NCBI GenBank assembly: GCA_049322915.1
Contig: JBMOPW010000013.1
Location: forward strand, 1 to 64,000
Direction of reading: 5' to 3'
Origin: Candidatus Zhuqueibacterota bacterium
GTDB taxonomy: Bacteria > Zhuqueibacterota > Zhuqueibacteria > Thermofontimicrobiales > Thermofontimicrobiaceae
DNA: 64,000 nt
Under the pieces are notes generated by a model, which saw only the letters and a program-made list of their open reading frames with translations, was not told the origin of the DNA and made no database searches. Position numbers and translations under genes: made by a program. Of the stretch, positions 1-64,000 are shown piece by piece; the stretch's first letter is position 1, and every line of letters starts with the position of its first letter.

Positions 1-33
1 GAAAAACTCAACATAGTGTGATAAATTTACTAA

Positions 34-194
34 CCTGAATTATTCATGAACTTGCTCAGAATTTGAGTCAACATTGAGATTTTCAATTAGCTAAAGGCTA
101 AGCTATTTTGAAACTCAGTTTTTATACATTTATTCCAAAAAGAGCACCATTCAGGTTAGCCAGCCTAATCTAAAAATACTATGAATAATGCAGG
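34..194. mobile_element. 161-bp MITE, copy 1 (IS1380-like ends, family tentative)
   Basis: 14-bp TIR CCTGAATTATTCAT / ATGAATAATGCAGG (13/14 match); flanked by 4-bp direct repeat CTAA (30-33, 195-198); 151/161 identical by manual alignment to 17539-17699; no ORF. Confidence 0.9.
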
Positions 195-446
195 CTAAAT
201 GACGTTGTAGGGTTAATATCCCCCAACTGATGGCTTAGGCTTAGCTCTTTCCCGGCGAAGAACGTGAAATGTATTCGATTTAACTATCATCCTCGCAAAA
301 CAAGATTCCGGTCATACGTGCGGCCGGGCGGCGATTGGAATGAGACTCCGCTGGTGAGAAATTTCTGCATGATGGGAATGAAACGATCTGCCTTTTCTTC
401 TGAAAAACAATCGGGCCAACGCGGACAGGCTGAATGCGCACAGTGG

Positions 447-475
447 AATATAAACGGCGCATGCTACAAAGTCAA
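447..475 (-). promoter_or_regulatory. putative sigma70 promoter, leftward
   Basis: minus strand TTGACT-N17-TATATT. Confidence 0.45.
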
Positions 476-537
476 GCACAAAGTACAGCGTTCCCCGGAC
501 TGACATGCGTCTCGCCGCGGTCACTGCTAAATTTTTA

Positions 538-566
538 TTGACATTCAGCCGCAAAGTTAGTATTTT
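538..566 (+). promoter_or_regulatory. putative sigma70 promoter for the 659 gene
   Basis: TTGACA-N17-TATTTT. Confidence 0.5.
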
Positions 567-658
567 CAGATCGTCTACGCCGCAGATAAATTGGCATAAC
601 ATGCCTAGTGTTTCCCGGGCATGTCCCTGTTATTTCGATTAAAACTCACGAGGACGCA

Positions 659-1258
659 ATGAATATTCCCTGGTTGTTCCGCTCAAACAAAACGCTGCCG
701 ATGCTGTTGTTCCTCTTCCCTGTCATCTTCTCCTGCGCGACAACTCAACCCATCAATGATTTTTTCGGCATCGGCATGGATGAATCCCAATTCGATCACT
801 TCATCATCAATTCCTATTCCGTGGAGAAAGGGGTCAGCTACGAAAGCACCGCGGACATGAATCCCCTGATTTATGCCTGGGCTGAAATCGAAGCCAATAA
901 AATTCGCATCAAAGTGGTCAACGACACCAACGATCCCATCGCCATCAACTACAATCTCGATCGGTTCACACTGGTCACTACCCGGGATGAAGAATTCATC
1001 CTGAGCAAAGGCCAGTCATTTGATTATCCCAAACAGACGAAAATCGCTCCCAATAATTTTTTTGAATTTGTGATGAACCTGCCCTCGGATTTCTGGAGCA
1101 CGGTGGGGATGACAGATCAGCAGTCCGTCACTGCCAATTACACCAAAGAATTCTGGACCGGCAATAATAAATTATCCATTCTCAAAGAAAATTTGAAGGT
1201 CATCCGAATTTCGTTGGCCGGCAAATTGACGCTTTATCTGAAACCCGTCGTTCTTTGA
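659..1258 (+). CDS. hypothetical lipoprotein
   Basis: ATG at 659 after GAGGA; hydrophobic stretch ending in lipobox-like IFSC. Confidence 0.7.
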   Translation: MNIPWLFRSNKTLPMLLFLFPVIFSCATTQPINDFFGIGMDESQFDHFIINSYSVEKGVSYESTADMNPLIYAWAEIEANKIRIKVVNDTNDPIAINYNLDRFTLVTTRDEEFILSKGQSFDYPKQTKIAPNNFFEFVMNLPSDFWSTVGMTDQQSVTANYTKEFWTGNNKLSILKENLKVIRISLAGKLTLYLKPVVL

Positions 1259-1367
1259 TTCGACGCTGACGCCGGCGCGGGCTCGATTATATGGCCGGCG
1301 GTCGCATGCAATGCGGACAGTTCATCCGCAGCGTTCACAGAAAAATGATTTTCACATCGGAGAAACC

Positions 1368-1931
1368 ATGTTCAAAAAATCCAGTCTCTGGATCGAAAGA
1401 ATTTCCAACCCCGCCACAATCCTGTTATTGCTATTCCTGTTCGCTGCGTTTCAGTTGATCTTCCAGATTGGCCTCATGCCAAAATTTAAAGCGATCACCG
1501 GCAGCAGCCGATTGCTCGATTTTGAACTGGTGAAATCCGGCGACGACGCCCACGAAATCATCAGCGGTTACGGCGAACAGGGGAAGCATCTTTATAACTA
1601 CATCCAGCTCGTTGACACATTTTATCCGATAGCTTACTCGTTGCTGTTAGCAACGCTCATCTGCTTTCTCCTGCATGGCCTCGCGCAACGGTTGAAACCG
1701 ATATGCCTTCTGCCCCTGACCGGCGCGCTATTCGACTACACCGAAAATTTCGGAATTTTCCTGATGCTGCGGATTCACCCGGAACCGATTCAGCCCATCG
1801 CCAGCGCCGCGCACTGGATGTCCCTGGGGAAATTCAGCCTGATCGGATTGAGCATTTTCATCATCCTGATCCTGGGGTTGCGCCTGGTACTCAAATTCAT
1901 GCAGCGCCTTATCAAGGTCAGCCATCCATGA
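1368..1931 (+). CDS. hypothetical multi-pass membrane protein
   Basis: GGAGA RBS before ATG 1368; about 4 hydrophobic segments; DxxYP and DYxEN motifs. Confidence 0.7.
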   Translation: MFKKSSLWIERISNPATILLLLFLFAAFQLIFQIGLMPKFKAITGSSRLLDFELVKSGDDAHEIISGYGEQGKHLYNYIQLVDTFYPIAYSLLLATLICFLLHGLAQRLKPICLLPLTGALFDYTENFGIFLMLRIHPEPIQPIASAAHWMSLGKFSLIGLSIFIILILGLRLVLKFMQRLIKVSHP

Positions 1932-2692
1932 TGCGCGTCGCCGGAATCGATGCTTGCCCCGCAGGCTGGTTCGCTGTCGTCTGCGACGGTCAGGGCAACT
2001 GGACGTGCGAAATTCACGAAAACGCCCAAGCCTTATGGGAACGAAATCGCCATCTTTTTCTGATATTGATCGATATTCCCATTGGCCTGCCGTTCGAGGT
2101 GAAACGCCAATGCGATTCGGAGGCCCGAAAAATCCTTGGACGCAGGGCATCGAGCGTGTTCCCTGCGCCTTCGCGCGAAGCAGTCCGGGCGAAAACCTAC
2201 GAGGAGGCCTGCCTGAGAAATATGGAGGTGCTGGGTAAAAAGATATCCCGGCAAACCTGGAACATCTCGCCGAAAATCCGCCAGGTGGATGATCTTTTGC
2301 AGAGCGATCTTTCTGCCAGAGCGACGCTGCGGGAGTCCCATCCGGAAATCGCTTTCGGGACGCTGAACACCGGGGCGGTCTTATTCCACAGCAAGAAAAC
2401 ACCGGCGGGCCTCGGGGAACGCCTCCGCATTCTGGCAGCGCATCATTCCCAGGCTGAAAAAATTATGAACCACGCCGCTCAGACTTTTTCACGCAAGGTT
2501 CTGGGTCTCGATGATATTCTCGACGCGCTCTGCCTGGCCGTGACTGCCATGCAACCTCCGGAATCTCTCGTCACCTTGCCGGAATTCCCTCCCCTGGACA
2601 AACTCGGTTTGCCCATGGAGATTGTTTATTCTAACACCTTCATGCACACGGCGTTGCGCGGCTCAGATCCGAAAAATTCACCGCTGCACTGA
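1928..2692 (+). CDS. DUF429 family protein (predicted RNase H-fold nuclease)
   Basis: N-terminal GIDACPAGW, IDIPIGL, ESHPE and DDILDA motifs; ATGA overlap with the upstream gene. Confidence 0.8.
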   Translation: MMRVAGIDACPAGWFAVVCDGQGNWTCEIHENAQALWERNRHLFLILIDIPIGLPFEVKRQCDSEARKILGRRASSVFPAPSREAVRAKTYEEACLRNMEVLGKKISRQTWNISPKIRQVDDLLQSDLSARATLRESHPEIAFGTLNTGAVLFHSKKTPAGLGERLRILAAHHSQAEKIMNHAAQTFSRKVLGLDDILDALCLAVTAMQPPESLVTLPEFPPLDKLGLPMEIVYSNTFMHTALRGSDPKNSPLH

Positions 2693-2754
2693 CGGTAAAT
2701 TCGTAACAAGTATCTTCGCAATGTACTTGTGAAATATCAAATATGGAGTCCATT

Positions 2755-4422
2755 ATGAACTATCTGAAACTGATGCCCGCTCTTTTCATCCTGATGATCG
2801 CCCTGTCCTGCGCCACTCAGAGCGCGAATCAGGACGTGGCTGATCTCATTCTCTTCAATGGAAAAATTTTCACTGTGGATTCAAATCATCCCTGGGCCGA
2901 AGCCTGCGCCGTCAAAGACGGGAAATTTATTGCGGTGGGCGATTCGAAAACCGTCAATCAACATGCCGGCGGAGCCACCGAGCGAATCGATTTGCAGGGC
3001 CGGCTGGCGCTTCCCGGCTTCAACGATGCGCACGTCCATTTTTCCGATGGCGGATTTTATCTGTCAGGCATTGAATTGCGCAATGCCGGCGACGAAGCTG
3101 ACTTCGCCCGGAAGATCAAAGACTATGTCGCTGCGATCCCGAAGGGTGAATGGATTCTCGGCGGGAATTGGGATCATGAAGTCTGGCCTTCCAAAAAGCA
3201 TCCGACAAAGGAACTCATCGATGACGTCACCAGAGATCATCCGGTTTTTGTCCAGCGACTGGATGGGCACATCGCCCTGGCCAACAGCCTCGCGCTGAAA
3301 ATGGCCGGTATCACCAAAGATACACCCAATCCGCAGGGCGGCGAAATCACCAAAGATAGCCGAACCGGCGAACCCACCGGGATTTTGAAGGACGCGGCCC
3401 AGAGTCTCGTCTCCGCCGTGATTCCGGCCTACACTCGGGATCAGGTGAAACGGGCGATTCTGGCGGCCATGCGTCACGCCAATGAATGCGGCCTGACCAG
3501 CATCCAGGACAATAGCTCGGCTGTGGACTACGACATTTATCAGGAGCTTTTGACTAACGGCGAATTGACTCTCCGCGTGAATGCCTGGCGTCCCATCAGT
3601 CTTTATGAAGAATTCGCGCAGCAGGGCATTTCACCGGCGCACGGGAACGATATGCTCCGACTGGGCACCATGAAGGTCTTTTCCGATGGATCCATGGGCG
3701 CCGGCACGGCGCTGTTTTATGAGCCTTATCAGGATGATCCATCCACGTGCGGGCTGCCCATTTACCAGGAACAGGAGTTGTACGAACTCATTCAAAAAGT
3801 CGATAAAACAGGACTGCAAATAGCCGCGCACGCCATCGGCGACAAAGCCAATGCCTGGATGCTGAACGCGTTTGAAAAGGCGTTTGCGGCTAATGGCCGA
3901 CGGGATGCCCGGCATCGCATCGAGCACTCGCAGGTGGTTCTGCCGCAAGATATCCGGCGATTCCACGATCTCGGCATCATCGCATCCATTCAGCCATCGC
4001 ATTGCATCGACGATATGCGCTGGGCAGAGAAGCGCATCGGCGACCGGGTGCAGCATTCGTATTTGTTCAACTCGTTCGTTAAAGCGGACGTGCACATCGC
4101 GTTCGGCACGGATTGGGCCGTGGAACCGCTGAATCCAATGCTGGGACTTTACGCCGCCGTCACGCGGGAATTCCCGGATGGCGGCCCGGTCGGCGGCTGG
4201 TTCCCTGATGAAAAAATCACACTGGCAGAGGCTATTGAGTTTTATACCCTGGGAGCTGCCTATGCCGAATTTCAGGAAAATGTCAAAGGCACTATCCAGG
4301 TCGGAAAACTGGCCGATCTGGTGGTGCTGGATAAAAATCTGTTTGAAACGCCGCCCCGCGAAATTCTCACGACCAAAGTGGACATGACCCTGCTGGCAGG
4401 AAAGGTGGTTTTCAAACGGTGA
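2755..4422 (+). CDS. amidohydrolase_3 / YtcJ-like metallo-amidohydrolase, probable lipoprotein
   Basis: PGFNDAHVH, HAIGD, RHRIEH, FGTDW and GKLADLVVLD motifs; lipobox ALSC; GGAG RBS. Confidence 0.9.
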   Translation: MNYLKLMPALFILMIALSCATQSANQDVADLILFNGKIFTVDSNHPWAEACAVKDGKFIAVGDSKTVNQHAGGATERIDLQGRLALPGFNDAHVHFSDGGFYLSGIELRNAGDEADFARKIKDYVAAIPKGEWILGGNWDHEVWPSKKHPTKELIDDVTRDHPVFVQRLDGHIALANSLALKMAGITKDTPNPQGGEITKDSRTGEPTGILKDAAQSLVSAVIPAYTRDQVKRAILAAMRHANECGLTSIQDNSSAVDYDIYQELLTNGELTLRVNAWRPISLYEEFAQQGISPAHGNDMLRLGTMKVFSDGSMGAGTALFYEPYQDDPSTCGLPIYQEQELYELIQKVDKTGLQIAAHAIGDKANAWMLNAFEKAFAANGRRDARHRIEHSQVVLPQDIRRFHDLGIIASIQPSHCIDDMRWAEKRIGDRVQHSYLFNSFVKADVHIAFGTDWAVEPLNPMLGLYAAVTREFPDGGPVGGWFPDEKITLAEAIEFYTLGAAYAEFQENVKGTIQVGKLADLVVLDKNLFETPPREILTTKVDMTLLAGKVVFKR

Positions 4423-4544
4423 GAAGCGCGTCAGTTGGCGCGCCTGGGCAGACGGTAGAAAATTCCATGCCTCACGCGTCCCGTTGTGGGAGAGTCATCA
4501 GTGCGGAATTTAATCATGAAAAATTATCCAGGAGGAATACCTGC

Positions 4545-5402
4545 ATGAGCCGAACCATCAAAATTGCGTTGATCCAGCAACATGCCACAACGAATAGCGA
4601 CGACAACATCCAACGCGGCGTGGCTGCCTATGAATCTGCAGCAAGGCGCGGCGCGCAACTCATCGCATTCGCGGAACTGGGATTGACTCATTTTTATCCC
4701 CGGCATCCGGCGACCGGCGACGTCGCGCGATTCGCCGAACCCATTCCCGGGCCGACCACGGAGTTGTTTTCCGCGCTGGCCAAAAAGTGGGCGACCGTGA
4801 CCGTGCTCAATCTCTTTGAGAAGCAGGGCGGCAGGACGTTCGACGCCTCGCCGGTGATTGACGCCGATGGCGCGCTGCTGGGCGTCACGCGCATGGTCCA
4901 CATTTTTGATGCGCCCTGTTTTTTCGAAAAAGGCTATTATTCGCCTGGTCAAAATGCGACTCCGGTGTACGACACCGCTATCGGAAGAATCGGTGTGGCC
5001 ATTTGTTACGACCGCCATTTTCCCGAGTACATGCGGCTATTGGGACTGTCGCGCGCCGAACTGGTGGTTGTGCCCCAGGCCGGCGCGGTAGGAGAATGGC
5101 CGGCCGGTCTGTTTGAAGCGGAAATGCAGGTGGCCGGATTTCAGAACGGGTACTTCACAGCGCTGTGCAATCGCGTGGGCCGGGAGGATTGCCTGACGTT
5201 CGAAGGCAAATCCTTCGTCACTGCGCCGGACGGGCGAATTTTAGCCCAGGCGCCGGCTGGCGAAGATGCCATCCTGTTTTGCAACATCGACCTCGACGAA
5301 ATCGGGCAGTCTCATGCGCGCCGGCATTTTTTGTCCGATCGCCGGCCAGACCAGTATCGCGCCATTCTCGATGAGGCGGAGCCGGGGAATCCTGCCCGGT
5401 GA
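4545..5402 (+). CDS. carbon-nitrogen hydrolase (nitrilase superfamily, N-carbamoylputrescine amidase-like)
   Basis: FAEL and ICYDRHFPE motifs, NRVG, C-terminal DRRP; AGGAGG RBS. Confidence 0.88.
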   Translation: MSRTIKIALIQQHATTNSDDNIQRGVAAYESAARRGAQLIAFAELGLTHFYPRHPATGDVARFAEPIPGPTTELFSALAKKWATVTVLNLFEKQGGRTFDASPVIDADGALLGVTRMVHIFDAPCFFEKGYYSPGQNATPVYDTAIGRIGVAICYDRHFPEYMRLLGLSRAELVVVPQAGAVGEWPAGLFEAEMQVAGFQNGYFTALCNRVGREDCLTFEGKSFVTAPDGRILAQAPAGEDAILFCNIDLDEIGQSHARRHFLSDRRPDQYRAILDEAEPGNPAR

Positions 5403-5505
5403 ACGCGCGGAGATGGCAGAGCGCATTTCCACCGACCGGATTCGCGTTTCGGAAATAGATGTTACAACGTCCCTGATTCACATGGCGCAGCATCCGGAAT
5501 ATTCG

Positions 5506-5596
5506 CCAGCGCGGGCGATGACTGGCGCCGTTCGGGATGAATATCCCGAACGATCGGTTGGCAGTCTTAGTGCACTACAAATGATTCAACAGTTAC
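5506..5596 (+). repeat. palindromic intergenic repeat family B, partial copy
   Basis: CCAGCGCGGGC..CCGTTCGGGATGAATATCCCGAACG..ACTACAAATGA..GTTAC matches 40987-41098. Confidence 0.75.
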
Positions 5597-5648
5597 TATT
5601 TCTTAAATTCAATTCAAAAAATCAGCTATCAGACGAAACGAGGAGTGA

Positions 5649-7691
5649 ATGGAATTAAAAGAACATGATTACAGTTTTGACCCGCTGCACGGTCATCCGG
5701 ACAAGCGAACCAATGTGAAAGGATGCAGCTATTTTTTTCTCGGCAATGGATTCATTCAGACAGCAGTTCAATACAATAAAAGCGACGAGCCGCTGACCCC
5801 CCTGGGTCTGCTGATCATGGATCCCACGCAATTCGGACACAAATCCGACGCCTTCTCTTTCGATGAACAATCCGGTCTGGAGCGCACCATGATTGGCATC
5901 GAGATTGGCGGGACTCTCTTTAAGCCAACAGCGAAAAATCTCTCGATGAAGTGGGAGCCGCAATCCGTCATTCCCACAGTCGCAGCAAACTGGCCGGCCG
6001 GCGCGTGCGCTGTCCATGAACACTTCTACTGTCCCAATCGGCGAACCCCGGCGCTGCTGCGAAAAATTTCCATCAGGAACTCGTCCGGCGAACCGATTGC
6101 CGGCAATCTGCTCATCGACCGGAACATTTCCGACCGTAAAACCGCCATTCAAACACAGTTTCCGTTTGAAATTCCTGTCGGGGAATGCAGCGATTTTTTC
6201 TTCGAGTACGTTATTACCGATCGCCAGAACAATAAAATTTCAGTCGAACTGTTGGCCAAAGAGCCGTCCTCCTCCGACGCCCGCGCCTTCTGGAGCGCCA
6301 TCACCACCATCCAGTTCGAGGACGCCCGGCTGAATCACCTTTTCAACAGCGCCAGAGATCAACTGACGACCGCTATCGCGGCCAACGGCCAGATGGACGC
6401 CAGCACCTGGCAGTACAATCTGGAGTGGGTGCGCGACGCTAGTTTTGTGGCCGAGGCCTGCGCAATGGCCGGCTATTTTGACACGGCCCGGGCCATGCTC
6501 ACCCGGCTGGTCACTGACTTCGTAGACAACGACGGCAGCACTGTCGATAGCGGACGCGTTCGGCCGCTGGAAGAAGTGGAACTGGATCAGAACGGTGTAT
6601 TGCTTCAGGCAATCTGGACATATCGGATGTGGACCGGCGACACACATTTCATCGCCGCCCACTGGGACAAAATTAAACTCCTGGCCGAGTTCCCATTGCA
6701 GGATATTTATTGGGATGCAAAAACCCGGCTGCTGAAAAATTGCCGGGAGCTCTGGGAACGGCATCGCGCCTTTGGCGTCACGAGTGGTTATGAACTCGCG
6801 TATCAGGTTTTCCCGGTCATTGGGCTGAGCCATGCAGCGGCCATGGCCAGAGAGATGGACGATCCGCAACTGGCCGAGCGCTGGCAGAAGGCGTCCGATG
6901 AAATCAGGCAGGCCATGCTTTTTCACCCCACGTTCGCGATGGTCAGCGACGGGCATTTCATCAAACGCCGAAAGGAATCCGGGGAGATACACCGCTATTT
7001 CGAACCGCCGGATAAATCGATTCTGCACGACGGCGTGCCGCTCAAGGAATTAGACGCCAACGCCGTTGATCCGGATACCGCCGCGACATTTGCCATTTTT
7101 AATGACGTGGTTGATCCGCGCGGCCCGATTGCCACGAACACGCTGGCCCAGCTTGAGTTGCTTTGGAATCAGACATGGGACCATGGCGGCTACGCCCGCT
7201 ACAACGTCACCTCCGAAGCCGATATCGCCGGGCCGTGGCCTTTGGCGACGGCTATGATGGCGCGGGCCTATCTCGAAAACGAAAATAGTGACAAAGTCCG
7301 GCGCGCCCTGGACTGGCTGTTCGAGATTTCCGCGGACACGGGCAGCTACCTCGAAATTGAACATTATGGTTTCAGGCCATCGCCGCCCATGCCACCATTG
7401 GGGGTCATTACCTGGTCCTGGTCTGAATTGGTCACGTTTTTCATTCATCACCTCCTCGGGATTCGGCCGCTCAAAGATAAAATCATCATCCGTCCCAGGC
7501 TGCTCTCATTGGCGCACAGCGTGAAAGCCCGAGTTCGAATTCGCGACCATTATCTGACCCTGCACCTGCACAAACAAGCAGACGCGAAAAAGCCTCTGGC
7601 CATTATCAATCGCGACACGAAAACTGATTTCACCGGCCAGTTGACATTGCCCTACATGGCTGCGGATTATTTTGTCGAAATTTCCATTTGA
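5649..7691 (+). CDS. six-hairpin glycosidase, GH15/glucoamylase-like
   Basis: WVRD and ELWER motifs; (alpha/alpha)6-type C-terminal region; GAGGAG RBS. Confidence 0.7.
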   Translation: MELKEHDYSFDPLHGHPDKRTNVKGCSYFFLGNGFIQTAVQYNKSDEPLTPLGLLIMDPTQFGHKSDAFSFDEQSGLERTMIGIEIGGTLFKPTAKNLSMKWEPQSVIPTVAANWPAGACAVHEHFYCPNRRTPALLRKISIRNSSGEPIAGNLLIDRNISDRKTAIQTQFPFEIPVGECSDFFFEYVITDRQNNKISVELLAKEPSSSDARAFWSAITTIQFEDARLNHLFNSARDQLTTAIAANGQMDASTWQYNLEWVRDASFVAEACAMAGYFDTARAMLTRLVTDFVDNDGSTVDSGRVRPLEEVELDQNGVLLQAIWTYRMWTGDTHFIAAHWDKIKLLAEFPLQDIYWDAKTRLLKNCRELWERHRAFGVTSGYELAYQVFPVIGLSHAAAMAREMDDPQLAERWQKASDEIRQAMLFHPTFAMVSDGHFIKRRKESGEIHRYFEPPDKSILHDGVPLKELDANAVDPDTAATFAIFNDVVDPRGPIATNTLAQLELLWNQTWDHGGYARYNVTSEADIAGPWPLATAMMARAYLENENSDKVRRALDWLFEISADTGSYLEIEHYGFRPSPPMPPLGVITWSWSELVTFFIHHLLGIRPLKDKIIIRPRLLSLAHSVKARVRIRDHYLTLHLHKQADAKKPLAIINRDTKTDFTGQLTLPYMAADYFVEISI

Positions 7692-7999
7692 ACCGATAGA
7701 ACAAATTGATTGTCTTCGTGTCTTAAAAATGAAATCTTCAGTGGAGTAGCAAGCATGAGCAGGAACAATCAACTGACGGCTGGCATCCCACGCCACGTAT
7801 TTTCTGAGGCGCAGCATCAGAGGAGCAATTGCTATCGCTTCCACAACGATGCTGTCCAGCACTTTATCGTGCCAGGGGTGACAGATCCCAGCCACACAGT
7901 TTTCACCCGACCTGGACGGGCTGAAGCGGACAACCCACCGCGCACTGCAGCGCGGGAGTCCACTGTCGCCTCGGACGCGCGCCCGAATACTTATAAAGG

Positions 8000-8509
8000 A
8001 TGACCACCCCAATGTTGACAGACGCCGCGCATAAGAACTGGTGGCAGACCTTCGAAGTGGTTTTTGGCATTCCTTTGCTTGCTGCCATCGTTCTGCAACT
8101 GGCTGCGCCCCTCTCGCTGCCCCGTGGAATCCTCACGCCAGCCATCATCCCCGGCGGCGCAGTCCTCACTATCGCTGGCGTGGTCATTGTCATCCTGGCG
8201 CGTCGGGAGCTTGCGCGGCATGGCCAGCCGACCGATCCCATGCATCCGACAAACAAGGTCGTCACGACAGGCGTTTTCTCCGTCTCAAGGAATCCCCTCT
8301 ACCTCGGCGGCGTTTGCATTCTGGCGGGGATCGCGCTGCTACTCAATTTTCCCTGGGAACTGATGCTGCTCCTCCCGGCGCTGGTCGCCTGCCACTACGT
8401 TCTGATAGCGCCGGAAGAACGGTACCTCGCCGCCAGGTTCGGCAAGGAATATTGTTCGTACGCTGCCTCAGTTCATCGTTGGATTGGCCGCGTATGGCGT
8501 CCGGGGTAA
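8000..8509 (+). CDS. isoprenylcysteine carboxyl methyltransferase / PEMT family membrane protein
   Basis: VTTGVFSVSRNPLYLG and EERYLAARFGKEY motifs. Confidence 0.88.
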   Translation: MTTPMLTDAAHKNWWQTFEVVFGIPLLAAIVLQLAAPLSLPRGILTPAIIPGGAVLTIAGVVIVILARRELARHGQPTDPMHPTNKVVTTGVFSVSRNPLYLGGVCILAGIALLLNFPWELMLLLPALVACHYVLIAPEERYLAARFGKEYCSYAASVHRWIGRVWRPG

Positions 8510-8743
8510 CAGCGCAATCGGAACAAGCCGCCCAAGAATCTATTCCAGAATTGCGGTTTGGCTGCTCCCCCATTCCCAATTCGGTCCATGCACATCAGCG
8601 GCAAAGAGTATCCGGCGGATGGATTCTCATCGCGCCATTGTACTGGTTCGTATATTGATTTCACATCCTTTTATTCAACGAAGCGCGCTGTTTTTTATGC
8701 TCAACGCGCTGACATTCTCCCACTTTAAAAACAGGAGTCACTG

Positions 8744-9634
8744 TTGAAACTACTGCTCATTTACAACGCCTTTTCCGGGCATGGCCGGGCAAGACGAATA
8801 CTGCCCGAAATTCAAAAAATATTTCTGCACAAAGGTATTGACCTCGATGTAAAATTGACAAAGTACCCCAAAAACGCCACGGAGATCGCCCGTGAAACTG
8901 ACTTCGCCGAATACGATGGCCTCGTTGCCGGCGGCGGCGACGGCACGCTGTTCGAAGTGATTAACGGCTATTTCCGCAATAAAAGCTCCCGGCGAATTCC
9001 CCTCGGCGTCCTGCCGGTTGGCACAGGGAACGCCTTTGCCCGCGATCTGGATCTGGATAACACGCGATGGCTGGAGGCCATCGACATCATCGCCGGCAAC
9101 AAACCCCGCAAAGTCGATGTCGGCCTGTTCAAAACCGAGAGGGACGACTATTATTTCATCAATATCCTGGGTCTCGGTTTCGTCTCGGATGTGACCAATA
9201 CAGCACTGTCCCTGAAAATTTTTGGCAATGTATCCTACCTCCTCGGCGTGTTCTATCAGACGATCTTTCTGAAAACCCACATCCTGCATATTGAGATCGA
9301 TGGGCAGATGTTGGAGCGCAATAATATTTTTGTCGAAATTTCCAATACGCGCTACACCTCGAATTTTCTCATGGCGCCCTCGGCCCAATTCGATGACGGC
9401 TTTTTGGACGTCACGTTGCTAGGGAAAATCTCCCGCACCAAGCTGCTCCGCACACTACCCACGGTTTTCACCGGCGAGCACGTCCATGTCAAGGAGGTGG
9501 AGACGTTCAAAGCCAAACATATTCGCATCGCGACCAGTATTCCGAAAACGCTCACCCCGGACGGCGAGGTGCTGGAACAGACACCCATCGATGTGACCTG
9601 TCTGCATCACGCCATCGAAGTATTTGGCCGATGA
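8744..9634 (+). CDS. diacylglycerol/sphingosine kinase family lipid kinase (YegS/BmrU-like)
   Basis: GGGDGTLFEVING, LPVGTGNAFA, DDG and DGE motifs; TTG start with AGGAG RBS. Confidence 0.9.
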   Translation: MKLLLIYNAFSGHGRARRILPEIQKIFLHKGIDLDVKLTKYPKNATEIARETDFAEYDGLVAGGGDGTLFEVINGYFRNKSSRRIPLGVLPVGTGNAFARDLDLDNTRWLEAIDIIAGNKPRKVDVGLFKTERDDYYFINILGLGFVSDVTNTALSLKIFGNVSYLLGVFYQTIFLKTHILHIEIDGQMLERNNIFVEISNTRYTSNFLMAPSAQFDDGFLDVTLLGKISRTKLLRTLPTVFTGEHVHVKEVETFKAKHIRIATSIPKTLTPDGEVLEQTPIDVTCLHHAIEVFGR

Positions 9635-10344
9635 ACCAGGCCGCATTCCAGAAATGGTTGCCGGCGTCCCTGTTCGGAAAAGACGCCGGAAAAACAACCA
9701 TTGTCCTGATGCTGGCCTGCCTGCTGCCCACAATCCATCGCTATTTCTGCAGCCCCGGCATGGAGCGGAGCTTCATCGCCTGGCGCGGCGACACATCCCA
9801 CGCCATCGGAATGTTCGTCAGCGCGCTGGCGCTGTTCGGCCTGGCGCCGATGGCAGTCATTTGGTTCTGGTTCCGCCAGCCTCTCTCCGACTACGGCATA
9901 GGAATTGGCCAGTGGCGGACCTGGCTGCCGGCGACGATGATTTTGTACGTGATCATTGCCGTCGCCATACTTTACCCGGCCTCAAAATCCGAAGCCATGC
10001 GCGCCTTTTACCCGTTTGATCGGAGCGCCACAGATGCCGTCAGCTTCCTTCGCACCCAATTATTGCGCGGGGTATTTTTCTATTCCGCATGGGAATTCCT
10101 GTTCCGCGGATTTATCCTCCGGGGATTGAATGACGCTGTCGGTGAATGGACGGCCATTTGCATTCAAACGATTCCGTCCTGCCTGTGGCATATCGGATTC
10201 CCTGCCGCTGAAATTTTTTCATCCATCCCGGCAGGGATTTTGTTCGGTGTCCTGACCATCCAATCCCGATCGATTCTCTGGGCGTTCCTGTTGCACTGGC
10301 TTATCGGTTTCACCCTGGATTTTTTCATTGTACTTTTTCCTTAA
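9631..10344 (+). CDS. CPBP family intramembrane glutamic endopeptidase (CAAX/Abi-like)
   Basis: WEFLFRG, LWHIG and LLHW motifs; several TM segments; ATGA overlap. Confidence 0.85.
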   Translation: MNQAAFQKWLPASLFGKDAGKTTIVLMLACLLPTIHRYFCSPGMERSFIAWRGDTSHAIGMFVSALALFGLAPMAVIWFWFRQPLSDYGIGIGQWRTWLPATMILYVIIAVAILYPASKSEAMRAFYPFDRSATDAVSFLRTQLLRGVFFYSAWEFLFRGFILRGLNDAVGEWTAICIQTIPSCLWHIGFPAAEIFSSIPAGILFGVLTIQSRSILWAFLLHWLIGFTLDFFIVLFP

Positions 10345-10369
10345 CACTTAAGCGAAACGACCTGATCCC

Positions 10370-11335
10370 ATGAATCTGTTTTTCCGAATTCGGTCCCGGC
10401 TCACCCGGCTCTGGCTCGAATCCGTCGCGCCCTTGCGACTCAAACTGGTCGATATCAACTGCCTCGGCTATCCGGGCCTCATCGCGGTGCTTTTGCTTTT
10501 CTTCCACGACACAGTGGACAATTGGGCAACTTTTATCCTGCTGCATTTTTTGGTCATTGCGCTGATACTCTTCATTGTCCGGCAGGGCGAACGCCAGCCG
10601 AACCGGCAGATGTTCGTATTTTTGCGCACGTTTTATCCCATCGCTGTCCTGGCGTTCTGCTGGAGTGAAATCGGTGCGACCAGCCGCATGTTCTTCAGTG
10701 ATTATTGGGCGACCGAGGCCATCATTTCTCTGGACAGGCTCGTCTTCGGCGTCTCTCCCACTGCATGGTTCCAGCAATTTTACCGTCCCTGGCTGGACGA
10801 GTTGATGAACCTGTTCTATTCCGGATTTTTTTTGTTCATGCCCGTCGTATCACTCACCCTGTATTTTCAGGACAGAAAACAGGATGCCCTGGCGGCCTTC
10901 TCCCTGGGCACTTTCATTCACCTGTCCAACTTCATGTTATTCCGACTCTTCCCGACCCTGGCGCCATTCATGACCGAGTCCATCGCTTCATCCCATCCCC
11001 AGCAATACACCGGCTACCTCTTCGCTGAAATCACCCGCATCACTCAGTCCCATGGCGCACAGCCCGGCGGCACATTTCCTTCGGTGCATGTCTCCACGGC
11101 CATTGGCTGGGCGCTGATCGCGTTTCATTTTGAGAGAAGGTGGGGCTTTTTCCTGATCCCGGCGGCGATCGGCGTGGCAATTTCCACGGTCTACCTGGGC
11201 TATCACCACGCCCTGGACGCCGTGTTCGGTTTCCTCTGGGGGATACTCGCTTTCCTGATTGCGCTGAAAATTTTAAAGCGAAGAAACGAGGATCGGCCGA
11301 GTGAAACGCCCTCCGATTTCCCTGCCGGCGCATAA
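10370..11335 (+). CDS. PAP2 superfamily membrane phosphoesterase/phosphotransferase (Aur1/IPC-synthase-like)
   Basis: FPSVH and STVYLGYHHALD motifs; LDxLxFG segment; multi-TM. Confidence 0.82.
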   Translation: MNLFFRIRSRLTRLWLESVAPLRLKLVDINCLGYPGLIAVLLLFFHDTVDNWATFILLHFLVIALILFIVRQGERQPNRQMFVFLRTFYPIAVLAFCWSEIGATSRMFFSDYWATEAIISLDRLVFGVSPTAWFQQFYRPWLDELMNLFYSGFFLFMPVVSLTLYFQDRKQDALAAFSLGTFIHLSNFMLFRLFPTLAPFMTESIASSHPQQYTGYLFAEITRITQSHGAQPGGTFPSVHVSTAIGWALIAFHFERRWGFFLIPAAIGVAISTVYLGYHHALDAVFGFLWGILAFLIALKILKRRNEDRPSETPSDFPAGA

Positions 11336-11454
11336 AAAAAGATGAGAACAAAAACCGGATTGGAGTGTTAAATCTGGTGATTCGTTTCACCGTGTCCATC
11401 AGGCGCATCGCAGCGGCGCGGGCAATTTGTGTTTGTTCACTGCACATGATGAAT

Positions 11455-11585
11455 GTAACCACTCCGGTTCAAAGTTCAATGGTTCCCGGTTCAGGGTTTG
11501 TGAGAATCAAGATTGAATAATATGAGGAACGTAAGGTCATTCACGCTGACCCTTGAACACTGAATCTGACAACCTGAATAGCAAC
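11455..11585. repeat. GTAAC-ended palindromic repeat family C (GGTTCA/TGAAC 7-mer arms)
   Basis: GTAACC..GGTTCAA AGTTCAA TGGTTCC CGGTTCA GGG left arm; CCTTGAACACTGAA..CTGAATAGCAAC right arm; resembles 54435-54582. Confidence 0.55.
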
Positions 11586-11634
11586 CGAAATTTTGACAAA
11601 AGTCTTCTCACACGTCAGCATGCAGAGGTAATTC

Positions 11635-13194
11635 ATGGAAACAAAAATTTCAACCGGCCTGAAGGTATTCGACAATTTACTACCGACTATCAAAAATTTC
11701 CTAGCCAAAGACCAGGTCACCTATACCATCGATGGCGAGCGCGTGCACGGCTATCGCAGCCCGGATTGCAACGCCATCTGGATTCGCGACCACTCGGATA
11801 TACTCCGCGGCGCCCGCTATTTTGAGCGAGACATGCTCAGCGGCGCTGCTCATTTTGCCTCGACCCAACTGGCCAATGGCTCGCTGATGGATTTCGTCTC
11901 CTGCGCCATGGATCGTGAGAATTGGACCAAGTACGTCCGCGTCCCGGTGGAGGCCGATGTGGAATACCGATTTGTGAAGGCATTGTACCTGGGCTGGCAA
12001 GCTACCGGCGATTCCGCCTGGGTGGAGAAAATGCTGCCTCACGCGGAGCGCGCATTGGGCTATACCATGAATCACCCCTGGCGCTGGGCCAGCGATTACG
12101 GTCTGGTGAAACGCGCCTTCACCATTGACACCTGGGACTTCGACTATGTCGGGCCGAACCAGCCCTGGCTGAATTTTCAGATCAGCGAGCAGACCCATTG
12201 GGGCATCTTTCACGGGGACAATTCCGGTCTCTACGAAGCCTGTTCACTGCTGGCGCGACTCTACAATTTCCTGGGTAACGACGCAAAAGCACAGCTATGG
12301 GCTGACATTGCCAGCGGCATAAGAGAACGCGCCAATCGGCTGTGCTGGAACGGACAATTTTATACGCACCGCATTCCGCTCGATGGCTTTACCGTACCGA
12401 ATTTTGATGAATCCGCCCAGTTGTCGCTGTCCAATCCCATGGCCATCAACCGCGGATTGGCGACTCACGAGATGGCGGTGAACATCATTCAGGAATACCA
12501 GCGACGCAGCGATCGCGCCTTTGCTGAATGGTTTTCCATCGATCCGCCTTTTCCCGCCGGCATGTTCGGCGATCCCAAAATCATCGCAGGCGCGTATATC
12601 AATGGCGGCATTTTCCCGCTTGTCGGCGGCGAACTGGCGCGGGCTGCATTCGAGCACGGCTTCGAAAAATACGCTGCCGAAACCCTCATCAAATACGGTA
12701 AAATGATCGAGCAATCCGGCGAGACATTCCTCTGGTACTTCCCGGATGGGAGACCCTCCTCCGTAGAGACGAGCACCAGTCCGGAAGCCACGCCAACGGA
12801 CGGCTGGGGTTCATCGGCCATGCTGTACGCGTTCATCGAAGGTCTGGCTGGCGTGGTGGATCAATCCTGTCTGTTCAGGGAGGTGCGCCTTTCACCGCGC
12901 TGGGTGGCTGCCGGATTGACCCGGGCCACGGTTCAGGTGGGATATGGCGCCGGCGACTCCGGCATTGGCTACGAGTTCGAATGGCGCCCGGCCGAAAAAC
13001 GAATCGATGTGAAACTGGCTGGGAAATCGCGCGTGCGGTTTCACCTGCTGCTGCCGGCAGGAAGCCGCGCTGCCACGCTGAAAATTTCGGGACGGCCGGC
13101 GGATTTTGTCGTCAGCACCGTCGGCGAGAGCCATTACTCCGATTTCGCATTGGAGTTAGCCGGACAGGCGGAGGTCGAACTTCATTTAAAATGA
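11635..13194 (+). CDS. uncharacterised six-hairpin glycosidase-like protein
   Basis: WIRD motif, acidic VEADVE and DTWDFD motifs, C-terminal beta domain; GAGGT RBS. Confidence 0.65.
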   Translation: METKISTGLKVFDNLLPTIKNFLAKDQVTYTIDGERVHGYRSPDCNAIWIRDHSDILRGARYFERDMLSGAAHFASTQLANGSLMDFVSCAMDRENWTKYVRVPVEADVEYRFVKALYLGWQATGDSAWVEKMLPHAERALGYTMNHPWRWASDYGLVKRAFTIDTWDFDYVGPNQPWLNFQISEQTHWGIFHGDNSGLYEACSLLARLYNFLGNDAKAQLWADIASGIRERANRLCWNGQFYTHRIPLDGFTVPNFDESAQLSLSNPMAINRGLATHEMAVNIIQEYQRRSDRAFAEWFSIDPPFPAGMFGDPKIIAGAYINGGIFPLVGGELARAAFEHGFEKYAAETLIKYGKMIEQSGETFLWYFPDGRPSSVETSTSPEATPTDGWGSSAMLYAFIEGLAGVVDQSCLFREVRLSPRWVAAGLTRATVQVGYGAGDSGIGYEFEWRPAEKRIDVKLAGKSRVRFHLLLPAGSRAATLKISGRPADFVVSTVGESHYSDFALELAGQAEVELHLK

Positions 13195-13299
13195 TGGGAC
13201 AGTGAGGCGCCGGAATCCATCGGCGATGCATTATATGAGTGAGCAACGGAAGCCATCGCTTTCCCGGGCGTTATTTTTATCATACGATTTTCATGTTGA

Positions 13300-13338
13300 A
13301 AAACCGACCCGTTCCGCAGTTGGATCCGGGTCGGTTTT
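13300..13338. terminator. bidirectional intrinsic terminator between convergent genes
   Basis: AAAACCGACCCG / CGGGTCGGTTTT inverted repeat. Confidence 0.7.
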
Positions 13339-13348
13339 GCTGCGTCTG

Positions 13349-15625
13349 TTATTTGAAGAATTCGCGAAGCCCTGCCGCAGTTATATCTTCCGCTCCGGTG
13401 TCCCAGATTCTGATATAGTTTTTTTTCCATTTGAAAATCACCTTGTCGCCGAGGGCTAAAATCTTTGCCAGGGATGGCTGTTTGATGAGTATCTGCTGAA
13501 ACGCTTCGCTGCCAAATTTCACATCCACTGTTTTTTGGTCGGCGTATTCGCTATCCACCCACACATTTTCTTTGAGATAAAATGTCCTGCCGGCAACCCG
13601 GCGCACCGCGACATTGTCCTCGATGGCGTTTGCCTCTTTCATCCGCTGGGTTTCCTTGCTCAGCTTCACCGCCAACATACCCTGATCGTATGCCGCCGGA
13701 GCCGGCGCGCTGGAAACGGAGAGACGTTCCGAGGCCATTTTCCGGTCAGAAGCGCCATTCCCGGCGCCAATGCCGCCCGGCACAGCCTGGCCCGACTTTG
13801 CCATCACTTCATCTTCCTGCACCAGATAGGACGTGTACGGCGACATCACACCGTACTTTTTGCTCAGTCGGATCACCTCATTTTTCAATTCTTCGTTCTC
13901 GCCGTGAAGCCGAATCTCGTCCATCAGATAGCCTATTTTTCGCGTCGCCCAGAGATGCGGCAGAAATTCATGTCCTTCGCCTTTTTCGCCGGGATTCACC
14001 GGATAGGTGAATTTCCGCTCCCGGTCGCCGGCTCTGCCAGTGAGCGTCACCTCGGTCGCAGCTTTATTTTTATAAGTGCCCAGAATCGTCAGTTGCGAAC
14101 CCTTGAACAGATCCGGCAGCTTCTTCGGAAACACATTCTCCACGCTCATTCGTCCGAAATCGATGTCCAGGTCTGCCAGAACAGGATGGCTTATTTTGTC
14201 ATAGAACGCGGCTATCTTCTGTTCGATCTGCTCGCCGGGTTCGATGTAATCCGAAACAGCGCGGCTGTTCAATGCAATTTTATCGAGCAAGACCGTGTTC
14301 ACATCGTACCCAACGCCGAACGTGAAAATTTTGATGTGGGAAGTATTTCGCTCGGAGGTCTGCTTCAGAATGGCGGTGATATCGGTCTCGCCGACCGTGG
14401 GCAATCCGTCGGTGAGGAACACAATGCTGCCGGCGCGCTCCGCGTCAAACCGAAAGGTCAACGCCCGGGCCAGCGCATCGCCGATATTGGTGCCGCCCTG
14501 GGCGCCCATCTGCCGGACAAACTGTAGCGCGTCGTTCCGATGCTCTGCGGCCAACACCAGCGCGTCCCTGAACAGCGTCGTCTCAGTACTGAAGGTGATA
14601 ATATTGAACCGATCGTTTTGCCCCAGACGGTTGATGCAATAGGTCAACGCGTCCTGCGCCTGACTGATTTTTTCCCCGCTCATACTGCCTGAAACATCGA
14701 GCACAAACAGGATATCTTTATTGAGAATTTCCTGATCGGAAAAATCGGTTCGGGGAGAGACCAGCAGCATGAAGAAATTGCCTTCGTCATCCGGCGACTG
14801 ATAGGTCATGATATTCATCCCAAAATCCTGTCGCGAATAGGAGTAGTAGAGGACAAAATTTTCCCGGTTCGGCTCCCGCTTTCCTTCATAGCTGACACTT
14901 GCCCGGTGATCGCTCATTCTCGAAATCGACACGTCGTGGCTGGGCGAGTACACCGTTTTCAGGGGAATCTGCGACTGAATATCGATGGCGATGAGCTGTT
15001 GAATTCCCGGCTCATTCGCACGGAATGAATTTTTTTCCATCGGCATGGGCTGAGGCAGCGGCAGATCCGGCCGCGCGCCGCGACCCGCCTGGACGTCCCC
15101 GCGCAGCGGATAGCTGAATTTGACCATGTCTCCATCCATCGGGAGCAGGGCAGAATAGCGCAGGACGATCTTGCGTTCTTTGTGCGGCGGAATGGGGAAA
15201 ATAGCCGCGCTGAATAAATTCTGATTGACGTATTCCAGCAACGCCGGGTCCAGATTGCGTCGCACAATCTGTTCGTAAATCTCGCGCGCTTTGCCTTTAT
15301 CGAGTATCTCGCCGGTCATCAGTTTGCCATCCGCGACCATGTTGAATTCTGAAATGCTGGCGTTTTCCGGCAGCGGGAAATAATAGACGCCTTCAATGGC
15401 CTGCTGAGAATCGTTGAAAAAAACCTGGTCCACGGTCACGGCGGCCACCTGATCGGTTATCTTCACGGTGACGTTGTGATGGGTGAGATTGAGCGTTGCT
15501 GGTTGAAGATGGGGAATGGGACGAGGGATGATAAATCCCTGGCCGGCGATGTTCCGGACCAGAATGATCGAGACGAAAAACCACACTGCGGCGGTTGCGA
15601 ATGAACTTCTTTTTTTGAGAACCAT
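13349..15625 (-). CDS. secreted VIT + vWA domain protein (inter-alpha-trypsin inhibitor-like)
   Basis: signal peptide after GGAGG RBS (ATG 15625); VIT motifs EGVYYFPLP and DPALLE; MIDAS DVSGS; FLTDG; SPYTSYLV. Confidence 0.9.
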   Translation of the reverse strand: MVLKKRSSFATAAVWFFVSIILVRNIAGQGFIIPRPIPHLQPATLNLTHHNVTVKITDQVAAVTVDQVFFNDSQQAIEGVYYFPLPENASISEFNMVADGKLMTGEILDKGKAREIYEQIVRRNLDPALLEYVNQNLFSAAIFPIPPHKERKIVLRYSALLPMDGDMVKFSYPLRGDVQAGRGARPDLPLPQPMPMEKNSFRANEPGIQQLIAIDIQSQIPLKTVYSPSHDVSISRMSDHRASVSYEGKREPNRENFVLYYSYSRQDFGMNIMTYQSPDDEGNFFMLLVSPRTDFSDQEILNKDILFVLDVSGSMSGEKISQAQDALTYCINRLGQNDRFNIITFSTETTLFRDALVLAAEHRNDALQFVRQMGAQGGTNIGDALARALTFRFDAERAGSIVFLTDGLPTVGETDITAILKQTSERNTSHIKIFTFGVGYDVNTVLLDKIALNSRAVSDYIEPGEQIEQKIAAFYDKISHPVLADLDIDFGRMSVENVFPKKLPDLFKGSQLTILGTYKNKAATEVTLTGRAGDRERKFTYPVNPGEKGEGHEFLPHLWATRKIGYLMDEIRLHGENEELKNEVIRLSKKYGVMSPYTSYLVQEDEVMAKSGQAVPGGIGAGNGASDRKMASERLSVSSAPAPAAYDQGMLAVKLSKETQRMKEANAIEDNVAVRRVAGRTFYLKENVWVDSEYADQKTVDVKFGSEAFQQILIKQPSLAKILALGDKVIFKWKKNYIRIWDTGAEDITAAGLREFFK

Positions 15626-15692
15626 GATAATTCCTCCTGCATGAAGTGAGTTGTATGTGTCAATGAAATTGGCTTGCTGACGTTCACTTACT

Positions 15693-15718
15693 ATACAGGT
15701 CAAAATCAGAAATATTCC
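15693..15718 (-). promoter_or_regulatory. putative ECF sigma promoter of the VIT-vWA gene
   Basis: GGAATA-N9-TTGACCTGTAT, same motif and spacing as upstream of the ECF gene. Confidence 0.7.
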
Positions 15719-15726
15719 AGGCCCAA

Positions 15727-16893
15727 TCATTTTTTTTGAAGTTCTTTCAACCTGTCCATCAGGCGTTCGAGCATGTGCTCCAGCGATTCGTATTCACTTT
15801 CATGCCGGAACAGGTCGAGGTTCGCCTCGAAAAAGGCGATGGATTGCTGCACAATCGCTCCGTCATCCGAATTCACAGCCCGATCGAAATGCACGCGCAG
15901 CATCTCCCGGATGGCTCTCTTTTGATACTCCGGCTCCGGTGGTTTTTTCAAAAAGCGTTCCCAGATGAGCAGCTTCTCCGCCGGGTCAGAAGTCTGCTGC
16001 GCCAGGGAGAACGCATTTTCGAATTCAGCCTCGTGCGTCCCGACCGAAGCAGCCCGGGCAGTAGTTTTCAATCGAACGGCATCGACGCTGAGTTTGTCGC
16101 GCACTTCCGGGCGAGTCCCCTTGGGCGTTTCAGGCGCAGTGATGAAGCGCGTTCGAATTCGGGCAGAATCCGATTCCGACAGATTTTCTGACTTCATCGC
16201 CTGCACGCTGCGCGACACTTCCGCGAATTCCTGGTGTTCATCAACTCCGGGCGCATTCACCGCTGCAGAGTTCGCCGCGTCGTACACCGGTGTCGGAGTC
16301 GACGCTGCGCCACCTGCTTCAGCGCGTCCCAAATCAGGCGGCTCAGCTTCCTTTTCCAGCGCCACTTTCACCGATCTTTTCGCTTCCTCTCCCGGCGCCG
16401 GCGAATCCGCTGCAAGCATCGATACGGCCGGGGCAGCGCTGTCCGGCAACCCGGCTCCTCCTGACGCTGCCCTGACATTTTCCTCCGGACGTGTGACAGA
16501 TGGGAGCTGCATCTTGCCTTCCCTGAAAAACGTGAGCAGCACAAACACGCCGACCACTGCCGCCGATGCGGCCAGGCTGACCAGTCGAAATCGCATTTGC
16601 TGCGGCCAGATGATGGATCTGATCGTCGCCAGCCGCAGGCGCGGTTTTGCCGGCGTTCGATCCAATTCCCGTACCTCATCCATCACCGAGCGCGTCAAAT
16701 TTTTCCAGTAATCCTGAGTGGGTTCCGGGACAAATTTCGTTTTTCCGGCAGCATTGACATATCGCAATTCAGCCAGTTCCCGTGCGCAGGAAGGACAGGC
16801 TGCCATGTGCGCCTCAATAGCCTGGCGTTCATCCGCCCCCAATTCTCCGTCGAGATACGGCCCCAGTAATTCCCGGAATTGCTCACAGTTCAT
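15727..16893 (-). CDS. zinc-binding (zf-HC2/ZAS) transmembrane anti-sigma factor
   Basis: N-terminal C..YLDGEL..HMAACPSC (HxxxCxxC); one TM helix; Ala/Pro-rich extracytoplasmic region; ATGA overlap with the sigma gene. Confidence 0.88.
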   Translation of the reverse strand: MNCEQFRELLGPYLDGELGADERQAIEAHMAACPSCARELAELRYVNAAGKTKFVPEPTQDYWKNLTRSVMDEVRELDRTPAKPRLRLATIRSIIWPQQMRFRLVSLAASAAVVGVFVLLTFFREGKMQLPSVTRPEENVRAASGGAGLPDSAAPAVSMLAADSPAPGEEAKRSVKVALEKEAEPPDLGRAEAGGAASTPTPVYDAANSAAVNAPGVDEHQEFAEVSRSVQAMKSENLSESDSARIRTRFITAPETPKGTRPEVRDKLSVDAVRLKTTARAASVGTHEAEFENAFSLAQQTSDPAEKLLIWERFLKKPPEPEYQKRAIREMLRVHFDRAVNSDDGAIVQQSIAFFEANLDLFRHESEYESLEHMLERLMDRLKELQKK

Positions 16894-17495
16894 TGTTTTT
16901 CCTCGCTCTCAAAAAAGGTCATGTACGGCTGAAGCAGCTCCTTCAGTTTCGACCGTGCGCGGGACAGTCGCGACATCACTGTGCCCGGCGAGATGTCCAG
17001 CGATTCGCTGATCTCCTGGTAACTCATTTCTTCAGAAGTCTTCATCAGAAAAACCAGCCGCTGTTCAAAGGGCAATTCGGCCATGGCGCCGGCGATTTGC
17101 TCTTCCAGTTCAGTCCGGAGCACCTGATCCAGGGGCGTGCCCTGTCCGGCTGCAATGTGACGCATCTGCTCCTCATCCTGTCTGACGAACGTCTCGCGCT
17201 GCCGGCGAATTTTCTGCTGCTGGTTCAGGCTCAAATTGACCCCGATGCGAAACAGCCAGGGATAGAACGGATAGCGCTCGTCGAACCGATCCAGGTTTTG
17301 ATAGGCCTTCACAAAGCTTTCCTGGACAATGTCCGTCGCATCGTCGTGGTCAAGCACAATCTTGCGCACAGCCAGATAAAGCTGGCGTTGATATTTCACG
17401 ACCAACTGCTCGAACGCATTGTGATTCCGTTTTTTCGCGCGGCGAATCCAGCGAAGTTCCTGTGCATCCATCGTATGTTCCGAGTGAGCGTTCAT
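16890..17495 (-). CDS. ECF RNA polymerase sigma factor (SigW/RpoE-like)
   Basis: region 2 DIVQESFVKAY..WLFRI; region 4 SYQEISESLDISPGTVMSRLSRAR. Confidence 0.93.
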   Translation of the reverse strand: MNAHSEHTMDAQELRWIRRAKKRNHNAFEQLVVKYQRQLYLAVRKIVLDHDDATDIVQESFVKAYQNLDRFDERYPFYPWLFRIGVNLSLNQQQKIRRQRETFVRQDEEQMRHIAAGQGTPLDQVLRTELEEQIAGAMAELPFEQRLVFLMKTSEEMSYQEISESLDISPGTVMSRLSRARSKLKELLQPYMTFFESEEKQ

Positions 17496-17509
17496 ATCCC
17501 CTATTCACA

Positions 17510-17535
17510 ATACAGGTCAAATGAAATTTTATTCC
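17510..17535 (-). promoter_or_regulatory. putative autoregulatory ECF promoter
   Basis: GGAATA-N9-TTGACCTGTAT, 15 bp upstream of the sigma ATG. Confidence 0.7.
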
Positions 17536-17538
17536 TGG

Positions 17539-17699
17539 CCTGAATTATTCATGAACTTGCTCAGAATTTGAGTCAACATTCATATTTTCAATTAGCTAAA
17601 AGCTAAGCTATTTTGAAACACAGTTTTTGTACGTTTATTCTAAAAAGAGCACCATTCAGGTTAGCCAGCCTCCTTTAAAAATACTATGAATAATGCAGG
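17539..17699. mobile_element. 161-bp MITE, copy 2
   Basis: same TIRs as 34-194; 4-bp target duplication CTGG (17535-17538, 17700-17703). Confidence 0.9.
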
Positions 17700-17815
17700 C
17701 TGGAAACATAGGGATTTTTTTTCAGAGAGTCAATGAGAAAAAATGCTGTCAGAGGCGGATGCTGCGAGGCAAATCGGCTGATGTGAGACAGGCGTTGTTG
17801 GCGCAATGAATCGTC

Positions 17816-19624
17816 TCAAGACGGTGAAGAGGAAGCGGTTTTTGCTGTTCCATCGAAAGTTGAAATCAGCGAAATTCCCAGAGCAAGGACCGCAATGACG
17901 GCCAAAACCACGACCGGGAAATAGGCGCCTTCCCCGGCAATGACGCCGTAGATGCTGCGCGCCGTTGGATTGGCTATCACCAGCAGGGCCAGACCATTAT
18001 TCACCGCGTGGCCGACCATTCCCAGAAAAATCGATCCGGTCCGATGCACGATGAACGCCAGATAAAATCCCAGTATCGCCGTTGGGATCATTCGGAACAG
18101 ATAGAGATGAAAAATGCCAAACAGCAGGGCAACAATTGCCATGGCTGCGACCGGCGAGAAGCGTTTTTTGAGCGAGGAGAGAATCACCCCACGGAACAGC
18201 AATTCCTCGCAGATAGCCGGACTGAGCACAAATATGGCCATTCCCTGCCACGCACTCAATCCCAGCGAATCGAAGTTGAGCAGTTTTACCAGCATCTCTC
18301 CAATTTTGATCGACTCAGGAAACAGCGCGATCTGAATTCGCGCGACCCAGGTTGTCACAGCTGCGCCAGCCAGCGCCACCATCACCGTGCCGATGAACGC
18401 CAGGGGATGAAAACGCTTCAGAGACAGGGTCGCTCGCGCATCGACTTTGTTATACCAGATGAAGATCAGAATCGGCAGGAAAATCAACAGCCATTGCGTC
18501 GCTAAAATGCCCCAATGCCCGAATCGCGTTTGCAGCGTCGAGCCGATATAAAAAAGCAGAAAGGCAATGATGGCAAAAATGATGAGCGCGCTCGATGGGG
18601 TGAACACATCGGATCGAATGATTTGCGACCGGCGCAGCAGAAATTGCCAGGCGCGTCCCTCGGTGAACAGCACTTCTTCCGCATTGAACAATTTTGCGAC
18701 CACGACTATTCCGACAAACGCGCACAGCGCATTGGAGAGGAACACGGAGAATATCAGGCCGGCCGGCGCCGACCCGATCATCATTTCTTTGACCAGCAGA
18801 CTGACATTCAAAATTGGGATGAAAGACAACGCGCTGCTCAATTTCATCGCCGGGGCCAGGGCGAACAGCGCCGGGAAAACGAGCAGCAGGTAGAGCGGCG
18901 TCACCAGGTTTTGCGCCTCTTTGAACGTCCTGGCAAAGATGGTCACGGAAATCATCGCGGAACTGATGAACAGCGACAGGGGAATCAGAGTGAAAAAAAG
19001 CAGCATCATGGCCACCGGCGAAATCGAAAACTGGAAATTCCCGGTCAGCGCGTTCATCTGGGTCAATCCCAGGGAGTAGGTCATCATCATGGCGACGAGA
19101 TTCAGGACGCCGGTCAGCAGCGCGAAGGTGGCCACTGTCAGGTATTTTCCAAGTATCAACTCGACGCGTTTGATGGGCACGGTTAAAATTGTCTCCAGGG
19201 TGCCGCGCTCTTTCTCGCCGGCCGTCAGGTCAATGGCCGGATACAGAGCGCCGAAAATCAGCGTGACAATGATCAGCACCGGCACCAGCGAGCTGAAAAT
19301 CATCCCGCCGACACCTGTCTCCGCGGATGTGCTCCACTGACCCATTTCCGGTTTCGGCGGCGGCGTCGACAGGGCAGACTGGTTCGATGGAACGTCACGT
19401 TCCGATGAAATGGTCACGGCCGCCAGCCCCGTCGCTGGCGCTGCCGGAGCGCTGCTCTGCTGGCTGAAGTCGAATCCACCGAATGCGATGATCTGACTCA
19501 TGATGATGAACATCATGGGATAGAGCACGATCGGTATCAAAATCATGGCAGCGAGACTGCGCCTGTCCCGCAGCATTTCCAGAGTCTCTTTTCTGAACAC
19601 AATCCAGATTTTATTAAATTTCAC
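17816..19624 (-). CDS. ABC-2 permease (NatB-like) fused to a C-terminal CPBP protease
   Basis: KETLEMLRDRR, AGEKERGTLETIL and ARTFKEAQ permease motifs; EELLFRG / FGIFH / HAVNN CPBP motifs. Confidence 0.88.
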   Translation of the reverse strand: MKFNKIWIVFRKETLEMLRDRRSLAAMILIPIVLYPMMFIIMSQIIAFGGFDFSQQSSAPAAPATGLAAVTISSERDVPSNQSALSTPPPKPEMGQWSTSAETGVGGMIFSSLVPVLIIVTLIFGALYPAIDLTAGEKERGTLETILTVPIKRVELILGKYLTVATFALLTGVLNLVAMMMTYSLGLTQMNALTGNFQFSISPVAMMLLFFTLIPLSLFISSAMISVTIFARTFKEAQNLVTPLYLLLVFPALFALAPAMKLSSALSFIPILNVSLLVKEMMIGSAPAGLIFSVFLSNALCAFVGIVVVAKLFNAEEVLFTEGRAWQFLLRRSQIIRSDVFTPSSALIIFAIIAFLLFYIGSTLQTRFGHWGILATQWLLIFLPILIFIWYNKVDARATLSLKRFHPLAFIGTVMVALAGAAVTTWVARIQIALFPESIKIGEMLVKLLNFDSLGLSAWQGMAIFVLSPAICEELLFRGVILSSLKKRFSPVAAMAIVALLFGIFHLYLFRMIPTAILGFYLAFIVHRTGSIFLGMVGHAVNNGLALLVIANPTARSIYGVIAGEGAYFPVVVLAVIAVLALGISLISTFDGTAKTASSSPS

Positions 19625-20369
19625 GGTGCGCCTCCGCGTACGAATCGATATAGCTCATGAAGATATCGGCCAGGTTCGTTTTCCCGGATGCTTCAGCATA
19701 GCCCGGCAGCGTGTTGATGGACAGCATTTCGCCGCGATGCATGAACCCGATGCGATGACAGAGCCGCTCGGCCTCTTCCATGTAATGCGTTGAAAACAGG
19801 ACTGTTTTTCCCACCTGCGACGCAGTGCGGATGAATTCGAGGATGCTGCGACTGGTGAGAATGTCCAGCCCCAGCGTCGGTTCATCCAGAATGAAGATGG
19901 CCGGATCGTGCAAAATGCTCCGGGCAATGGACGTCTTTTGTGTCTGGCCAGTGCTCAGCTTTTCAATTCGCTGATCGACAAAATTGTGCATATTCAACAG
20001 GGAGAATATTTCTTCGGTTCGGGTTTCGATCGTTTCGGAATTCATTTCATAGAGAGACCCGAAGTAATGGAGCAGTTCCCGCGGCGAAAGTTTACCGTAG
20101 AGCCGGGTATTGCCGGATAAGAACCCAATCGACTTCTTCACATCCTCCGGCTGAGTCGCCACATCGTAGCCATTCAACTCGGCTGAACCATGACTGGGCG
20201 TGAGAATCGTCGCCAGCATCCTCAGGAAGGTGGATTTGCCAGCCCCGTTTGGCCCTAACAATCCGAACACCTCGCCCTTTCTGATGTGCAGCGAGGTCGA
20301 CTTCACCGCCTGTATTTCACCGAGCGTGCCGTCGTAAAAGGATTTGCTGATGTTGACTGTCTGAATCAT
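19614..20369 (-). CDS. ABC transporter ATP-binding protein (NatA-like)
   Basis: Walker A GPNGAGKS, signature LSTGQ, Walker B ILDEPT, STH switch. Confidence 0.92.
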   Translation of the reverse strand: MIQTVNISKSFYDGTLGEIQAVKSTSLHIRKGEVFGLLGPNGAGKSTFLRMLATILTPSHGSAELNGYDVATQPEDVKKSIGFLSGNTRLYGKLSPRELLHYFGSLYEMNSETIETRTEEIFSLLNMHNFVDQRIEKLSTGQTQKTSIARSILHDPAIFILDEPTLGLDILTSRSILEFIRTASQVGKTVLFSTHYMEEAERLCHRIGFMHRGEMLSINTLPGYAEASGKTNLADIFMSYIDSYAEAHREI

Positions 20370-20700
20370 GCGACCCCATTATTGGAAATGGCCGCGCATC
20401 GCCGGCCGAGTTTTCTATCGATTGAATGATACATGTTCTTCCACCGGGTCTCATCAATAAACATACCATGATTTTGCATTTCTCTAACATGCTATTTTCA
20501 CGACCATTACTCCGTTTCAATCCGATGACCGAAAAGCTCAATATGATAATTCAGGGTACGCGCACCGGCCGCGAATCTCATTTTGAGAATTTCGCTTTGA
20601 TGGTATGCCGACGCTGGAATCCTTTGCCGCTCTGTTCCTCGAATCTCCCTCCGACTCCGAGTCACTGGTTGACATCACATATCCCGCGTTCCCAATGACT

Positions 20701-20748
20701 ACACAACTAATAGTAGACTTTTATTTTTCCATCCACAAAATATAGTAT
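20701..20748 (+). promoter_or_regulatory. tandem NrdR boxes
   Basis: ACACAACTAATAGTAG (20701) and CCACAAAATATAGTAT (20733), 32 bp apart, upstream of the RNR promoter. Confidence 0.7.
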
Positions 20749-20755
20749 TTTTAGC

Positions 20756-20784
20756 TTGACTTTTTGAAGAAAATATTGTATCAT
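20756..20784 (+). promoter_or_regulatory. sigma70 promoter of nrdJ
   Basis: TTGACT-N17-TATCAT. Confidence 0.65.
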
Positions 20785-21058
20785 AGGACGCGTTTTTTTC
20801 AAGCCAAATCTTCAGGGCTGGACGCTTCAATTTGATAAACCAATCACAACGCTTTCCTGCAGCGACCCAATGACCTCTGTCTTGCCCGGTATCCTGATGA
20901 TCGTGAATGCCGGATTCGAATCCAAAGCTCCAATCGGCCGAATGCCCGGCATTGGGCGCGCATCGCCCATTTCAAAGGGAGACTCATCCGCAGGGACTGC
21001 TGCGAGACGCCGTTAAGACATAACAACGACACATCTATTTTTCATCGGGAGGTTTACC

Positions 21059-23836
21059 ATGTCGGACGAAAAATCCAACACCACACATTCGAAACACGAG
21101 ATAACAGCCGCGCCATCCACAGGCTCGCTCTCCGATCTTTCCGACACTGATAATGACGGGAAAATAAAGGGGCTCACCATTGAACCCTATTTTACGCCGG
21201 ACAACCGGCATCCATTTAATACGCTGAACTGGGAAAGGCGCACCGCTTCCATCAAAAACGACAAGGGCGAGATTGTTTTTGAACAGAAAGAAGCTGAATT
21301 TCCGGATTCGTGGACGCAGACCGCGGTGAATGTGGTCGCGTCCAAATATTTTCATGGGAAGCAGGGCACTCCGCGCCGGGAGACCAGCGTCAAACAATTG
21401 GTCGAGCGCGTCGCCCGCGCGATACGGAATTGGGGGCTGAACGACGGTTACTTCGCCACTGAAGAGACTGCCGATATTTTTTATCGCGAACTGACGCATC
21501 TGCTCGTCTTCCAGAAAGCGGCGTTCAACAGCCCGGTCTGGTTCAATTGCGGCATCGAGGCAAAGCCACAGGTCTCAGCATGTTTCATCAATTCAGTGAC
21601 TGATGATATGGAATCGATTTTAGGCCTGGCCCGAACCGAGGGGATGCTGTTCAAATGGGGCTCCGGCACCGGGACAAATTTATCGCCGCTGCGGTCGTCG
21701 CGGGAAAAGCTGTCCACCGGCGGCGAGTCGTCCGGACCGATCTCGTTCATGCGCGGATTCGACAGTTTTGCCGGAGCGATCAAATCCGGCGGCAAAACAC
21801 GGCGCGCCGCCAAAATGGTCATTCTCAATGCGGATCATCCGGATATTATGGAATTCATCAATTCCAAAGCGGATGAAGAAAAAAAGGCCTGGGCCCTCAT
21901 CGACGCAGGCTACGACGGATCATTCAACGGCATTGCCTACAGTTCAGTGGCCTTTCAGAACGCCAACCACAGCGTGCGCGTCACCGATGATTTCATGAAA
22001 GCGGCGCTCGATAATGGTCTCTGGAACACGACAGCCGTCACCACAGGTGAAGTGGTGCATACCCACTCCGCCAATGAGATGATGAATCAGATTGCCGCAG
22101 CGACTCATTTGTGCGGCGATCCCGGTCTGCAATTCGACACCACCATCAATGATTGGCACACCTGTCCGAGCAGCGACCGCATCAACGCCTCCAATCCATG
22201 CAGCGAATATATGTTCATCGACGACACGGCCTGCAACCTGTCCTCGCTGAACCTGATGAAATTCCGCGATGCCGACGGCCATTTCGATGTGCCGGCATTT
22301 TTCCATGCTGTGAGACTGTTGATCATTGCCCAGGATATTTTTGTGCACAACGCCTCCTATCCCACGCCGGCCATCGATAAAAACAGCCATCTGTTCCGCA
22401 CGCTGGGATTGGGCTACGCCAACCTGGGCGCGCTGCTGATGGCCAACGGCCTGCCCTATGACAGCGACGCCGGTCGCGCCTACGCCGCGGTTATCACGGC
22501 ATTGATGACGGGCCAGGCGTATAAAACGTCGGCTGAAATTGCCGGCATTGTCGGGCCATTTCCCATGTTCAGGAAAAATCGGGCGCCCATGATTCGCATC
22601 ATCAAAAAGCATCGTTCGCGCCTTGAAAAAATTGAAGCGAACGCATTCACCGAGCGACTCAATCCCCTGGCGGAGAAAGTCTGGGACGAGGCGCTTTTGT
22701 GGGGCGGACAGAACGGTTTCCGAAACGCACAGGTGACGGTGCTCGCCCCAACGGGCACCATCGGTTTCATGATGGATTGCGACACAACCGGAATTGAGCC
22801 GGACATTGCTCTGCTCAAGTACAAGAGTCTGGTCGGCGGCGGAACCATGAAGCTGGTCAACTCCACCATTCCGGCGGCGCTGGAAAATCTTGGCTACTCC
22901 GCGACGCAGCGCGCGAGTATCATCGAATACCTGAATGAAAATGACACCATCGAAGGCGCGCCGGAGTTGCGCGATGTCCATCTGCCTGTTTTCGATTGCG
23001 CGTTCAGACCGCATCGTGGGAAACGGTCTATTTCGTATATGGGCCACATCAAAATGATGGCCGCAGTGCAGCCGTTCATTTCCGGCGCCATTTCCAAAAC
23101 AGTGAACATGCCCACGGAATCGAAGGTCGAAGAGATCAAGGCCGCTTACATTCAGGCATGGAAATTGGGACTGAAGGCGATTGCCATTTACCGGGACGGA
23201 TCAAAACGCACGCAGCCGCTATCCACGTCCAGAGCGCAGGCGCCGGAGGCGGAAAAGGTCATGGCAGCCAAGCCGTACCGTCGCCGATTGCCGGACGAGC
23301 GCCCGTCCATCACCCACAAATTCAGCATCGCCGGGCACGAGGGCTATTTCACGGTTGGCATGTTCGAAGACGGCTCCCCGGGCGAAATTTTCATTATCAT
23401 GGCAAAAGAAGGCTCCATTGTCTCCGGCCTGATGGACGGATTTGCCACCGCCATTTCCATGACGATGCAATACGGCGTGCCACTGAAAGTGCTGGTCAAT
23501 AAATTCAGCCACACGCGATTCGAGCCGGCCGGTTTCACCTCCAATCCGGCAATACCCATCGCCAAATCCATTACCGACTACATCTTCCGATGGCTGGCAC
23601 TCAAATTTTTGCCGGAAGAAGATCACCCGGTCAATGGATCCGAAGAGAGCGAATCAACTCCGCCACAGCAGCCTTCGACAACAACCAATTCGAATGAAAC
23701 GAACGAGGCGTACGAGAAGCACATTTTCCAGACGCAATCCGATGCGCCGCCGTGCTTTGAATGCGGCGCGATTATGGTGCGAAGCGGCTCGTGCTACAAA
23801 TGCCTCTCCTGTGGTTCGACCAGCGGTTGCTCGTGA
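21059..23836 (+). CDS. nrdJ: class II adenosylcobalamin-dependent ribonucleotide reductase with C-terminal TSCPD and Zn-ribbon
   Basis: SACFI, GGKTRRAAKM, NASNPCSEY, APTGTI, GAISKTVN; C-terminal CxxC..CxxC; GGAGG RBS. Confidence 0.95.
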   Translation: MSDEKSNTTHSKHEITAAPSTGSLSDLSDTDNDGKIKGLTIEPYFTPDNRHPFNTLNWERRTASIKNDKGEIVFEQKEAEFPDSWTQTAVNVVASKYFHGKQGTPRRETSVKQLVERVARAIRNWGLNDGYFATEETADIFYRELTHLLVFQKAAFNSPVWFNCGIEAKPQVSACFINSVTDDMESILGLARTEGMLFKWGSGTGTNLSPLRSSREKLSTGGESSGPISFMRGFDSFAGAIKSGGKTRRAAKMVILNADHPDIMEFINSKADEEKKAWALIDAGYDGSFNGIAYSSVAFQNANHSVRVTDDFMKAALDNGLWNTTAVTTGEVVHTHSANEMMNQIAAATHLCGDPGLQFDTTINDWHTCPSSDRINASNPCSEYMFIDDTACNLSSLNLMKFRDADGHFDVPAFFHAVRLLIIAQDIFVHNASYPTPAIDKNSHLFRTLGLGYANLGALLMANGLPYDSDAGRAYAAVITALMTGQAYKTSAEIAGIVGPFPMFRKNRAPMIRIIKKHRSRLEKIEANAFTERLNPLAEKVWDEALLWGGQNGFRNAQVTVLAPTGTIGFMMDCDTTGIEPDIALLKYKSLVGGGTMKLVNSTIPAALENLGYSATQRASIIEYLNENDTIEGAPELRDVHLPVFDCAFRPHRGKRSISYMGHIKMMAAVQPFISGAISKTVNMPTESKVEEIKAAYIQAWKLGLKAIAIYRDGSKRTQPLSTSRAQAPEAEKVMAAKPYRRRLPDERPSITHKFSIAGHEGYFTVGMFEDGSPGEIFIIMAKEGSIVSGLMDGFATAISMTMQYGVPLKVLVNKFSHTRFEPAGFTSNPAIPIAKSITDYIFRWLALKFLPEEDHPVNGSEESESTPPQQPSTTTNSNETNEAYEKHIFQTQSDAPPCFECGAIMVRSGSCYKCLSCGSTSGCS

Positions 23837-23947
23837 CAATGGCCGACGACGGAATACTGTCCGGTTCACCCGGCGCATGGGAATGATTCGTCGCTTCGAA
23901 TTCACCGATAATTTTCTTGCCCGGAAGCAAATTTTTTATTACCTTTC

Positions 23948-23983
23948 ACCCCGGCTGGCCCCGACCGCCGGGGTTGTTTTTTT
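23948..23983 (+). terminator. putative intrinsic terminator after nrdJ
   Basis: ACCCCGGC / GCCGGGGT stem followed by a T tract. Confidence 0.5.
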
Positions 23984-24092
23984 CAGGCTGGAACAGACCA
24001 GGGGCCTCACGCCTTTCGTTCGGCGCAAGCGGCCAGCCTGACACGTGGATGATCCAGTAAATTTGAACATCATTTTTTCAAGGAGGAAGCTC

Positions 24093-25511
24093 ATGCGAAA
24101 CCTGTTGCTGATGTTGATCCTGACATGCGTCGCAATCCCGAGAGGCGTAAGCCAGACCCATGGTCCTTTGTCAACAAGCGTTTATCAAACCGAAGACGAT
24201 GCGCGCAAGGGCAAATTTTATAATGCAAAAATTCCGACAGCCCCGGGCTGGACGAAAAATGCGGTCATCTATGAAATGAATACGAGACAGTTCTCCAACG
24301 AGGGCACGTTCGCAGCCATTGAGCCCCGGGTTCAGGAACTGAAGGATTTGGGCGTCACCATCATGTGGTTCATGCCCATTCACCCCATCGGGGAGAAGAA
24401 TCGCAAAGGCGCGCTGGGCAGCTATTATTCGGTCAAAGATTATTACGGGATCAACCCGGAATTCGGCGCGCTGGAGGATTTCCAAAGGCTGGTTGACCTG
24501 TTTCACCACGCCGGCATTCACGTCATCATCGATCTGGTTGCCAATCACACAGCGTGGGACAACCCGCTGATCCTCGATCACCCGGAATGGTACAGGCGCG
24601 ATGCCACCGGCAGAATCGTCGCTCCGGTGGCGGATTGGTCCGATGTGGCCGATCTCAATTATGACAAACCCGAGCTGTGGGATTACATGATTCGCATGAT
24701 GGAATACTGGGTGCGCGACATTGGCATCGATGGGTTCCGCTGCGATGTGGCGGAAATGGTGCCCATGGAATTCTGGGTCAAAGCGAGGACGGCGCTGGAT
24801 GCCATCAAACCGGTGTTCATGCTGGCCGAAGGCGAATCGCCGGAGTTGCACGCCTCGGGATTCGACATGACCTACTCTTTCGCCATGCACAAGGTGTTCA
24901 ACGACATCCCGTCCGGTAAAAAATCCATCAGGGCCATTGATGAACTGTTCCGACTCGAGGCGAAAAATTACCCGAAGGGCAGTATGCGCATGCGGTTCAC
25001 CTCCAGCCATGATGAGAATTCCTGGAACAGATCCGAGATCGTCCGCATGGGTCGCGACGGGGCAAAAGTCGGCGCTGTGCTGAGCTTCACCCTGCCGGGC
25101 CATCCGCTCATCTACGCCGGCCAGGAGGTTGGCAACGAGCGCTCCCTGGCGTTCTTCGAACGGGATCCAATTGAATGGAAGGAAAACGAATTTCGCCCCC
25201 TTTACCAGACATTGAGCCGCCTGTATAAAAATTCGCCGGCGCTGTACCAGGGCGGGATGAAGAAAATCGCCAGCGACAACGATGATCGCATCTATGCCTT
25301 TTTGCGGTACGAAGAATCCGACAGCGTCCTCGTCGTAGTCAACTTTTCAGCAGGGGCGTTCGATGGGCGCCTACATGTTACTGGGATCGACGGCGAATTC
25401 AATGACATTTTCAGCGGGGAAAGTATTCACCTGACAGGCGGGAAAATAAGCGTGAAAATGGCTCCGTGGGAATATCATGTTTACACGCGAGCGGCACATT
25501 TGAAAAAATAA
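24093..25511 (+). CDS. secreted GH13 alpha-amylase family glycosidase
   Basis: DLVANH, DGFRCDVA, LAE and SSHDE conserved regions; signal peptide; AGGAGG RBS. Confidence 0.9.
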   Translation: MRNLLLMLILTCVAIPRGVSQTHGPLSTSVYQTEDDARKGKFYNAKIPTAPGWTKNAVIYEMNTRQFSNEGTFAAIEPRVQELKDLGVTIMWFMPIHPIGEKNRKGALGSYYSVKDYYGINPEFGALEDFQRLVDLFHHAGIHVIIDLVANHTAWDNPLILDHPEWYRRDATGRIVAPVADWSDVADLNYDKPELWDYMIRMMEYWVRDIGIDGFRCDVAEMVPMEFWVKARTALDAIKPVFMLAEGESPELHASGFDMTYSFAMHKVFNDIPSGKKSIRAIDELFRLEAKNYPKGSMRMRFTSSHDENSWNRSEIVRMGRDGAKVGAVLSFTLPGHPLIYAGQEVGNERSLAFFERDPIEWKENEFRPLYQTLSRLYKNSPALYQGGMKKIASDNDDRIYAFLRYEESDSVLVVVNFSAGAFDGRLHVTGIDGEFNDIFSGESIHLTGGKISVKMAPWEYHVYTRAAHLKK

Positions 25512-25607
25512 TCGCCGTGAGCCAATTCAGCCATTTTGATGAAAAGGATTTCTGAGTATTTCAAACCTTTATCCGCGCCCAGGTCCAACAGCAATGCGGT
25601 TTTGAGC

Positions 25608-25640
25608 AAAATAGCCCCGAACGTTCGGGGTTATTTTTTT
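25608..25640. terminator. bidirectional intrinsic terminator
   Basis: AATAGCCCCGAA / TTCGGGGTTATT with A and T tracts, between convergent genes. Confidence 0.75.
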
Positions 25641-25665
25641 AGTATACCGTGACGAAATTTTCAGG

Positions 25666-26904
25666 CTACGAGCGAGTGATCTTCATGGGTTGCAGCTTCC
25701 AATACGTCAGAGAGCGCCACAGCCATTCCGCCGGTCCGAATTTGAAATAACGGAGCCAGATGGGAGAAATGACCAATTGAATCGCCCACACGCACAAAAT
25801 GATGACCAACTGCCAGACGCGCTCGGTCCGACCAAACAGGCCCAGACCGTGTCCGTAAAATACGGTGGTGCACAGAATTGTTTGCAGCAGATAATTGCTC
25901 AACGCCATGCGTCCGACTGCCGCGAATGTGTTCTTTATTTTGGCGCCAACAGCGGACTGGCAAAAAAGCATGATCAGGGCGATATATCCAATCGCGATAA
26001 AAACGCTGCCCCAGTAGTTGAATTGCCAGCCTAAAAACATGGAATAGTCCATGGTCCAGCCTTCGGCAAAATTGCGGATGACGCCGAAGATGACAGTTGG
26101 CAGACCCAGTGCCAGTCCCAGCGCTGCCATGACAGTATAGAATTTCTTCGAGCGCTGAGCGGTGAGCACGCCCCATTTGTAAAAGGCCAAGCCGATCAGC
26201 ATGAGTCCGCCAGCGCGCCAGCCGGTGTACATGAGGAAAATCATCGTCTGAAATTTCAGCGATGACGGCACTCGATGTTCCATCTGACTCAGCCAGCCGC
26301 CCTGATACGCCGCCAGTTCTTTGTCGATCATCTCCTGTGGCGGCATCCAGGACAGCATGGTACCGTCGTACGCTTCTTTCGGCCAGTACGGCATTGACAG
26401 GCCGCCGAACAGATAGAAAAGGGAAGAGAAACTCAGGACCAGAATGCCTAAAATCAGCAGGGTTTTCGGCGACTTTTTCCGGAATAAAAACAACAGCACC
26501 GCGCACAGGGCATACGTCACCAGGATATCGCCGTGCCAGAGAAGATAAGCATGCGCCAGGCCAATGATGAGCAGCCACAAGGTCCGCCGATAATGCAACG
26601 CCGCGCCGCTTCTGCCTTTTGTCTCTGCCTTATCCGTGAACAGGAGAACGCCGGCGCCGAACAGAATCGAAAAGATGGAGAGAAATTTCTGGTCGCCGAA
26701 GACATGGCTGAATATCCAGACCCATTTATTGGCTCCGGTCAAATCGCCATAGGCCGTCGGATTGATGTAAGCGGCTTCTATCATGGCGAAGTTCTGAATG
26801 TTCATCAGCAGAATTCCTAACACGGCAAACCCGCGCAGCACATCCAGAGACAGAATTCGCTCTGACAGCGATACCGGGCGAATTGTCGAATTGAGTTCTT
26901 GCAT
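25666..26904 (-). CDS. DUF418 (YeiB-like) membrane protein
   Basis: LDVLRGFAVLGILLMNI, GDILVTYA, GRMALSNYLLQT and GPAEWLWRSLTY. Confidence 0.92.
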   Translation of the reverse strand: MQELNSTIRPVSLSERILSLDVLRGFAVLGILLMNIQNFAMIEAAYINPTAYGDLTGANKWVWIFSHVFGDQKFLSIFSILFGAGVLLFTDKAETKGRSGAALHYRRTLWLLIIGLAHAYLLWHGDILVTYALCAVLLFLFRKKSPKTLLILGILVLSFSSLFYLFGGLSMPYWPKEAYDGTMLSWMPPQEMIDKELAAYQGGWLSQMEHRVPSSLKFQTMIFLMYTGWRAGGLMLIGLAFYKWGVLTAQRSKKFYTVMAALGLALGLPTVIFGVIRNFAEGWTMDYSMFLGWQFNYWGSVFIAIGYIALIMLFCQSAVGAKIKNTFAAVGRMALSNYLLQTILCTTVFYGHGLGLFGRTERVWQLVIILCVWAIQLVISPIWLRYFKFGPAEWLWRSLTYWKLQPMKITRS

Positions 26905-27048
26905 CTTTTTCTCCCTGAATTAAAATTCACTTCTTTGCTTTTTGGGCGGATCGTTGACCAGTTTAACCCGCATGTAATTTGTAACTCTTCAGCCTCAAAG
27001 GAATATCTAAAATCATCAATGCTGAAAAGCTGAATTTGGTTTTAAAAT

Positions 27049-27160
27049 GTAACTGTTTAGCTATTTGCAGGACACAAATACCGCCAACCGAACGGGCGCC
27101 TATTCGGGGACAGACGTCCCAGCCATTGCCCGCTCTGGATGAAAATCCAGCGCGATCAGG
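27049..27160 (-). repeat. palindromic intergenic repeat family B, inverted copy
   Basis: reverse complement CCTGATCGCGCTGGAT..ATCCAGAGCGGGCAATGGC..TGTCCCCGAATAGGCGC..GTTAC matches 40965-41098. Confidence 0.8.
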
Positions 27161-27282
27161 AGACTCATGTGCATAATTGGTAACTGCTGCAGGAAGCGGA
27201 TGTTCCGGGTGCGGGTGCTAGAGCTGAGGTTGAATAGTTGGATTAGATAGTCTTGCAGCATTGGGTTGTCAGCCAGTCATGT

Positions 27283-27313
27283 AAAAAGCCCTGCGGTGTT
27301 ACGGCAGGGCTTT
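27283..27313 (-). terminator. intrinsic terminator of the glmS operon
   Basis: AAAGCCCTGC / GCAGGGCTTT stem with a U tract on the minus strand. Confidence 0.7.
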
Positions 27314-27337
27314 GAATAAATGAAACTCATCATTGCG

Positions 27338-29191
27338 TCAGCGCGGAATTGGATTCAATTTTCCCTCTTTAAATTGAATCAATCGTATTTCCGAATTGAC
27401 GCGATTGTTGCCTCGGAACGAAATCGGCCCGCGGATGCCGGAGTAATTTTCCAGTTCATCCAGATGCCTGCGGATTTCTTCGCGGGAGGTTTTTTTATTT
27501 TTAATGGCATCGAGAATAACGCCCATGGCATCGATGCCGTAAGCTTCCAGAATGTCCGGCGTCTTTTTCATCACCATTCTGAAATCATTTCGAAATTTGA
27601 TGTAGTCGACTGAAGTCTCGTCTTTGTAGTAACTACTCGAGAAGACCATGCCATCCAGGTATTTCTGATTATTTCTCAATCGGTCGGCATCGTACCAATA
27701 TTCGCCGCCGAATATTTGCGCGCGGATATTGGCATAGGCATACTGCGGCGCGATGTAATCGATTTCATCGGAATAGCAGGGGATGAAAATGCCATCGATG
27801 GAGTAAACCGGGATGCTGTCATCGCGGAATCGGCGTCGCTGCGCATCGTTGAGATCTCTGGTCATGGCGTACACCAGCGAATCTCTGTTCATTATTCTGA
27901 AACCCAACTCACGGATACTTTCGAACTGGCGCTTCAAATCTTCCGTGCCAACATAGTACCATTTCTGAGCAACGATTTGCCCACCCAATTGATCGACCAT
28001 GGCCGTGAACGCATCCGTCATGTCCTTCCCGTAATTGTCCGCCGGAGCCAGGGTAGCGAATGTCTTCAGACCGAGGGACTGCACTGCATAGCGGGCCATG
28101 TCCGTGCCGATGGTTTCCAGATCGCAATTCGGCTGAAACGTGTAGTCATTGATGGAAGCCACGCCGCTGCCTGAGGTTGTCGGCGCAATGATCGGGATGT
28201 TGAAATCCGATGTGATCGCCGAAATGACCACTGTTTTATCGCGTTCCAGTTCGCCGATGATCGCCGATACCCGGCCATCGTTTGCCAATTCCCGGGCGGA
28301 GCTCACCAATTTCACAACATCGCCTTCGGAGTCTTTTATCACCAAATCGACTTTGCTCGAATTAACGCTGTTGAACTTCTTCTGCGCGTATATAATTCCA
28401 TCCAGCACCGATCGCGCCTGCGCTGCGTACTCGCCTGTCAACGGCAGAATCACGCCAATTTTGATATTGCCAACCGGCTGAGCCGCACCGACGCGACTGA
28501 GCACTCCCTGCACGCTGGACAGATACGGATTGTCCGGATGGTGACGAACAAATTCCTGAAGCAGCGCAATGGCCTTCTCCCGCTCGCCACGATCGGAATA
28601 GTGTTGAGATAACTTGATCGTTAGAATTGCGGAAGCGGTTTCACCGGTCGATTTTTCCTGCAACTGCTGAATCTCTTCCGGCTCAATATTGTTGTCGATT
28701 ATTTTCAGCGCCAGATTGCGACTGGTTTCGATGAGCTTCCTTTCACTGGAATTATCTGCAACGAATAAAAACTCGTTCAACGAATTGTTGTACTGACCCA
28801 GATGATAATAGATCTTACCCAGGGCAAAATGGGCATCGTCTACATAATTGCTGGTGGGATAGTTTTTAATGAATTCGGAAAACGCGGTCAGCGATTTTCG
28901 GTAGGAATCCAATTTGTACAAGCATTTGCCAGCCATAAAATGGACAGCGGTGATCCTCTGGTGATTCGGGTATTCGTTCAGCAATTCTTCAAAGGTCCGA
29001 TTGGCGATCTCGTAACGGCCGCTGCGGTATTCATTAATGCCCCGGCTGAAAATGACTTCCACTTCCGGGATGTACTGCACATCATCTGCCTTAATTGTCT
29101 GGGCCAGCGACGGGATTGCGAATAGAACGATGCCAATGAAGAACAGTGTGATCGGTATAGATTTGAACATTTTTTCCATTTTTTTCCTCAT
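27338..29191 (-). CDS. TPR + periplasmic-binding-protein domain protein (LpoA/LppC-like)
   Basis: signal peptide; TPR repeats (YPNH, YPTS); KIGVILPLTG type-1 PBP domain; overlaps the glmS stop. Confidence 0.75.
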   Translation of the reverse strand: MRKKMEKMFKSIPITLFFIGIVLFAIPSLAQTIKADDVQYIPEVEVIFSRGINEYRSGRYEIANRTFEELLNEYPNHQRITAVHFMAGKCLYKLDSYRKSLTAFSEFIKNYPTSNYVDDAHFALGKIYYHLGQYNNSLNEFLFVADNSSERKLIETSRNLALKIIDNNIEPEEIQQLQEKSTGETASAILTIKLSQHYSDRGEREKAIALLQEFVRHHPDNPYLSSVQGVLSRVGAAQPVGNIKIGVILPLTGEYAAQARSVLDGIIYAQKKFNSVNSSKVDLVIKDSEGDVVKLVSSARELANDGRVSAIIGELERDKTVVISAITSDFNIPIIAPTTSGSGVASINDYTFQPNCDLETIGTDMARYAVQSLGLKTFATLAPADNYGKDMTDAFTAMVDQLGGQIVAQKWYYVGTEDLKRQFESIRELGFRIMNRDSLVYAMTRDLNDAQRRRFRDDSIPVYSIDGIFIPCYSDEIDYIAPQYAYANIRAQIFGGEYWYDADRLRNNQKYLDGMVFSSSYYKDETSVDYIKFRNDFRMVMKKTPDILEAYGIDAMGVILDAIKNKKTSREEIRRHLDELENYSGIRGPISFRGNNRVNSEIRLIQFKEGKLNPIPR

Positions 29192-31020
29192 TCAACAGTC
29201 ACGCTTTTTGCCAGGTTGCGCGGTTGATCCACATCGCAGCCCCGGTTCACGGCAATAAAGTATGCGAGTAGTTGTAACGGAATAATTGTTAGAATCGGTG
29301 TTAGAAATTCCAGAGTTGAAGGGATATAAATTGTGTGATCCACTTTTGATTGAATGAAATCATCCCCCTCGGTCGCGATGGCAATCAACTTACCTCTGCG
29401 CGCCCGCACTTCTTCGATATTGCTGATAATTTTCTCGTAGGTCGAATCTTTGGTCGCAATGAAAACCACCGGCATATTCTGATCAATCAGCGCGATGGGG
29501 CCGTGTTTCATCTCCGCTGCCGGGTACCCTTCCGCATGAATATATGAAATTTCTTTCAGCTTCAATGCGCCTTCCAGGGCAACCGGGAAATTGTACCCGC
29601 GACCCAGATACAGGAAATTCGGTTTGTTAGCGTACTGCCCGGCGATTTCTTCTATCTCCCGGTGCTTATCGAGAATTCTCTGAATCTTGTCAGGCAGCAT
29701 TTTCATTTCCTGCACAATTTCACGACCTTTGCTCGCGGACATGGAACTCATGCGCGCCAGCAACAGCGTCATCAACGCCAGGACAGTCACCTGGGAGGTG
29801 AAGGCCTTTGTCGAAGCAACACCGATCTCCGGCCCGGCATGCAGGTAAATGCCGGCATCGCTCTCCCGGGCGATTGTGGAGCCGACGACATTGCAAATTC
29901 CCAATACCTTTGCCTTTTTGCGTTGCGCTTCGCGCATGGCGGCGAGGGTATCTGCCGTCTCCCCGGACTGGCTGATGACGGTCACAACCGTATCGCGGTC
30001 GATGATGGGATCGCGATAGCGAAATTCCGAGGCATACTCCACCTCCACCGGGATGCGGACGTATTCCTCAACCATGTATTCGCCGATGAGCGCCGCATGC
30101 CACGACGTACCGCATGCTGAAAACAGCACCCTTCGGGCGTACAGGAGTGATTCCAGTTCGTGCACGATGCCGCCTAACCGAGCTGTGCCCTCCTCTTCCA
30201 GCAGGCGTCCTCGCATGGAATCGTACACCGTCTGCGGTTGCTCCATAATTTCTTTGAGCATGAAATGGGCATAACCGCCTTTTTCGATCTTTTCCAGATC
30301 GTAGGCAATTTTCTCCACGCGTTTTTCCACGGTGCGATCATCGATGGTTTTGATGACCATATTCTTGCGATGGATGATGGCCATTTCATTGTCATCCAGA
30401 TAGCTGACACGTTGCGTATGGCCGACGATGGCCGCTGTATCGGACCCGACAAAATATTCATTCTCGCCGATCCCGATGACGATGGGGCTGCCTTTTCGCG
30501 CGGTGATGAGCATATCCGGTTCGTCAGTGCAAATGACAGCGATGCCGTATGTGCCCTTGATGTTCAGCAGCGCTTCGCGCACGGCCTTTTCCAAAGAACC
30601 ATTGTTTTTATAATATTCTTCAATCAGGTGAACGAGCGCCTCGGTGTCGGTTTCAGTCTTGAATTTGTGCCCTTTGGCCTGCAATTCCTTTTTCAGCGAG
30701 GCGTAGTTTTCAATGATGCCGTTGTGAATGATTGCCAGCCTGCCGGTGCAGTCGTCATGGGGATGAGCATTTTGTTCATTGGGTTCGCCGTGAGTTGCCC
30801 AACGTGTATGTCCGATACCCAGCGTGCCTGGTAATCTGCTGCAGTCCAAAGCCGTTTCCAGTTCGCTGATTTTGCCTTTTTTCTTGTGAATGATCAGTTT
30901 CTCACTGGCGATGGTCGAAATACCGGCCGAGTCGTACCCGCGATATTCCAGCCGTTTCAATCCTTCAAATAAAATTGGTGCCGCTTCACGATCTCCAATA
31001 TAGCCTACGATTCCACACAT
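29188..31020 (-). CDS. glmS: glutamine-fructose-6-phosphate transaminase
   Basis: MCGIVG start, GHTRWATHG, SQSGETADT, C-terminal PRNLAKSVTVE. Confidence 0.98.
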   Translation of the reverse strand: MCGIVGYIGDREAAPILFEGLKRLEYRGYDSAGISTIASEKLIIHKKKGKISELETALDCSRLPGTLGIGHTRWATHGEPNEQNAHPHDDCTGRLAIIHNGIIENYASLKKELQAKGHKFKTETDTEALVHLIEEYYKNNGSLEKAVREALLNIKGTYGIAVICTDEPDMLITARKGSPIVIGIGENEYFVGSDTAAIVGHTQRVSYLDDNEMAIIHRKNMVIKTIDDRTVEKRVEKIAYDLEKIEKGGYAHFMLKEIMEQPQTVYDSMRGRLLEEEGTARLGGIVHELESLLYARRVLFSACGTSWHAALIGEYMVEEYVRIPVEVEYASEFRYRDPIIDRDTVVTVISQSGETADTLAAMREAQRKKAKVLGICNVVGSTIARESDAGIYLHAGPEIGVASTKAFTSQVTVLALMTLLLARMSSMSASKGREIVQEMKMLPDKIQRILDKHREIEEIAGQYANKPNFLYLGRGYNFPVALEGALKLKEISYIHAEGYPAAEMKHGPIALIDQNMPVVFIATKDSTYEKIISNIEEVRARRGKLIAIATEGDDFIQSKVDHTIYIPSTLEFLTPILTIIPLQLLAYFIAVNRGCDVDQPRNLAKSVTVE

Positions 31021-31193
31021 ATCAACACCCCTTCTCTTTTCCCTAAGACTGTTTTGAAGTCTAATAACTTAAGAATTAATTCACTCAAATGCAAGCCAAT
31101 TTTCTGAAGTGAACAAAAGCTAAAATTTGATCCGACCCTCGCTTTCTCAATTTCATTGTCCACGCCCGGTTGAAACACAGCCCGCCGATTCCG

Positions 31194-32747
31194 TCATTCC
31201 CATTCAATGGTTCCCGGCGGTTTGGAGCTGATATCATAGACGACCCGGTTCACCCCCTTCACTTCATTGATGATGCGATTCGCCACGCGGCCTAAAAAAT
31301 CAGCGGGGAGTTTGGCCCAATCGGCGGTCATGGCATCTTCGCTGGTGACTGCGCGCAGGGCGACGACCGATTCATACGTGCGCTCATCTCCCATAACGCC
31401 CACAGTCTGCACCGGCAGTAAAACGGCGAATGCCTGCCACACCTGATGATACAGCCCGCTCTCCAGTAATTCGTGGATGAAAATCCTGTCCGCATGTCGA
31501 ACAATGGCGAGCCTGTCTTTATTAATATCGCCCAAAATTCGAACTGCTAAACCCGGTCCCGGAAAAGGATGGCGCGATACCAGCATTTCCGGGAGATGCA
31601 GTTCGCGACCCACATTTCGCACTTCGTCCTTGAACAACTCCCGCAGCGGCTCGATCAATTTCAGGTTCATCTTCTCCGGCAGGCCGCCGACATTATGGTG
31701 ACTCTTGATCACCGCCGAAGGTCCTTTCACTGAGACACTTTCAATGACGTCCGGGTACAGGGTGCCCTGAACAAGGAACTCAGCGCCGTTGATTTCCCGC
31801 GCCACCCGCTCGAAAGTCTGTATGAATTCATCCCCAATAATTTTTCGCTTTTTCTCCGGATCCACCACGCCGCTCAAACGCCGCAGAAAATTTTCGCTGG
31901 CGTCTTCGTAGCGGAAATTCATTTTGAACTGATTCTGGAACACTGCCTGCACCTGCTCCGCTTCGTCGCTGCGCAGCAGTCCGTTATTTACGAAAACGCA
32001 GGTAAGCTGGTCGCCGATGGCCTCATGCACCAGCACCGCCGCCACCGATGAATCCACTCCGCCGGACAGTCCGCAAATGACATGCTTCGTCCCGACGATC
32101 TCCCGAATGGCGCGGATGGATTCATGGATGAAAGACTTGGGCGACCACAGTCCGTGGCAGCCGGCAATATTGTAGATGAAATTCCGGATAAACTGGTCGC
32201 CCCGGTCTGTATGGGCGACCTCAGGGTGAAACTGAAGACCATAAATATTCCGCGTCCGATGTCTGATAATGCCGTACGGTGAATTTGCCGTCGCTCCCAG
32301 CACGACAAAATCGGCTGGCAGCTTTTCGACGCGGTCGCCGTGACTCATCCACACCTTCGCGGTCGAGCCGATGTTTTCCAGCAGGGGGTCGTTGCGCGTG
32401 ATGTTCAACAAGGCATGGCCGTATTCGCGGTGATCGGCGCGCGTCACTTCGCCACCCATGAGATGGCTCAGCAATTGCAAACCATAGCAGATCCCCAGAA
32501 TCGGAATACCCATTTCCAGAATGGCGGTGTCTACCTTCGGCGCATCATTGGCATAGACCGAAGAAGGTCCGCCGGACAGGACAATGCCGCGCGGGGCGAT
32601 CTTTTTAATCTCATCGCTGGAAATAGTGAAAGGTTTGATTTCCGAATACACGCCCTGCTCGCGGATTCGCCGGGCAATGAGCTGCGTGTACTGAGAGCCG
32701 AAATCCAGAATTAAAATGCGTTCATCGTGAATTGCAGTCGTGGTCAC
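31194..32747 (-). CDS. guaA: GMP synthase (glutamine-hydrolysing)
   Basis: [40 protein letters not shown]; start uncertain (GTG 32747). Confidence 0.97.
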
Positions 32748-32951
32748 GTTGGTATCCTCTGGTGAATTGTGAAACAAGAGATGAAGTCACTCCCTCGTCC
32801 TGTCCGTTGGGATGCATCATTCTCCCGCGGCGATCGTGCAGCGCAGTCGATTGATGTTCCGTCCGCAATTGGCGCGGGAATCACAAGGACAGGGTTGGTT
32901 TAACGAATGATGAAGCAGGGCAGGAAGAGATTCTACGGGTGCCGGTGAGCC

Positions 32952-33710
32952 TTATTTAGTAATTCCCCACCCTTTCAAATCGTCTAAAAAGCTGTAATTC
33001 GTCAGGTCGAAATGGACCGGGGTTATGGAAATCTTGTTATCCAGAATCGCGCGGTCATCCACGTCCGGATCGGTCTCCAGTTCCACCTTTTGGCCGGTGA
33101 GCCAGTAGTAAACCCGTCGATGGGGATCGACGCGCTTATCGAATTCTTCCTGATACATGGCGCATCCCTGTCGCGTAATTTGAACGCCCTGAATTTCGTC
33201 TTCGGAGTCCACAGCCGGCACATTCACATTCAATAGCGTCCCTTTGGGGAGCCTGTTTTTCAAAATGATTTTGGACAATTTGCCGGCGAACTTCGCGGCC
33301 ACATCAAATTTCGGCTTCACGAACGTCGTCAGCGAAATGGCAAATGAAGGAATGTCGAGGAACATGCCCTCCGTGGCAGCGGACACTGTTCCCGAATAGA
33401 TGATATTGATCCCGGTATTCGAGCCCAGATTGATCCCTGAAATCAGAATATCCGGTTTGATTCCCAGCGCCCAGCAGGCAATTTTGACGCAATCCGCCGG
33501 CGTGCCATTGACGGCGTAGCCGAAAAATTCATCGCTCTTTTTGAAATCAACCACCCGAAGCGGATCGGACAGGGTGATGGCATGTCCCACAGCGCTTTTT
33601 TCACTATCAGGGGCAACGACAAACACCTCGCCGTGTTTTATCATTTCCTTGTGAAGTGCGGACAGCCCCGGCGCGTTAATGCCATCGTCATTCGTCAACA
33701 GTATTTTCAT
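32952..33710 (-). CDS. surE: 5'/3'-nucleotidase SurE
   Basis: ILLTNDDG, GTPADCV, SGINLG and YSGTV. Confidence 0.96.
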   Translation of the reverse strand: MKILLTNDDGINAPGLSALHKEMIKHGEVFVVAPDSEKSAVGHAITLSDPLRVVDFKKSDEFFGYAVNGTPADCVKIACWALGIKPDILISGINLGSNTGINIIYSGTVSAATEGMFLDIPSFAISLTTFVKPKFDVAAKFAGKLSKIILKNRLPKGTLLNVNVPAVDSEDEIQGVQITRQGCAMYQEEFDKRVDPHRRVYYWLTGQKVELETDPDVDDRAILDNKISITPVHFDLTNYSFLDDLKGWGITK

Positions 33711-34635
33711 CGTTTTCTGAACTTTCACTATAGTCTATATTATCGTCATTTTCAGTCATATTAACACTGTCAATTTCCCCACCGTCCTCCTCTTTTTCAA
33801 TGCCAAAAAATTCCAGCATGGCGGAGAGCTTTTCTTTCATCTCACTGCGGGGCACAATGATATCGACAAATCCGTGCTGAAGCAGGAATTCCGCGCGCTG
33901 AAACCCCTCCGGCAAATCCTGACCGATCGTCTGTTTGATGACGCGTTCACCGGCAAAACCGATCAACGCGCCGGGCTCCGCAATATTCACATCGCCCAGC
34001 ATGGCGTAGCTTGCGGACACGCCGCCAGTGGTGGGATTTGTGAGAATAGAAATATAGGGCAGGCCATGATCCGATAGTTTGGCCAAAAACGCCGATGTCT
34101 TGGCCATCTGCATCAGGGACAGGGCGCCCTCCATCATGCGCGCGCCGCCGGAGGCCGAGATGATGATGATCGGGCATTTTTTCTCAATCGCCAATTCCGT
34201 GGCCCGGGCAATCTTCTCCCCCACGACAGAGCCCATGCTGCCGCCAATGAAGGAAAAGTCCATGACGCACAGTACGACATTTCTGTTCTCGATTCGACCG
34301 GTGCCGGTGAGTATCGCCTCGTTCACACCGCTCTTTTTAATGGCGTCTTTCAAGCGTTCATTATACCGCTTCTTGTCTTTGAATTTCAGAAAATCGACAG
34401 ACTTGATGTGAGCATTGAACTCATTAAATTTGCCGCCATCGAGCAACAGCTTAATGTACATCCGGGCGCTCATTTTGAAATGATAGCCGCAGCTACGGCA
34501 CACTGACAGATTTTTATCCAATTCCCGTTTATAAATAACCTCATTGCATTTTTCGCATTTCAGCCAGAGACCATCCGGCAAATCCTTCTTCTGTTGCGGG
34601 GCTAGCCCTAACGAATCTCGTTTAAACCAGGCCAT
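33688..34635 (-). CDS. accD: acetyl-CoA carboxylase carboxyltransferase beta subunit
   Basis: CxxC..CxxC zinc finger, GGSMGSVVGEK, SGGARM, GFQRAEFL. Confidence 0.96.
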   Translation of the reverse strand: MAWFKRDSLGLAPQQKKDLPDGLWLKCEKCNEVIYKRELDKNLSVCRSCGYHFKMSARMYIKLLLDGGKFNEFNAHIKSVDFLKFKDKKRYNERLKDAIKKSGVNEAILTGTGRIENRNVVLCVMDFSFIGGSMGSVVGEKIARATELAIEKKCPIIIISASGGARMMEGALSLMQMAKTSAFLAKLSDHGLPYISILTNPTTGGVSASYAMLGDVNIAEPGALIGFAGERVIKQTIGQDLPEGFQRAEFLLQHGFVDIIVPRSEMKEKLSAMLEFFGIEKEEDGGEIDSVNMTENDDNIDYSESSENDENTVDE

Positions 34636-35185
34636 AGGTATTCTCCAAGTTTAAGTTACGGCTCAATAACAGAGCGTCTTCTTTTTCGTTTTCATAATAT
34701 CCTTTTCGGATACCGACAAGTTCGAAATGATATTTTTTATAAAGCGCTATCGCTGATTTGTTGCTCTTTCTCACCTCAAGATACACATACTGCGCGCCCA
34801 ATTCTGAGCCCACCAGCAGCGACAGCCAGAGCATCGTTTCACCGATTTTCTTTTTTCGGAATTCCTGCTGAACCGCCAGATTGCTCAGATGAAATTCATC
34901 GAGCACGAAAAAAGATACGGCGTAAGCGACAACCGCACCGCCGACCAATCCGACCAGCGATATATTGAAATGGCGCCTGTCCAATTTGTATAAAAATCCT
35001 TCCTCTGTCCACGGCGAACTGAATATCTGATGCTCCAGTTGGCATACAGCCGGTACATCGTCGGCAACCATGCGCCGCACATGCAGGGCTGTCCTGTCCA
35101 TCAGTTGAATGTCCAGCCCCTGTTCCACTTGATCGTACCAACTGGCGCAGTTCACATTGGCGGTTAAAAACGGCAGTTCCGGCAT
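34622..35185 (-). CDS. rimI: ribosomal protein S18 alanine N-acetyltransferase
   Basis: FSSPW, LEVRKSN..ALY and RKGYY..EDA; follows tsaB; start uncertain. Confidence 0.85.
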   Translation of the reverse strand: MPELPFLTANVNCASWYDQVEQGLDIQLMDRTALHVRRMVADDVPAVCQLEHQIFSSPWTEEGFLYKLDRRHFNISLVGLVGGAVVAYAVSFFVLDEFHLSNLAVQQEFRKKKIGETMLWLSLLVGSELGAQYVYLEVRKSNKSAIALYKKYHFELVGIRKGYYENEKEDALLLSRNLNLENTYGLV

Positions 35186-35201
35186 GGATTCGTGTCTGAT
35201 C

Positions 35202-35885
35202 TCAGAGTCCAATTTTTTTCTTCGCTTTGAAATCCTTGAGGTAAAATGGCTCCAGCGTATCGATATTTTCCAACTCGCGCCTGGTGGCTTTTTCGTAACC
35301 CAACAGGGCAACGGCATAGCCGGAGGATAAACTGAATTCGGGCGGAGCGATGGTGACCTGTTCAGCCACTTCCCCGCGGATAAAGTCGGATACCCCCTTC
35401 ATGCCGATATTGATCAGCAACGTCCTTTCTTCGATAACCTGATTCAGGTCTTTGAGCGTGATCAGTCGAAACTCTTTACGCCGAACGAGCCTGTTTTCTT
35501 CGAACCGGTACAATGCGGTGTAGGCTTCATCAGCCTGCGCTTTGACGAGGGGACAGATATGCCCTGGCCAGAATCGGGACTGATACGCAAACGCGTCGAG
35601 CGTCGGTACAGAGACGACTGCCGCGCCCGTCGAAAAGGCCAATCCTTTCACGGCAGCCAGTCCGATGCGCAGTCCGGTGAACGAGCCCGGCCCGACAGCA
35701 ATCGCGAGACAATCGATCTGCGCCACCGTCAAATGAGCCTGACCCAGCACCCAATCGATGGAAGGGATCAATTTCTCGGCATGCGCCCGTTTGATATTCG
35801 ACCGAAGTTCAGTGATAAGCGTTTTGTCCTCCGTCACCGCGAGGCTCAGTACTTCAGTCGATGTGTCGATTGCCAGTATTTTCAT
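35202..35885 (-). CDS. tsaB: tRNA threonylcarbamoyladenosine biosynthesis protein TsaB
   Basis: MKILAIDTS and GPGSFTGLRIG. Confidence 0.95.
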   Translation of the reverse strand: MKILAIDTSTEVLSLAVTEDKTLITELRSNIKRAHAEKLIPSIDWVLGQAHLTVAQIDCLAIAVGPGSFTGLRIGLAAVKGLAFSTGAAVVSVPTLDAFAYQSRFWPGHICPLVKAQADEAYTALYRFEENRLVRRKEFRLITLKDLNQVIEERTLLINIGMKGVSDFIRGEVAEQVTIAPPEFSLSSGYAVALLGYEKATRRELENIDTLEPFYLKDFKAKKKIGL

Positions 35886-35938
35886 TCGTCGCGACCGTGC
35901 TCCTGCGTTGCATGCATGATGCGCTCGCCGTTCTTCGC

Positions 35939-36367
35939 TCAGCGCTCCATGCGGATTTTTCGGATGTGTTCCTGACCGGGCTCGAAAGAACCCTCTAAAA
36001 ATATATCGATACGTATCGCCGGCAGCAGCCCGGCAATTCGCTCTGCCCATTCGATCAGGCAGACGCCGTCGCCGTTAAAATATTCTTCGTAACCCAGGTC
36101 GTAAATTTCCCGCTCGGATTCGATCCGATACAGGTCGAAATGGTAGACCGGAAATGTGCCGCTGTACTCATTGATCAGCGTAAAAGTGGGGCTGGATACC
36201 TGCTCGAAACAACCCAGTCCCCGGCAAATGCCCTGCACTGTTCGGGTTTTGCCGCTGCCCAGATCCCCGAAAAAAGCGACGACATCGCCGGGCCGCAGGG
36301 AGCGGCTGATTTTTTCGCCCCAGGCCATTGTCTCGGCGTCGCTGTATGAAACGAACAACTCCACCAT
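35939..36367 (-). CDS. tsaE: tRNA threonylcarbamoyladenosine biosynthesis ATPase TsaE
   Basis: GDLGSGKT, SPTFTL, HFDLYR and IEWAE. Confidence 0.96.
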   Translation of the reverse strand: MVELFVSYSDAETMAWGEKISRSLRPGDVVAFFGDLGSGKTRTVQGICRGLGCFEQVSSPTFTLINEYSGTFPVYHFDLYRIESEREIYDLGYEEYFNGDGVCLIEWAERIAGLLPAIRIDIFLEGSFEPGQEHIRKIRMER

Positions 36368-36374
36368 GCTGCTG

Positions 36375-37934
36375 TTATTTCGCCTCCAGTTTGATGACCG
36401 GCAGGATCATTTCTTCCATCGAGACTCCGCCGTGCTGGAAACTGTCTTTATAATAATTCAAATAATGATGGAAATCGGTTGGGTAAACAAAATAGTAATC
36501 CTCTTTGGCGATGAGGTAATTGGTATTGATGCCGCGCGCCGGCAGCTTGTACTCTTCCGGTTTTTTGATATTGATGGCATACTTGGGATCGCATTTCAGG
36601 CTGCGACCGTATTTGTAGCGCAGATTCGTCGATGTTTCCCGGTCGCCGATCACTTTGGCGCCCCGCATGCTGCGTATGCTGCCGTGATCCGATGTGATGA
36701 TGACAGTTTTGCCGGCCGTGGAAAGCCTTTGTAAAATTTTCAACAAAATGGAGTGCTCGAACCAGGACTGCGTCAGCGACCGAAACGCGGATTCGTCCGG
36801 GGCAATCTCTTTCAGCACTTCAGAATCACTCCGGCTGTGCGCTAAAAAATCGATGAAGTTGAACACAATGGCGAGCAGCGGCGTGCTGGCTAACATCGAA
36901 ATATTTTTCTGCAAATTTTTCGCTTCCTTCGAATCGAGCACCTTGACATATTTGAGCGGCTGAGCCAATTGAATCCGGCGTCGCTCAAGTTGTTTCTCCA
37001 GGAACTGGTGCTCGTAGCGATTGCGGCTGAATTCATCCTCCTCGCCCTTCTCCCACAATTCGGCATGCTCCCGACTCAGTTCCGCCGGAAACAGGCCGGA
37101 AAATATGGCATTGCGCGAATACGGCGTGGCCGTTGGCAAAATGGAAAAATAATAGTCTTTTGAAATTTGATAATAGCTGTACAACAGCGGCTCGAGCGTC
37201 AGCCATTGATCGAGACGGAGATTGTCCATCACGATAAATACAACCGATTTATGTTGTTCCAGGAGCGGAAGAACATGGCGCCGAATGACGTCCGTGGACA
37301 GCAACGGCCGCTCTTCGCTCTCGATCCAGCGGCAATAATTCCGCTCGATGAATTTGCCAAATTCAATATTACAATCGCGCTTCTGGTCGAGCAGCGTCTG
37401 GCGGAGGCCCAGGTCAGGATGGCCGTCCAGTTGCACTTCCCACTCGGTGAGCTGCAAGTAGATATCGACCCAATCCGTCGCCTGCAGCGGATTCATCAGC
37501 CGCCCGGCGATGGTGCTGAATCCCTGCACATAATCCCGCGAAAGTTTTTCGCTCTCAATTTTTTTGATGTCCAAAATCCTCTTGCACGACAACAGAATCT
37601 GGGACGGGTTCACCGGCTTGGTCAGATAATCATCGATCTTGCCACCGATGGCCTGATCCATCAACTGCTCTTCTTCATTCTTGGTAATCATGATCACCGG
37701 CAGCGACGGATTGATCTCCTTGAACCGGGTGAGCGCGGTGAGGCCATCCATGCCGTTGAGCATCTCGTCCAATAAAATCAGATCGAAGCTCTGCTCCTGA
37801 ATCAGCGAGATGGCGTCTTCGGCGTTGGTCACCGGGGTGATGCGATACCCGCGCTCTTCGAGAAACATGATATGCGGCTTCAACAACTCGATTTCATCGT
37901 CAACCCAGAGGATTTGTTTATATGTCTCGGTCAT
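36375..37934 (-). CDS. PorX-like response regulator with PglZ/alkaline-phosphatase domain
   Basis: ILWVDDEIELLKPH receiver; DNLRLDQW, SILPTATPYSRNAIFSG, TSDHG and FQHGGVSMEEM; adjacent to tsaE as in Bacteroidota porX loci. Confidence 0.9.
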   Translation of the reverse strand: MTETYKQILWVDDEIELLKPHIMFLEERGYRITPVTNAEDAISLIQEQSFDLILLDEMLNGMDGLTALTRFKEINPSLPVIMITKNEEEQLMDQAIGGKIDDYLTKPVNPSQILLSCKRILDIKKIESEKLSRDYVQGFSTIAGRLMNPLQATDWVDIYLQLTEWEVQLDGHPDLGLRQTLLDQKRDCNIEFGKFIERNYCRWIESEERPLLSTDVIRRHVLPLLEQHKSVVFIVMDNLRLDQWLTLEPLLYSYYQISKDYYFSILPTATPYSRNAIFSGLFPAELSREHAELWEKGEEDEFSRNRYEHQFLEKQLERRRIQLAQPLKYVKVLDSKEAKNLQKNISMLASTPLLAIVFNFIDFLAHSRSDSEVLKEIAPDESAFRSLTQSWFEHSILLKILQRLSTAGKTVIITSDHGSIRSMRGAKVIGDRETSTNLRYKYGRSLKCDPKYAINIKKPEEYKLPARGINTNYLIAKEDYYFVYPTDFHHYLNYYKDSFQHGGVSMEEMILPVIKLEAK

Positions 37935-37977
37935 GTTTCCTTTCGATGGTTCGTTCGTGCGACTTATAACGCGCAGA

Positions 37978-38006
37978 AAAATAACTATTTTTTAGTTGAA
38001 TGTCAA
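37978..38006 (-). promoter_or_regulatory. sigma70 promoter of the porX-like/tsaE operon
   Basis: minus strand TTGACA-N17-TATTTT. Confidence 0.6.
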
Positions 38007-38087
38007 TAATTTTGATAGAAATATTGATGCGGTCAGTCCGTCGCCTCAAAACGGACGCGCTGCCGGCATCCATTAAACCGCAGCGCA

Positions 38088-38519
38088 TCACGCTGACATC
38101 AGCGCCTGTTCGTATTGCTGAATGGCCTGGACAAAAGCCGGCGGCAGTTTCTTGATCTGACGATTTTTATAATCGAAGCCCGCCATCTTTGTATACCCGC
38201 TGGCAACCAGCAATCCCTGCTCATCGTCCCGAAACATCAGATAGTCCATCATGAATTTCACGCCCTTCAATTCCGAAATCCGCACGTACACAATCAGCCG
38301 ATTGGCCCAGAACACCTCGGCTTTGAAGTCGACATGCGCGCTGCTCATTATCAGACTGGTATCGTCGCCGATATTCATTTCAGAAAAGTTGAACTGAGCC
38401 AGATAGCGCAGACGCGCTTCTTGAAAAATGGACAGGTAGCGGTCGTTGCCCAGATGCCCGCCGTAGTTGATATCCCCGATGGTCACATCCAGTTTAGTTG
38501 AAAATTTGAAGTTTTCCAT
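38088..38519 (-). CDS. acyl-CoA thioesterase (4HBT/hotdog family)
   Basis: DINYGGHLGN..FQEAR motif. Confidence 0.88.
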   Translation of the reverse strand: MENFKFSTKLDVTIGDINYGGHLGNDRYLSIFQEARLRYLAQFNFSEMNIGDDTSLIMSSAHVDFKAEVFWANRLIVYVRISELKGVKFMMDYLMFRDDEQGLLVASGYTKMAGFDYKNRQIKKLPPAFVQAIQQYEQALMSA

Positions 38520-38685
38520 GTGCCTCATTTCCTGGTTTGAAGCATCACCCTGCTTGCGAATCATTCGCACAGACCAATTTCAATTTGGTGAATATACAAA
38601 ATTATAACCATAAATGCCAAGCTAAAATTTCAGAGCTGGCCGGAACAGCAACGCATCACGATGAAAGCAGATTTAAAATTTTCGC

Positions 38686-38713
38686 TTGACTATTGGCAGA
38701 AAAAAACTATATT
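38686..38713 (+). promoter_or_regulatory. sigma70 promoter
   Basis: TTGACT-N16-TATATT. Confidence 0.55.
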
Positions 38714-38841
38714 GTAACATATCTTTATTTCTCCAAATGAAACACCTCGCCGGGTCACAGGTGCGCTTCATATTTACATATTAAAAAGTGATACTATCGA
38801 TTCGACATCACTGATTCATCATCAATCATCAGAGGGAGGGT

Positions 38842-40122
38842 ATGATGAACGCACTGTCTGGATTTGTGGCGGGAATTGTGGGCCTTTTGTTCAGCGCTCA
38901 ATTCGCCATTGCGGGACAGCCGGAAACCGCCACATTCAACAGATCGGTGTCTTTGTGCCAGCGCTATTTAGCCCAGGACGGCTTCGAAAATATTCAGATC
39001 AAAATTGGGCTCGAAAACACAGTCTGGATCTACTACGAAAATCACCGCTACCGCAATGAATTGGCCGCACTCGGCGTTGTGCTTGGCTATGCCGCCGGGT
39101 GTTTCAAAAATGCGGATTCATTCATCCTTGTCCCGCGCCTGCGCCGGGTGGCCATCTGCTACATCACCATCAATCCCAACGACGCGCGCCTGTTCCTTCA
39201 GAACCGGATCACGCCGGACGAGTTCATCGATCTCTGGCGCATTGCGAACACGGAACCAGACCAGCCGCTTCGTGGCTATGAAACACCCTCCATCCGCTCA
39301 TCTTTATTCAATCTCGATTGCAGCGTTCTGCCGGGCGTCAAAACCCAGTTCGCCCGACCCGGCGATCCGGTCCAGATGCAATTCAATTTTCTGGCGAATG
39401 TGACATCCACCATCGCCACAGGCGCTCAACTCTATGGACAGTTGATCACCCCCCTGTACAATGAATTTCAGACCGATGAAAACAATTTCCGAATTGGGTC
39501 TCTGTACATCAATCAGCTTCTCCGGCTGAAATCGGCTACATACATTTCCCTGAGCGCCGGGCTTTTTGAATATTCCTATGCCGGCATTTCGACCATGATG
39601 CAGCGCTATTTTTTCGGCAATCGCGCCAGTCTGTCGGCGCGGTTGGATTATTTCGACAATAGCCTGTTCCGCGATCCGGCGTTTGCGCCGGGCGATGTTC
39701 GGAATCATCGATCGTATCTGGTGCAGGCGCATTATTATTTCGAGCAGGTCGATTTCCGCGCCTCCGTCACCTGGGGCCGATACGCTCTGGGCGACGAAGG
39801 CTGGCGCGTGGATTTGACGCGCACGTTTCACGAACTGGAACTGGGCGTGATGGGCGTGTGGAATGAATCACTGGAATTTTTGACCGGCCTTCACGTCCGC
39901 GTGCCGTTCCCGGTGATACGCCATGCAGCGCCGTCGCGGGTGAGGCTTCGCGGCCCGAATTTCATGGAGTGGAATTACCGCTATCTTCCCTGTTACGATG
40001 GGCAGATCATCGAGTCCGGGGTGGAACACGCCGACATCCTGCGGCAATTTTCGCCGGGGTTCCTGGACGCAAACGCGCACCAGTTGCGCACTGCCCAGCG
40101 ATTTGTGAGAGTGAATCCATGA
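38842..40122 (+). CDS. YjbH-like outer-membrane protein
   Basis: signal peptide; GFENI, YENHRYR and GRYALGDEGWRVDLTRTF motifs; GGGAGG RBS. Confidence 0.65.
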   Translation: MMNALSGFVAGIVGLLFSAQFAIAGQPETATFNRSVSLCQRYLAQDGFENIQIKIGLENTVWIYYENHRYRNELAALGVVLGYAAGCFKNADSFILVPRLRRVAICYITINPNDARLFLQNRITPDEFIDLWRIANTEPDQPLRGYETPSIRSSLFNLDCSVLPGVKTQFARPGDPVQMQFNFLANVTSTIATGAQLYGQLITPLYNEFQTDENNFRIGSLYINQLLRLKSATYISLSAGLFEYSYAGISTMMQRYFFGNRASLSARLDYFDNSLFRDPAFAPGDVRNHRSYLVQAHYYFEQVDFRASVTWGRYALGDEGWRVDLTRTFHELELGVMGVWNESLEFLTGLHVRVPFPVIRHAAPSRVRLRGPNFMEWNYRYLPCYDGQIIESGVEHADILRQFSPGFLDANAHQLRTAQRFVRVNP

Positions 40123-40161
40123 GAAGGAAAAACTGTCCGACTTAACGCAAGGTGACCACCG

Positions 40162-40899
40162 ATTAAACCGATACCGATCTATTTCGCATTCCTGCTGCTT
40201 ATGCTACTGACGACGACGACGGCCCATACCGGCATTTCGCTCGCCGGAACGAGCGGGCTGATCAACATTCCAACGGCTGAAGTGATTCGCGACCAGCAGG
40301 TGATGGTGGGATTCGGCATTGTGAACCGCCATGGCGCGTATCTGCAAACGCACCGCTGCGACAACTTCCCATTCTACATCGTCATCGGTTATCTGCCGCG
40401 ACTGGAATTCAGCGCCGGGGTCACGTTCGTCCCCGGCCAGCAAAGCTACGACGGCAGCAATACCTACAAAGATGGCGTGGTGAGCGTGCAGTACGTGCTG
40501 GTCGAGGAAAGGCCCCTTTTCCCTGCCATTGCCCTGGGCGCGCGCGATATTTACAGCTTCATCCTGCTGAATACCACGTACATCGTCGCCAGCAAAAATA
40601 TTGTGCGACAGTCCAATACCCGCGTTCGATTTCATGCCGGCTACGGATCTGATGTCATCGACCGGCACCTGGGCGTGCCCAAAAGCGATCGCGGCTACCC
40701 AGTGGGACACACCATTCTCGGCGTGTTCGGCGGAATGGAAATCAACTGGAAAGACTGCATCGTCTACATGCTGGAATATGACACGCGCTTCGTGAGCACA
40801 GGGGTTCGTTTCCGACTCAACCCATTTTTGCACTTCGATTTTCACCTGCTGAATATGGAGCATGCCAGCGGCAGTTTGAATCTGTCATTCAGATTATGA
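40162..40899 (+). CDS. YjbH-domain outer-membrane beta-barrel protein (start ATT 40162 or ATG 40201)
   Basis: GTSGLINIPTA, LPRLE, PAIALGARD, FGGME and EYD motifs; C-terminal SFRL. Confidence 0.7.
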   Translation: MKPIPIYFAFLLLMLLTTTTAHTGISLAGTSGLINIPTAEVIRDQQVMVGFGIVNRHGAYLQTHRCDNFPFYIVIGYLPRLEFSAGVTFVPGQQSYDGSNTYKDGVVSVQYVLVEERPLFPAIALGARDIYSFILLNTTYIVASKNIVRQSNTRVRFHAGYGSDVIDRHLGVPKSDRGYPVGHTILGVFGGMEINWKDCIVYMLEYDTRFVSTGVRFRLNPFLHFDFHLLNMEHASGSLNLSFRL

Positions 40900-40964
40900 A
40901 ATGCAGCGCCCTGCTTCTCTGGCCTCCGTGAATCATCCCAAAAAAACGAGTGACATTTCATTAA

Positions 40965-41098
40965 CCTGATAGCGCTGGATATCTATCCAGCGCGGGCAAT
41001 GGCCAGGACGTATGTCCCCGAATAGGCGCACCGTTCGGGATGAATATTCCTGACGATTAGTTGGTAGTCTTTTGTACTACAAATGACTGAAACGTTAC
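40965..41098 (+). repeat. palindromic intergenic repeat family B, fullest copy
   Basis: contains CGCTGGAT-ATCT-ATCCAGCG and CGTTCGGGATGAATATTCCTGACG hairpins; matches 5506-5596 and 27049-27160. Confidence 0.8.
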
Positions 41099-41107
41099 AA
41101 AAATCGA

Positions 41108-41135
41108 TTGACATTTCATTATTTTTTGGTATATT
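41108..41135 (+). promoter_or_regulatory. sigma70 promoter with extended -10
   Basis: TTGACA-N16-TATATT preceded by TGn. Confidence 0.6.
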
Positions 41136-41173
41136 TAGTACAACTAAATTTCACGATGGGTGAGAAAAGAATC

Positions 41174-42583
41174 ATGCGACACACTATCCTGTCAAAAAAG
41201 ATTTTCATTTTCTGGTTGCTTCTCACGATACAGCCGCTGCCGGCTCAGGACCAGTTCACGCTGTTCACGGTATTCGATCAACTTCACTGGGCTCCCGGCC
41301 GCACTCAGGTCGCGTTTCGCTGCCTGCTGCTGGATGAATCGCAGCCGAGCCGGATTCAGGCCAATGTATTGCTGAAGGATATTGCCGGCGATAAGCTCAT
41401 GTGCCTCAATCCCGCGGCCGAATCGTTTGCCATTTCCTCCGATAAAAAATGGCTGCTCTTCTCCGGTGTCTACGGGCTGTATCTGATGGAGTTAAACAGG
41501 CCCGGCTCGGCGGCGCACATCTATTTCCGAAATCCGGCCTCGCCGTGGATTTTTCAGGACTTCGGCTTTTTTGATGCTGAAGCGAAAATCTTCATCAACC
41601 GCTACCATCCTTCGGAAGAAAAAACGATTGCCGAAGTCTTCGAGCTTCAGCCCGTTCAATTTGAGGCGAACCGCATGACGGCGTGTTCGCTGGAGACGGT
41701 AAAAAAGAAGCGCTCCTGGCGCCCATCCAATCTGGTCGTGAATCGCATCGGAGAGCGCCGGCCGGACGCCTGGCGCTTCAAAGGCCGAACGCTCCGTTTT
41801 CAACCGTCGCCGGATTCGCCCGATGAATTTCACCTCATCGATCAGGCCGATGAAAATTCATCCCGGACCAGCAGGCTGCTGGATGCATGTCGGCCCCAAC
41901 TGGTGAGTCAGAGCCCAAATCGCGAACATGCCGTATTCTCCGTGCTCCGCGAGAATCATCACGTGAGCTATATTTATTCCGCCAATCAGGGCAGGTTGAC
42001 GCAACTGCTGTCTGAACGGCTGACTTCAATGGCCTGGGTGAATTCAACCTCTTACCTCTGCATCAACGAACACGGCCTGTTCCTGAGAGATATTCAACTG
42101 AATGTCAATCGGCGACTGGATGAATTTGAATTGCCGGCCTGGTGCCAAGGCATCGAATTGGAATTGCCGAGATACGAACTCCAGGTTGGATTTGAAAACG
42201 ATCGCGCCAAAGCCGATCACATGGCGTCCCGGCTCCGCGAACTTGGGTTTGATGGCCGGTTGATTTTTCACAAAAACCGGTTTCAAACCGGCTACGACAT
42301 CCGCGTGGGTGGCTTTGTGACGAAAAAGGCGGCCCGGGCGGAACGCGACAGGCTGGAGCAGCACGGCTTCACATGCCGCGTCGATTCAATTTCCGATAGC
42401 TACGATTATTTCAATCGGCCCTGGCCGGAAGAAACCAAAACGTCCGGCGATTACGTGGCTACGATCCAATACGCCCACGACGGATATCTGCGCTCGAGAA
42501 TTATGCTGCGAACAGGGAGCCGGTCCCGGCGCATTTTAGTCGATGAAATGAACACCATTCCCAATCGCGCGGAATGGAAATAA
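41174..42583 (+). CDS. secreted protein with beta-propeller-like region and SPOR domain
   Basis: signal peptide; YELQVGF..A..RL..LGF..YDIRVGGF..KKAA SPOR-like segment. Confidence 0.65.
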   Translation: MRHTILSKKIFIFWLLLTIQPLPAQDQFTLFTVFDQLHWAPGRTQVAFRCLLLDESQPSRIQANVLLKDIAGDKLMCLNPAAESFAISSDKKWLLFSGVYGLYLMELNRPGSAAHIYFRNPASPWIFQDFGFFDAEAKIFINRYHPSEEKTIAEVFELQPVQFEANRMTACSLETVKKKRSWRPSNLVVNRIGERRPDAWRFKGRTLRFQPSPDSPDEFHLIDQADENSSRTSRLLDACRPQLVSQSPNREHAVFSVLRENHHVSYIYSANQGRLTQLLSERLTSMAWVNSTSYLCINEHGLFLRDIQLNVNRRLDEFELPAWCQGIELELPRYELQVGFENDRAKADHMASRLRELGFDGRLIFHKNRFQTGYDIRVGGFVTKKAARAERDRLEQHGFTCRVDSISDSYDYFNRPWPEETKTSGDYVATIQYAHDGYLRSRIMLRTGSRSRRILVDEMNTIPNRAEWK

Positions 42584-42621
42584 TGCAGGCAGAGACAGAA
42601 ACGGAAATTACAGGAGTTGGC

Positions 42622-43698
42622 ATGCAACCGACTGTGTATTTTATCGCTACGAAAAACGATGATAGCACCAACATGGTGCAGCAGAAATTCATGCAGTTGT
42701 ACAGGGAGTCGCGGGCGCACACCTGTTCCGAGTCAGGCGATCTGGCAGCGCTCAAAATTCATTTCGGCGAAGAGAAGAACACCACCCATATTCAGCCGGA
42801 ATTATTGAAGCCATTCATCGCTGAATTGAAGCGCAACGGGGTCAAGCCATTTTTCACCGACACCTGCGTGCTTTATCGCAGCCAGCGCTCCGACGCGGTC
42901 AGTCATTTGCTGCTGGCTGAAAAACATGGGTTTTCCATGCAGCATACCGGCGCTCCGGTCGTCATCGCGGACGGGCTTCGGGGACGGAACGAAATCGATG
43001 TGGCCATTCCCGGCCAACTGTTCACCAAAGTCTCCATCGCCACCGAAGCCGTCATCAGCAACGCCATGTTCGTTTTCACGCATGTCACCGGGCACATGGC
43101 TTCCGGACTTGGCGGCGCGCTGAAAAATCTGGGCATGGGGCTCGCCAGCCGCAAAGGTAAATTGCGCCAGCACTCCTCCGTAAGCCCGTCCATCGACGTG
43201 GCCAAATGCAATGGCTGCGGACAATGCCTGCTGTGGTGTCCGGAGAACGCCATCACCATGAACGGGAGCGTTGCGGTCATCAATCGAAAAATCTGCATTG
43301 GCTGCGGCGAATGCCTCACCGTCTGCCATTTCGGAGCGGTGAAATATAACTGGCAGACATCCAGCCAGGATCTTCAGCGGAAAATGACCGAGCATGCCCT
43401 CGGCGCGATTTACAACAAGAGAGATAAAACCTACTTCTTCAATTTTCTGACGAACATTACCAAAGATTGTGATTGCATGACCAGAGCCCAGCGCCCGATG
43501 ATGGACGACATCGGGATATTAGCCGGCAGCGACCCGGTGGCCATTGACAAAGCCAGCCTGGATTTGATCGAGCGCCACGCCGGCAAATCACTGGTCAGCA
43601 TGACCTACGATTCCCTCGATCCGCTCATTCAAATGCAGCACGGCGAGCGCATCGGGCTGGGCAGCATGACCTATCGGCTCGTTGAATTGAACCAATGA
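42622..43698 (+). CDS. DUF362 Fe-S protein with a 2x[4Fe-4S] ferredoxin domain
   Basis: KIHFGE, GGALKNLGMG, two CxxCxxCxxxC motifs, CDC, DPVAID. Confidence 0.9.
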   Translation: MQPTVYFIATKNDDSTNMVQQKFMQLYRESRAHTCSESGDLAALKIHFGEEKNTTHIQPELLKPFIAELKRNGVKPFFTDTCVLYRSQRSDAVSHLLLAEKHGFSMQHTGAPVVIADGLRGRNEIDVAIPGQLFTKVSIATEAVISNAMFVFTHVTGHMASGLGGALKNLGMGLASRKGKLRQHSSVSPSIDVAKCNGCGQCLLWCPENAITMNGSVAVINRKICIGCGECLTVCHFGAVKYNWQTSSQDLQRKMTEHALGAIYNKRDKTYFFNFLTNITKDCDCMTRAQRPMMDDIGILAGSDPVAIDKASLDLIERHAGKSLVSMTYDSLDPLIQMQHGERIGLGSMTYRLVELNQ

Positions 43699-43711
43699 AA
43701 GCGATGGGAGA

Positions 43712-44269
43712 ATGGACTTTTTTGAAATTCTGAAACAGCGACGAAGCGTGCGGAAATACATCGATCAGCCGGTGGAGCCGGAGATTTTGGAACAGGTGAT
43801 GACCGCCGCTCAGAGCGCTCCGTCGTGGAAAAATGGCCAGTGCTGGAAATTCGTCGTGGTCACTGATCCTGAAATTAAAAAGCAGGTCATCGGTTTCACT
43901 GGCGTGTTCAACCAATCCTGGCTGAGGACCGAATACACCATCATCCTCGCGTGCGGCAATCCGGACGAAAGCGGCTATCGAAATGGGCAGCATTACTATC
44001 TGGTCGACGTTGCCATTGCCCTGCAAAACCTGGCGTTGGCGGCGACTGCCCTGGGTCTCGGCACCTGTTGGATAGGCGCTTTCGAGGAGGACAAGTTGAA
44101 ATCCCTGCTGAGAATCCCGGACGCGTATCGCATTGTCGCCATCACGCCGCTGGGCTATCCGGCAAAGAGCGAAGGGCTTGTGGGCAACATCGCTAAAACC
44201 GTTGTCCGCCGGGACACCCGGAAACCATTGTCCGACATTTTTAGTTACAACGGATGGGAGTCGCAATGA
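43712..44269 (+). CDS. nitroreductase family protein
   Basis: RRSVRKY, APSWKN and ALGLGTCWIG. Confidence 0.92.
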   Translation: MDFFEILKQRRSVRKYIDQPVEPEILEQVMTAAQSAPSWKNGQCWKFVVVTDPEIKKQVIGFTGVFNQSWLRTEYTIILACGNPDESGYRNGQHYYLVDVAIALQNLALAATALGLGTCWIGAFEEDKLKSLLRIPDAYRIVAITPLGYPAKSEGLVGNIAKTVVRRDTRKPLSDIFSYNGWESQ

Positions 44270-45012
44270 CAGATCGAAACGAAATCGTCATGTTTTTGAA
44301 TGACCTGCTTCAGGTCAATGAATTTGAGGATTACTGCGTGAACGGCATGCAGGTCGAGGGAAAACGCGACGTCCGCAGCGTCGTGTTCGGTGTCAGCGCC
44401 AGCAAACGGCTCTTTGAAGCGGCCATTCAGCAGGGCGCGGATATGATTATCGTCCATCATGGCCTGTTCTGGAAAAGCGATCCCTCGCCGATGCAATTGA
44501 CCGGCACGCTGCGGGAACGGGTGGCGCTGCTCATTAAAAATGACATCAGCCTGCTCGGCTATCATCTTCCGCTGGACGCGCATCCGGAGTTGGGCAATAA
44601 CGCTCAGATTTTGAAGCGCCTCAATCTCGAACGCATCGCTCCGGTGAATGTGGGATTTCTGGGACAGCTTCCCCGGCCGGCGCCAATGGAGCAATTCGCC
44701 CGCATCGTCGAAGAGTCGCTGGAAACGAGCGCTCAGATTTTTCCGTACGGGCCGAACCTGGTTCAGCGCGTGCTGGTGATTAGCGGGGGCAGCTCGCAGC
44801 AATACAAAACAGCGGCGGTCATTGGCGCGGATACATTCATCGGTGGGGATATTCGGGAGAACATTGTGCGGGAATTGGAGGAGGTCGGATTGAATTTCAT
44901 TCATGCCGGCCATTACAACACGGAGAAATTCGGAGTGCAGGCCCTGGTTCAGGTCATCGCCAGCCAGTTCAACATCCCGTGCCGGTTCATCGACATTCCT
45001 AATCCGGTGTAG
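44266..45012 (+). CDS. Nif3-like dinuclear metal-centre protein (YbgI family)
   Basis: NGMQVEG, VHHG, YHLPLDAH and GHYNTE. Confidence 0.93.
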   Translation: MTDRNEIVMFLNDLLQVNEFEDYCVNGMQVEGKRDVRSVVFGVSASKRLFEAAIQQGADMIIVHHGLFWKSDPSPMQLTGTLRERVALLIKNDISLLGYHLPLDAHPELGNNAQILKRLNLERIAPVNVGFLGQLPRPAPMEQFARIVEESLETSAQIFPYGPNLVQRVLVISGGSSQQYKTAAVIGADTFIGGDIRENIVRELEEVGLNFIHAGHYNTEKFGVQALVQVIASQFNIPCRFIDIPNPV

Positions 45013-45186
45013 CGTTCACTATTTTACAGGAAAGAAATGTCGCGCAAAAATTTCTCTTGACTTTGAAGAATTATTTTTATATTTATGGGTCGGCTCTAAT
45101 AAGCCTTAAAAGGCTTTGATACGTTGGTAATGATATCTTTTCCACGTCATAAATGACGAGGCAATTCAATTGAAAAAATCAAAAGT

Positions 45187-45284
45187 TTGATAAATTGAAT
45201 AGCCCCGACTTTTAAGTCGGGGAATAGAAATTCACCTCTGATTTTGGGTCTTCAGCCCCTTTTTCGAGTGGACTCATTTATCAA
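45187..45284. repeat. small MITE/REP-like element
   Basis: 9-bp terminal IR TTGATAAAT / ATTTATCAA enclosing the palindrome CCCCGACTT-TT-AAGTCGGGG and GGGTCTTCAGCCC. Confidence 0.5.
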
Positions 45285-45421
45285 TGAATAATAAGACCAA
45301 TCTCAACGGCCATCCCGCGAAATCGTGAGGTGAGGGGTTTTTCCACTGCGACGAGCGGTGAAGTCGTTGAATTCATAGTCGCACCGTACCGGTGCGTAAT
45401 TTAAATTCGGGTGAAAATCCC

Positions 45422-47443
45422 ATGAATGACATTCGTCTTTTATTGGCTGACAAAAATTTATCGTATCTCGAAATAGCCAGAAAAATGCTTCGGTTTCACA
45501 ATGAAGCTTATCAGGTGGATGTAGCCACTACCGGTGACGAATGTTTTCAGAAGCTATTTGAAAATGAATACGATCTGCTTCTGCTGGACTATGACATCGA
45601 TGAGAAAAAGGGCTTGGAGATATTGCCCCGAATCATCAAATCCGGTCTCGATGTGCCGGTGGTGATGGTCATCGAAGAAGGCCAGGAAGACATTGCATTC
45701 AAGGCCATTGAGCTCGGCGCCTACGATTACATCATGAAAGTGCGCGGCTACCTCACGGCGCTGCCCTTCACCGTCGGCAAAGTGCTCGAAAAACGAAAAT
45801 TTAAAACGACCAAACCTCCCCAGGAAATTCAGGAGCAGGCGCCGCAAGTAACTCCGGAAGAAGAGCCGCCGCTCACATTTTCCCCGGCAGATGAGACGCT
45901 CTCCAACGAAGCTTTTTATATTCTCGACCGCAAGGGCCGATTCCTCTCGGCCAATCAGAAATTGCAGGAGCAGTTGAATTTCAGTGAAGAAGAACTGCTG
46001 GAACTCACGCTCAGCGATTTGTTGCCGGCGGACCAGGACCGAAGTTTTTACCAGTGGTTAGCGCGGGTGGACATGGGCGCGTCCGATGAATCCTTTGTCA
46101 CACAGATTCTCGGCAAGCATGGCGCGAGGATGCCAGTGGAATTATCCATTTCGCCCATGCGCAATAGAAACAGCGAAGTGATTAGCTACAAGGGTCGCAT
46201 CAAATTCTCCCCGAAGAAAGAGGAGAAAATCGCCCCATCCAATGGCTATTTTGACCAGAGCCGCATGATTCACGAACTGGTCAAATTGATCCATCAGAGC
46301 TATGACGATTCGTTCAATCATCTGCTGGAGCGCATCAGCCAGCTTGTCTGCCAGATTTTTCAATTCAAACGCAGCACCCTGGCCCTGCTGGATCGGCGCA
46401 AGAAAATATTTGTCAAACAGATTTTGATCGGCTACAGCAATGGCGTCCCGGCGGAGAAAAAGCGAATCATGGAAGTGCCCCAGGACGTCATCGAAAAAGT
46501 GTTCTCCAGCCAATATAAAGTGCGGGTCATCTATCACGACCAAAATTTCAACGGCAGCGCGCCCTCGCGGATGAATGAGCGACGTTCGCAGCCGCGACGC
46601 GAGGACAAAAACTGGCACCCCCAGGATTTGATCATTTTCAATCTCACGGATAGCAATGATCAGACCTTTGGCTATATTTCCGTGGACAACCCCATCGAAG
46701 CGGTGGCGCCCTCCCGGGATATCTTCAAAAACATGGAGATTTTCACCAGCATGGTCTCGCTGGCCATCGAAAATTTCTATCGATTCGCCTCCGTGGAAAA
46801 ACGCAATCGCCGGCTCAAACAGCTCCTCGTCACGAGTAATATTTTCAAGCTGCACCTGAGCATCGCAGAAATGATGAAGGAAATTGTGTGGGCGGTGAAA
46901 TTTTCGATGAACTACAACCTGGTGCTTTTAGGGCTCATCAGCAGAAAGACGCGGCGACTGGAGTTCAAATCCGTTGCCTGCGACGATCGCATCAAAACGA
47001 TTCAGTTGAAGGAAGAATCCATTCCCATCGAAGTGCTGCGCACGATTTTCAAAAAGGAATACCAGCGAGGCAAGTCCTATCTGGTGACGCGATCCGAACC
47101 GGCGCTTCGCAAGCTGAAAGATTTGTATTACGACACGAAAGTCGAAGCCAGCGGCGATCGCTACTGGCCGTGGTGGTCGATGCTCATCGTTCCCATCTAT
47201 GAACGACAGGGGAAAATTATCGGATTCATCATCGTGGACGATCCGGCCGATTGTCTGTTGCCCGGCAAGGAAGACATTCACACCCTGGAAATTTTGGCCA
47301 ACCAGGTCTCGGTGGCCATTGAAAACCGGCTGACTTATTTGCAGTTGCAGGACAGGGCATTCGACCGCAGGCCAACGTCCCAGCGCGACGACGATAAAAA
47401 CGAAGGCAGCATCAAGAAAATTGTCGATATGTTTTTCCGATGA
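45422..47443 (+). CDS. response regulator with PAS and two GAF domains, no evident output domain
   Basis: receiver DLLLLDYD..GAYDYIMK; PAS ILDRKGRF..N..FSEEEL; GAF ends SLAIEN and SVAIEN. Confidence 0.8.
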   Translation: MNDIRLLLADKNLSYLEIARKMLRFHNEAYQVDVATTGDECFQKLFENEYDLLLLDYDIDEKKGLEILPRIIKSGLDVPVVMVIEEGQEDIAFKAIELGAYDYIMKVRGYLTALPFTVGKVLEKRKFKTTKPPQEIQEQAPQVTPEEEPPLTFSPADETLSNEAFYILDRKGRFLSANQKLQEQLNFSEEELLELTLSDLLPADQDRSFYQWLARVDMGASDESFVTQILGKHGARMPVELSISPMRNRNSEVISYKGRIKFSPKKEEKIAPSNGYFDQSRMIHELVKLIHQSYDDSFNHLLERISQLVCQIFQFKRSTLALLDRRKKIFVKQILIGYSNGVPAEKKRIMEVPQDVIEKVFSSQYKVRVIYHDQNFNGSAPSRMNERRSQPRREDKNWHPQDLIIFNLTDSNDQTFGYISVDNPIEAVAPSRDIFKNMEIFTSMVSLAIENFYRFASVEKRNRRLKQLLVTSNIFKLHLSIAEMMKEIVWAVKFSMNYNLVLLGLISRKTRRLEFKSVACDDRIKTIQLKEESIPIEVLRTIFKKEYQRGKSYLVTRSEPALRKLKDLYYDTKVEASGDRYWPWWSMLIVPIYERQGKIIGFIIVDDPADCLLPGKEDIHTLEILANQVSVAIENRLTYLQLQDRAFDRRPTSQRDDDKNEGSIKKIVDMFFR

Positions 47444-47594
47444 CAGGAGCCAGCCATCGCGCCCGCCTGATTTCAGTCATTCGAATTTCCTCCCTCCATT
47501 TCCCATGAAACCTGTCTACGGCTTTTTCAGACATTGACTCCGGCGATCGCTCCGTTTTCAGCTATCCATTAAAAATAGCGGCCTGCATCAACCC

Positions 47595-48854
47595 TCAAAT
47601 TTCATCTTCACAGACCACATCTTCATCCCATCGTTGCACAAGATAATTTCTATTCTGCTCAAACGCTTCGGCCTGACGTTCAATCACCTCTTCTGCCTGC
47701 GCATCGTTCAAGTCCCGGACCTCATTCACCAGCGCTGCGACCCGGGCAAAATAGAGCGGGGTCATTGAATTCACCAGGCGCTGCTTCTCCCCTTTGCAGT
47801 GATGAAATGCCGCTGCAAAGTCGTAGACAATTCCCGACCACTGTTCCGGCCCCATTGAAAATTCGGTCTCATCCGCCCGCGATAGCTTTTCAATGATCTG
47901 CCAGTTTTCACGGGCCAGAATTTTTTGCCACGTCCGACGATGGCTGAAAAATCCTGCTTTGAAATCCCCCACCAGTTTCGCGAGATTAACGGTGAACGGC
48001 CTGGGCGTGATGCGCTCGGAAGGCCCGAGCATCGGAACAGGAGCACTTTGCTGAGCCAGTTTCCAGACCGGCGCGTGTACTTCCATTCGGGACAGGAGGG
48101 TTGAAACAACCTGGTTGAGCATGGGTCCCAGCGATTCCGCCGGATCTTTCACATCGTGTATTTTCGCGCCCAGATTGACCTGAGCAACCCTGGCCCCGTG
48201 CGCCAACGCCGTGGTCGTCAGCCAGATATCAATGCCGAACCGGGCGACATCGGTCTCCCAGACATTCTCAGTCATATAGCGCTGAATCATCGGCCGGGAA
48301 AAAGCAAAATCGCCGCCAATAGGCTGTCGCACGCGATGGCCGAACAGCGCCCTGATGATGGGATACACAATGGTATTGGTGATGGTGCCATCGTATTTGA
48401 AGCGCGAGTAGTAAGGTGCGACAAAATCGTAGGCGTCGCTGAGGATGGCATCCGCCATGTATTTCACCCACTCCGGCGAGATGGAGCGGAGATCGGCGTC
48501 GAACAAGGCGCACACATTCGCCTTCATCAGATCTGCCGCTTCAAGAATGGATCGGACGGCCGTGCCTTTGCCGGGGATTCCCCTGTAAATGGAAACAATG
48601 CGATGCACCCCGGGATTGGGCAGCGCTTCCATGGCGACCTCCCTCGTATCGTCCACAGAACCACCATCGGCCAGAAAAACCGCGCCGGTGAGGTGCGGAA
48701 AATGCCGCGTCAATCCGGATTCCACGGCGTTCAGGACGTGCGCGATGGTCGATTCATTGTTGAAACAGGGCACTCCCACCAAAATATCCACCGCGCCAAT
48801 GCGCTCAATCTGCTGCCGAATCGATGGGCGCAAGGCTGTGCTGTAGTGTTTCAT
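47595..48854 (-). CDS. GT-A glycosyltransferase, glucosylglycerate/mannosylglycerate synthase-like
   Basis: DGGSVDDT, GKGTA, FDADL, RFKYDGTIT, RQPIGGDF and FGIDIWLT. Confidence 0.8.
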   Translation of the reverse strand: MKHYSTALRPSIRQQIERIGAVDILVGVPCFNNESTIAHVLNAVESGLTRHFPHLTGAVFLADGGSVDDTREVAMEALPNPGVHRIVSIYRGIPGKGTAVRSILEAADLMKANVCALFDADLRSISPEWVKYMADAILSDAYDFVAPYYSRFKYDGTITNTIVYPIIRALFGHRVRQPIGGDFAFSRPMIQRYMTENVWETDVARFGIDIWLTTTALAHGARVAQVNLGAKIHDVKDPAESLGPMLNQVVSTLLSRMEVHAPVWKLAQQSAPVPMLGPSERITPRPFTVNLAKLVGDFKAGFFSHRRTWQKILARENWQIIEKLSRADETEFSMGPEQWSGIVYDFAAAFHHCKGEKQRLVNSMTPLYFARVAALVNEVRDLNDAQAEEVIERQAEAFEQNRNYLVQRWDEDVVCEDEI

Positions 48855-49137
48855 ACTCTCCCCAAAGTGATAGTGATGCGTCAAATAGGCTGGTGACTTT
48901 CGTTGAACGAACTCGGTAAATCGGGATCGGCTCTGATTCAGCTATTCGAAGCAATGCTTCCGCAATGTGACCGCAAAAAAAATTATCGGCGCTATCGAGT
49001 TGTTTGCAGAGGCGCTGCGATGCACGAAGACTTCACTGTCCTGATTCATCTGAAACGTCATTCGGACGATATCGGGCGACATTCTGATGAGCGGGTACGG
49101 CCCCTGCCATTGCGCGTTTCGGAAAAAGCCGAGCCCC

Positions 49138-50025
49138 TCATGCGCCGGCCGGTTTCTCCTGCCCGCCTGGCTGGCCGGTGTCCTCCTGTCCATAGACCTG
49201 CACCGGAAACGGTCGTGACATAGATCCGGCGTACAGCGACAGATGCCTGAATGCGATTTCGATGTTCTCTTTTTCAAAACGGTTTTTGATATCTTCGGCG
49301 ATGCTGTTTTTCAATTTCAGCCAGTTGGATTTCTCGGCCCAGACCCAGAGGATGAGTTCGTACGACGAGTCGCCGAACTCGTTGAAATATACAAATGGCT
49401 CCGGCTCTTTCAGACACAGCGCATTTTTATCGGCGACATCGAGGAGCGCCTGGCGCACGCGGCCGATGTTTTCGCGGTAGACAATGTTGAGATTGATATC
49501 CACGCGCCGGATGGGAAAATGCGTCATGTTGATGACATCCGTTTTGATGATGGTTTCGTTGGGAATGCGGATGTACTGGTTGTCGAACGTCCGCAATTTC
49601 ACCGAGAGAAAATCGATGGAGAGAACCACGCCGGTGTTGGTTCCCACGGTGATGATATCGTTCACTTCGAAAGGCTTTTCAGCCAGCAGAAAAAGACCGC
49701 TGATGATGTTGGAAACACTGGTTTGCGATGCAAAGCCGATGGCCAGCGTGGCGATGCCTGCTGCGCCCAACAGCGTTGTCAATTCGAATCCGACTTCGCG
49801 CAGGGCCGAGAACAGGATGAAGGCGATGCCGGTGTAGAGCACGAATTTGCCCAAAATCATGCTTTGCTGCGCTGAAAATTTTTTGACTGAATATTTCTTA
49901 ACTGTCCGGCTGAGAAAGAACACGATGGGGAGACCAATGATCAATACCAGCGCCAATCTCACGATGGATTCAATTTTCGCGGCTGTGAAAAACGTGGCGA
50001 AACTGAAGGTATTCAAAAAGTCCAT
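49138..50025 (-). CDS. mscS: small-conductance mechanosensitive channel
   Basis: LLGAAGIATLAIGFASQ..SNIISG, KPF, RIPNE and FGDSS. Confidence 0.92.
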   Translation of the reverse strand: MDFLNTFSFATFFTAAKIESIVRLALVLIIGLPIVFFLSRTVKKYSVKKFSAQQSMILGKFVLYTGIAFILFSALREVGFELTTLLGAAGIATLAIGFASQTSVSNIISGLFLLAEKPFEVNDIITVGTNTGVVLSIDFLSVKLRTFDNQYIRIPNETIIKTDVINMTHFPIRRVDINLNIVYRENIGRVRQALLDVADKNALCLKEPEPFVYFNEFGDSSYELILWVWAEKSNWLKLKNSIAEDIKNRFEKENIEIAFRHLSLYAGSMSRPFPVQVYGQEDTGQPGGQEKPAGA

Positions 50026-50035
50026 ACTGTCCTCC

Positions 50036-50851
50036 TTAGATTGTGGGGATTCCCAGGCCGGGCAAATCTTTGATCGAAGAAAACGTCTTGGCGAATAAAT
50101 TTTTCCGCTGAGGCATGCGCGGCAAGGCGATCAATGCCGCCGATTTCGCGTCATCGGGCGGAGAGCCGCTCGCTTCAACCTGGCTGACTTCCTGCTCTCC
50201 TGTGTAATAAATACGATTCAGATCCGACCAGAGCTGGCCTTCATGAATGAATAGCGAAAGGTTGGATACCCGAAAGCAGATTTTTTCGACGAGCAGATCT
50301 TCCTCGGAATTATTGATGAGTTCGAGCGGGCAGACTGCCAAATAGGGTCGGGTTGGATCCGGCTCTCCTTTTCGCGCGGCATTGGTCGCAATCCAATAGG
50401 ATACTTCGCCTTCATAAAAATCGCCGAACCAGGTCGTGGCCAGGCTGACGCTGGGAATTTCGGCCAGCGGTTTGGTCTTTTTCCGCTCGGACAAATTCAC
50501 CTGCAGCCACACCGGGATGCGGACGTAGATGGTGGCTTTGATATGGCGCGTCAGCCAGAATCGCGAATTAAATTTCAGGACAACGGAACGATCAGGCAAC
50601 ATGGGCGTCAGTTCAATTTTCCTCAGCCGCGCGTCCACAGCCCAACGCGTCCAGCGCACCGTGTCCGGGACTGCCGGAAGAGACGGCGTCTGTTCATCCG
50701 CGTGATGGAAACAGGCCAGTTGAATCTCCTTCTCACATTTCCGGCACCAGAGCTGCAATATCCCCAACCGCCAGGTCTGGATGGAATTCTCTTTCACTTC
50801 ATGCTGTCCCCACAGTGTCTGTGAGACATGATTATCACTGTGTCGTGCCAT
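50036..50851 (-). CDS. DUF432-like protein
   Basis: P.LPDRSVV, IP..L..TWFG..EGE..YW pattern; adjacent to mscS. Confidence 0.65.
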   Translation of the reverse strand: MARHSDNHVSQTLWGQHEVKENSIQTWRLGILQLWCRKCEKEIQLACFHHADEQTPSLPAVPDTVRWTRWAVDARLRKIELTPMLPDRSVVLKFNSRFWLTRHIKATIYVRIPVWLQVNLSERKKTKPLAEIPSVSLATTWFGDFYEGEVSYWIATNAARKGEPDPTRPYLAVCPLELINNSEEDLLVEKICFRVSNLSLFIHEGQLWSDLNRIYYTGEQEVSQVEASGSPPDDAKSAALIALPRMPQRKNLFAKTFSSIKDLPGLGIPTI

Positions 50852-50879
50852 GCGCTCTCCCTGCTTTATATTTTCCCGG

Positions 50880-51443
50880 TTAACCCTCCGGCGTAATTCT
50901 CCGGTAGATTTCCTTCGAATTCACCGGGACGAAACTCTTGCTCACAAAGCTAATGTTCTCGATGGTATAAAACGCCTGGGGATTATAATCTTTTATGATA
51001 TTGACAATCTTTTGAATATTCTTCCGTTTAATAATGGTGAAAATAATTTTCACTCTGCCGGTCACCCCTTCCGCATCCACATTGGTGACGGTGTAGCCAT
51101 CGGATTTCAATCGCTCCACCAATTCATCGGCTTCCATCCGCGTGATGACTCGGATCATGACCATTCCCATGGCAATTTTATTTTCGATGAAAATGCCCAC
51201 GAAATTGCCGAACGAGAAGCCCAGGGCAAAGGCGATGAAATTGGCCGGGTTATCCAGATTTTTCATCACCTGGGTGATGGCCAGCAGCCAAATATTCACT
51301 TCAATGAAACCAAGCAGCGGCGCCAGCAGCTTCATATTCTTGGCAAGAAATATGATGCGAATCGTGCTGATTGTGACATTCAAAATCATCGCCAGGAAAA
51401 TCAACAGCGGCGTGACGAACCAAATATCCAACATTGAACTCAT
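50880..51443 (-). CDS. DUF5698/DUF2179 (UPF0316) membrane protein
   Basis: TIRII, LGFIEV.IW, ALGF..GN..G..IE.KIAMG and FYTIE. Confidence 0.85.
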   Translation of the reverse strand: MSSMLDIWFVTPLLIFLAMILNVTISTIRIIFLAKNMKLLAPLLGFIEVNIWLLAITQVMKNLDNPANFIAFALGFSFGNFVGIFIENKIAMGMVMIRVITRMEADELVERLKSDGYTVTNVDAEGVTGRVKIIFTIIKRKNIQKIVNIIKDYNPQAFYTIENISFVSKSFVPVNSKEIYRRITPEG

Positions 51444-51643
51444 TGACATCTCCACTTTTTATACAATTCCTCTAACATCGATATGATTTATGAATCATTG
51501 AAGCGACCAGTCAAAAATGCTTCGCCCGCACCGTTTTGATCGCGCTGGATATTCATCCTGCGCGGGCAATGGCGGGGACGGCTGTCCCGGAACTGGCGAA
51601 CCGTCATGGCGACAATCAAAGCAGGGCTGCCATCCTCTGCCGG

Positions 51644-52708
51644 TCAGCGAAGGCTGAATCCCAGACCGGGAGCGTCATGGGGATAGAGCGTACCATCTTT
51701 GAGAATCACAGCGCCGGCAGCCGGATCGTCCACGAGATCAAAATGGCCATCCAGGTCAGCGCAGACCACATTGGGCCGGGCCAGCGCAAAGTGCAAGCCG
51801 GCAGCAATGGCCAGCGCGGACTCATCCATGCAGCCGACCATGCTGGTCATCCCGGCCGCGCGCGCCACACTATCGACGTGCTGCGCCTCGGAAATTCCGC
51901 CCACTTTCATGAGTTTGATATTGATCATCGCCGCCCGCCTCCGGCACGCCAGGTCAAGCGCATCGCGCACCGTCATCAGACTCTCATCCGCCATGATCGG
52001 GACCGGTGAGGCTTCAGTGACCTGGCCCAGCAGCGCTGGATTTTCCCGGGCCGTGGGTTGTTCAATGAACTCCAAACCCGTTGACTGAGTTGCCGTTGCA
52101 AACAGGACGGCCTGTTCCACCGAAAAGCCCTGATTGGCATCGAACCGAAGTCCCACCTGCCGGCCAACGACCTCGCGCACCCGAAGGACGCGCTCAATAT
52201 CTCGGTCCACGTCAATGCCGCCTTTTATCTTCAGGGACGTGAATCCACGGGCCACAAACTCCCCGGCTTTACTGACAGTCTCCGGCAGGGGCAAAATGCC
52301 GATGGTGATGCTCGTCGGAATGCAGTCACGGAATCCGCCCAACATTTTCCAGACCGGCGCGCCGCAGGCTTTGCCCAGGAGATCGAACAGCGCCATATCC
52401 ATTGCCGCCAATGCCGACGGATGGCGCTCCATCGATGGCCTCAGCCGCCCGATGAGACTGGCGAACCGAAGCGGGTCCGCGCCGATGATCTGCGGCTTGA
52501 CCACGTCGTCCATCACCTGCATGACTGTCGCTTCGGTCTCTCCGGTGACCTCCAAATCCGGAGCGGCGCAGCCAAATCCACAGAGGCCGGTATCGGTTTC
52601 AATTTTCAGAAAGACATTCACCGTCGAATCGATCGTTTCGTAGGCAATGGTGTAGGGTTCTGCCAGACGCATAGCCACCGGCCATGCTTCCACTCGTTGT
52701 ATTTTCAT
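51644..52708 (-). CDS. enolase-superfamily dipeptide epimerase / N-acyl-amino-acid racemase (DgcA-like)
   Basis: KIK, FDANQG, EQP, ADES, NIKLMKVGG, GCMDE and DLDG. Confidence 0.9.
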   Translation of the reverse strand: MKIQRVEAWPVAMRLAEPYTIAYETIDSTVNVFLKIETDTGLCGFGCAAPDLEVTGETEATVMQVMDDVVKPQIIGADPLRFASLIGRLRPSMERHPSALAAMDMALFDLLGKACGAPVWKMLGGFRDCIPTSITIGILPLPETVSKAGEFVARGFTSLKIKGGIDVDRDIERVLRVREVVGRQVGLRFDANQGFSVEQAVLFATATQSTGLEFIEQPTARENPALLGQVTEASPVPIMADESLMTVRDALDLACRRRAAMINIKLMKVGGISEAQHVDSVARAAGMTSMVGCMDESALAIAAGLHFALARPNVVCADLDGHFDLVDDPAAGAVILKDGTLYPHDAPGLGFSLR

Positions 52709-52865
52709 CGCCCTGCCTCAAATGAAATGTTTATTTGGCCATCCTTTGATTGTCGGGGATACTCATTCCGGATGGTGCGCCTCGGCGACATTCGCGCCGG
52801 AAACATCTCCGGCGCGATCAGGCCTCATCTTTCCGGGTTCATGCTCCCTGCAGACAGGTCCCGGC

Positions 52866-53945
52866 CTACTTTTTCAAATACGTCTCGAGCGCGGCAATCA
52901 CCTTCCGGGGGCCATCCACAAGCACATCGCTGGCTACGCAGCCGGCGGCTTTTTCGATCTCCGCATAAATGGGAGCAAGGTCGTCTGGTTGCAACGACTC
53001 ATGATTGATGGTGATAGCGACGACCGGTTTCTCGGAGATAATTTCGATGGCCTTTATCTGTCTGTCCAGCGGATGAATGCGGTAGCCGGGAAAACCGTCG
53101 TAATCCACACGGGCTGGCGCGTGCTGCAATACCACGACATCAGGGCGGGCGGCCGCCAGAATTTCGTAGCCGCCGGGGTAAGCCGGATTCATCAGGCTGC
53201 CCTGGCCTTCGATGACAATGACGTCCGGTTTTTTATCGTTCCACGCCGACCACACGGCAAATTCGATTTCGCCGGAGACAAAATCATTGATGAGCGAATC
53301 CAGAATGAGCGAGTATTGCGCGCCCTGCATCCAGGCGGTCTGTCCAGTCCCGACCATTTCCGCAGTGTAGCCGGCGGCCCGAAATCCTTCCACCAGAATC
53401 CACGCTGTCGTCCGTTTGCCAATGGCGGAATCGGTGCCCAGCACAGCGATTTTCAACGATGTGACCTGTTCGATCCGGCCATCGAAGAAATGCAATTTGT
53501 CCCGCGTCGGTGTTTTTCGAACATCGCGGAGTGTGATTCGATGCTTAACCGCCAATCCGGAAATTTCAGGATCATCCGACAGAAAATCGTGGAGACCGCA
53601 ATCGACATTCAGTCCCAGTTCAATCGCTCGTTTCACATCCTGACGCGCCCGTGGATTGAGCCTGCCGCCATCCGGGGCAAGGCCAATGACCAGATGGGTG
53701 GCGCGGCGCTGCTGACGGGCGGCGTGTTCAACGGCCTCGGCTACATCGCCAATGATGGGTATATTTTTCGGCGCGCCGTCCAGCACCAGGCCAGCGTCTT
53801 TGCCGGCATAGGTGGAATCGACCACTGATAGCACCGAATAGCGGGCCGTCTTTCGAACCAGCCCGTGCGCCGTTTTGCCATTGGGCGTATTAAACGCATC
53901 CTGACAATAGACAATGGCATTTCCTTCCGGAAAATTTTTCATCAT
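52866..53945 (-). CDS. DUF1611 P-loop protein (DgcN-like)
   Basis: GKTAHGLVR, GLHDFL, GTDSAIGKRTT, TGQT, DFVSG and EGQGSL. Confidence 0.9.
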   Translation of the reverse strand: MMKNFPEGNAIVYCQDAFNTPNGKTAHGLVRKTARYSVLSVVDSTYAGKDAGLVLDGAPKNIPIIGDVAEAVEHAARQQRRATHLVIGLAPDGGRLNPRARQDVKRAIELGLNVDCGLHDFLSDDPEISGLAVKHRITLRDVRKTPTRDKLHFFDGRIEQVTSLKIAVLGTDSAIGKRTTAWILVEGFRAAGYTAEMVGTGQTAWMQGAQYSLILDSLINDFVSGEIEFAVWSAWNDKKPDVIVIEGQGSLMNPAYPGGYEILAAARPDVVVLQHAPARVDYDGFPGYRIHPLDRQIKAIEIISEKPVVAITINHESLQPDDLAPIYAEIEKAAGCVASDVLVDGPRKVIAALETYLKK

Positions 53946-54150
53946 TCAACTCCGTCTCAAAAAATAAGCCCGTCTGATTCTTCCCGACCGCACGTGTGCC
54001 AGTGGAAACGACCTCCTTCGCCACCTCCGGCCTCAGCTATTTGAATTGGCAATGTAATTGATTTATTTATAAATTTCAAGTCAATTTCTAAAATGAATAG
54101 TCTTGTACAAGCGTGTATAAAAAATTCAACACGCTAATGTATCGGCAGCA

Positions 54151-54166
54151 GACGGTCGCGACCGTC
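54151..54166. repeat. perfect 16-bp REP-like palindrome
   Basis: GACGGTCGCGACCGTC. Confidence 0.55.
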
Positions 54167-54222
54167 CTCTCCGCCTATGTCCAATAATAATCTATCGAAG
54201 TAGACTTCCAAACAAATCATAG

Positions 54223-54259
54223 AACGCAGATGACACTGATTACACGGATTTGCACGGAT
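54223..54259 (+). repeat. degenerate 9-nt tandem repeat
   Basis: AACGCAGAT GACACTGAT TACACGGAT T TGCACGGAT. Confidence 0.6.
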
Positions 54260-54434
54260 AAATTTTTTTTAAGTTAATAAACTGAAAAAATTTTCCTTCA
54301 AGTTGATTTCAAATTTTCCAGAAAATCGAGAACAAAATTCACGGTTTTCGGGTAGTAAAAATTTAGCCGACCGTAATTCTGTAAAATGGGTCCCGTAACG
54401 GGTAATTTAAAATCAGGATCAGAGGCGCAGGTTG

Positions 54435-54582
54435 GTAACCGTTCACAGGTTCATTGTTCAGGGTTCAAGGTTAATGATAACGGCCAGTTGATGACGGACT
54501 ATTTGAGCTCAAAAAATGTTTCTGGTGACTATATCCAAAACCCCAGCAGGGAACGCTGAACCCGGAACCTATGAACGGCTAC
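54435..54582. repeat. GTAAC-ended MITE-like repeat family C
   Basis: 18-bp terminal IR GTAACCGTTCACAGGTTC / GAACCTATGAACGGCTAC (16/18 match) with internal GGTTCA/TGAACC units. Confidence 0.7.
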
Positions 54583-54755
54583 GCAAGTTGAGGCGACATC
54601 TTTTGCAGGACACAGGAAAGGCAATCCAGAGTATTGCAGCGAATCGCCTAATCCAAACAGAACAATCGGAGTTGCCTTGTCGAATTCAGGAAGGCATCGG
54701 AGCAGCAGCGATCCGAAAACAGAATTGCGATGACGATTCTCGTTTCGAAAAAATG

Positions 54756-54794
54756 AAAATGGAAGAGCGGAAAGATCCTCAGCTCTTCCATTTT
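54756..54794. terminator. strong hairpin, probable terminator downstream of kamA
   Basis: AAAATGGAAGAGC / GCTCTTCCATTTT 13-bp inverted repeat. Confidence 0.6.
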
Positions 54795-55066
54795 GAAAGC
54801 GTGTTCGCCCGAATCACAAAATACGACCAGGGCGGCCTGGCAGTCGCTCTGAAAATTGAGCGCAATGGCCACATTCCCGGCTTGATTCCTAAAGTCAGGG
54901 AGAAGTTCCCGGCGCATCACGCCCATCGCTGATACAACGCCGCCACCGGGATATGCTGAAATGCACATCAAAGCAGATTCGGGCACCCGGGCAATCATTC
55001 TGCTGGACAGGGGTGAATTCGACGTCCTTGTCCAGCGCCAAGGTATTCGTCATTTCTGAACCGGAA

Positions 55067-56209
55067 TTACATCATCAGTGATTCATCAAACTCGAAGCAG
55101 GGTGTTTTCTCTTCACTTTCAACAATCTGCGGCACTAATTTTTCAGGTTTGGGATGTTTGCCATTCCTATTTTTCGTCTGCGCGTATCGATAAATTTTCC
55201 CTTTGTAATTCCGCAACACCACTTCTTCATCCGTGATTCTGACGACATATTCGGGCAGCAAGGGAATCTTGCCACCGCCGCCGGGGGAGTCGATCACAAA
55301 GTGCGGCACAGCCAAGCCAGACGTCCAGCCCCGAATGGCTTTGATGATCTCCAGCCCTTTCTCGACGCGGGTTCGGAAATGTTCGGTCCCATAAACATAA
55401 TCGGCCTGGTAAATATAATAAGGACGAACGCGCGCCAACAGCAGCTTTTGCATCAATTTTTTCATGACTTCCGGGTCATCGTTTACACCTTTCAGCAGCA
55501 CGGTCTGGCAGCCAAGCGGAATGCCGGCATCGACCAATTTCCCCAGAGCCTTGACGGCAATCGGCGTCAATTCATCCGGATGATTGAAGTGAACGTTCAT
55601 GTAAAGAGGGTGATATTTCTTGAGCATGTTGGTTAATTTTGTGGTAATCCTTTGTGGGAGGAAACAAGGGACACGTGTCCCAATGCGGATAATTTGGACA
55701 TGTGGGATACGCCTGAGCTTGTGAAGGATATACCGTAACCAATCATCGCTCAATAATAATGGGTCGCCTCCGGACATAATGACGTCTCGAATTTCAGGAT
55801 GCTGCTCAATATACTCGATCCCTTCATCAATAAACTTCGGGCTAATTTTGCTCGGATCGCCTACTTTTCGCTTACGGGTACAGAAACGACAGAACGATGC
55901 ACAATCATGGGAAACTAAAAATAAACAACGATCGGGATAACGGTGAACAATGCTTTTCACCGGGGAGTCTCTATCCTCGGACAATGGGTCAAATGACAGT
56001 CCATCATTGTCCAGCTCTTTCAAATCAGGAACAACCTGTTTATAAATCGGATCGCCTTTCGCTTTAATCAGCGACAGGTAATACGGATTAATTTTTATAT
56101 CAAATTCATGCTGTATCTTTTCTACTTCGGCTAAAGGTATATCGAATCTCTCTGAAATCTCTTTAGCGCTGGTCAAACTTTTTTGCAGAATCTTCTGCCA
56201 GGTTTCCAT
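55067..56209 (-). CDS. kamA: KamA-family radical SAM/PLP aminomutase (lysine 2,3-aminomutase type)
   Basis: HRYPDR, CASFCRFCTRKR, SGGDPL, RPYYIYQAD and FVIDSPGGGGKIP; AGGAGG RBS. Confidence 0.9.
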   Translation of the reverse strand: METWQKILQKSLTSAKEISERFDIPLAEVEKIQHEFDIKINPYYLSLIKAKGDPIYKQVVPDLKELDNDGLSFDPLSEDRDSPVKSIVHRYPDRCLFLVSHDCASFCRFCTRKRKVGDPSKISPKFIDEGIEYIEQHPEIRDVIMSGGDPLLLSDDWLRYILHKLRRIPHVQIIRIGTRVPCFLPQRITTKLTNMLKKYHPLYMNVHFNHPDELTPIAVKALGKLVDAGIPLGCQTVLLKGVNDDPEVMKKLMQKLLLARVRPYYIYQADYVYGTEHFRTRVEKGLEIIKAIRGWTSGLAVPHFVIDSPGGGGKIPLLPEYVVRITDEEVVLRNYKGKIYRYAQTKNRNGKHPKPEKLVPQIVESEEKTPCFEFDESLMM

Positions 56210-56297
56210 GGTAAAAACATACCTCCTACGTGTTTGTTATGGTTGTTAATTTGAACAGATGCGACAGGTCCTCATCCAATGGAGCGTGCCACATGTG

Positions 56298-56774
56298 TTA
56301 TAAACGTTTCACAAAAATCAAGCGATCATCGCCGATTCGATAAAAGTCCTTAATGCGGGCTTCCACGACATATCGGTTTCGAAGGTAAAAATCCTGTGTT
56401 GGTTTGTATTTCGGTTGAGATGACGTTTCAATAATGATCATACGGCCTTTGAGGCGTACAACTTCTTGCTCCGTGAAAATCAATAATTTTTTTCCAACCC
56501 CTTGATGCTGCACCACTGGTGAAACCGCGATCCAGTATAAATCAAATGTGCCTTCAGTGGCAGGTGTGGGGCCGTAACATACGTATCCAACAACCTCCTT
56601 CCGTGCATCTTCTGCAACGTAAATGATATAATCCTTTTGATTTTTGTTATTTAAAAAAATATCAACCAATTCCATCGCAACGGCGACTTCTTCTTCAGTG
56701 AACATGTCCGTGTGAACGAGAATCTGATGCACCGCCTCTCTATCCTGAGACGCCATTTTTCTAATCGTTACCAT
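56298..56774 (-). CDS. GNAT family N-acetyltransferase
   Basis: YVCYGPTP..FDLYWIAV..QHQGVGKKL, ETSS..Y..T..FY. Confidence 0.9.
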   Translation of the reverse strand: MVTIRKMASQDREAVHQILVHTDMFTEEEVAVAMELVDIFLNNKNQKDYIIYVAEDARKEVVGYVCYGPTPATEGTFDLYWIAVSPVVQHQGVGKKLLIFTEQEVVRLKGRMIIIETSSQPKYKPTQDFYLRNRYVVEARIKDFYRIGDDRLIFVKRL

Positions 56775-57807
56775 TCCATTTCCTTTTCAATGCTTCGTGA
56801 ATCAACAGATCGACAAACGATTCGTAACTAATTCCAGCAGCAGTCAATGCTTTGACATAACCCGCATCCGGCGAGATGTCCGGATTGGGATTGTATTCCA
56901 GCACAAAAATATTTTCATCATCATCGACGCGGGTATCGACGCGACCATAATCCCGGCCATTGATCGTCTGATACACTTGCAGCGCTACATCTTCGAGTCG
57001 TGCCCGGAGACTGTCGCTTATCTGAGCCGGACAAATCGCTGGCGTCTTTTGATAGAGCGGATGATCGGGCAGCCATTTGGCTTCGTAACTTGTGATATGA
57101 GGCGTCTCCTCACCCAGCGCCGCAAAACTGATCTCAGAAATGGCGATGACTCGCGCCGGACCATTCCCCAATACGCTGACATTGAATTCCCGGCCCTGAA
57201 TGTACTGCTCCACCAGAATGGGCTGGTTGTATTTTTTCAACAACGCTGTGACTCGCTTTTTCAACCCATTCAAATCATGAATAATCGCATCGCCATGCGT
57301 AATGCCCAGACTGGCATCCTCCCGTGACGGCTTTGCAATCAGCGGATACGAAAGTATTGTATCGCGGGGTGCTTCGGAATAGACCTGAAACTTTGGGGTT
57401 GGTATGTTCCTGGCTTCGAACAACTGCTTTGTGAGCACCTTGTCCTGCGCCAGCCCTAATGTCAACGGAGAATTTCCGGTATAGGGGATTTCTAACAATT
57501 CCCATACACCTGCAATAAACATCTCGAAGCGAGCTTTGCCCTGGTAACCTTCGCATAAATTAAAAATCAGGTCTGGGGAAACCTGATTTATCTCCTGGAA
57601 AATCTGGTCAAGGCTTTTAACCGGAAAGGAAATAGGTACGTGGCCGGATTCCAGGACAACTCGCTGAACAATTTCTGCTTCGTCCTTCACCGCAGCTTCA
57701 GAAATAAAATCCAAATCCTGATCCGCCTTTTGAATCGGCTCATTATAGGCAATAAGAATATTCAATTTCTTCGAATCAGACTTCATGTTATTCATCGGAC
57801 GAGTCAT
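56761..57807 (-). CDS. Ddl-like ATP-grasp ligase B
   Basis: FNLCEG, PYTG, KPSREDASLGI, EQYIQGRE, SYEAKW, RVD and EYNPNP; lacks the Ddl GGxSxE and LHG motifs. Confidence 0.88.
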   Translation of the reverse strand: MTRPMNNMKSDSKKLNILIAYNEPIQKADQDLDFISEAAVKDEAEIVQRVVLESGHVPISFPVKSLDQIFQEINQVSPDLIFNLCEGYQGKARFEMFIAGVWELLEIPYTGNSPLTLGLAQDKVLTKQLFEARNIPTPKFQVYSEAPRDTILSYPLIAKPSREDASLGITHGDAIIHDLNGLKKRVTALLKKYNQPILVEQYIQGREFNVSVLGNGPARVIAISEISFAALGEETPHITSYEAKWLPDHPLYQKTPAICPAQISDSLRARLEDVALQVYQTINGRDYGRVDTRVDDDENIFVLEYNPNPDISPDAGYVKALTAAGISYESFVDLLIHEALKRKWNGND

Positions 57808-57842
57808 CGCAAAAATTAATTTTTGCTCCTCATATTTAAAAA

Positions 57843-58886
57843 TTAAATACCATACCTTTTTCTGGCAAACTCAATGACCTTATTGATCATTGCGGTGTAA
57901 CTATAGCCTTTGGTTCGGGCCGCCTTGGGGAAACAGGAATTATCTTCCGGATTAGGCAAAATCCCCGGCAGCGGATTCAGCTCCAGGATGTGCGCCACAC
58001 CCTGATCATCCATACGGATGTCAATTCGGCACCAGTCCCTGATATGCATCACGCGGTAGGTATCCCGCACGACATCTTCGATATTTCGCTGCTGTAAATA
58101 GGTCAATGGCGCCGGGCATTTAAATATTTCAAGCGGCTTATCCGGCGTGTCCCAGATCCATTTTGCTTCATACGAATAAATCGGCCGAGCGCCTTCAGGC
58201 AGGTCGTCATAACTGATCGCGACGATGGGCAGCACGTCGACCTCTTTTCCATTGCCCCAGATGGCCACCGTATATTCATCTTTTTCTAAAAATTTCTCGA
58301 TCATCACCGGTTCATTGTATCTGGCGAGGATCTCTTCAATCTTCTTCCTCGCCTGCTTCGGGTCTTCCACTACCGAGTCATTGAAAATTCCTTTGCTGCT
58401 TCCCTCGGCAATGGGCTTGACAATCGCTGGAAAATAAAAATCATTCAACTCAATTTTTTGGAGTGGATGCAGCACCCGAAAAGGCGGTGTGGGAATCGAA
58501 TGGTAATTGAGTATTTCTTTGGTTCGGGCCTTATTCAGACAAATAGCCAGCGTCAAAGGATCCGATCCGGTGTACGGCAGTCCCAATCGCTCGCAAACCA
58601 GAGGGATGTACGACTCGCGAAAGTCGCCAAATAAACCTTCGGCTATATTGAACACCAGCTCCGGCCGAAGATTTTCCAGGGTGGCTGGCGCTGTATCATC
58701 CGCTTCAACGCTGAAAACTTCGTGCCCACCGCTTCGTATCGCATCCAACACCGAATTGATCGTGTCTACGCTATCACCCTCTGCGAAAAAATCAGGCGGA
58801 ATATCCGTGGTCTTTTGATAATGCTTTTCATATTCTTTGAGTAATCCAGTTTTGCTGCTGTACGCAACTGCTATTTTCATAGTCAC
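57843..58886 (-). CDS. Ddl-like ATP-grasp ligase A
   Basis: FNIAEG, PYTGSD, KPIAEGSSKGI, SYEAKW, RID and ELNPLPG; lacks the Ddl GGxSxE and LHG motifs; start GTG 58886 or ATG 58880. Confidence 0.88.
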   Translation of the reverse strand: MTMKIAVAYSSKTGLLKEYEKHYQKTTDIPPDFFAEGDSVDTINSVLDAIRSGGHEVFSVEADDTAPATLENLRPELVFNIAEGLFGDFRESYIPLVCERLGLPYTGSDPLTLAICLNKARTKEILNYHSIPTPPFRVLHPLQKIELNDFYFPAIVKPIAEGSSKGIFNDSVVEDPKQARKKIEEILARYNEPVMIEKFLEKDEYTVAIWGNGKEVDVLPIVAISYDDLPEGARPIYSYEAKWIWDTPDKPLEIFKCPAPLTYLQQRNIEDVVRDTYRVMHIRDWCRIDIRMDDQGVAHILELNPLPGILPNPEDNSCFPKAARTKGYSYTAMINKVIEFARKRYGI

Positions 58887-59019
58887 AATCTCAAATTCAA
58901 ACCATCGTGAGCTAATATAAAAAAATCTCTAACGCATAGAGATGTCCCTGGAAACATGTACACCGGATTCTGATTTCAAAACAATATTCACTGTTTATAA
59001 AAAATTGAACATGAATTTG

Positions 59020-59034
59020 GCAATAATTATGCCA
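59020..59034 (-). promoter_or_regulatory. sigma54 (-24/-12) promoter of the ATP-grasp/GNAT/kamA operon
   Basis: minus strand TGGCAT-AATTA-TTGC, with GG-N10-GC spacing. Confidence 0.75.
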
Positions 59035-59099
59035 CAATTTTCAAGTGCTAATTTTTCAATGAAGTAAGTCGGTTTTAATGATAATGCCAATTCTAAAAG

Positions 59100-59173
59100 C
59101 GAACTGACAATTCCGATTTTGGGGGATGAAGCCGAAAAATAGGGGCAGGAAATTGGAATTTAAAATTCCGATT
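59100..59173. promoter_or_regulatory. candidate upstream activator sites for the adjacent bEBP
   Basis: CGAACTGACAATTCCG (59100) and GGAATTTAAAATTCCG (59155), 55 bp apart; the second lies in the IR AATTGGAATT-TAA-AATTCCGATT. Confidence 0.45.
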
Positions 59174-60572
59174 ATTTAAAATCTTCTTTCAGGATTCCGT
59201 AGCGATGCATCAGTTTATTCAATTGCCTCTCTCCAATCCCGGCTTCTTTGGCGGTGAGATTGATTTTTCCATGATGCCGGGTGAGGAGGTCGATTATATA
59301 TTGTTTCTCCACCCGGTCGATTTCGCGCTGCCGAACCTGTGTCAAAGTCAATGTGCTTTCAGCAGCCATCACTTTGCTCTTCTTCTTGCCATTTTTGAAT
59401 AGCTCAGCCGGGAAGCTTTTCGGCATCAGAATAGAGGACGACTCCAAAATATAGGCGCGCTCGATTAAATTTTCCAGTTCCCGGATATTGCCGGGCCAGG
59501 CGTAACATTGAAACGCCTCCAGCACATCGGGATGAACGTCGTTGATGTGCTTGGCATTGGCTTTATTGAGTCGCTTCAAAAAATTTTCGACCAGGATGGG
59601 AATATCTTCAATCCGCTGCTCAAGCCGTGGCAGTTCGATGGGGAAAACATTGAGCCGATAAAACAGATCGTTTCTGAAGGTGCTCAATTCGACCATTTTC
59701 TGCAAATCGGAATTTGTGGCCGCCAGAATTCGGACGTCGGCTTTGATGACATTCTCTCCGCCCACTCGCTGAAATGTCCTATCCTGCAACACCTGCAGGA
59801 GCGCAATTTGCATCGAGGAGGAGATGGTGCCGATCTCATCCAGAAAAATGGTCCCGCCATGGGCTATTTCAAACTTGCCAAGCTTGCGTCGGATCGCTCC
59901 GGTGAAAGCGCCTTTCTCGTGGCCAAACAGCTCGCTCTCCAGCAATGACTCGATAATGCCGCCGCAATGAACGCTGATGTATTGCTTCTCACTGCGCTTG
60001 CTGTGCTGATGCAACAATCCGGCAATGACGCTTTTGCCTGTTCCTGTTTCGCCTGTGATCAATACTGTGCTTTCGGTCGGAGCGACCGCCCGAATTTTTG
60101 AAAATACTTCTTTCATCAGCGGGCTGTTGGAACGAAGCACGGATAAATACTCGCTGCGCCAGAACCGATCGCGCAGATAATTGAGCTCGGAATTCATGCG
60201 CGAGTATTCCTGAAGGCTATCCACGATGTATTTGATCTCATCTGGATTGAGGGGGTACATCAGGTAATTGCTGGCGCCGGCCTTCACGGCATTGACCGTG
60301 TCGCGAACCATTTGCGGCGTTGAGAGCACGATAATATCCACATCCGAGGTGCCTCGCCAGAATGGCAAAAACTGGACTTTGTAGTCCACGTCGCTCTTCG
60401 AGTTCTTCAATATCTCGATATCAATGAAAAGAAACTCATATCGCTTTTTAGAAAATAATTCTTCGCCGGCCTCAAGTGTCTGCGCGTAATCGATTTTATA
60501 TCCGGATTCAAAACATTTCTGGATAGTCTCCACTGCTTCCTGATTTGTTGTGGTGACGAGTATACTTTTCAT
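59172..60572 (-). CDS. sigma54-dependent transcriptional activator (NtrC-like) with atypical receiver
   Basis: GETGTGKS, ESELFGHEKGAFTGA, FLDEIG, WPGNIREL and a C-terminal Fis HTH. Confidence 0.93.
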   Translation of the reverse strand: MKSILVTTTNQEAVETIQKCFESGYKIDYAQTLEAGEELFSKKRYEFLFIDIEILKNSKSDVDYKVQFLPFWRGTSDVDIIVLSTPQMVRDTVNAVKAGASNYLMYPLNPDEIKYIVDSLQEYSRMNSELNYLRDRFWRSEYLSVLRSNSPLMKEVFSKIRAVAPTESTVLITGETGTGKSVIAGLLHQHSKRSEKQYISVHCGGIIESLLESELFGHEKGAFTGAIRRKLGKFEIAHGGTIFLDEIGTISSSMQIALLQVLQDRTFQRVGGENVIKADVRILAATNSDLQKMVELSTFRNDLFYRLNVFPIELPRLEQRIEDIPILVENFLKRLNKANAKHINDVHPDVLEAFQCYAWPGNIRELENLIERAYILESSSILMPKSFPAELFKNGKKKSKVMAAESTLTLTQVRQREIDRVEKQYIIDLLTRHHGKINLTAKEAGIGERQLNKLMHRYGILKEDFK

Positions 60573-60573
60573 C

Positions 60574-61488
60574 TCAGCCTTTGATTTTGTGTTGGACATA
60601 ATCAACAATATGGTTCACAATATGATTAACCACGGGTTCCGGCACACCATCCCGGTGGCTCGATTTCAATCGCATGTCGCAGATTTCGTTCACATAATCA
60701 ATCACAATAAATTTCCCATATTGATCGACTGCGATTTCAGTGGAAAAAAAGTTCAACTTGATTATCCTGGATATTTGCTCAACAATATGGAAGAGACTCT
60801 CCAACTGATACATTCTTACGGACTCCTGGCTCAGGACTTCGTAGATGTGGGTTGAATCATCCCACCAACAGCACTCGATATATCCGCAGCAATAGAACAC
60901 CCGAAACCAGAATCGTTTCTCATCCTTTTCGACCGGGTTTACCTTTTCCTGCAGCAGATATTTATCGGTCTCGTAGACCTGTCTGGCAATGAGAACGTCG
61001 TGCAGCGTCTCAGCGCCATTGACCACACCGATACCGCCGCCGGTGGTATTTGCTGGTTTAATGATGAACGGCCGCCCCAGATTTGCCAGATCTGCGATGG
61101 ATAATAAGACGTTTTTCGTTTTATTGAATGGCGGAATGATGATGGTGTGCGGCGTGACCAATCCATGTGCGATAAATTCCAAATGCATGGTCGCCTTATC
61201 AGACGCCCACTTCAATTGTTCCCATGAATCCAATACCGGCACGTGGTGATTCAGCATCAGTGTGTGGAGCTCCAGGAATTCCGTGGACGAATCAGAACCC
61301 CGATCATAAAAGAAGTGAAACTGCACCTCTCCCTTGCGAACTCGCTCAATGGTCTCCTGAAGATTAAACGCCTCCACCAGAAAGGTTGTCATGTTATATT
61401 TTTCATGGGCTGCGCGTTCAATCATGTGAATAAATTCTTTGTCATATTCCCAGTCGGTTGCCACACAAAAATCATAACACTGCGTCAT
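60574..61488 (-). CDS. uncharacterised ATP-grasp fold protein
   Basis: DKA.MH, PFIIKPA..GGG.GV, YLLQEKV, FSTEIA and IDYVN. Confidence 0.7.
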   Translation of the reverse strand: MTQCYDFCVATDWEYDKEFIHMIERAAHEKYNMTTFLVEAFNLQETIERVRKGEVQFHFFYDRGSDSSTEFLELHTLMLNHHVPVLDSWEQLKWASDKATMHLEFIAHGLVTPHTIIIPPFNKTKNVLLSIADLANLGRPFIIKPANTTGGGIGVVNGAETLHDVLIARQVYETDKYLLQEKVNPVEKDEKRFWFRVFYCCGYIECCWWDDSTHIYEVLSQESVRMYQLESLFHIVEQISRIIKLNFFSTEIAVDQYGKFIVIDYVNEICDMRLKSSHRDGVPEPVVNHIVNHIVDYVQHKIKG

Positions 61489-61783
61489 TCTTCACCTGTA
61501 GCTTTCTCCCCTCTGCTTTCCGTAAGGCATTTCCTTTGCATGATTTATTCATCACCGCAGAACCGCGTTCGCCTCCGCAATAAAATGAACTCCTCCTGAA
61601 TCTTCGAACATTGAGTCTGTTTCAAAAGGGACAGTCGTGAACATGATATCGGACTGATAACCGCTGGAATGGTCCGAGTGCAATTCTGATTTTTCATTGA
61701 TTTTTCTAACACGGCGGATAATAACATGCGCCATCCTTTTTTTTGCCGGACGTTCTTGCAGTGTTTTCAGTGAGGCCGGGCGC

Positions 61784-62851
61784 CTAAAGCCATCGCTTTC
61801 TCTGAAAGTAGAGCAGCATGATTCCGGCGATGATGGCCATAATCAGCACAATAAGCGGATAACCCATGTGCCACTTCAATTCTGGCATGAAATTAAAATT
61901 CATCCCATAGATGCCAGCGATAAATGTGAGCGGAATGAAGATCGTGGAAATAATCGTCAGCACTTTCATAATTTCATTCATTCGGTTGCTGTTCACAGAA
62001 AGGTACATTTCCAGCAGCCCGGCTGCAATATCCCGATAACTCTCAATTGTATCAATGGCCTGAATCGTATGGTCGTAAACATCCCGGAAGTAGGGGATGG
62101 TTGTTGTATGAAACAATTTGGATTCTGACCGTTCCAGCCCGCCAACAACTTCTCTCAATGGCCAGATGGACTTGCGCAACGATATTAGTTTTCGCTTCAA
62201 CGTATGAATACTGTGCAATGTCTCGGACGTGGGCTGCTCCACCAGCTCTGCCTCCAACACCTCGATGTAATCGCCAAGCTTTTCCAGGATGACGAAATAA
62301 TTGTCTACCACCGCGTCGATCAGGGAATAGGCTAAATAATCGGATTTGCTCTGCCGAATGCGCGAATGGCCAACCCGTATCCTCTCGCGCACTGGATCGA
62401 ACTCATCGCCTTCCCGCTCCTGAAACGTGATGACAAAATCTTTACCCACGATCAGACTGAGTTGCTCGTCGATAATTTCATTTCTAAGCTCGTCGTACAG
62501 CAACATTTTCAGCACGACGTACATGTAAGTACCGAGGTCCTCGAATTTCGGGCGCTGACCGGTATGAAGAATGTCTTCCAGGATGAGCGGATGGATTTCA
62601 AATTTTTTCCCGAGTTTGTCCACAATGCTGACATCGTGGAGGCCATCGATGTTGATCCATGTCAGACTGGGCTTTTCATGATACGGGTAACAGTCCTCTA
62701 CGCGCTCGACTTCCTTTTCCTCGAGATTCGTTTCATCGAAATCGAAAACAGAAATACGGGTCTTCTCGGTCTTTTTTTCGCCCACGTGGATGAGCGTCCC
62801 CGGCGGAAGTCCCACTTTTCGGGACGCTTCTTTCATGTATCTCGTTGCCAT
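61784..62851 (-). CDS. corA: magnesium/cobalt transporter CorA
   Basis: GLPPGTL, HPLILEDI..QRPK and YGMNF..MPEL. Confidence 0.95.
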   Translation of the reverse strand: MATRYMKEASRKVGLPPGTLIHVGEKKTEKTRISVFDFDETNLEEKEVERVEDCYPYHEKPSLTWINIDGLHDVSIVDKLGKKFEIHPLILEDILHTGQRPKFEDLGTYMYVVLKMLLYDELRNEIIDEQLSLIVGKDFVITFQEREGDEFDPVRERIRVGHSRIRQSKSDYLAYSLIDAVVDNYFVILEKLGDYIEVLEAELVEQPTSETLHSIHTLKRKLISLRKSIWPLREVVGGLERSESKLFHTTTIPYFRDVYDHTIQAIDTIESYRDIAAGLLEMYLSVNSNRMNEIMKVLTIISTIFIPLTFIAGIYGMNFNFMPELKWHMGYPLIVLIMAIIAGIMLLYFQRKRWL

Positions 62852-62976
62852 ACGTCTCCAATTTGATGGCAATACTGATTCGGGTGAATTCTGTCAATGC
62901 TCTGTCCGCACGACGCTCGCATGAATATTCAATTGTGACAAGCGGCGAATGAACCTGGCGGCGCCGAATAATGGCT

Positions 62977-63168
62977 TCACCTTTTCTTCGATTTTGCCGC
63001 AATGTAGCCCAGGATGAATCCAATGATTAAAATCATCGGGATGAAAATAATGCGGGACATGGTTAAATCCCAGAGCAAGAACCGCAACGTCACCACACTG
63101 ATATTTTGAATGACGATGATCAGTATCAGCGCGATGAGCACCAGAGCGAGCACCATTTTTGCTTTCAA
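62977..63168 (-). CDS. LapA-like small membrane protein
   Basis: two TM helices with QN..V..FL.W motif; TTG start after GGAGGG. Confidence 0.7.
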   Translation of the reverse strand: MKAKMVLALVLIALILIIVIQNISVVTLRFLLWDLTMSRIIFIPMILIIGFILGYIAAKSKKR

Positions 63169-63198
63169 ACTTTCCCTCCGTGTCTCGTTTGTGAACCA

Positions 63199-63885
63199 TC
63201 ACTTTTCTGATTCATTTTTTTTGCTGATGGTGTGGATTTCAACACCGACAGCGCTTATCTCCTGGCCGATTTTATCGGAAGTCCTGGCTATTCCACTTTT
63301 CAGTCGACTCGCCAGATCGCGGGAATTCTGAATCAGGCGCTCGAATCCCGATTCCACGCGATCCCCGGCCCATCTGGCGGCATGCTTCAGATTATCGGAC
63401 GTCTCTTCCAACTCCTGCCCGGCCTGCGCGTAATTTTTCTGAGCCCAGGATTGCACCGCTTTTTTCTGGTACATAGTTGAGAAATACAGGTACACATTCG
63501 CAAATGATTTTCTCAAACGATTGATGCTTGTAATAGTTCCATTTTCGATGTCGTCGGCCAGGCGGGACAGACCTTCGCGCGTGGCTTGCAGCGCTTCCAC
63601 CTCCTCCGGAATAAGCTGCACTGATGGCTTCAACGCTAGAGCGCTTTTTCGAATCTCCTCCGCAGCTGATTTTCTGTCCCCGGCTTCGAACCGGGCTTCG
63701 GCCTGCAGGAAATGTTGTTCCATCGTATCGGCGCTGGCAGGTGTGGCCGGTGCTGTTACGGAATCAGGAGAATGCATCGTCTCCTGTGGCAGTTCAGAAT
63801 TGTTCAGCCGAAACAGGACAATTACCAGGACAATGATGACTATCGTCAGGATCAGCGCGCGTCGCGACGATTTTCTTTCACTCAT
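63199..63885 (-). CDS. membrane-anchored helical hypothetical protein (YfdX-like pattern, tentative)
   Basis: N-terminal TM anchor; helical A..A...L repeats; AAGGAG RBS. Confidence 0.6.
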   Translation of the reverse strand: MSERKSSRRALILTIVIIVLVIVLFRLNNSELPQETMHSPDSVTAPATPASADTMEQHFLQAEARFEAGDRKSAAEEIRKSALALKPSVQLIPEEVEALQATREGLSRLADDIENGTITSINRLRKSFANVYLYFSTMYQKKAVQSWAQKNYAQAGQELEETSDNLKHAARWAGDRVESGFERLIQNSRDLASRLKSGIARTSDKIGQEISAVGVEIHTISKKNESEK

Positions 63886-64000
63886 AAATCTCTCCTTTCG
63901 ACCTTAACCCCGAGCTATCGGCGGTGATCCCGCACCATCCATCGCTGCAACAACGTCCCAATCTTCATTTCATCCCGTCGCCCCGCTTCGAATCTCACTC

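Follow-up and report, generated by a model that had tools for sequence, protein, structure and literature searches.

Within the window, that is, the whole 64,000-nucleotide stretch of DNA analysed, a cassette of four genes for two paralogous ATP-grasp ligases (LigA and LigB), a small GNAT acetyltransferase and a KamA-family aminomutase is the core of a six-gene block that also contains genes for a third ATP-grasp ligase and a sigma-54 activator. The features of the locus are the following:

53946..55066, no strand: 1.1-kb spacer bordering the block on its downstream side, largely genome-wide dispersed repeats, no supported gene
55067..56209, minus strand: KamA-family radical-SAM/PLP aminomutase, lysine 2,3-aminomutase type, 380 aa (TIGR00238)
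56298..56774, minus strand: small GNAT acetyltransferase, 158 aa (PF13508 and PF00583)
56761..57807, minus strand: ligB, Ddl-like ATP-grasp ligase, paralogue B, 348 aa
57843..58886, minus strand: ligA, Ddl-like ATP-grasp ligase, paralogue A, 347 aa from a GTG codon
59020..59034, minus strand: predicted sigma-54-type -24/-12 promoter TGGCATAATTATTGC, 134 nt upstream of the ligA start
59172..60608, minus strand: sigma-54 enhancer-binding protein (EBP) with a degenerate receiver domain (PF00158, 224 bits; AAA_lid_14; HTH_8)
60574..61488, minus strand: third ATP-grasp ligase, 304 aa, distantly RimK-like, with weak matches to rimK_fam and LysX

The preliminary description of this DNA had reported four close, co-oriented genes with an overlap between ligB and the GNAT gene, and we found the corresponding minus-strand open reading frames where it had placed them. 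The GNAT gene begins inside the end of ligB, with an overlap of 14 nt, and the other gaps within the cassette measure 35 nt and 88 nt. The probable start of ligA is an ATG at 58880, two codons inside the GTG, which yields a 345-aa form as in the homologues. The cassette had also been described as richer in AT than its flanks. Its GC content is 46.0% versus 51.8% for the window, at about the 5th percentile of 3.8-kb windows; the difference is clear against the downstream genes (56-60% GC) and barely holds against the 5 kb upstream (47.5%). No RNA run was found to contain the locus.

The promoter motif lies in the intergenic region between the EBP gene and ligA and is one of three matches with at most one mismatch within the window. 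The closest syntenic locus, L006, has a near-identical motif upstream of its ligA, similar motifs occur in five other loci (6/79 in total), and genome G095 carries a near-match. The GG-N10-GC motif and the adjacent EBP gene together are what is expected of a sigma-54-dependent operon, and, judged by its sequence and position, the EBP is likely the regulator. Its score with the Response_reg model is 28.4 bits, below the cut-off of 30.2, and an EBP gene adjoins the cassette in 12 loci. The gene of the third ligase overlaps the EBP gene by 35 nt. The relatives of this ligase in the ESM Atlas are uncharacterised ATP-grasp clusters, and 12 clustered loci (14 by tblastn) encode homologues no more than 7 kb from the cassette, which in L061 and L070 directly adjoin it. 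A genome of the same genus (G113) does not have the block between DUF1611 and CorA; the operon and the third, RimK-like ligase would together constitute an accessory block of six genes that one sister species does not have. The six-gene block, the third ligase and the predicted sigma-54 control had been missed by the preliminary description.

LigA and LigB match PF07478 (E values of 1.4e-30 and 3.1e-31, respectively), and their closest solved structures are those of the Ddl/Van family (E values of 1e-28 for LigA, 1e-22 for LigB and 1e-38 for the LigB profile). We aligned 81 LigA and 70 LigB sequences with E. coli DdlB as reference, whose numbering is used here. The residues that handle ATP, Mg and the acyl-phosphate, and by which ATP-grasp enzymes are recognized (K97, K144, E180, E187, K215, R255, D257, E270 and N272), are invariant in 81/81 LigA and 70/70 LigB sequences, and the transition-state residues are likewise kept. 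In contrast to Ddl and Van enzymes, every member has replacements of E15, H63 and Y216 in the D-Ala1 site: E15 is changed to Ala in 80 of the 81 LigA and to Ser in all 70 LigB sequences, and H63 of the LHG motif to Glu and Y216 to Trp in all 151. The initial claim that the ligases keep the ATP-grasp motifs and lack those with which Ddl binds D-Ala thus holds. LigA retains S150, G276 and S281; LigB additionally lacks these and L282, with G149 and G276 changed to Asp, S281-L282 to Ala-Gly, and S150 also replaced. Extra invariant acidic residues line the pockets of the ligases in the same alignment. Both proteins score far below the cut-offs of the Ddl models, with 172.9 (LigA) and 147.4 bits (LigB) versus 243 for the best one, NF002378, and 139 and 127 bits versus 245.65 for TIGR01205. 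A true Ddl is encoded elsewhere in the genome (G000:C2:76775-77821; 361 bits, above the 245.65 cut-off) and retains E15, H63 and Y216, with GGKSVEHE and LHG. A function of LigA or LigB as Ddl was rejected on account of the sub-cut-off scores, the replaced D-Ala1 residues and this separate Ddl. The conserved residues predict that both ligases are catalytically competent, and the alignment supports their assignment as intact ATP-grasp enzymes other than Ddl. They share 33% identity and form separate clades in a quick tree (SH-aLRT of 95 and 98). Natural LigA-LigB fusions (a 764-aa open reading frame in L019, and P0121 to P0123) argue for joint action of the two, though not specifically for the heterodimer that the preliminary description had considered possible.

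The aminomutase scores above the cut-off of the KamA family model TIGR00238 (290.3 versus 199.2 bits). Its best equivalog is AblA (TIGR03820), with 466.8 bits and below the cut-off of 525.4, and the models for glutamate 2,3-aminomutase and arginine 2,3-aminomutase gave 414 and 341 bits. It matches the lysine 2,3-aminomutase structure 2a5h with an E value of 8e-112. The CxxxCxxC motif, the PLP lysine and both acidic residues pointed out in the preliminary description all align with this structure, YQAD and VIDSPGGGGK of the cassette protein corresponding to YQCD and VVDAPGGGGK. Among 69 cassette KamAs, CxxxCxxC, YQAD and VIDSPGGGGK are at least 97% conserved, including the two Asp, the counterparts of which in 2a5h hold the epsilon-ammonium group of lysine. 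With the EpmB model (TIGR03821) the protein reaches 228.4 bits versus a cut-off of 369.3. These comparisons support a lysine-2,3-aminomutase-like enzyme, and not EpmB. It is the only KamA-family match in the genome, where a search for lysine 5,6-aminomutase, run without a positive control, gave no match.

The GNAT protein matches PF13508 (40 bits, cut-off 27) and PF00583 (35.1 bits, cut-off 20.7), and the acetyl-CoA motif G.G..L is conserved among 76 homologues. It had been described as shorter than canonical AblB; indeed, it has 158 aa versus a length of 266 for the AblB model TIGR03827, which matched neither this protein at E values up to 0.01 nor any other in the genome. Its best named match is RimI, with 33 bits versus a cut-off of 86. 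A structure of the cassette GNAT family exists, since the protein matches 2r7h over nearly its full length (E value of 8e-36). This structural-genomics entry is titled 'putative D-alanine N-acetyltransferase of GNAT family'; the functional name is a guess, and we found no functional study of 2r7h. In nine loci, a GNAT fused to an HDAC-type amidohydrolase is encoded downstream of kamA, which argues for turnover of an acetylated amine.

We surveyed the gene neighbourhood in 80 related loci, as proposed in the preliminary description. The genes ligA-ligB-GNAT-kamA are present in identical order in 72; of the remaining eight loci, six are truncated at the end of a contig, and in two (L059 and L061) the genes for the ligases and the GNAT have no kamA beside them. 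The genome of L059, of uncertain completeness, gave no KamA-family match at all, and that of L061 encodes an AblA-type KamA elsewhere. The cassette occurs in Calditrichia, KSB1, Marinimicrobia, Lentisphaerae, Aminicenantes, Ignavibacteria and Bacteroidota, and LigA sequences from Calditrichia, Aminicenantes and Ignavibacteria are 50-68% identical. Its distribution is patchy, with 37 positive genomes in a sample of 121 from the phylum (a count that includes the unpublished G088). This fits an accessory function without indicating which. Neither loss of joint conservation nor membership of KamA in the EpmB clade, which the preliminary description had named as refuting its reading, was observed, and nothing else on its list that can be tested in silico spoke against it. 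It had named no characterised product, and the papers we searched contained no description of the cassette.

We consider it somewhat probable that the four genes constitute a single operon, the product of which is a small, soluble and previously undescribed amide derived from beta-lysine, and our best reading of the product class is a small N-acetylated beta-lysine amide or peptide. KamA would convert L-lysine to beta-lysine (3,6-diaminohexanoate), which gene linkage suggests as a substrate of the ligases. LigA and LigB, long diverged and presumably non-redundant, would each form one amide bond via an acyl-phosphate, and the small GNAT would acetylate a free amine; the steps may follow one another in this order. 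From the active-site residues in the alignment with DdlB we infer that LigA, in which S150, G276 and S281 are kept, probably takes a carboxylate-bearing partner, and that LigB, with Asp at positions 149 and 276 and without S281 and L282, probably takes a cationic, carboxylate-free one. The operon would be read from the sigma-54 promoter under the adjacent EBP. The product itself is presumably a small molecule, osmolyte-like or polycation-like. We found no genes for rival routes in the genome, namely another KamA-family gene, an EpmA above cut-off, AblB or, in the search without a positive control, lysine 5,6-aminomutase, and counted this towards the best explanation.

An alternative that we regard as rather unlikely is that beta-lysine is coupled to a base of the polyamine type, for example agmatine or homospermidine, or built into an oligo-beta-lysine polycation with polyamine-like action; the GNAT and a deacetylase would then set the charge of the product. 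This alternative is suggested by L061, where a tight operon without KamA encodes a SpeY-like DHS, a pyruvoyl arginine decarboxylase, a third ATP-grasp ligase, LigA, LigB, a GNAT-methyltransferase fusion and a second GNAT; the ligases of this locus keep the family-invariant residues, with two conservative changes at 85 positions in LigA and none at 46 in LigB. This linkage to polyamine genes was, however, seen in only 1 of the 80 loci. The extra acidic residues in the ligase pockets would suit a polyamine-type partner, and the genome of the window has elsewhere a module of PvlArgDC, DHS-like and agmatinase genes, a set that makes homospermidine according to the available part of PMC13625781. 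In the phylum of the window, a DS-family gene is present in 36/37 ligA-positive versus 51/84 ligA-negative genomes (with the unpublished genome included), but these genomes are related and carriage of the gene is widespread among them. The association did not recur in the class of G122, where 4 of 81 genomes have a DS-family gene, all of them ligA-negative, and it is present in 0/22 ligA-positive genomes. Hence, homospermidine made via SpeY cannot be an obligatory partner.

It is quite improbable that the cassette modifies a macromolecule, either a protein of the ribosome or of translation, which would receive a tail of beta-lysine or of a peptide in the manner of RimK, RimI or EpmAB, or a cell-wall precursor. 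RimK and RimI families modify ribosomal proteins, and the distantly RimK-like third ligase and a GNAT with RimI as its best named match would fit a macromolecular target, but their scores with the RimK and RimI models fall far short of the cut-offs. Relatives of Ddl normally feed peptidoglycan synthesis, and beta-lysine is a known protein modification in the EpmAB/EF-P system. The latter, like the cassette, has a KamA-family aminomutase, which in that system makes beta-lysine; the cassette KamA is, however, well below the EpmB cut-off, and the genome has no EpmA above cut-off, the best genX match being a 529-aa frame with 236 versus 286.9 bits. Among the neighbours of the cassette in the 80 loci, we found no conserved gene that would be a candidate target; the recurrent ones are lineage-specific. 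Presence and absence within one genus and the patchy distribution would be unusual for a function in translation or the cell wall, and the associations with the amidohydrolase and the polyamine operon point to small amines rather than a macromolecule.

Very improbable is the known route from lysine aminomutase and acetyltransferase to N-epsilon-acetyl-beta-lysine (credited to Pfluger et al. 2003 in the available part of PMC3543383): the AblA/AblB system of methanogens and some bacteria likewise has a lysine 2,3-aminomutase-type KamA with the Asp pair beside an acetyltransferase, and AblA is the best equivalog of the cassette KamA, but the latter is below the AblA cut-off, AblB is matched neither by the GNAT nor elsewhere in the genome, and the two obligatory ligases, dispensable to the AblAB route, are linked and ordered as strictly as KamA and GNAT in the 72 loci, with ligB overlapping the GNAT gene and the ligase-GNAT trio persisting in L059 and L061.

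The favoured product, an N-acetylated beta-lysine amide or peptide, has partial parallels in other systems. In pyrrolysine synthesis, the radical-SAM lysine mutase PylB has as its partner PylC, a Ddl-like ATP-grasp enzyme by which the rearranged diamino acid is ligated to an amine; PylB, however, is not known to be a KamA-family PLP enzyme, and the pathway has a single ligase and no known GNAT. Among the 60 of 69 PDB matches listed for the LigB profile, there was no solved PylC chain. The ligase part of Ngg, which acts with AsnO towards N-acetylglutaminylglutamine amide, is also an ATP-grasp. As described in the available part of PMC8070244, Ngg performs both N-acetylation and peptide-bond formation of the osmolyte precursor N-acetylglutaminylglutamine, and acetyltransferase and non-ribosomal peptide-bond activities thus lead to a small N-acetylated peptide solute, as proposed for the cassette. 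Unlike the cassette, the Ngg route relies on one bifunctional protein with glutamine as its substrate, and it includes no aminomutase and no Ddl-type ligase.

In view of its strict conservation across phyla, the cassette almost certainly makes something needed in certain habitats. The routes of beta-lysine known to us lead to an osmolyte, EF-P modification, lysine fermentation and antibiotics; once identified, the product would extend beta-lysine metabolism by a new branch and provide a function for two large protein groups mis-annotated as D-alanine--D-alanine ligase and for the family of PDB 2r7h. For bacteria of sediments and the subsurface, the product could prove to be a compatible solute or polyamine analogue of a new kind. 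Tentatively, the cassette, which is found in more than half a dozen phyla and mostly in anaerobic bacteria, might make a new class of cation or solute, an N-acetylated amide of beta-lysine with beta-lysine, an amino acid or a polyamine-type base. Such an undescribed, widespread primary metabolite would have dedicated charge control by acetylation and deacetylation, and its synthesis would in this lineage be governed by a sigma-54 switch.

In the spacer that borders the block downstream, none of the open reading frames matches a Pfam or NCBIfam model or has relatives among the 80 loci, and the segments 54089-54365 and 54434-54584 have matches at up to 37 and 24 other sites of the genome, respectively.

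Four consecutive ORFs on the minus strand make up the cassette, and an ORF listing places them where the preliminary description had put them:

57843 to 58886, minus strand: ligA, a Ddl-like ATP-grasp ligase of 347 aa (PF07478, E about 1e-30)
56761 to 57807, minus strand: ligB, a second Ddl-like ATP-grasp ligase of 348 aa (PF07478, E about 1e-30)
56298 to 56774, minus strand: a small GNAT of 158 aa (Pfam GNAT models)
55067 to 56209, minus strand: a KamA-family aminomutase of 380 aa (Pfam LAM_C and Radical_SAM)

The ligB and GNAT genes overlap by 14 nt, and the remaining gaps within the cassette are 35 and 88 nt. We surveyed gene neighbourhoods using one genome per species, which gave 80 loci with ligA relatives at 49-68% identity. 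The four genes are conserved together: ligA-ligB-GNAT-KamA occurs in unchanged order in 72 of the 80 loci. Six of the other eight loci are interrupted by contig ends, and two (L059 and L061) lack KamA despite more than 5 kb of flanking sequence. The taxa named for these loci are Calditrichia, KSB1, Neomarinimicrobiota, Lentisphaerae, Aminicenantes, Ignavibacteria, Bacteroidota, and 'Deltaproteobacteria'. Among 121 genomes sampled from the phylum of the window, 37 encode ligA, and its presence is nearly all-or-none by family.

The ligases had been described as distinct from Ddl while retaining the catalytic machinery of ATP-grasp enzymes, and both points held. The best NCBIfam Ddl model scored ligA at 173 bits and ligB at 147 bits, below its cut-off of 243, and a profile search of the window's genome identified a canonical Ddl elsewhere (G000:C2:76775-77821; 361 bits, cut-off 245.65), which keeps the motifs GGKSVEHE, LHG, GSSVG, and EAKY. 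The alignment comprised 81 ligA sequences, 70 ligB sequences, E. coli DdlB (K-12 record), and the window genome's own Ddl; positions are given in DdlB numbering, and we take the roles of the residues (D-Ala1 site, catalysis, and binding of the nucleophile's carboxylate) to be those assigned in the DdlB literature. Neither family varies at any of the nine catalytic positions (K97, K144, E180, E187, K215, R255, D257, E270, and N272). The D-Ala1 site is lost in both ligases; E15 is replaced by alanine in 80 of 81 ligA and by serine in all 70 ligB sequences, and all 151 sequences have glutamate for H63 and tryptophan for Y216. The ligA family retains S150, G276, and S281, with a cysteine at position 282 and a four-residue insertion ahead of S281. 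The ligB family has aspartate at 149 and at 276 (69/70), alanine at 150 (64/70), and Ala-Gly at 281-282. These substitutions suggest that both ligase pockets have gained acidic residues, which would suit basic substrates, and that only ligA has kept the residues that in Ddl bind the incoming nucleophile by its carboxylate. The two ligases share 33% identity and form separate groups in a quick tree (SH-aLRT 95 and 98), apart from two Ddls (99). Among the PDB matches listed, the closest solved structures of both were Ddl or Van enzymes only. Natural fusions of ligA and ligB exist, namely a 764-aa ORF in locus L019 and the proteins P0121 to P0123, whose ligA-like half is N-terminal.

KamA passed the KamA-family model with 290 bits (cut-off 199). 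Its assignment as a lysine-aminomutase type was borne out by the ranking of equivalog models, in which AblA came first with 467 bits (cut-off 525), followed by glutamate 2,3-aminomutase (414), arginine 2,3-aminomutase (341), and EpmB (228), and by the solved lysine 2,3-aminomutase 2a5h (E 8e-112), whose active-site motifs YQCD and VVDAPGGGGK align with YQAD and VIDSPGGGGK of KamA. The enzyme is not EpmB, its score with that model being well below the cut-off of 369; membership of the EpmB clade would have spoken against the proposed role. CxxxCxxC, YQAD, and VIDSPGGGGK are at least 97% conserved across 69 cassette KamAs. The cassette gene is the sole KamA-family gene found in the window's genome (completeness 96%); profile searches of this genome gave no EpmA above the cut-off and no AblB, and a search without a positive control did not find the alpha subunit of lysine 5,6-aminomutase in it. 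The GNAT also differs from canonical AblB, as proposed from its length, and the AblB model gave no match. It does match PDB entry 2r7h (E 8e-36), a structural genomics entry named 'putative D-alanine N-acetyltransferase'.

We found no description of the ligA-ligB-GNAT-KamA cassette in the literature searched. It is neither Ddl nor EpmAB, and it works similarly to the AblAB route to N-epsilon-acetyl-beta-lysine, yet is no member of that system. PylB/PylC provide a parallel. The nearest documented functional precedent comes from the NAGGN pathway, whose Ngg performs both acetylation and peptide-bond formation according to the portion of PMC8070244 available to us. The accessible part of PMC3543383 deals with ordinary ablAB, and that of PMC13625781 contains no occurrence of ATP-grasp or aminomutase. 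A partial text of PMC7542103 reports a piezophile-specific, additional 'D-alanine-D-alanine ligase' cluster, with three genes in ~4.1 kb, that lies near genomic islands and is common to Colwellia piezophiles and further bacteria of the deep sea; going by this description, the cluster could be a relative of the cassette ligases. In our reading, two sequential ATP-grasp ligations would build the candidate product of the cassette, a small amide or peptide of N-acetylated beta-lysine.

We considered whether beta-lysine might be joined to a polyamine. A 596-aa fusion of a GNAT with an HDAC-type (acetylpolyamine-amidohydrolase-like) amidohydrolase is encoded downstream of kamA in nine loci (L008, L009, L010, L012, L013, L014, L016, L017, and L018; for example L017:10724-12514), an arrangement that fits turnover of an acetylated amine. 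The window's genome lacks the fusion as such; all that it has is an HDAC-domain gene elsewhere, distantly related at 35% identity. The KamA-less locus L061 contains a tight operon (L061:3528-9837) encoding a SpeY-like protein of the deoxyhypusine synthase (DHS) type, a pyruvoyl arginine decarboxylase (PvlArgDC), a third ATP-grasp ligase, ligA, ligB, a GNAT::methyltransferase fusion, and a second GNAT. At family-invariant residues its ligA has two conservative changes in 85 positions and its ligB none in 46, and an AblA-type KamA (513 bits, 50% identical to the window's KamA) is encoded outside the operon in the same genome. The window's genome carries, on a contig other than the window's, an operon of PvlArgDC, DHS-like (SpeY-type), and arginase-family (agmatinase) genes (G000:C36:19988-22492, also L088:3988-6492); such a gene set makes homospermidine, as stated in the part of PMC13625781 at hand. 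Together, these findings suggested a beta-lysine-polyamine conjugate as product. In the window's phylum, a DS-family gene is present in 36 of 37 ligA-positive versus 51 of 84 ligA-negative genomes (the ligA and DS-family tallies for this phylum include one unpublished genome, G088). The association failed in a second class, that of genome G122, in which 22 of 81 genomes encode ligA and none of these 22 has a DS-family gene, the four genomes with such a gene all being ligA-negative. Hence, homospermidine made via SpeY is not an obligatory partner of the cassette, and the polyamine idea survives in general form only.

A large family of 640-670-aa proteins (P0133-P0240, loci L089-L168) combines a SAM-dependent methyltransferase with a Ddl-like ATP-grasp domain and is highly conserved, with 68-88% identity across metagenomes. 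In the quick tree, this ATP-grasp domain is sister to ligB. None of the 80 metagenome loci has KamA, GNAT, ligA, ligB, PvlArgDC, or DHS near the fusion gene, and the family therefore gives no clue to the substrate.

Upstream of ligA lie two further genes and a candidate promoter:

60574 to 61488, minus strand: a third ATP-grasp ligase of 304 aa, only distantly RimK-like and falling in uncharacterised clusters
59172 to 60608, minus strand: a sigma-54 enhancer-binding protein (EBP), the gene upstream of ligA
59034 to 59020, minus strand: TGGCATAATTATTGC, a sigma-54 -24/-12 motif, candidate promoter 134 nt before ligA

The genes for the third ligase and the EBP overlap by 35 nt. The motif TGGCATAATTATTGC is situated in the 285-nt gap between the EBP gene and ligA and is one of three matches in the window with at most one mismatch. 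A sigma-54 motif precedes ligA in 6 of 79 loci, comprising L006 (KSB1, the most syntenic locus), L007, and four from Aminicenantes, and the same-family genome G095 has a near-match. In the window's genome, the cassette would be under sigma-54 control within an accessory block. The receiver domain of the EBP is degenerate; it falls under the Pfam cut-off, and in its sequence we read TT for the acidic pair DD and no conserved lysine. No histidine kinase gene neighbours the EBP gene in the window. Calditrichia-type loci differ in this, having an intact receiver as well as a kinase; in nine loci the kinase gene separates the third ligase gene from that of the regulator. An Rfam scan of 53900-59300 gave no RNA family match, and the ligA leader (133-134 nt) folded no better than shuffled sequences (z = 0.31). 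Within the leader, a weak AT-rich, terminator-like hairpin (58918-58943; ATCTCTA/TAGAGAT, then T7) could be an attenuator.

The DUF1611 and CorA genes are 7.8 kb apart in the window and 1.1 kb apart in the same-genus genome G113 (on a 63.6-kb contig). Since the six genes that fill this interval in the window (third ligase, EBP, ligA, ligB, GNAT, and KamA) are missing in G113, they behave as a single accessory block. The same-family genome G095 has the cassette on one contig and a DUF1611-epimerase-ligase-EBP set on another. A pair of genes for DUF1611 (DgcN-like) and a dipeptide/N-acyl-amino-acid epimerase adjoins the block (window 51644-53945; L006:1614-3760; L085:956-3098), and in L006 and G095 it immediately precedes the third ligase and EBP genes. 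The pair probably does not belong to the system, because it occurs in G113 without the block. The cassette has a GC content of 46.0% versus 51.8% for the window, at about the 5th percentile among 3.8-kb windows. The impression that it is more AT-rich than its flanks is fully true only on the downstream side (56-60% GC); on the upstream side, the adjoining 5 kb are also low in GC (47.5%). The downstream edge of the block is a 1.1-kb spacer 3' of kamA that consists mostly of two dispersed repeat families (54089-54365 and 54434-54584). Two ORFs in the spacer, 54516-54932 (plus strand) and 54648-54998 (minus strand), were rejected as genes, having neither a family match nor relatives. For one repeat family, the genome contains as many as 37 further matches; the other is an element of ~150 bp that is matched ~24 times with 80-89% identity. 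In G113, many contigs match short pieces of the spacer repeats. These repeats may be MITE-like elements at the edge of the accessory block.
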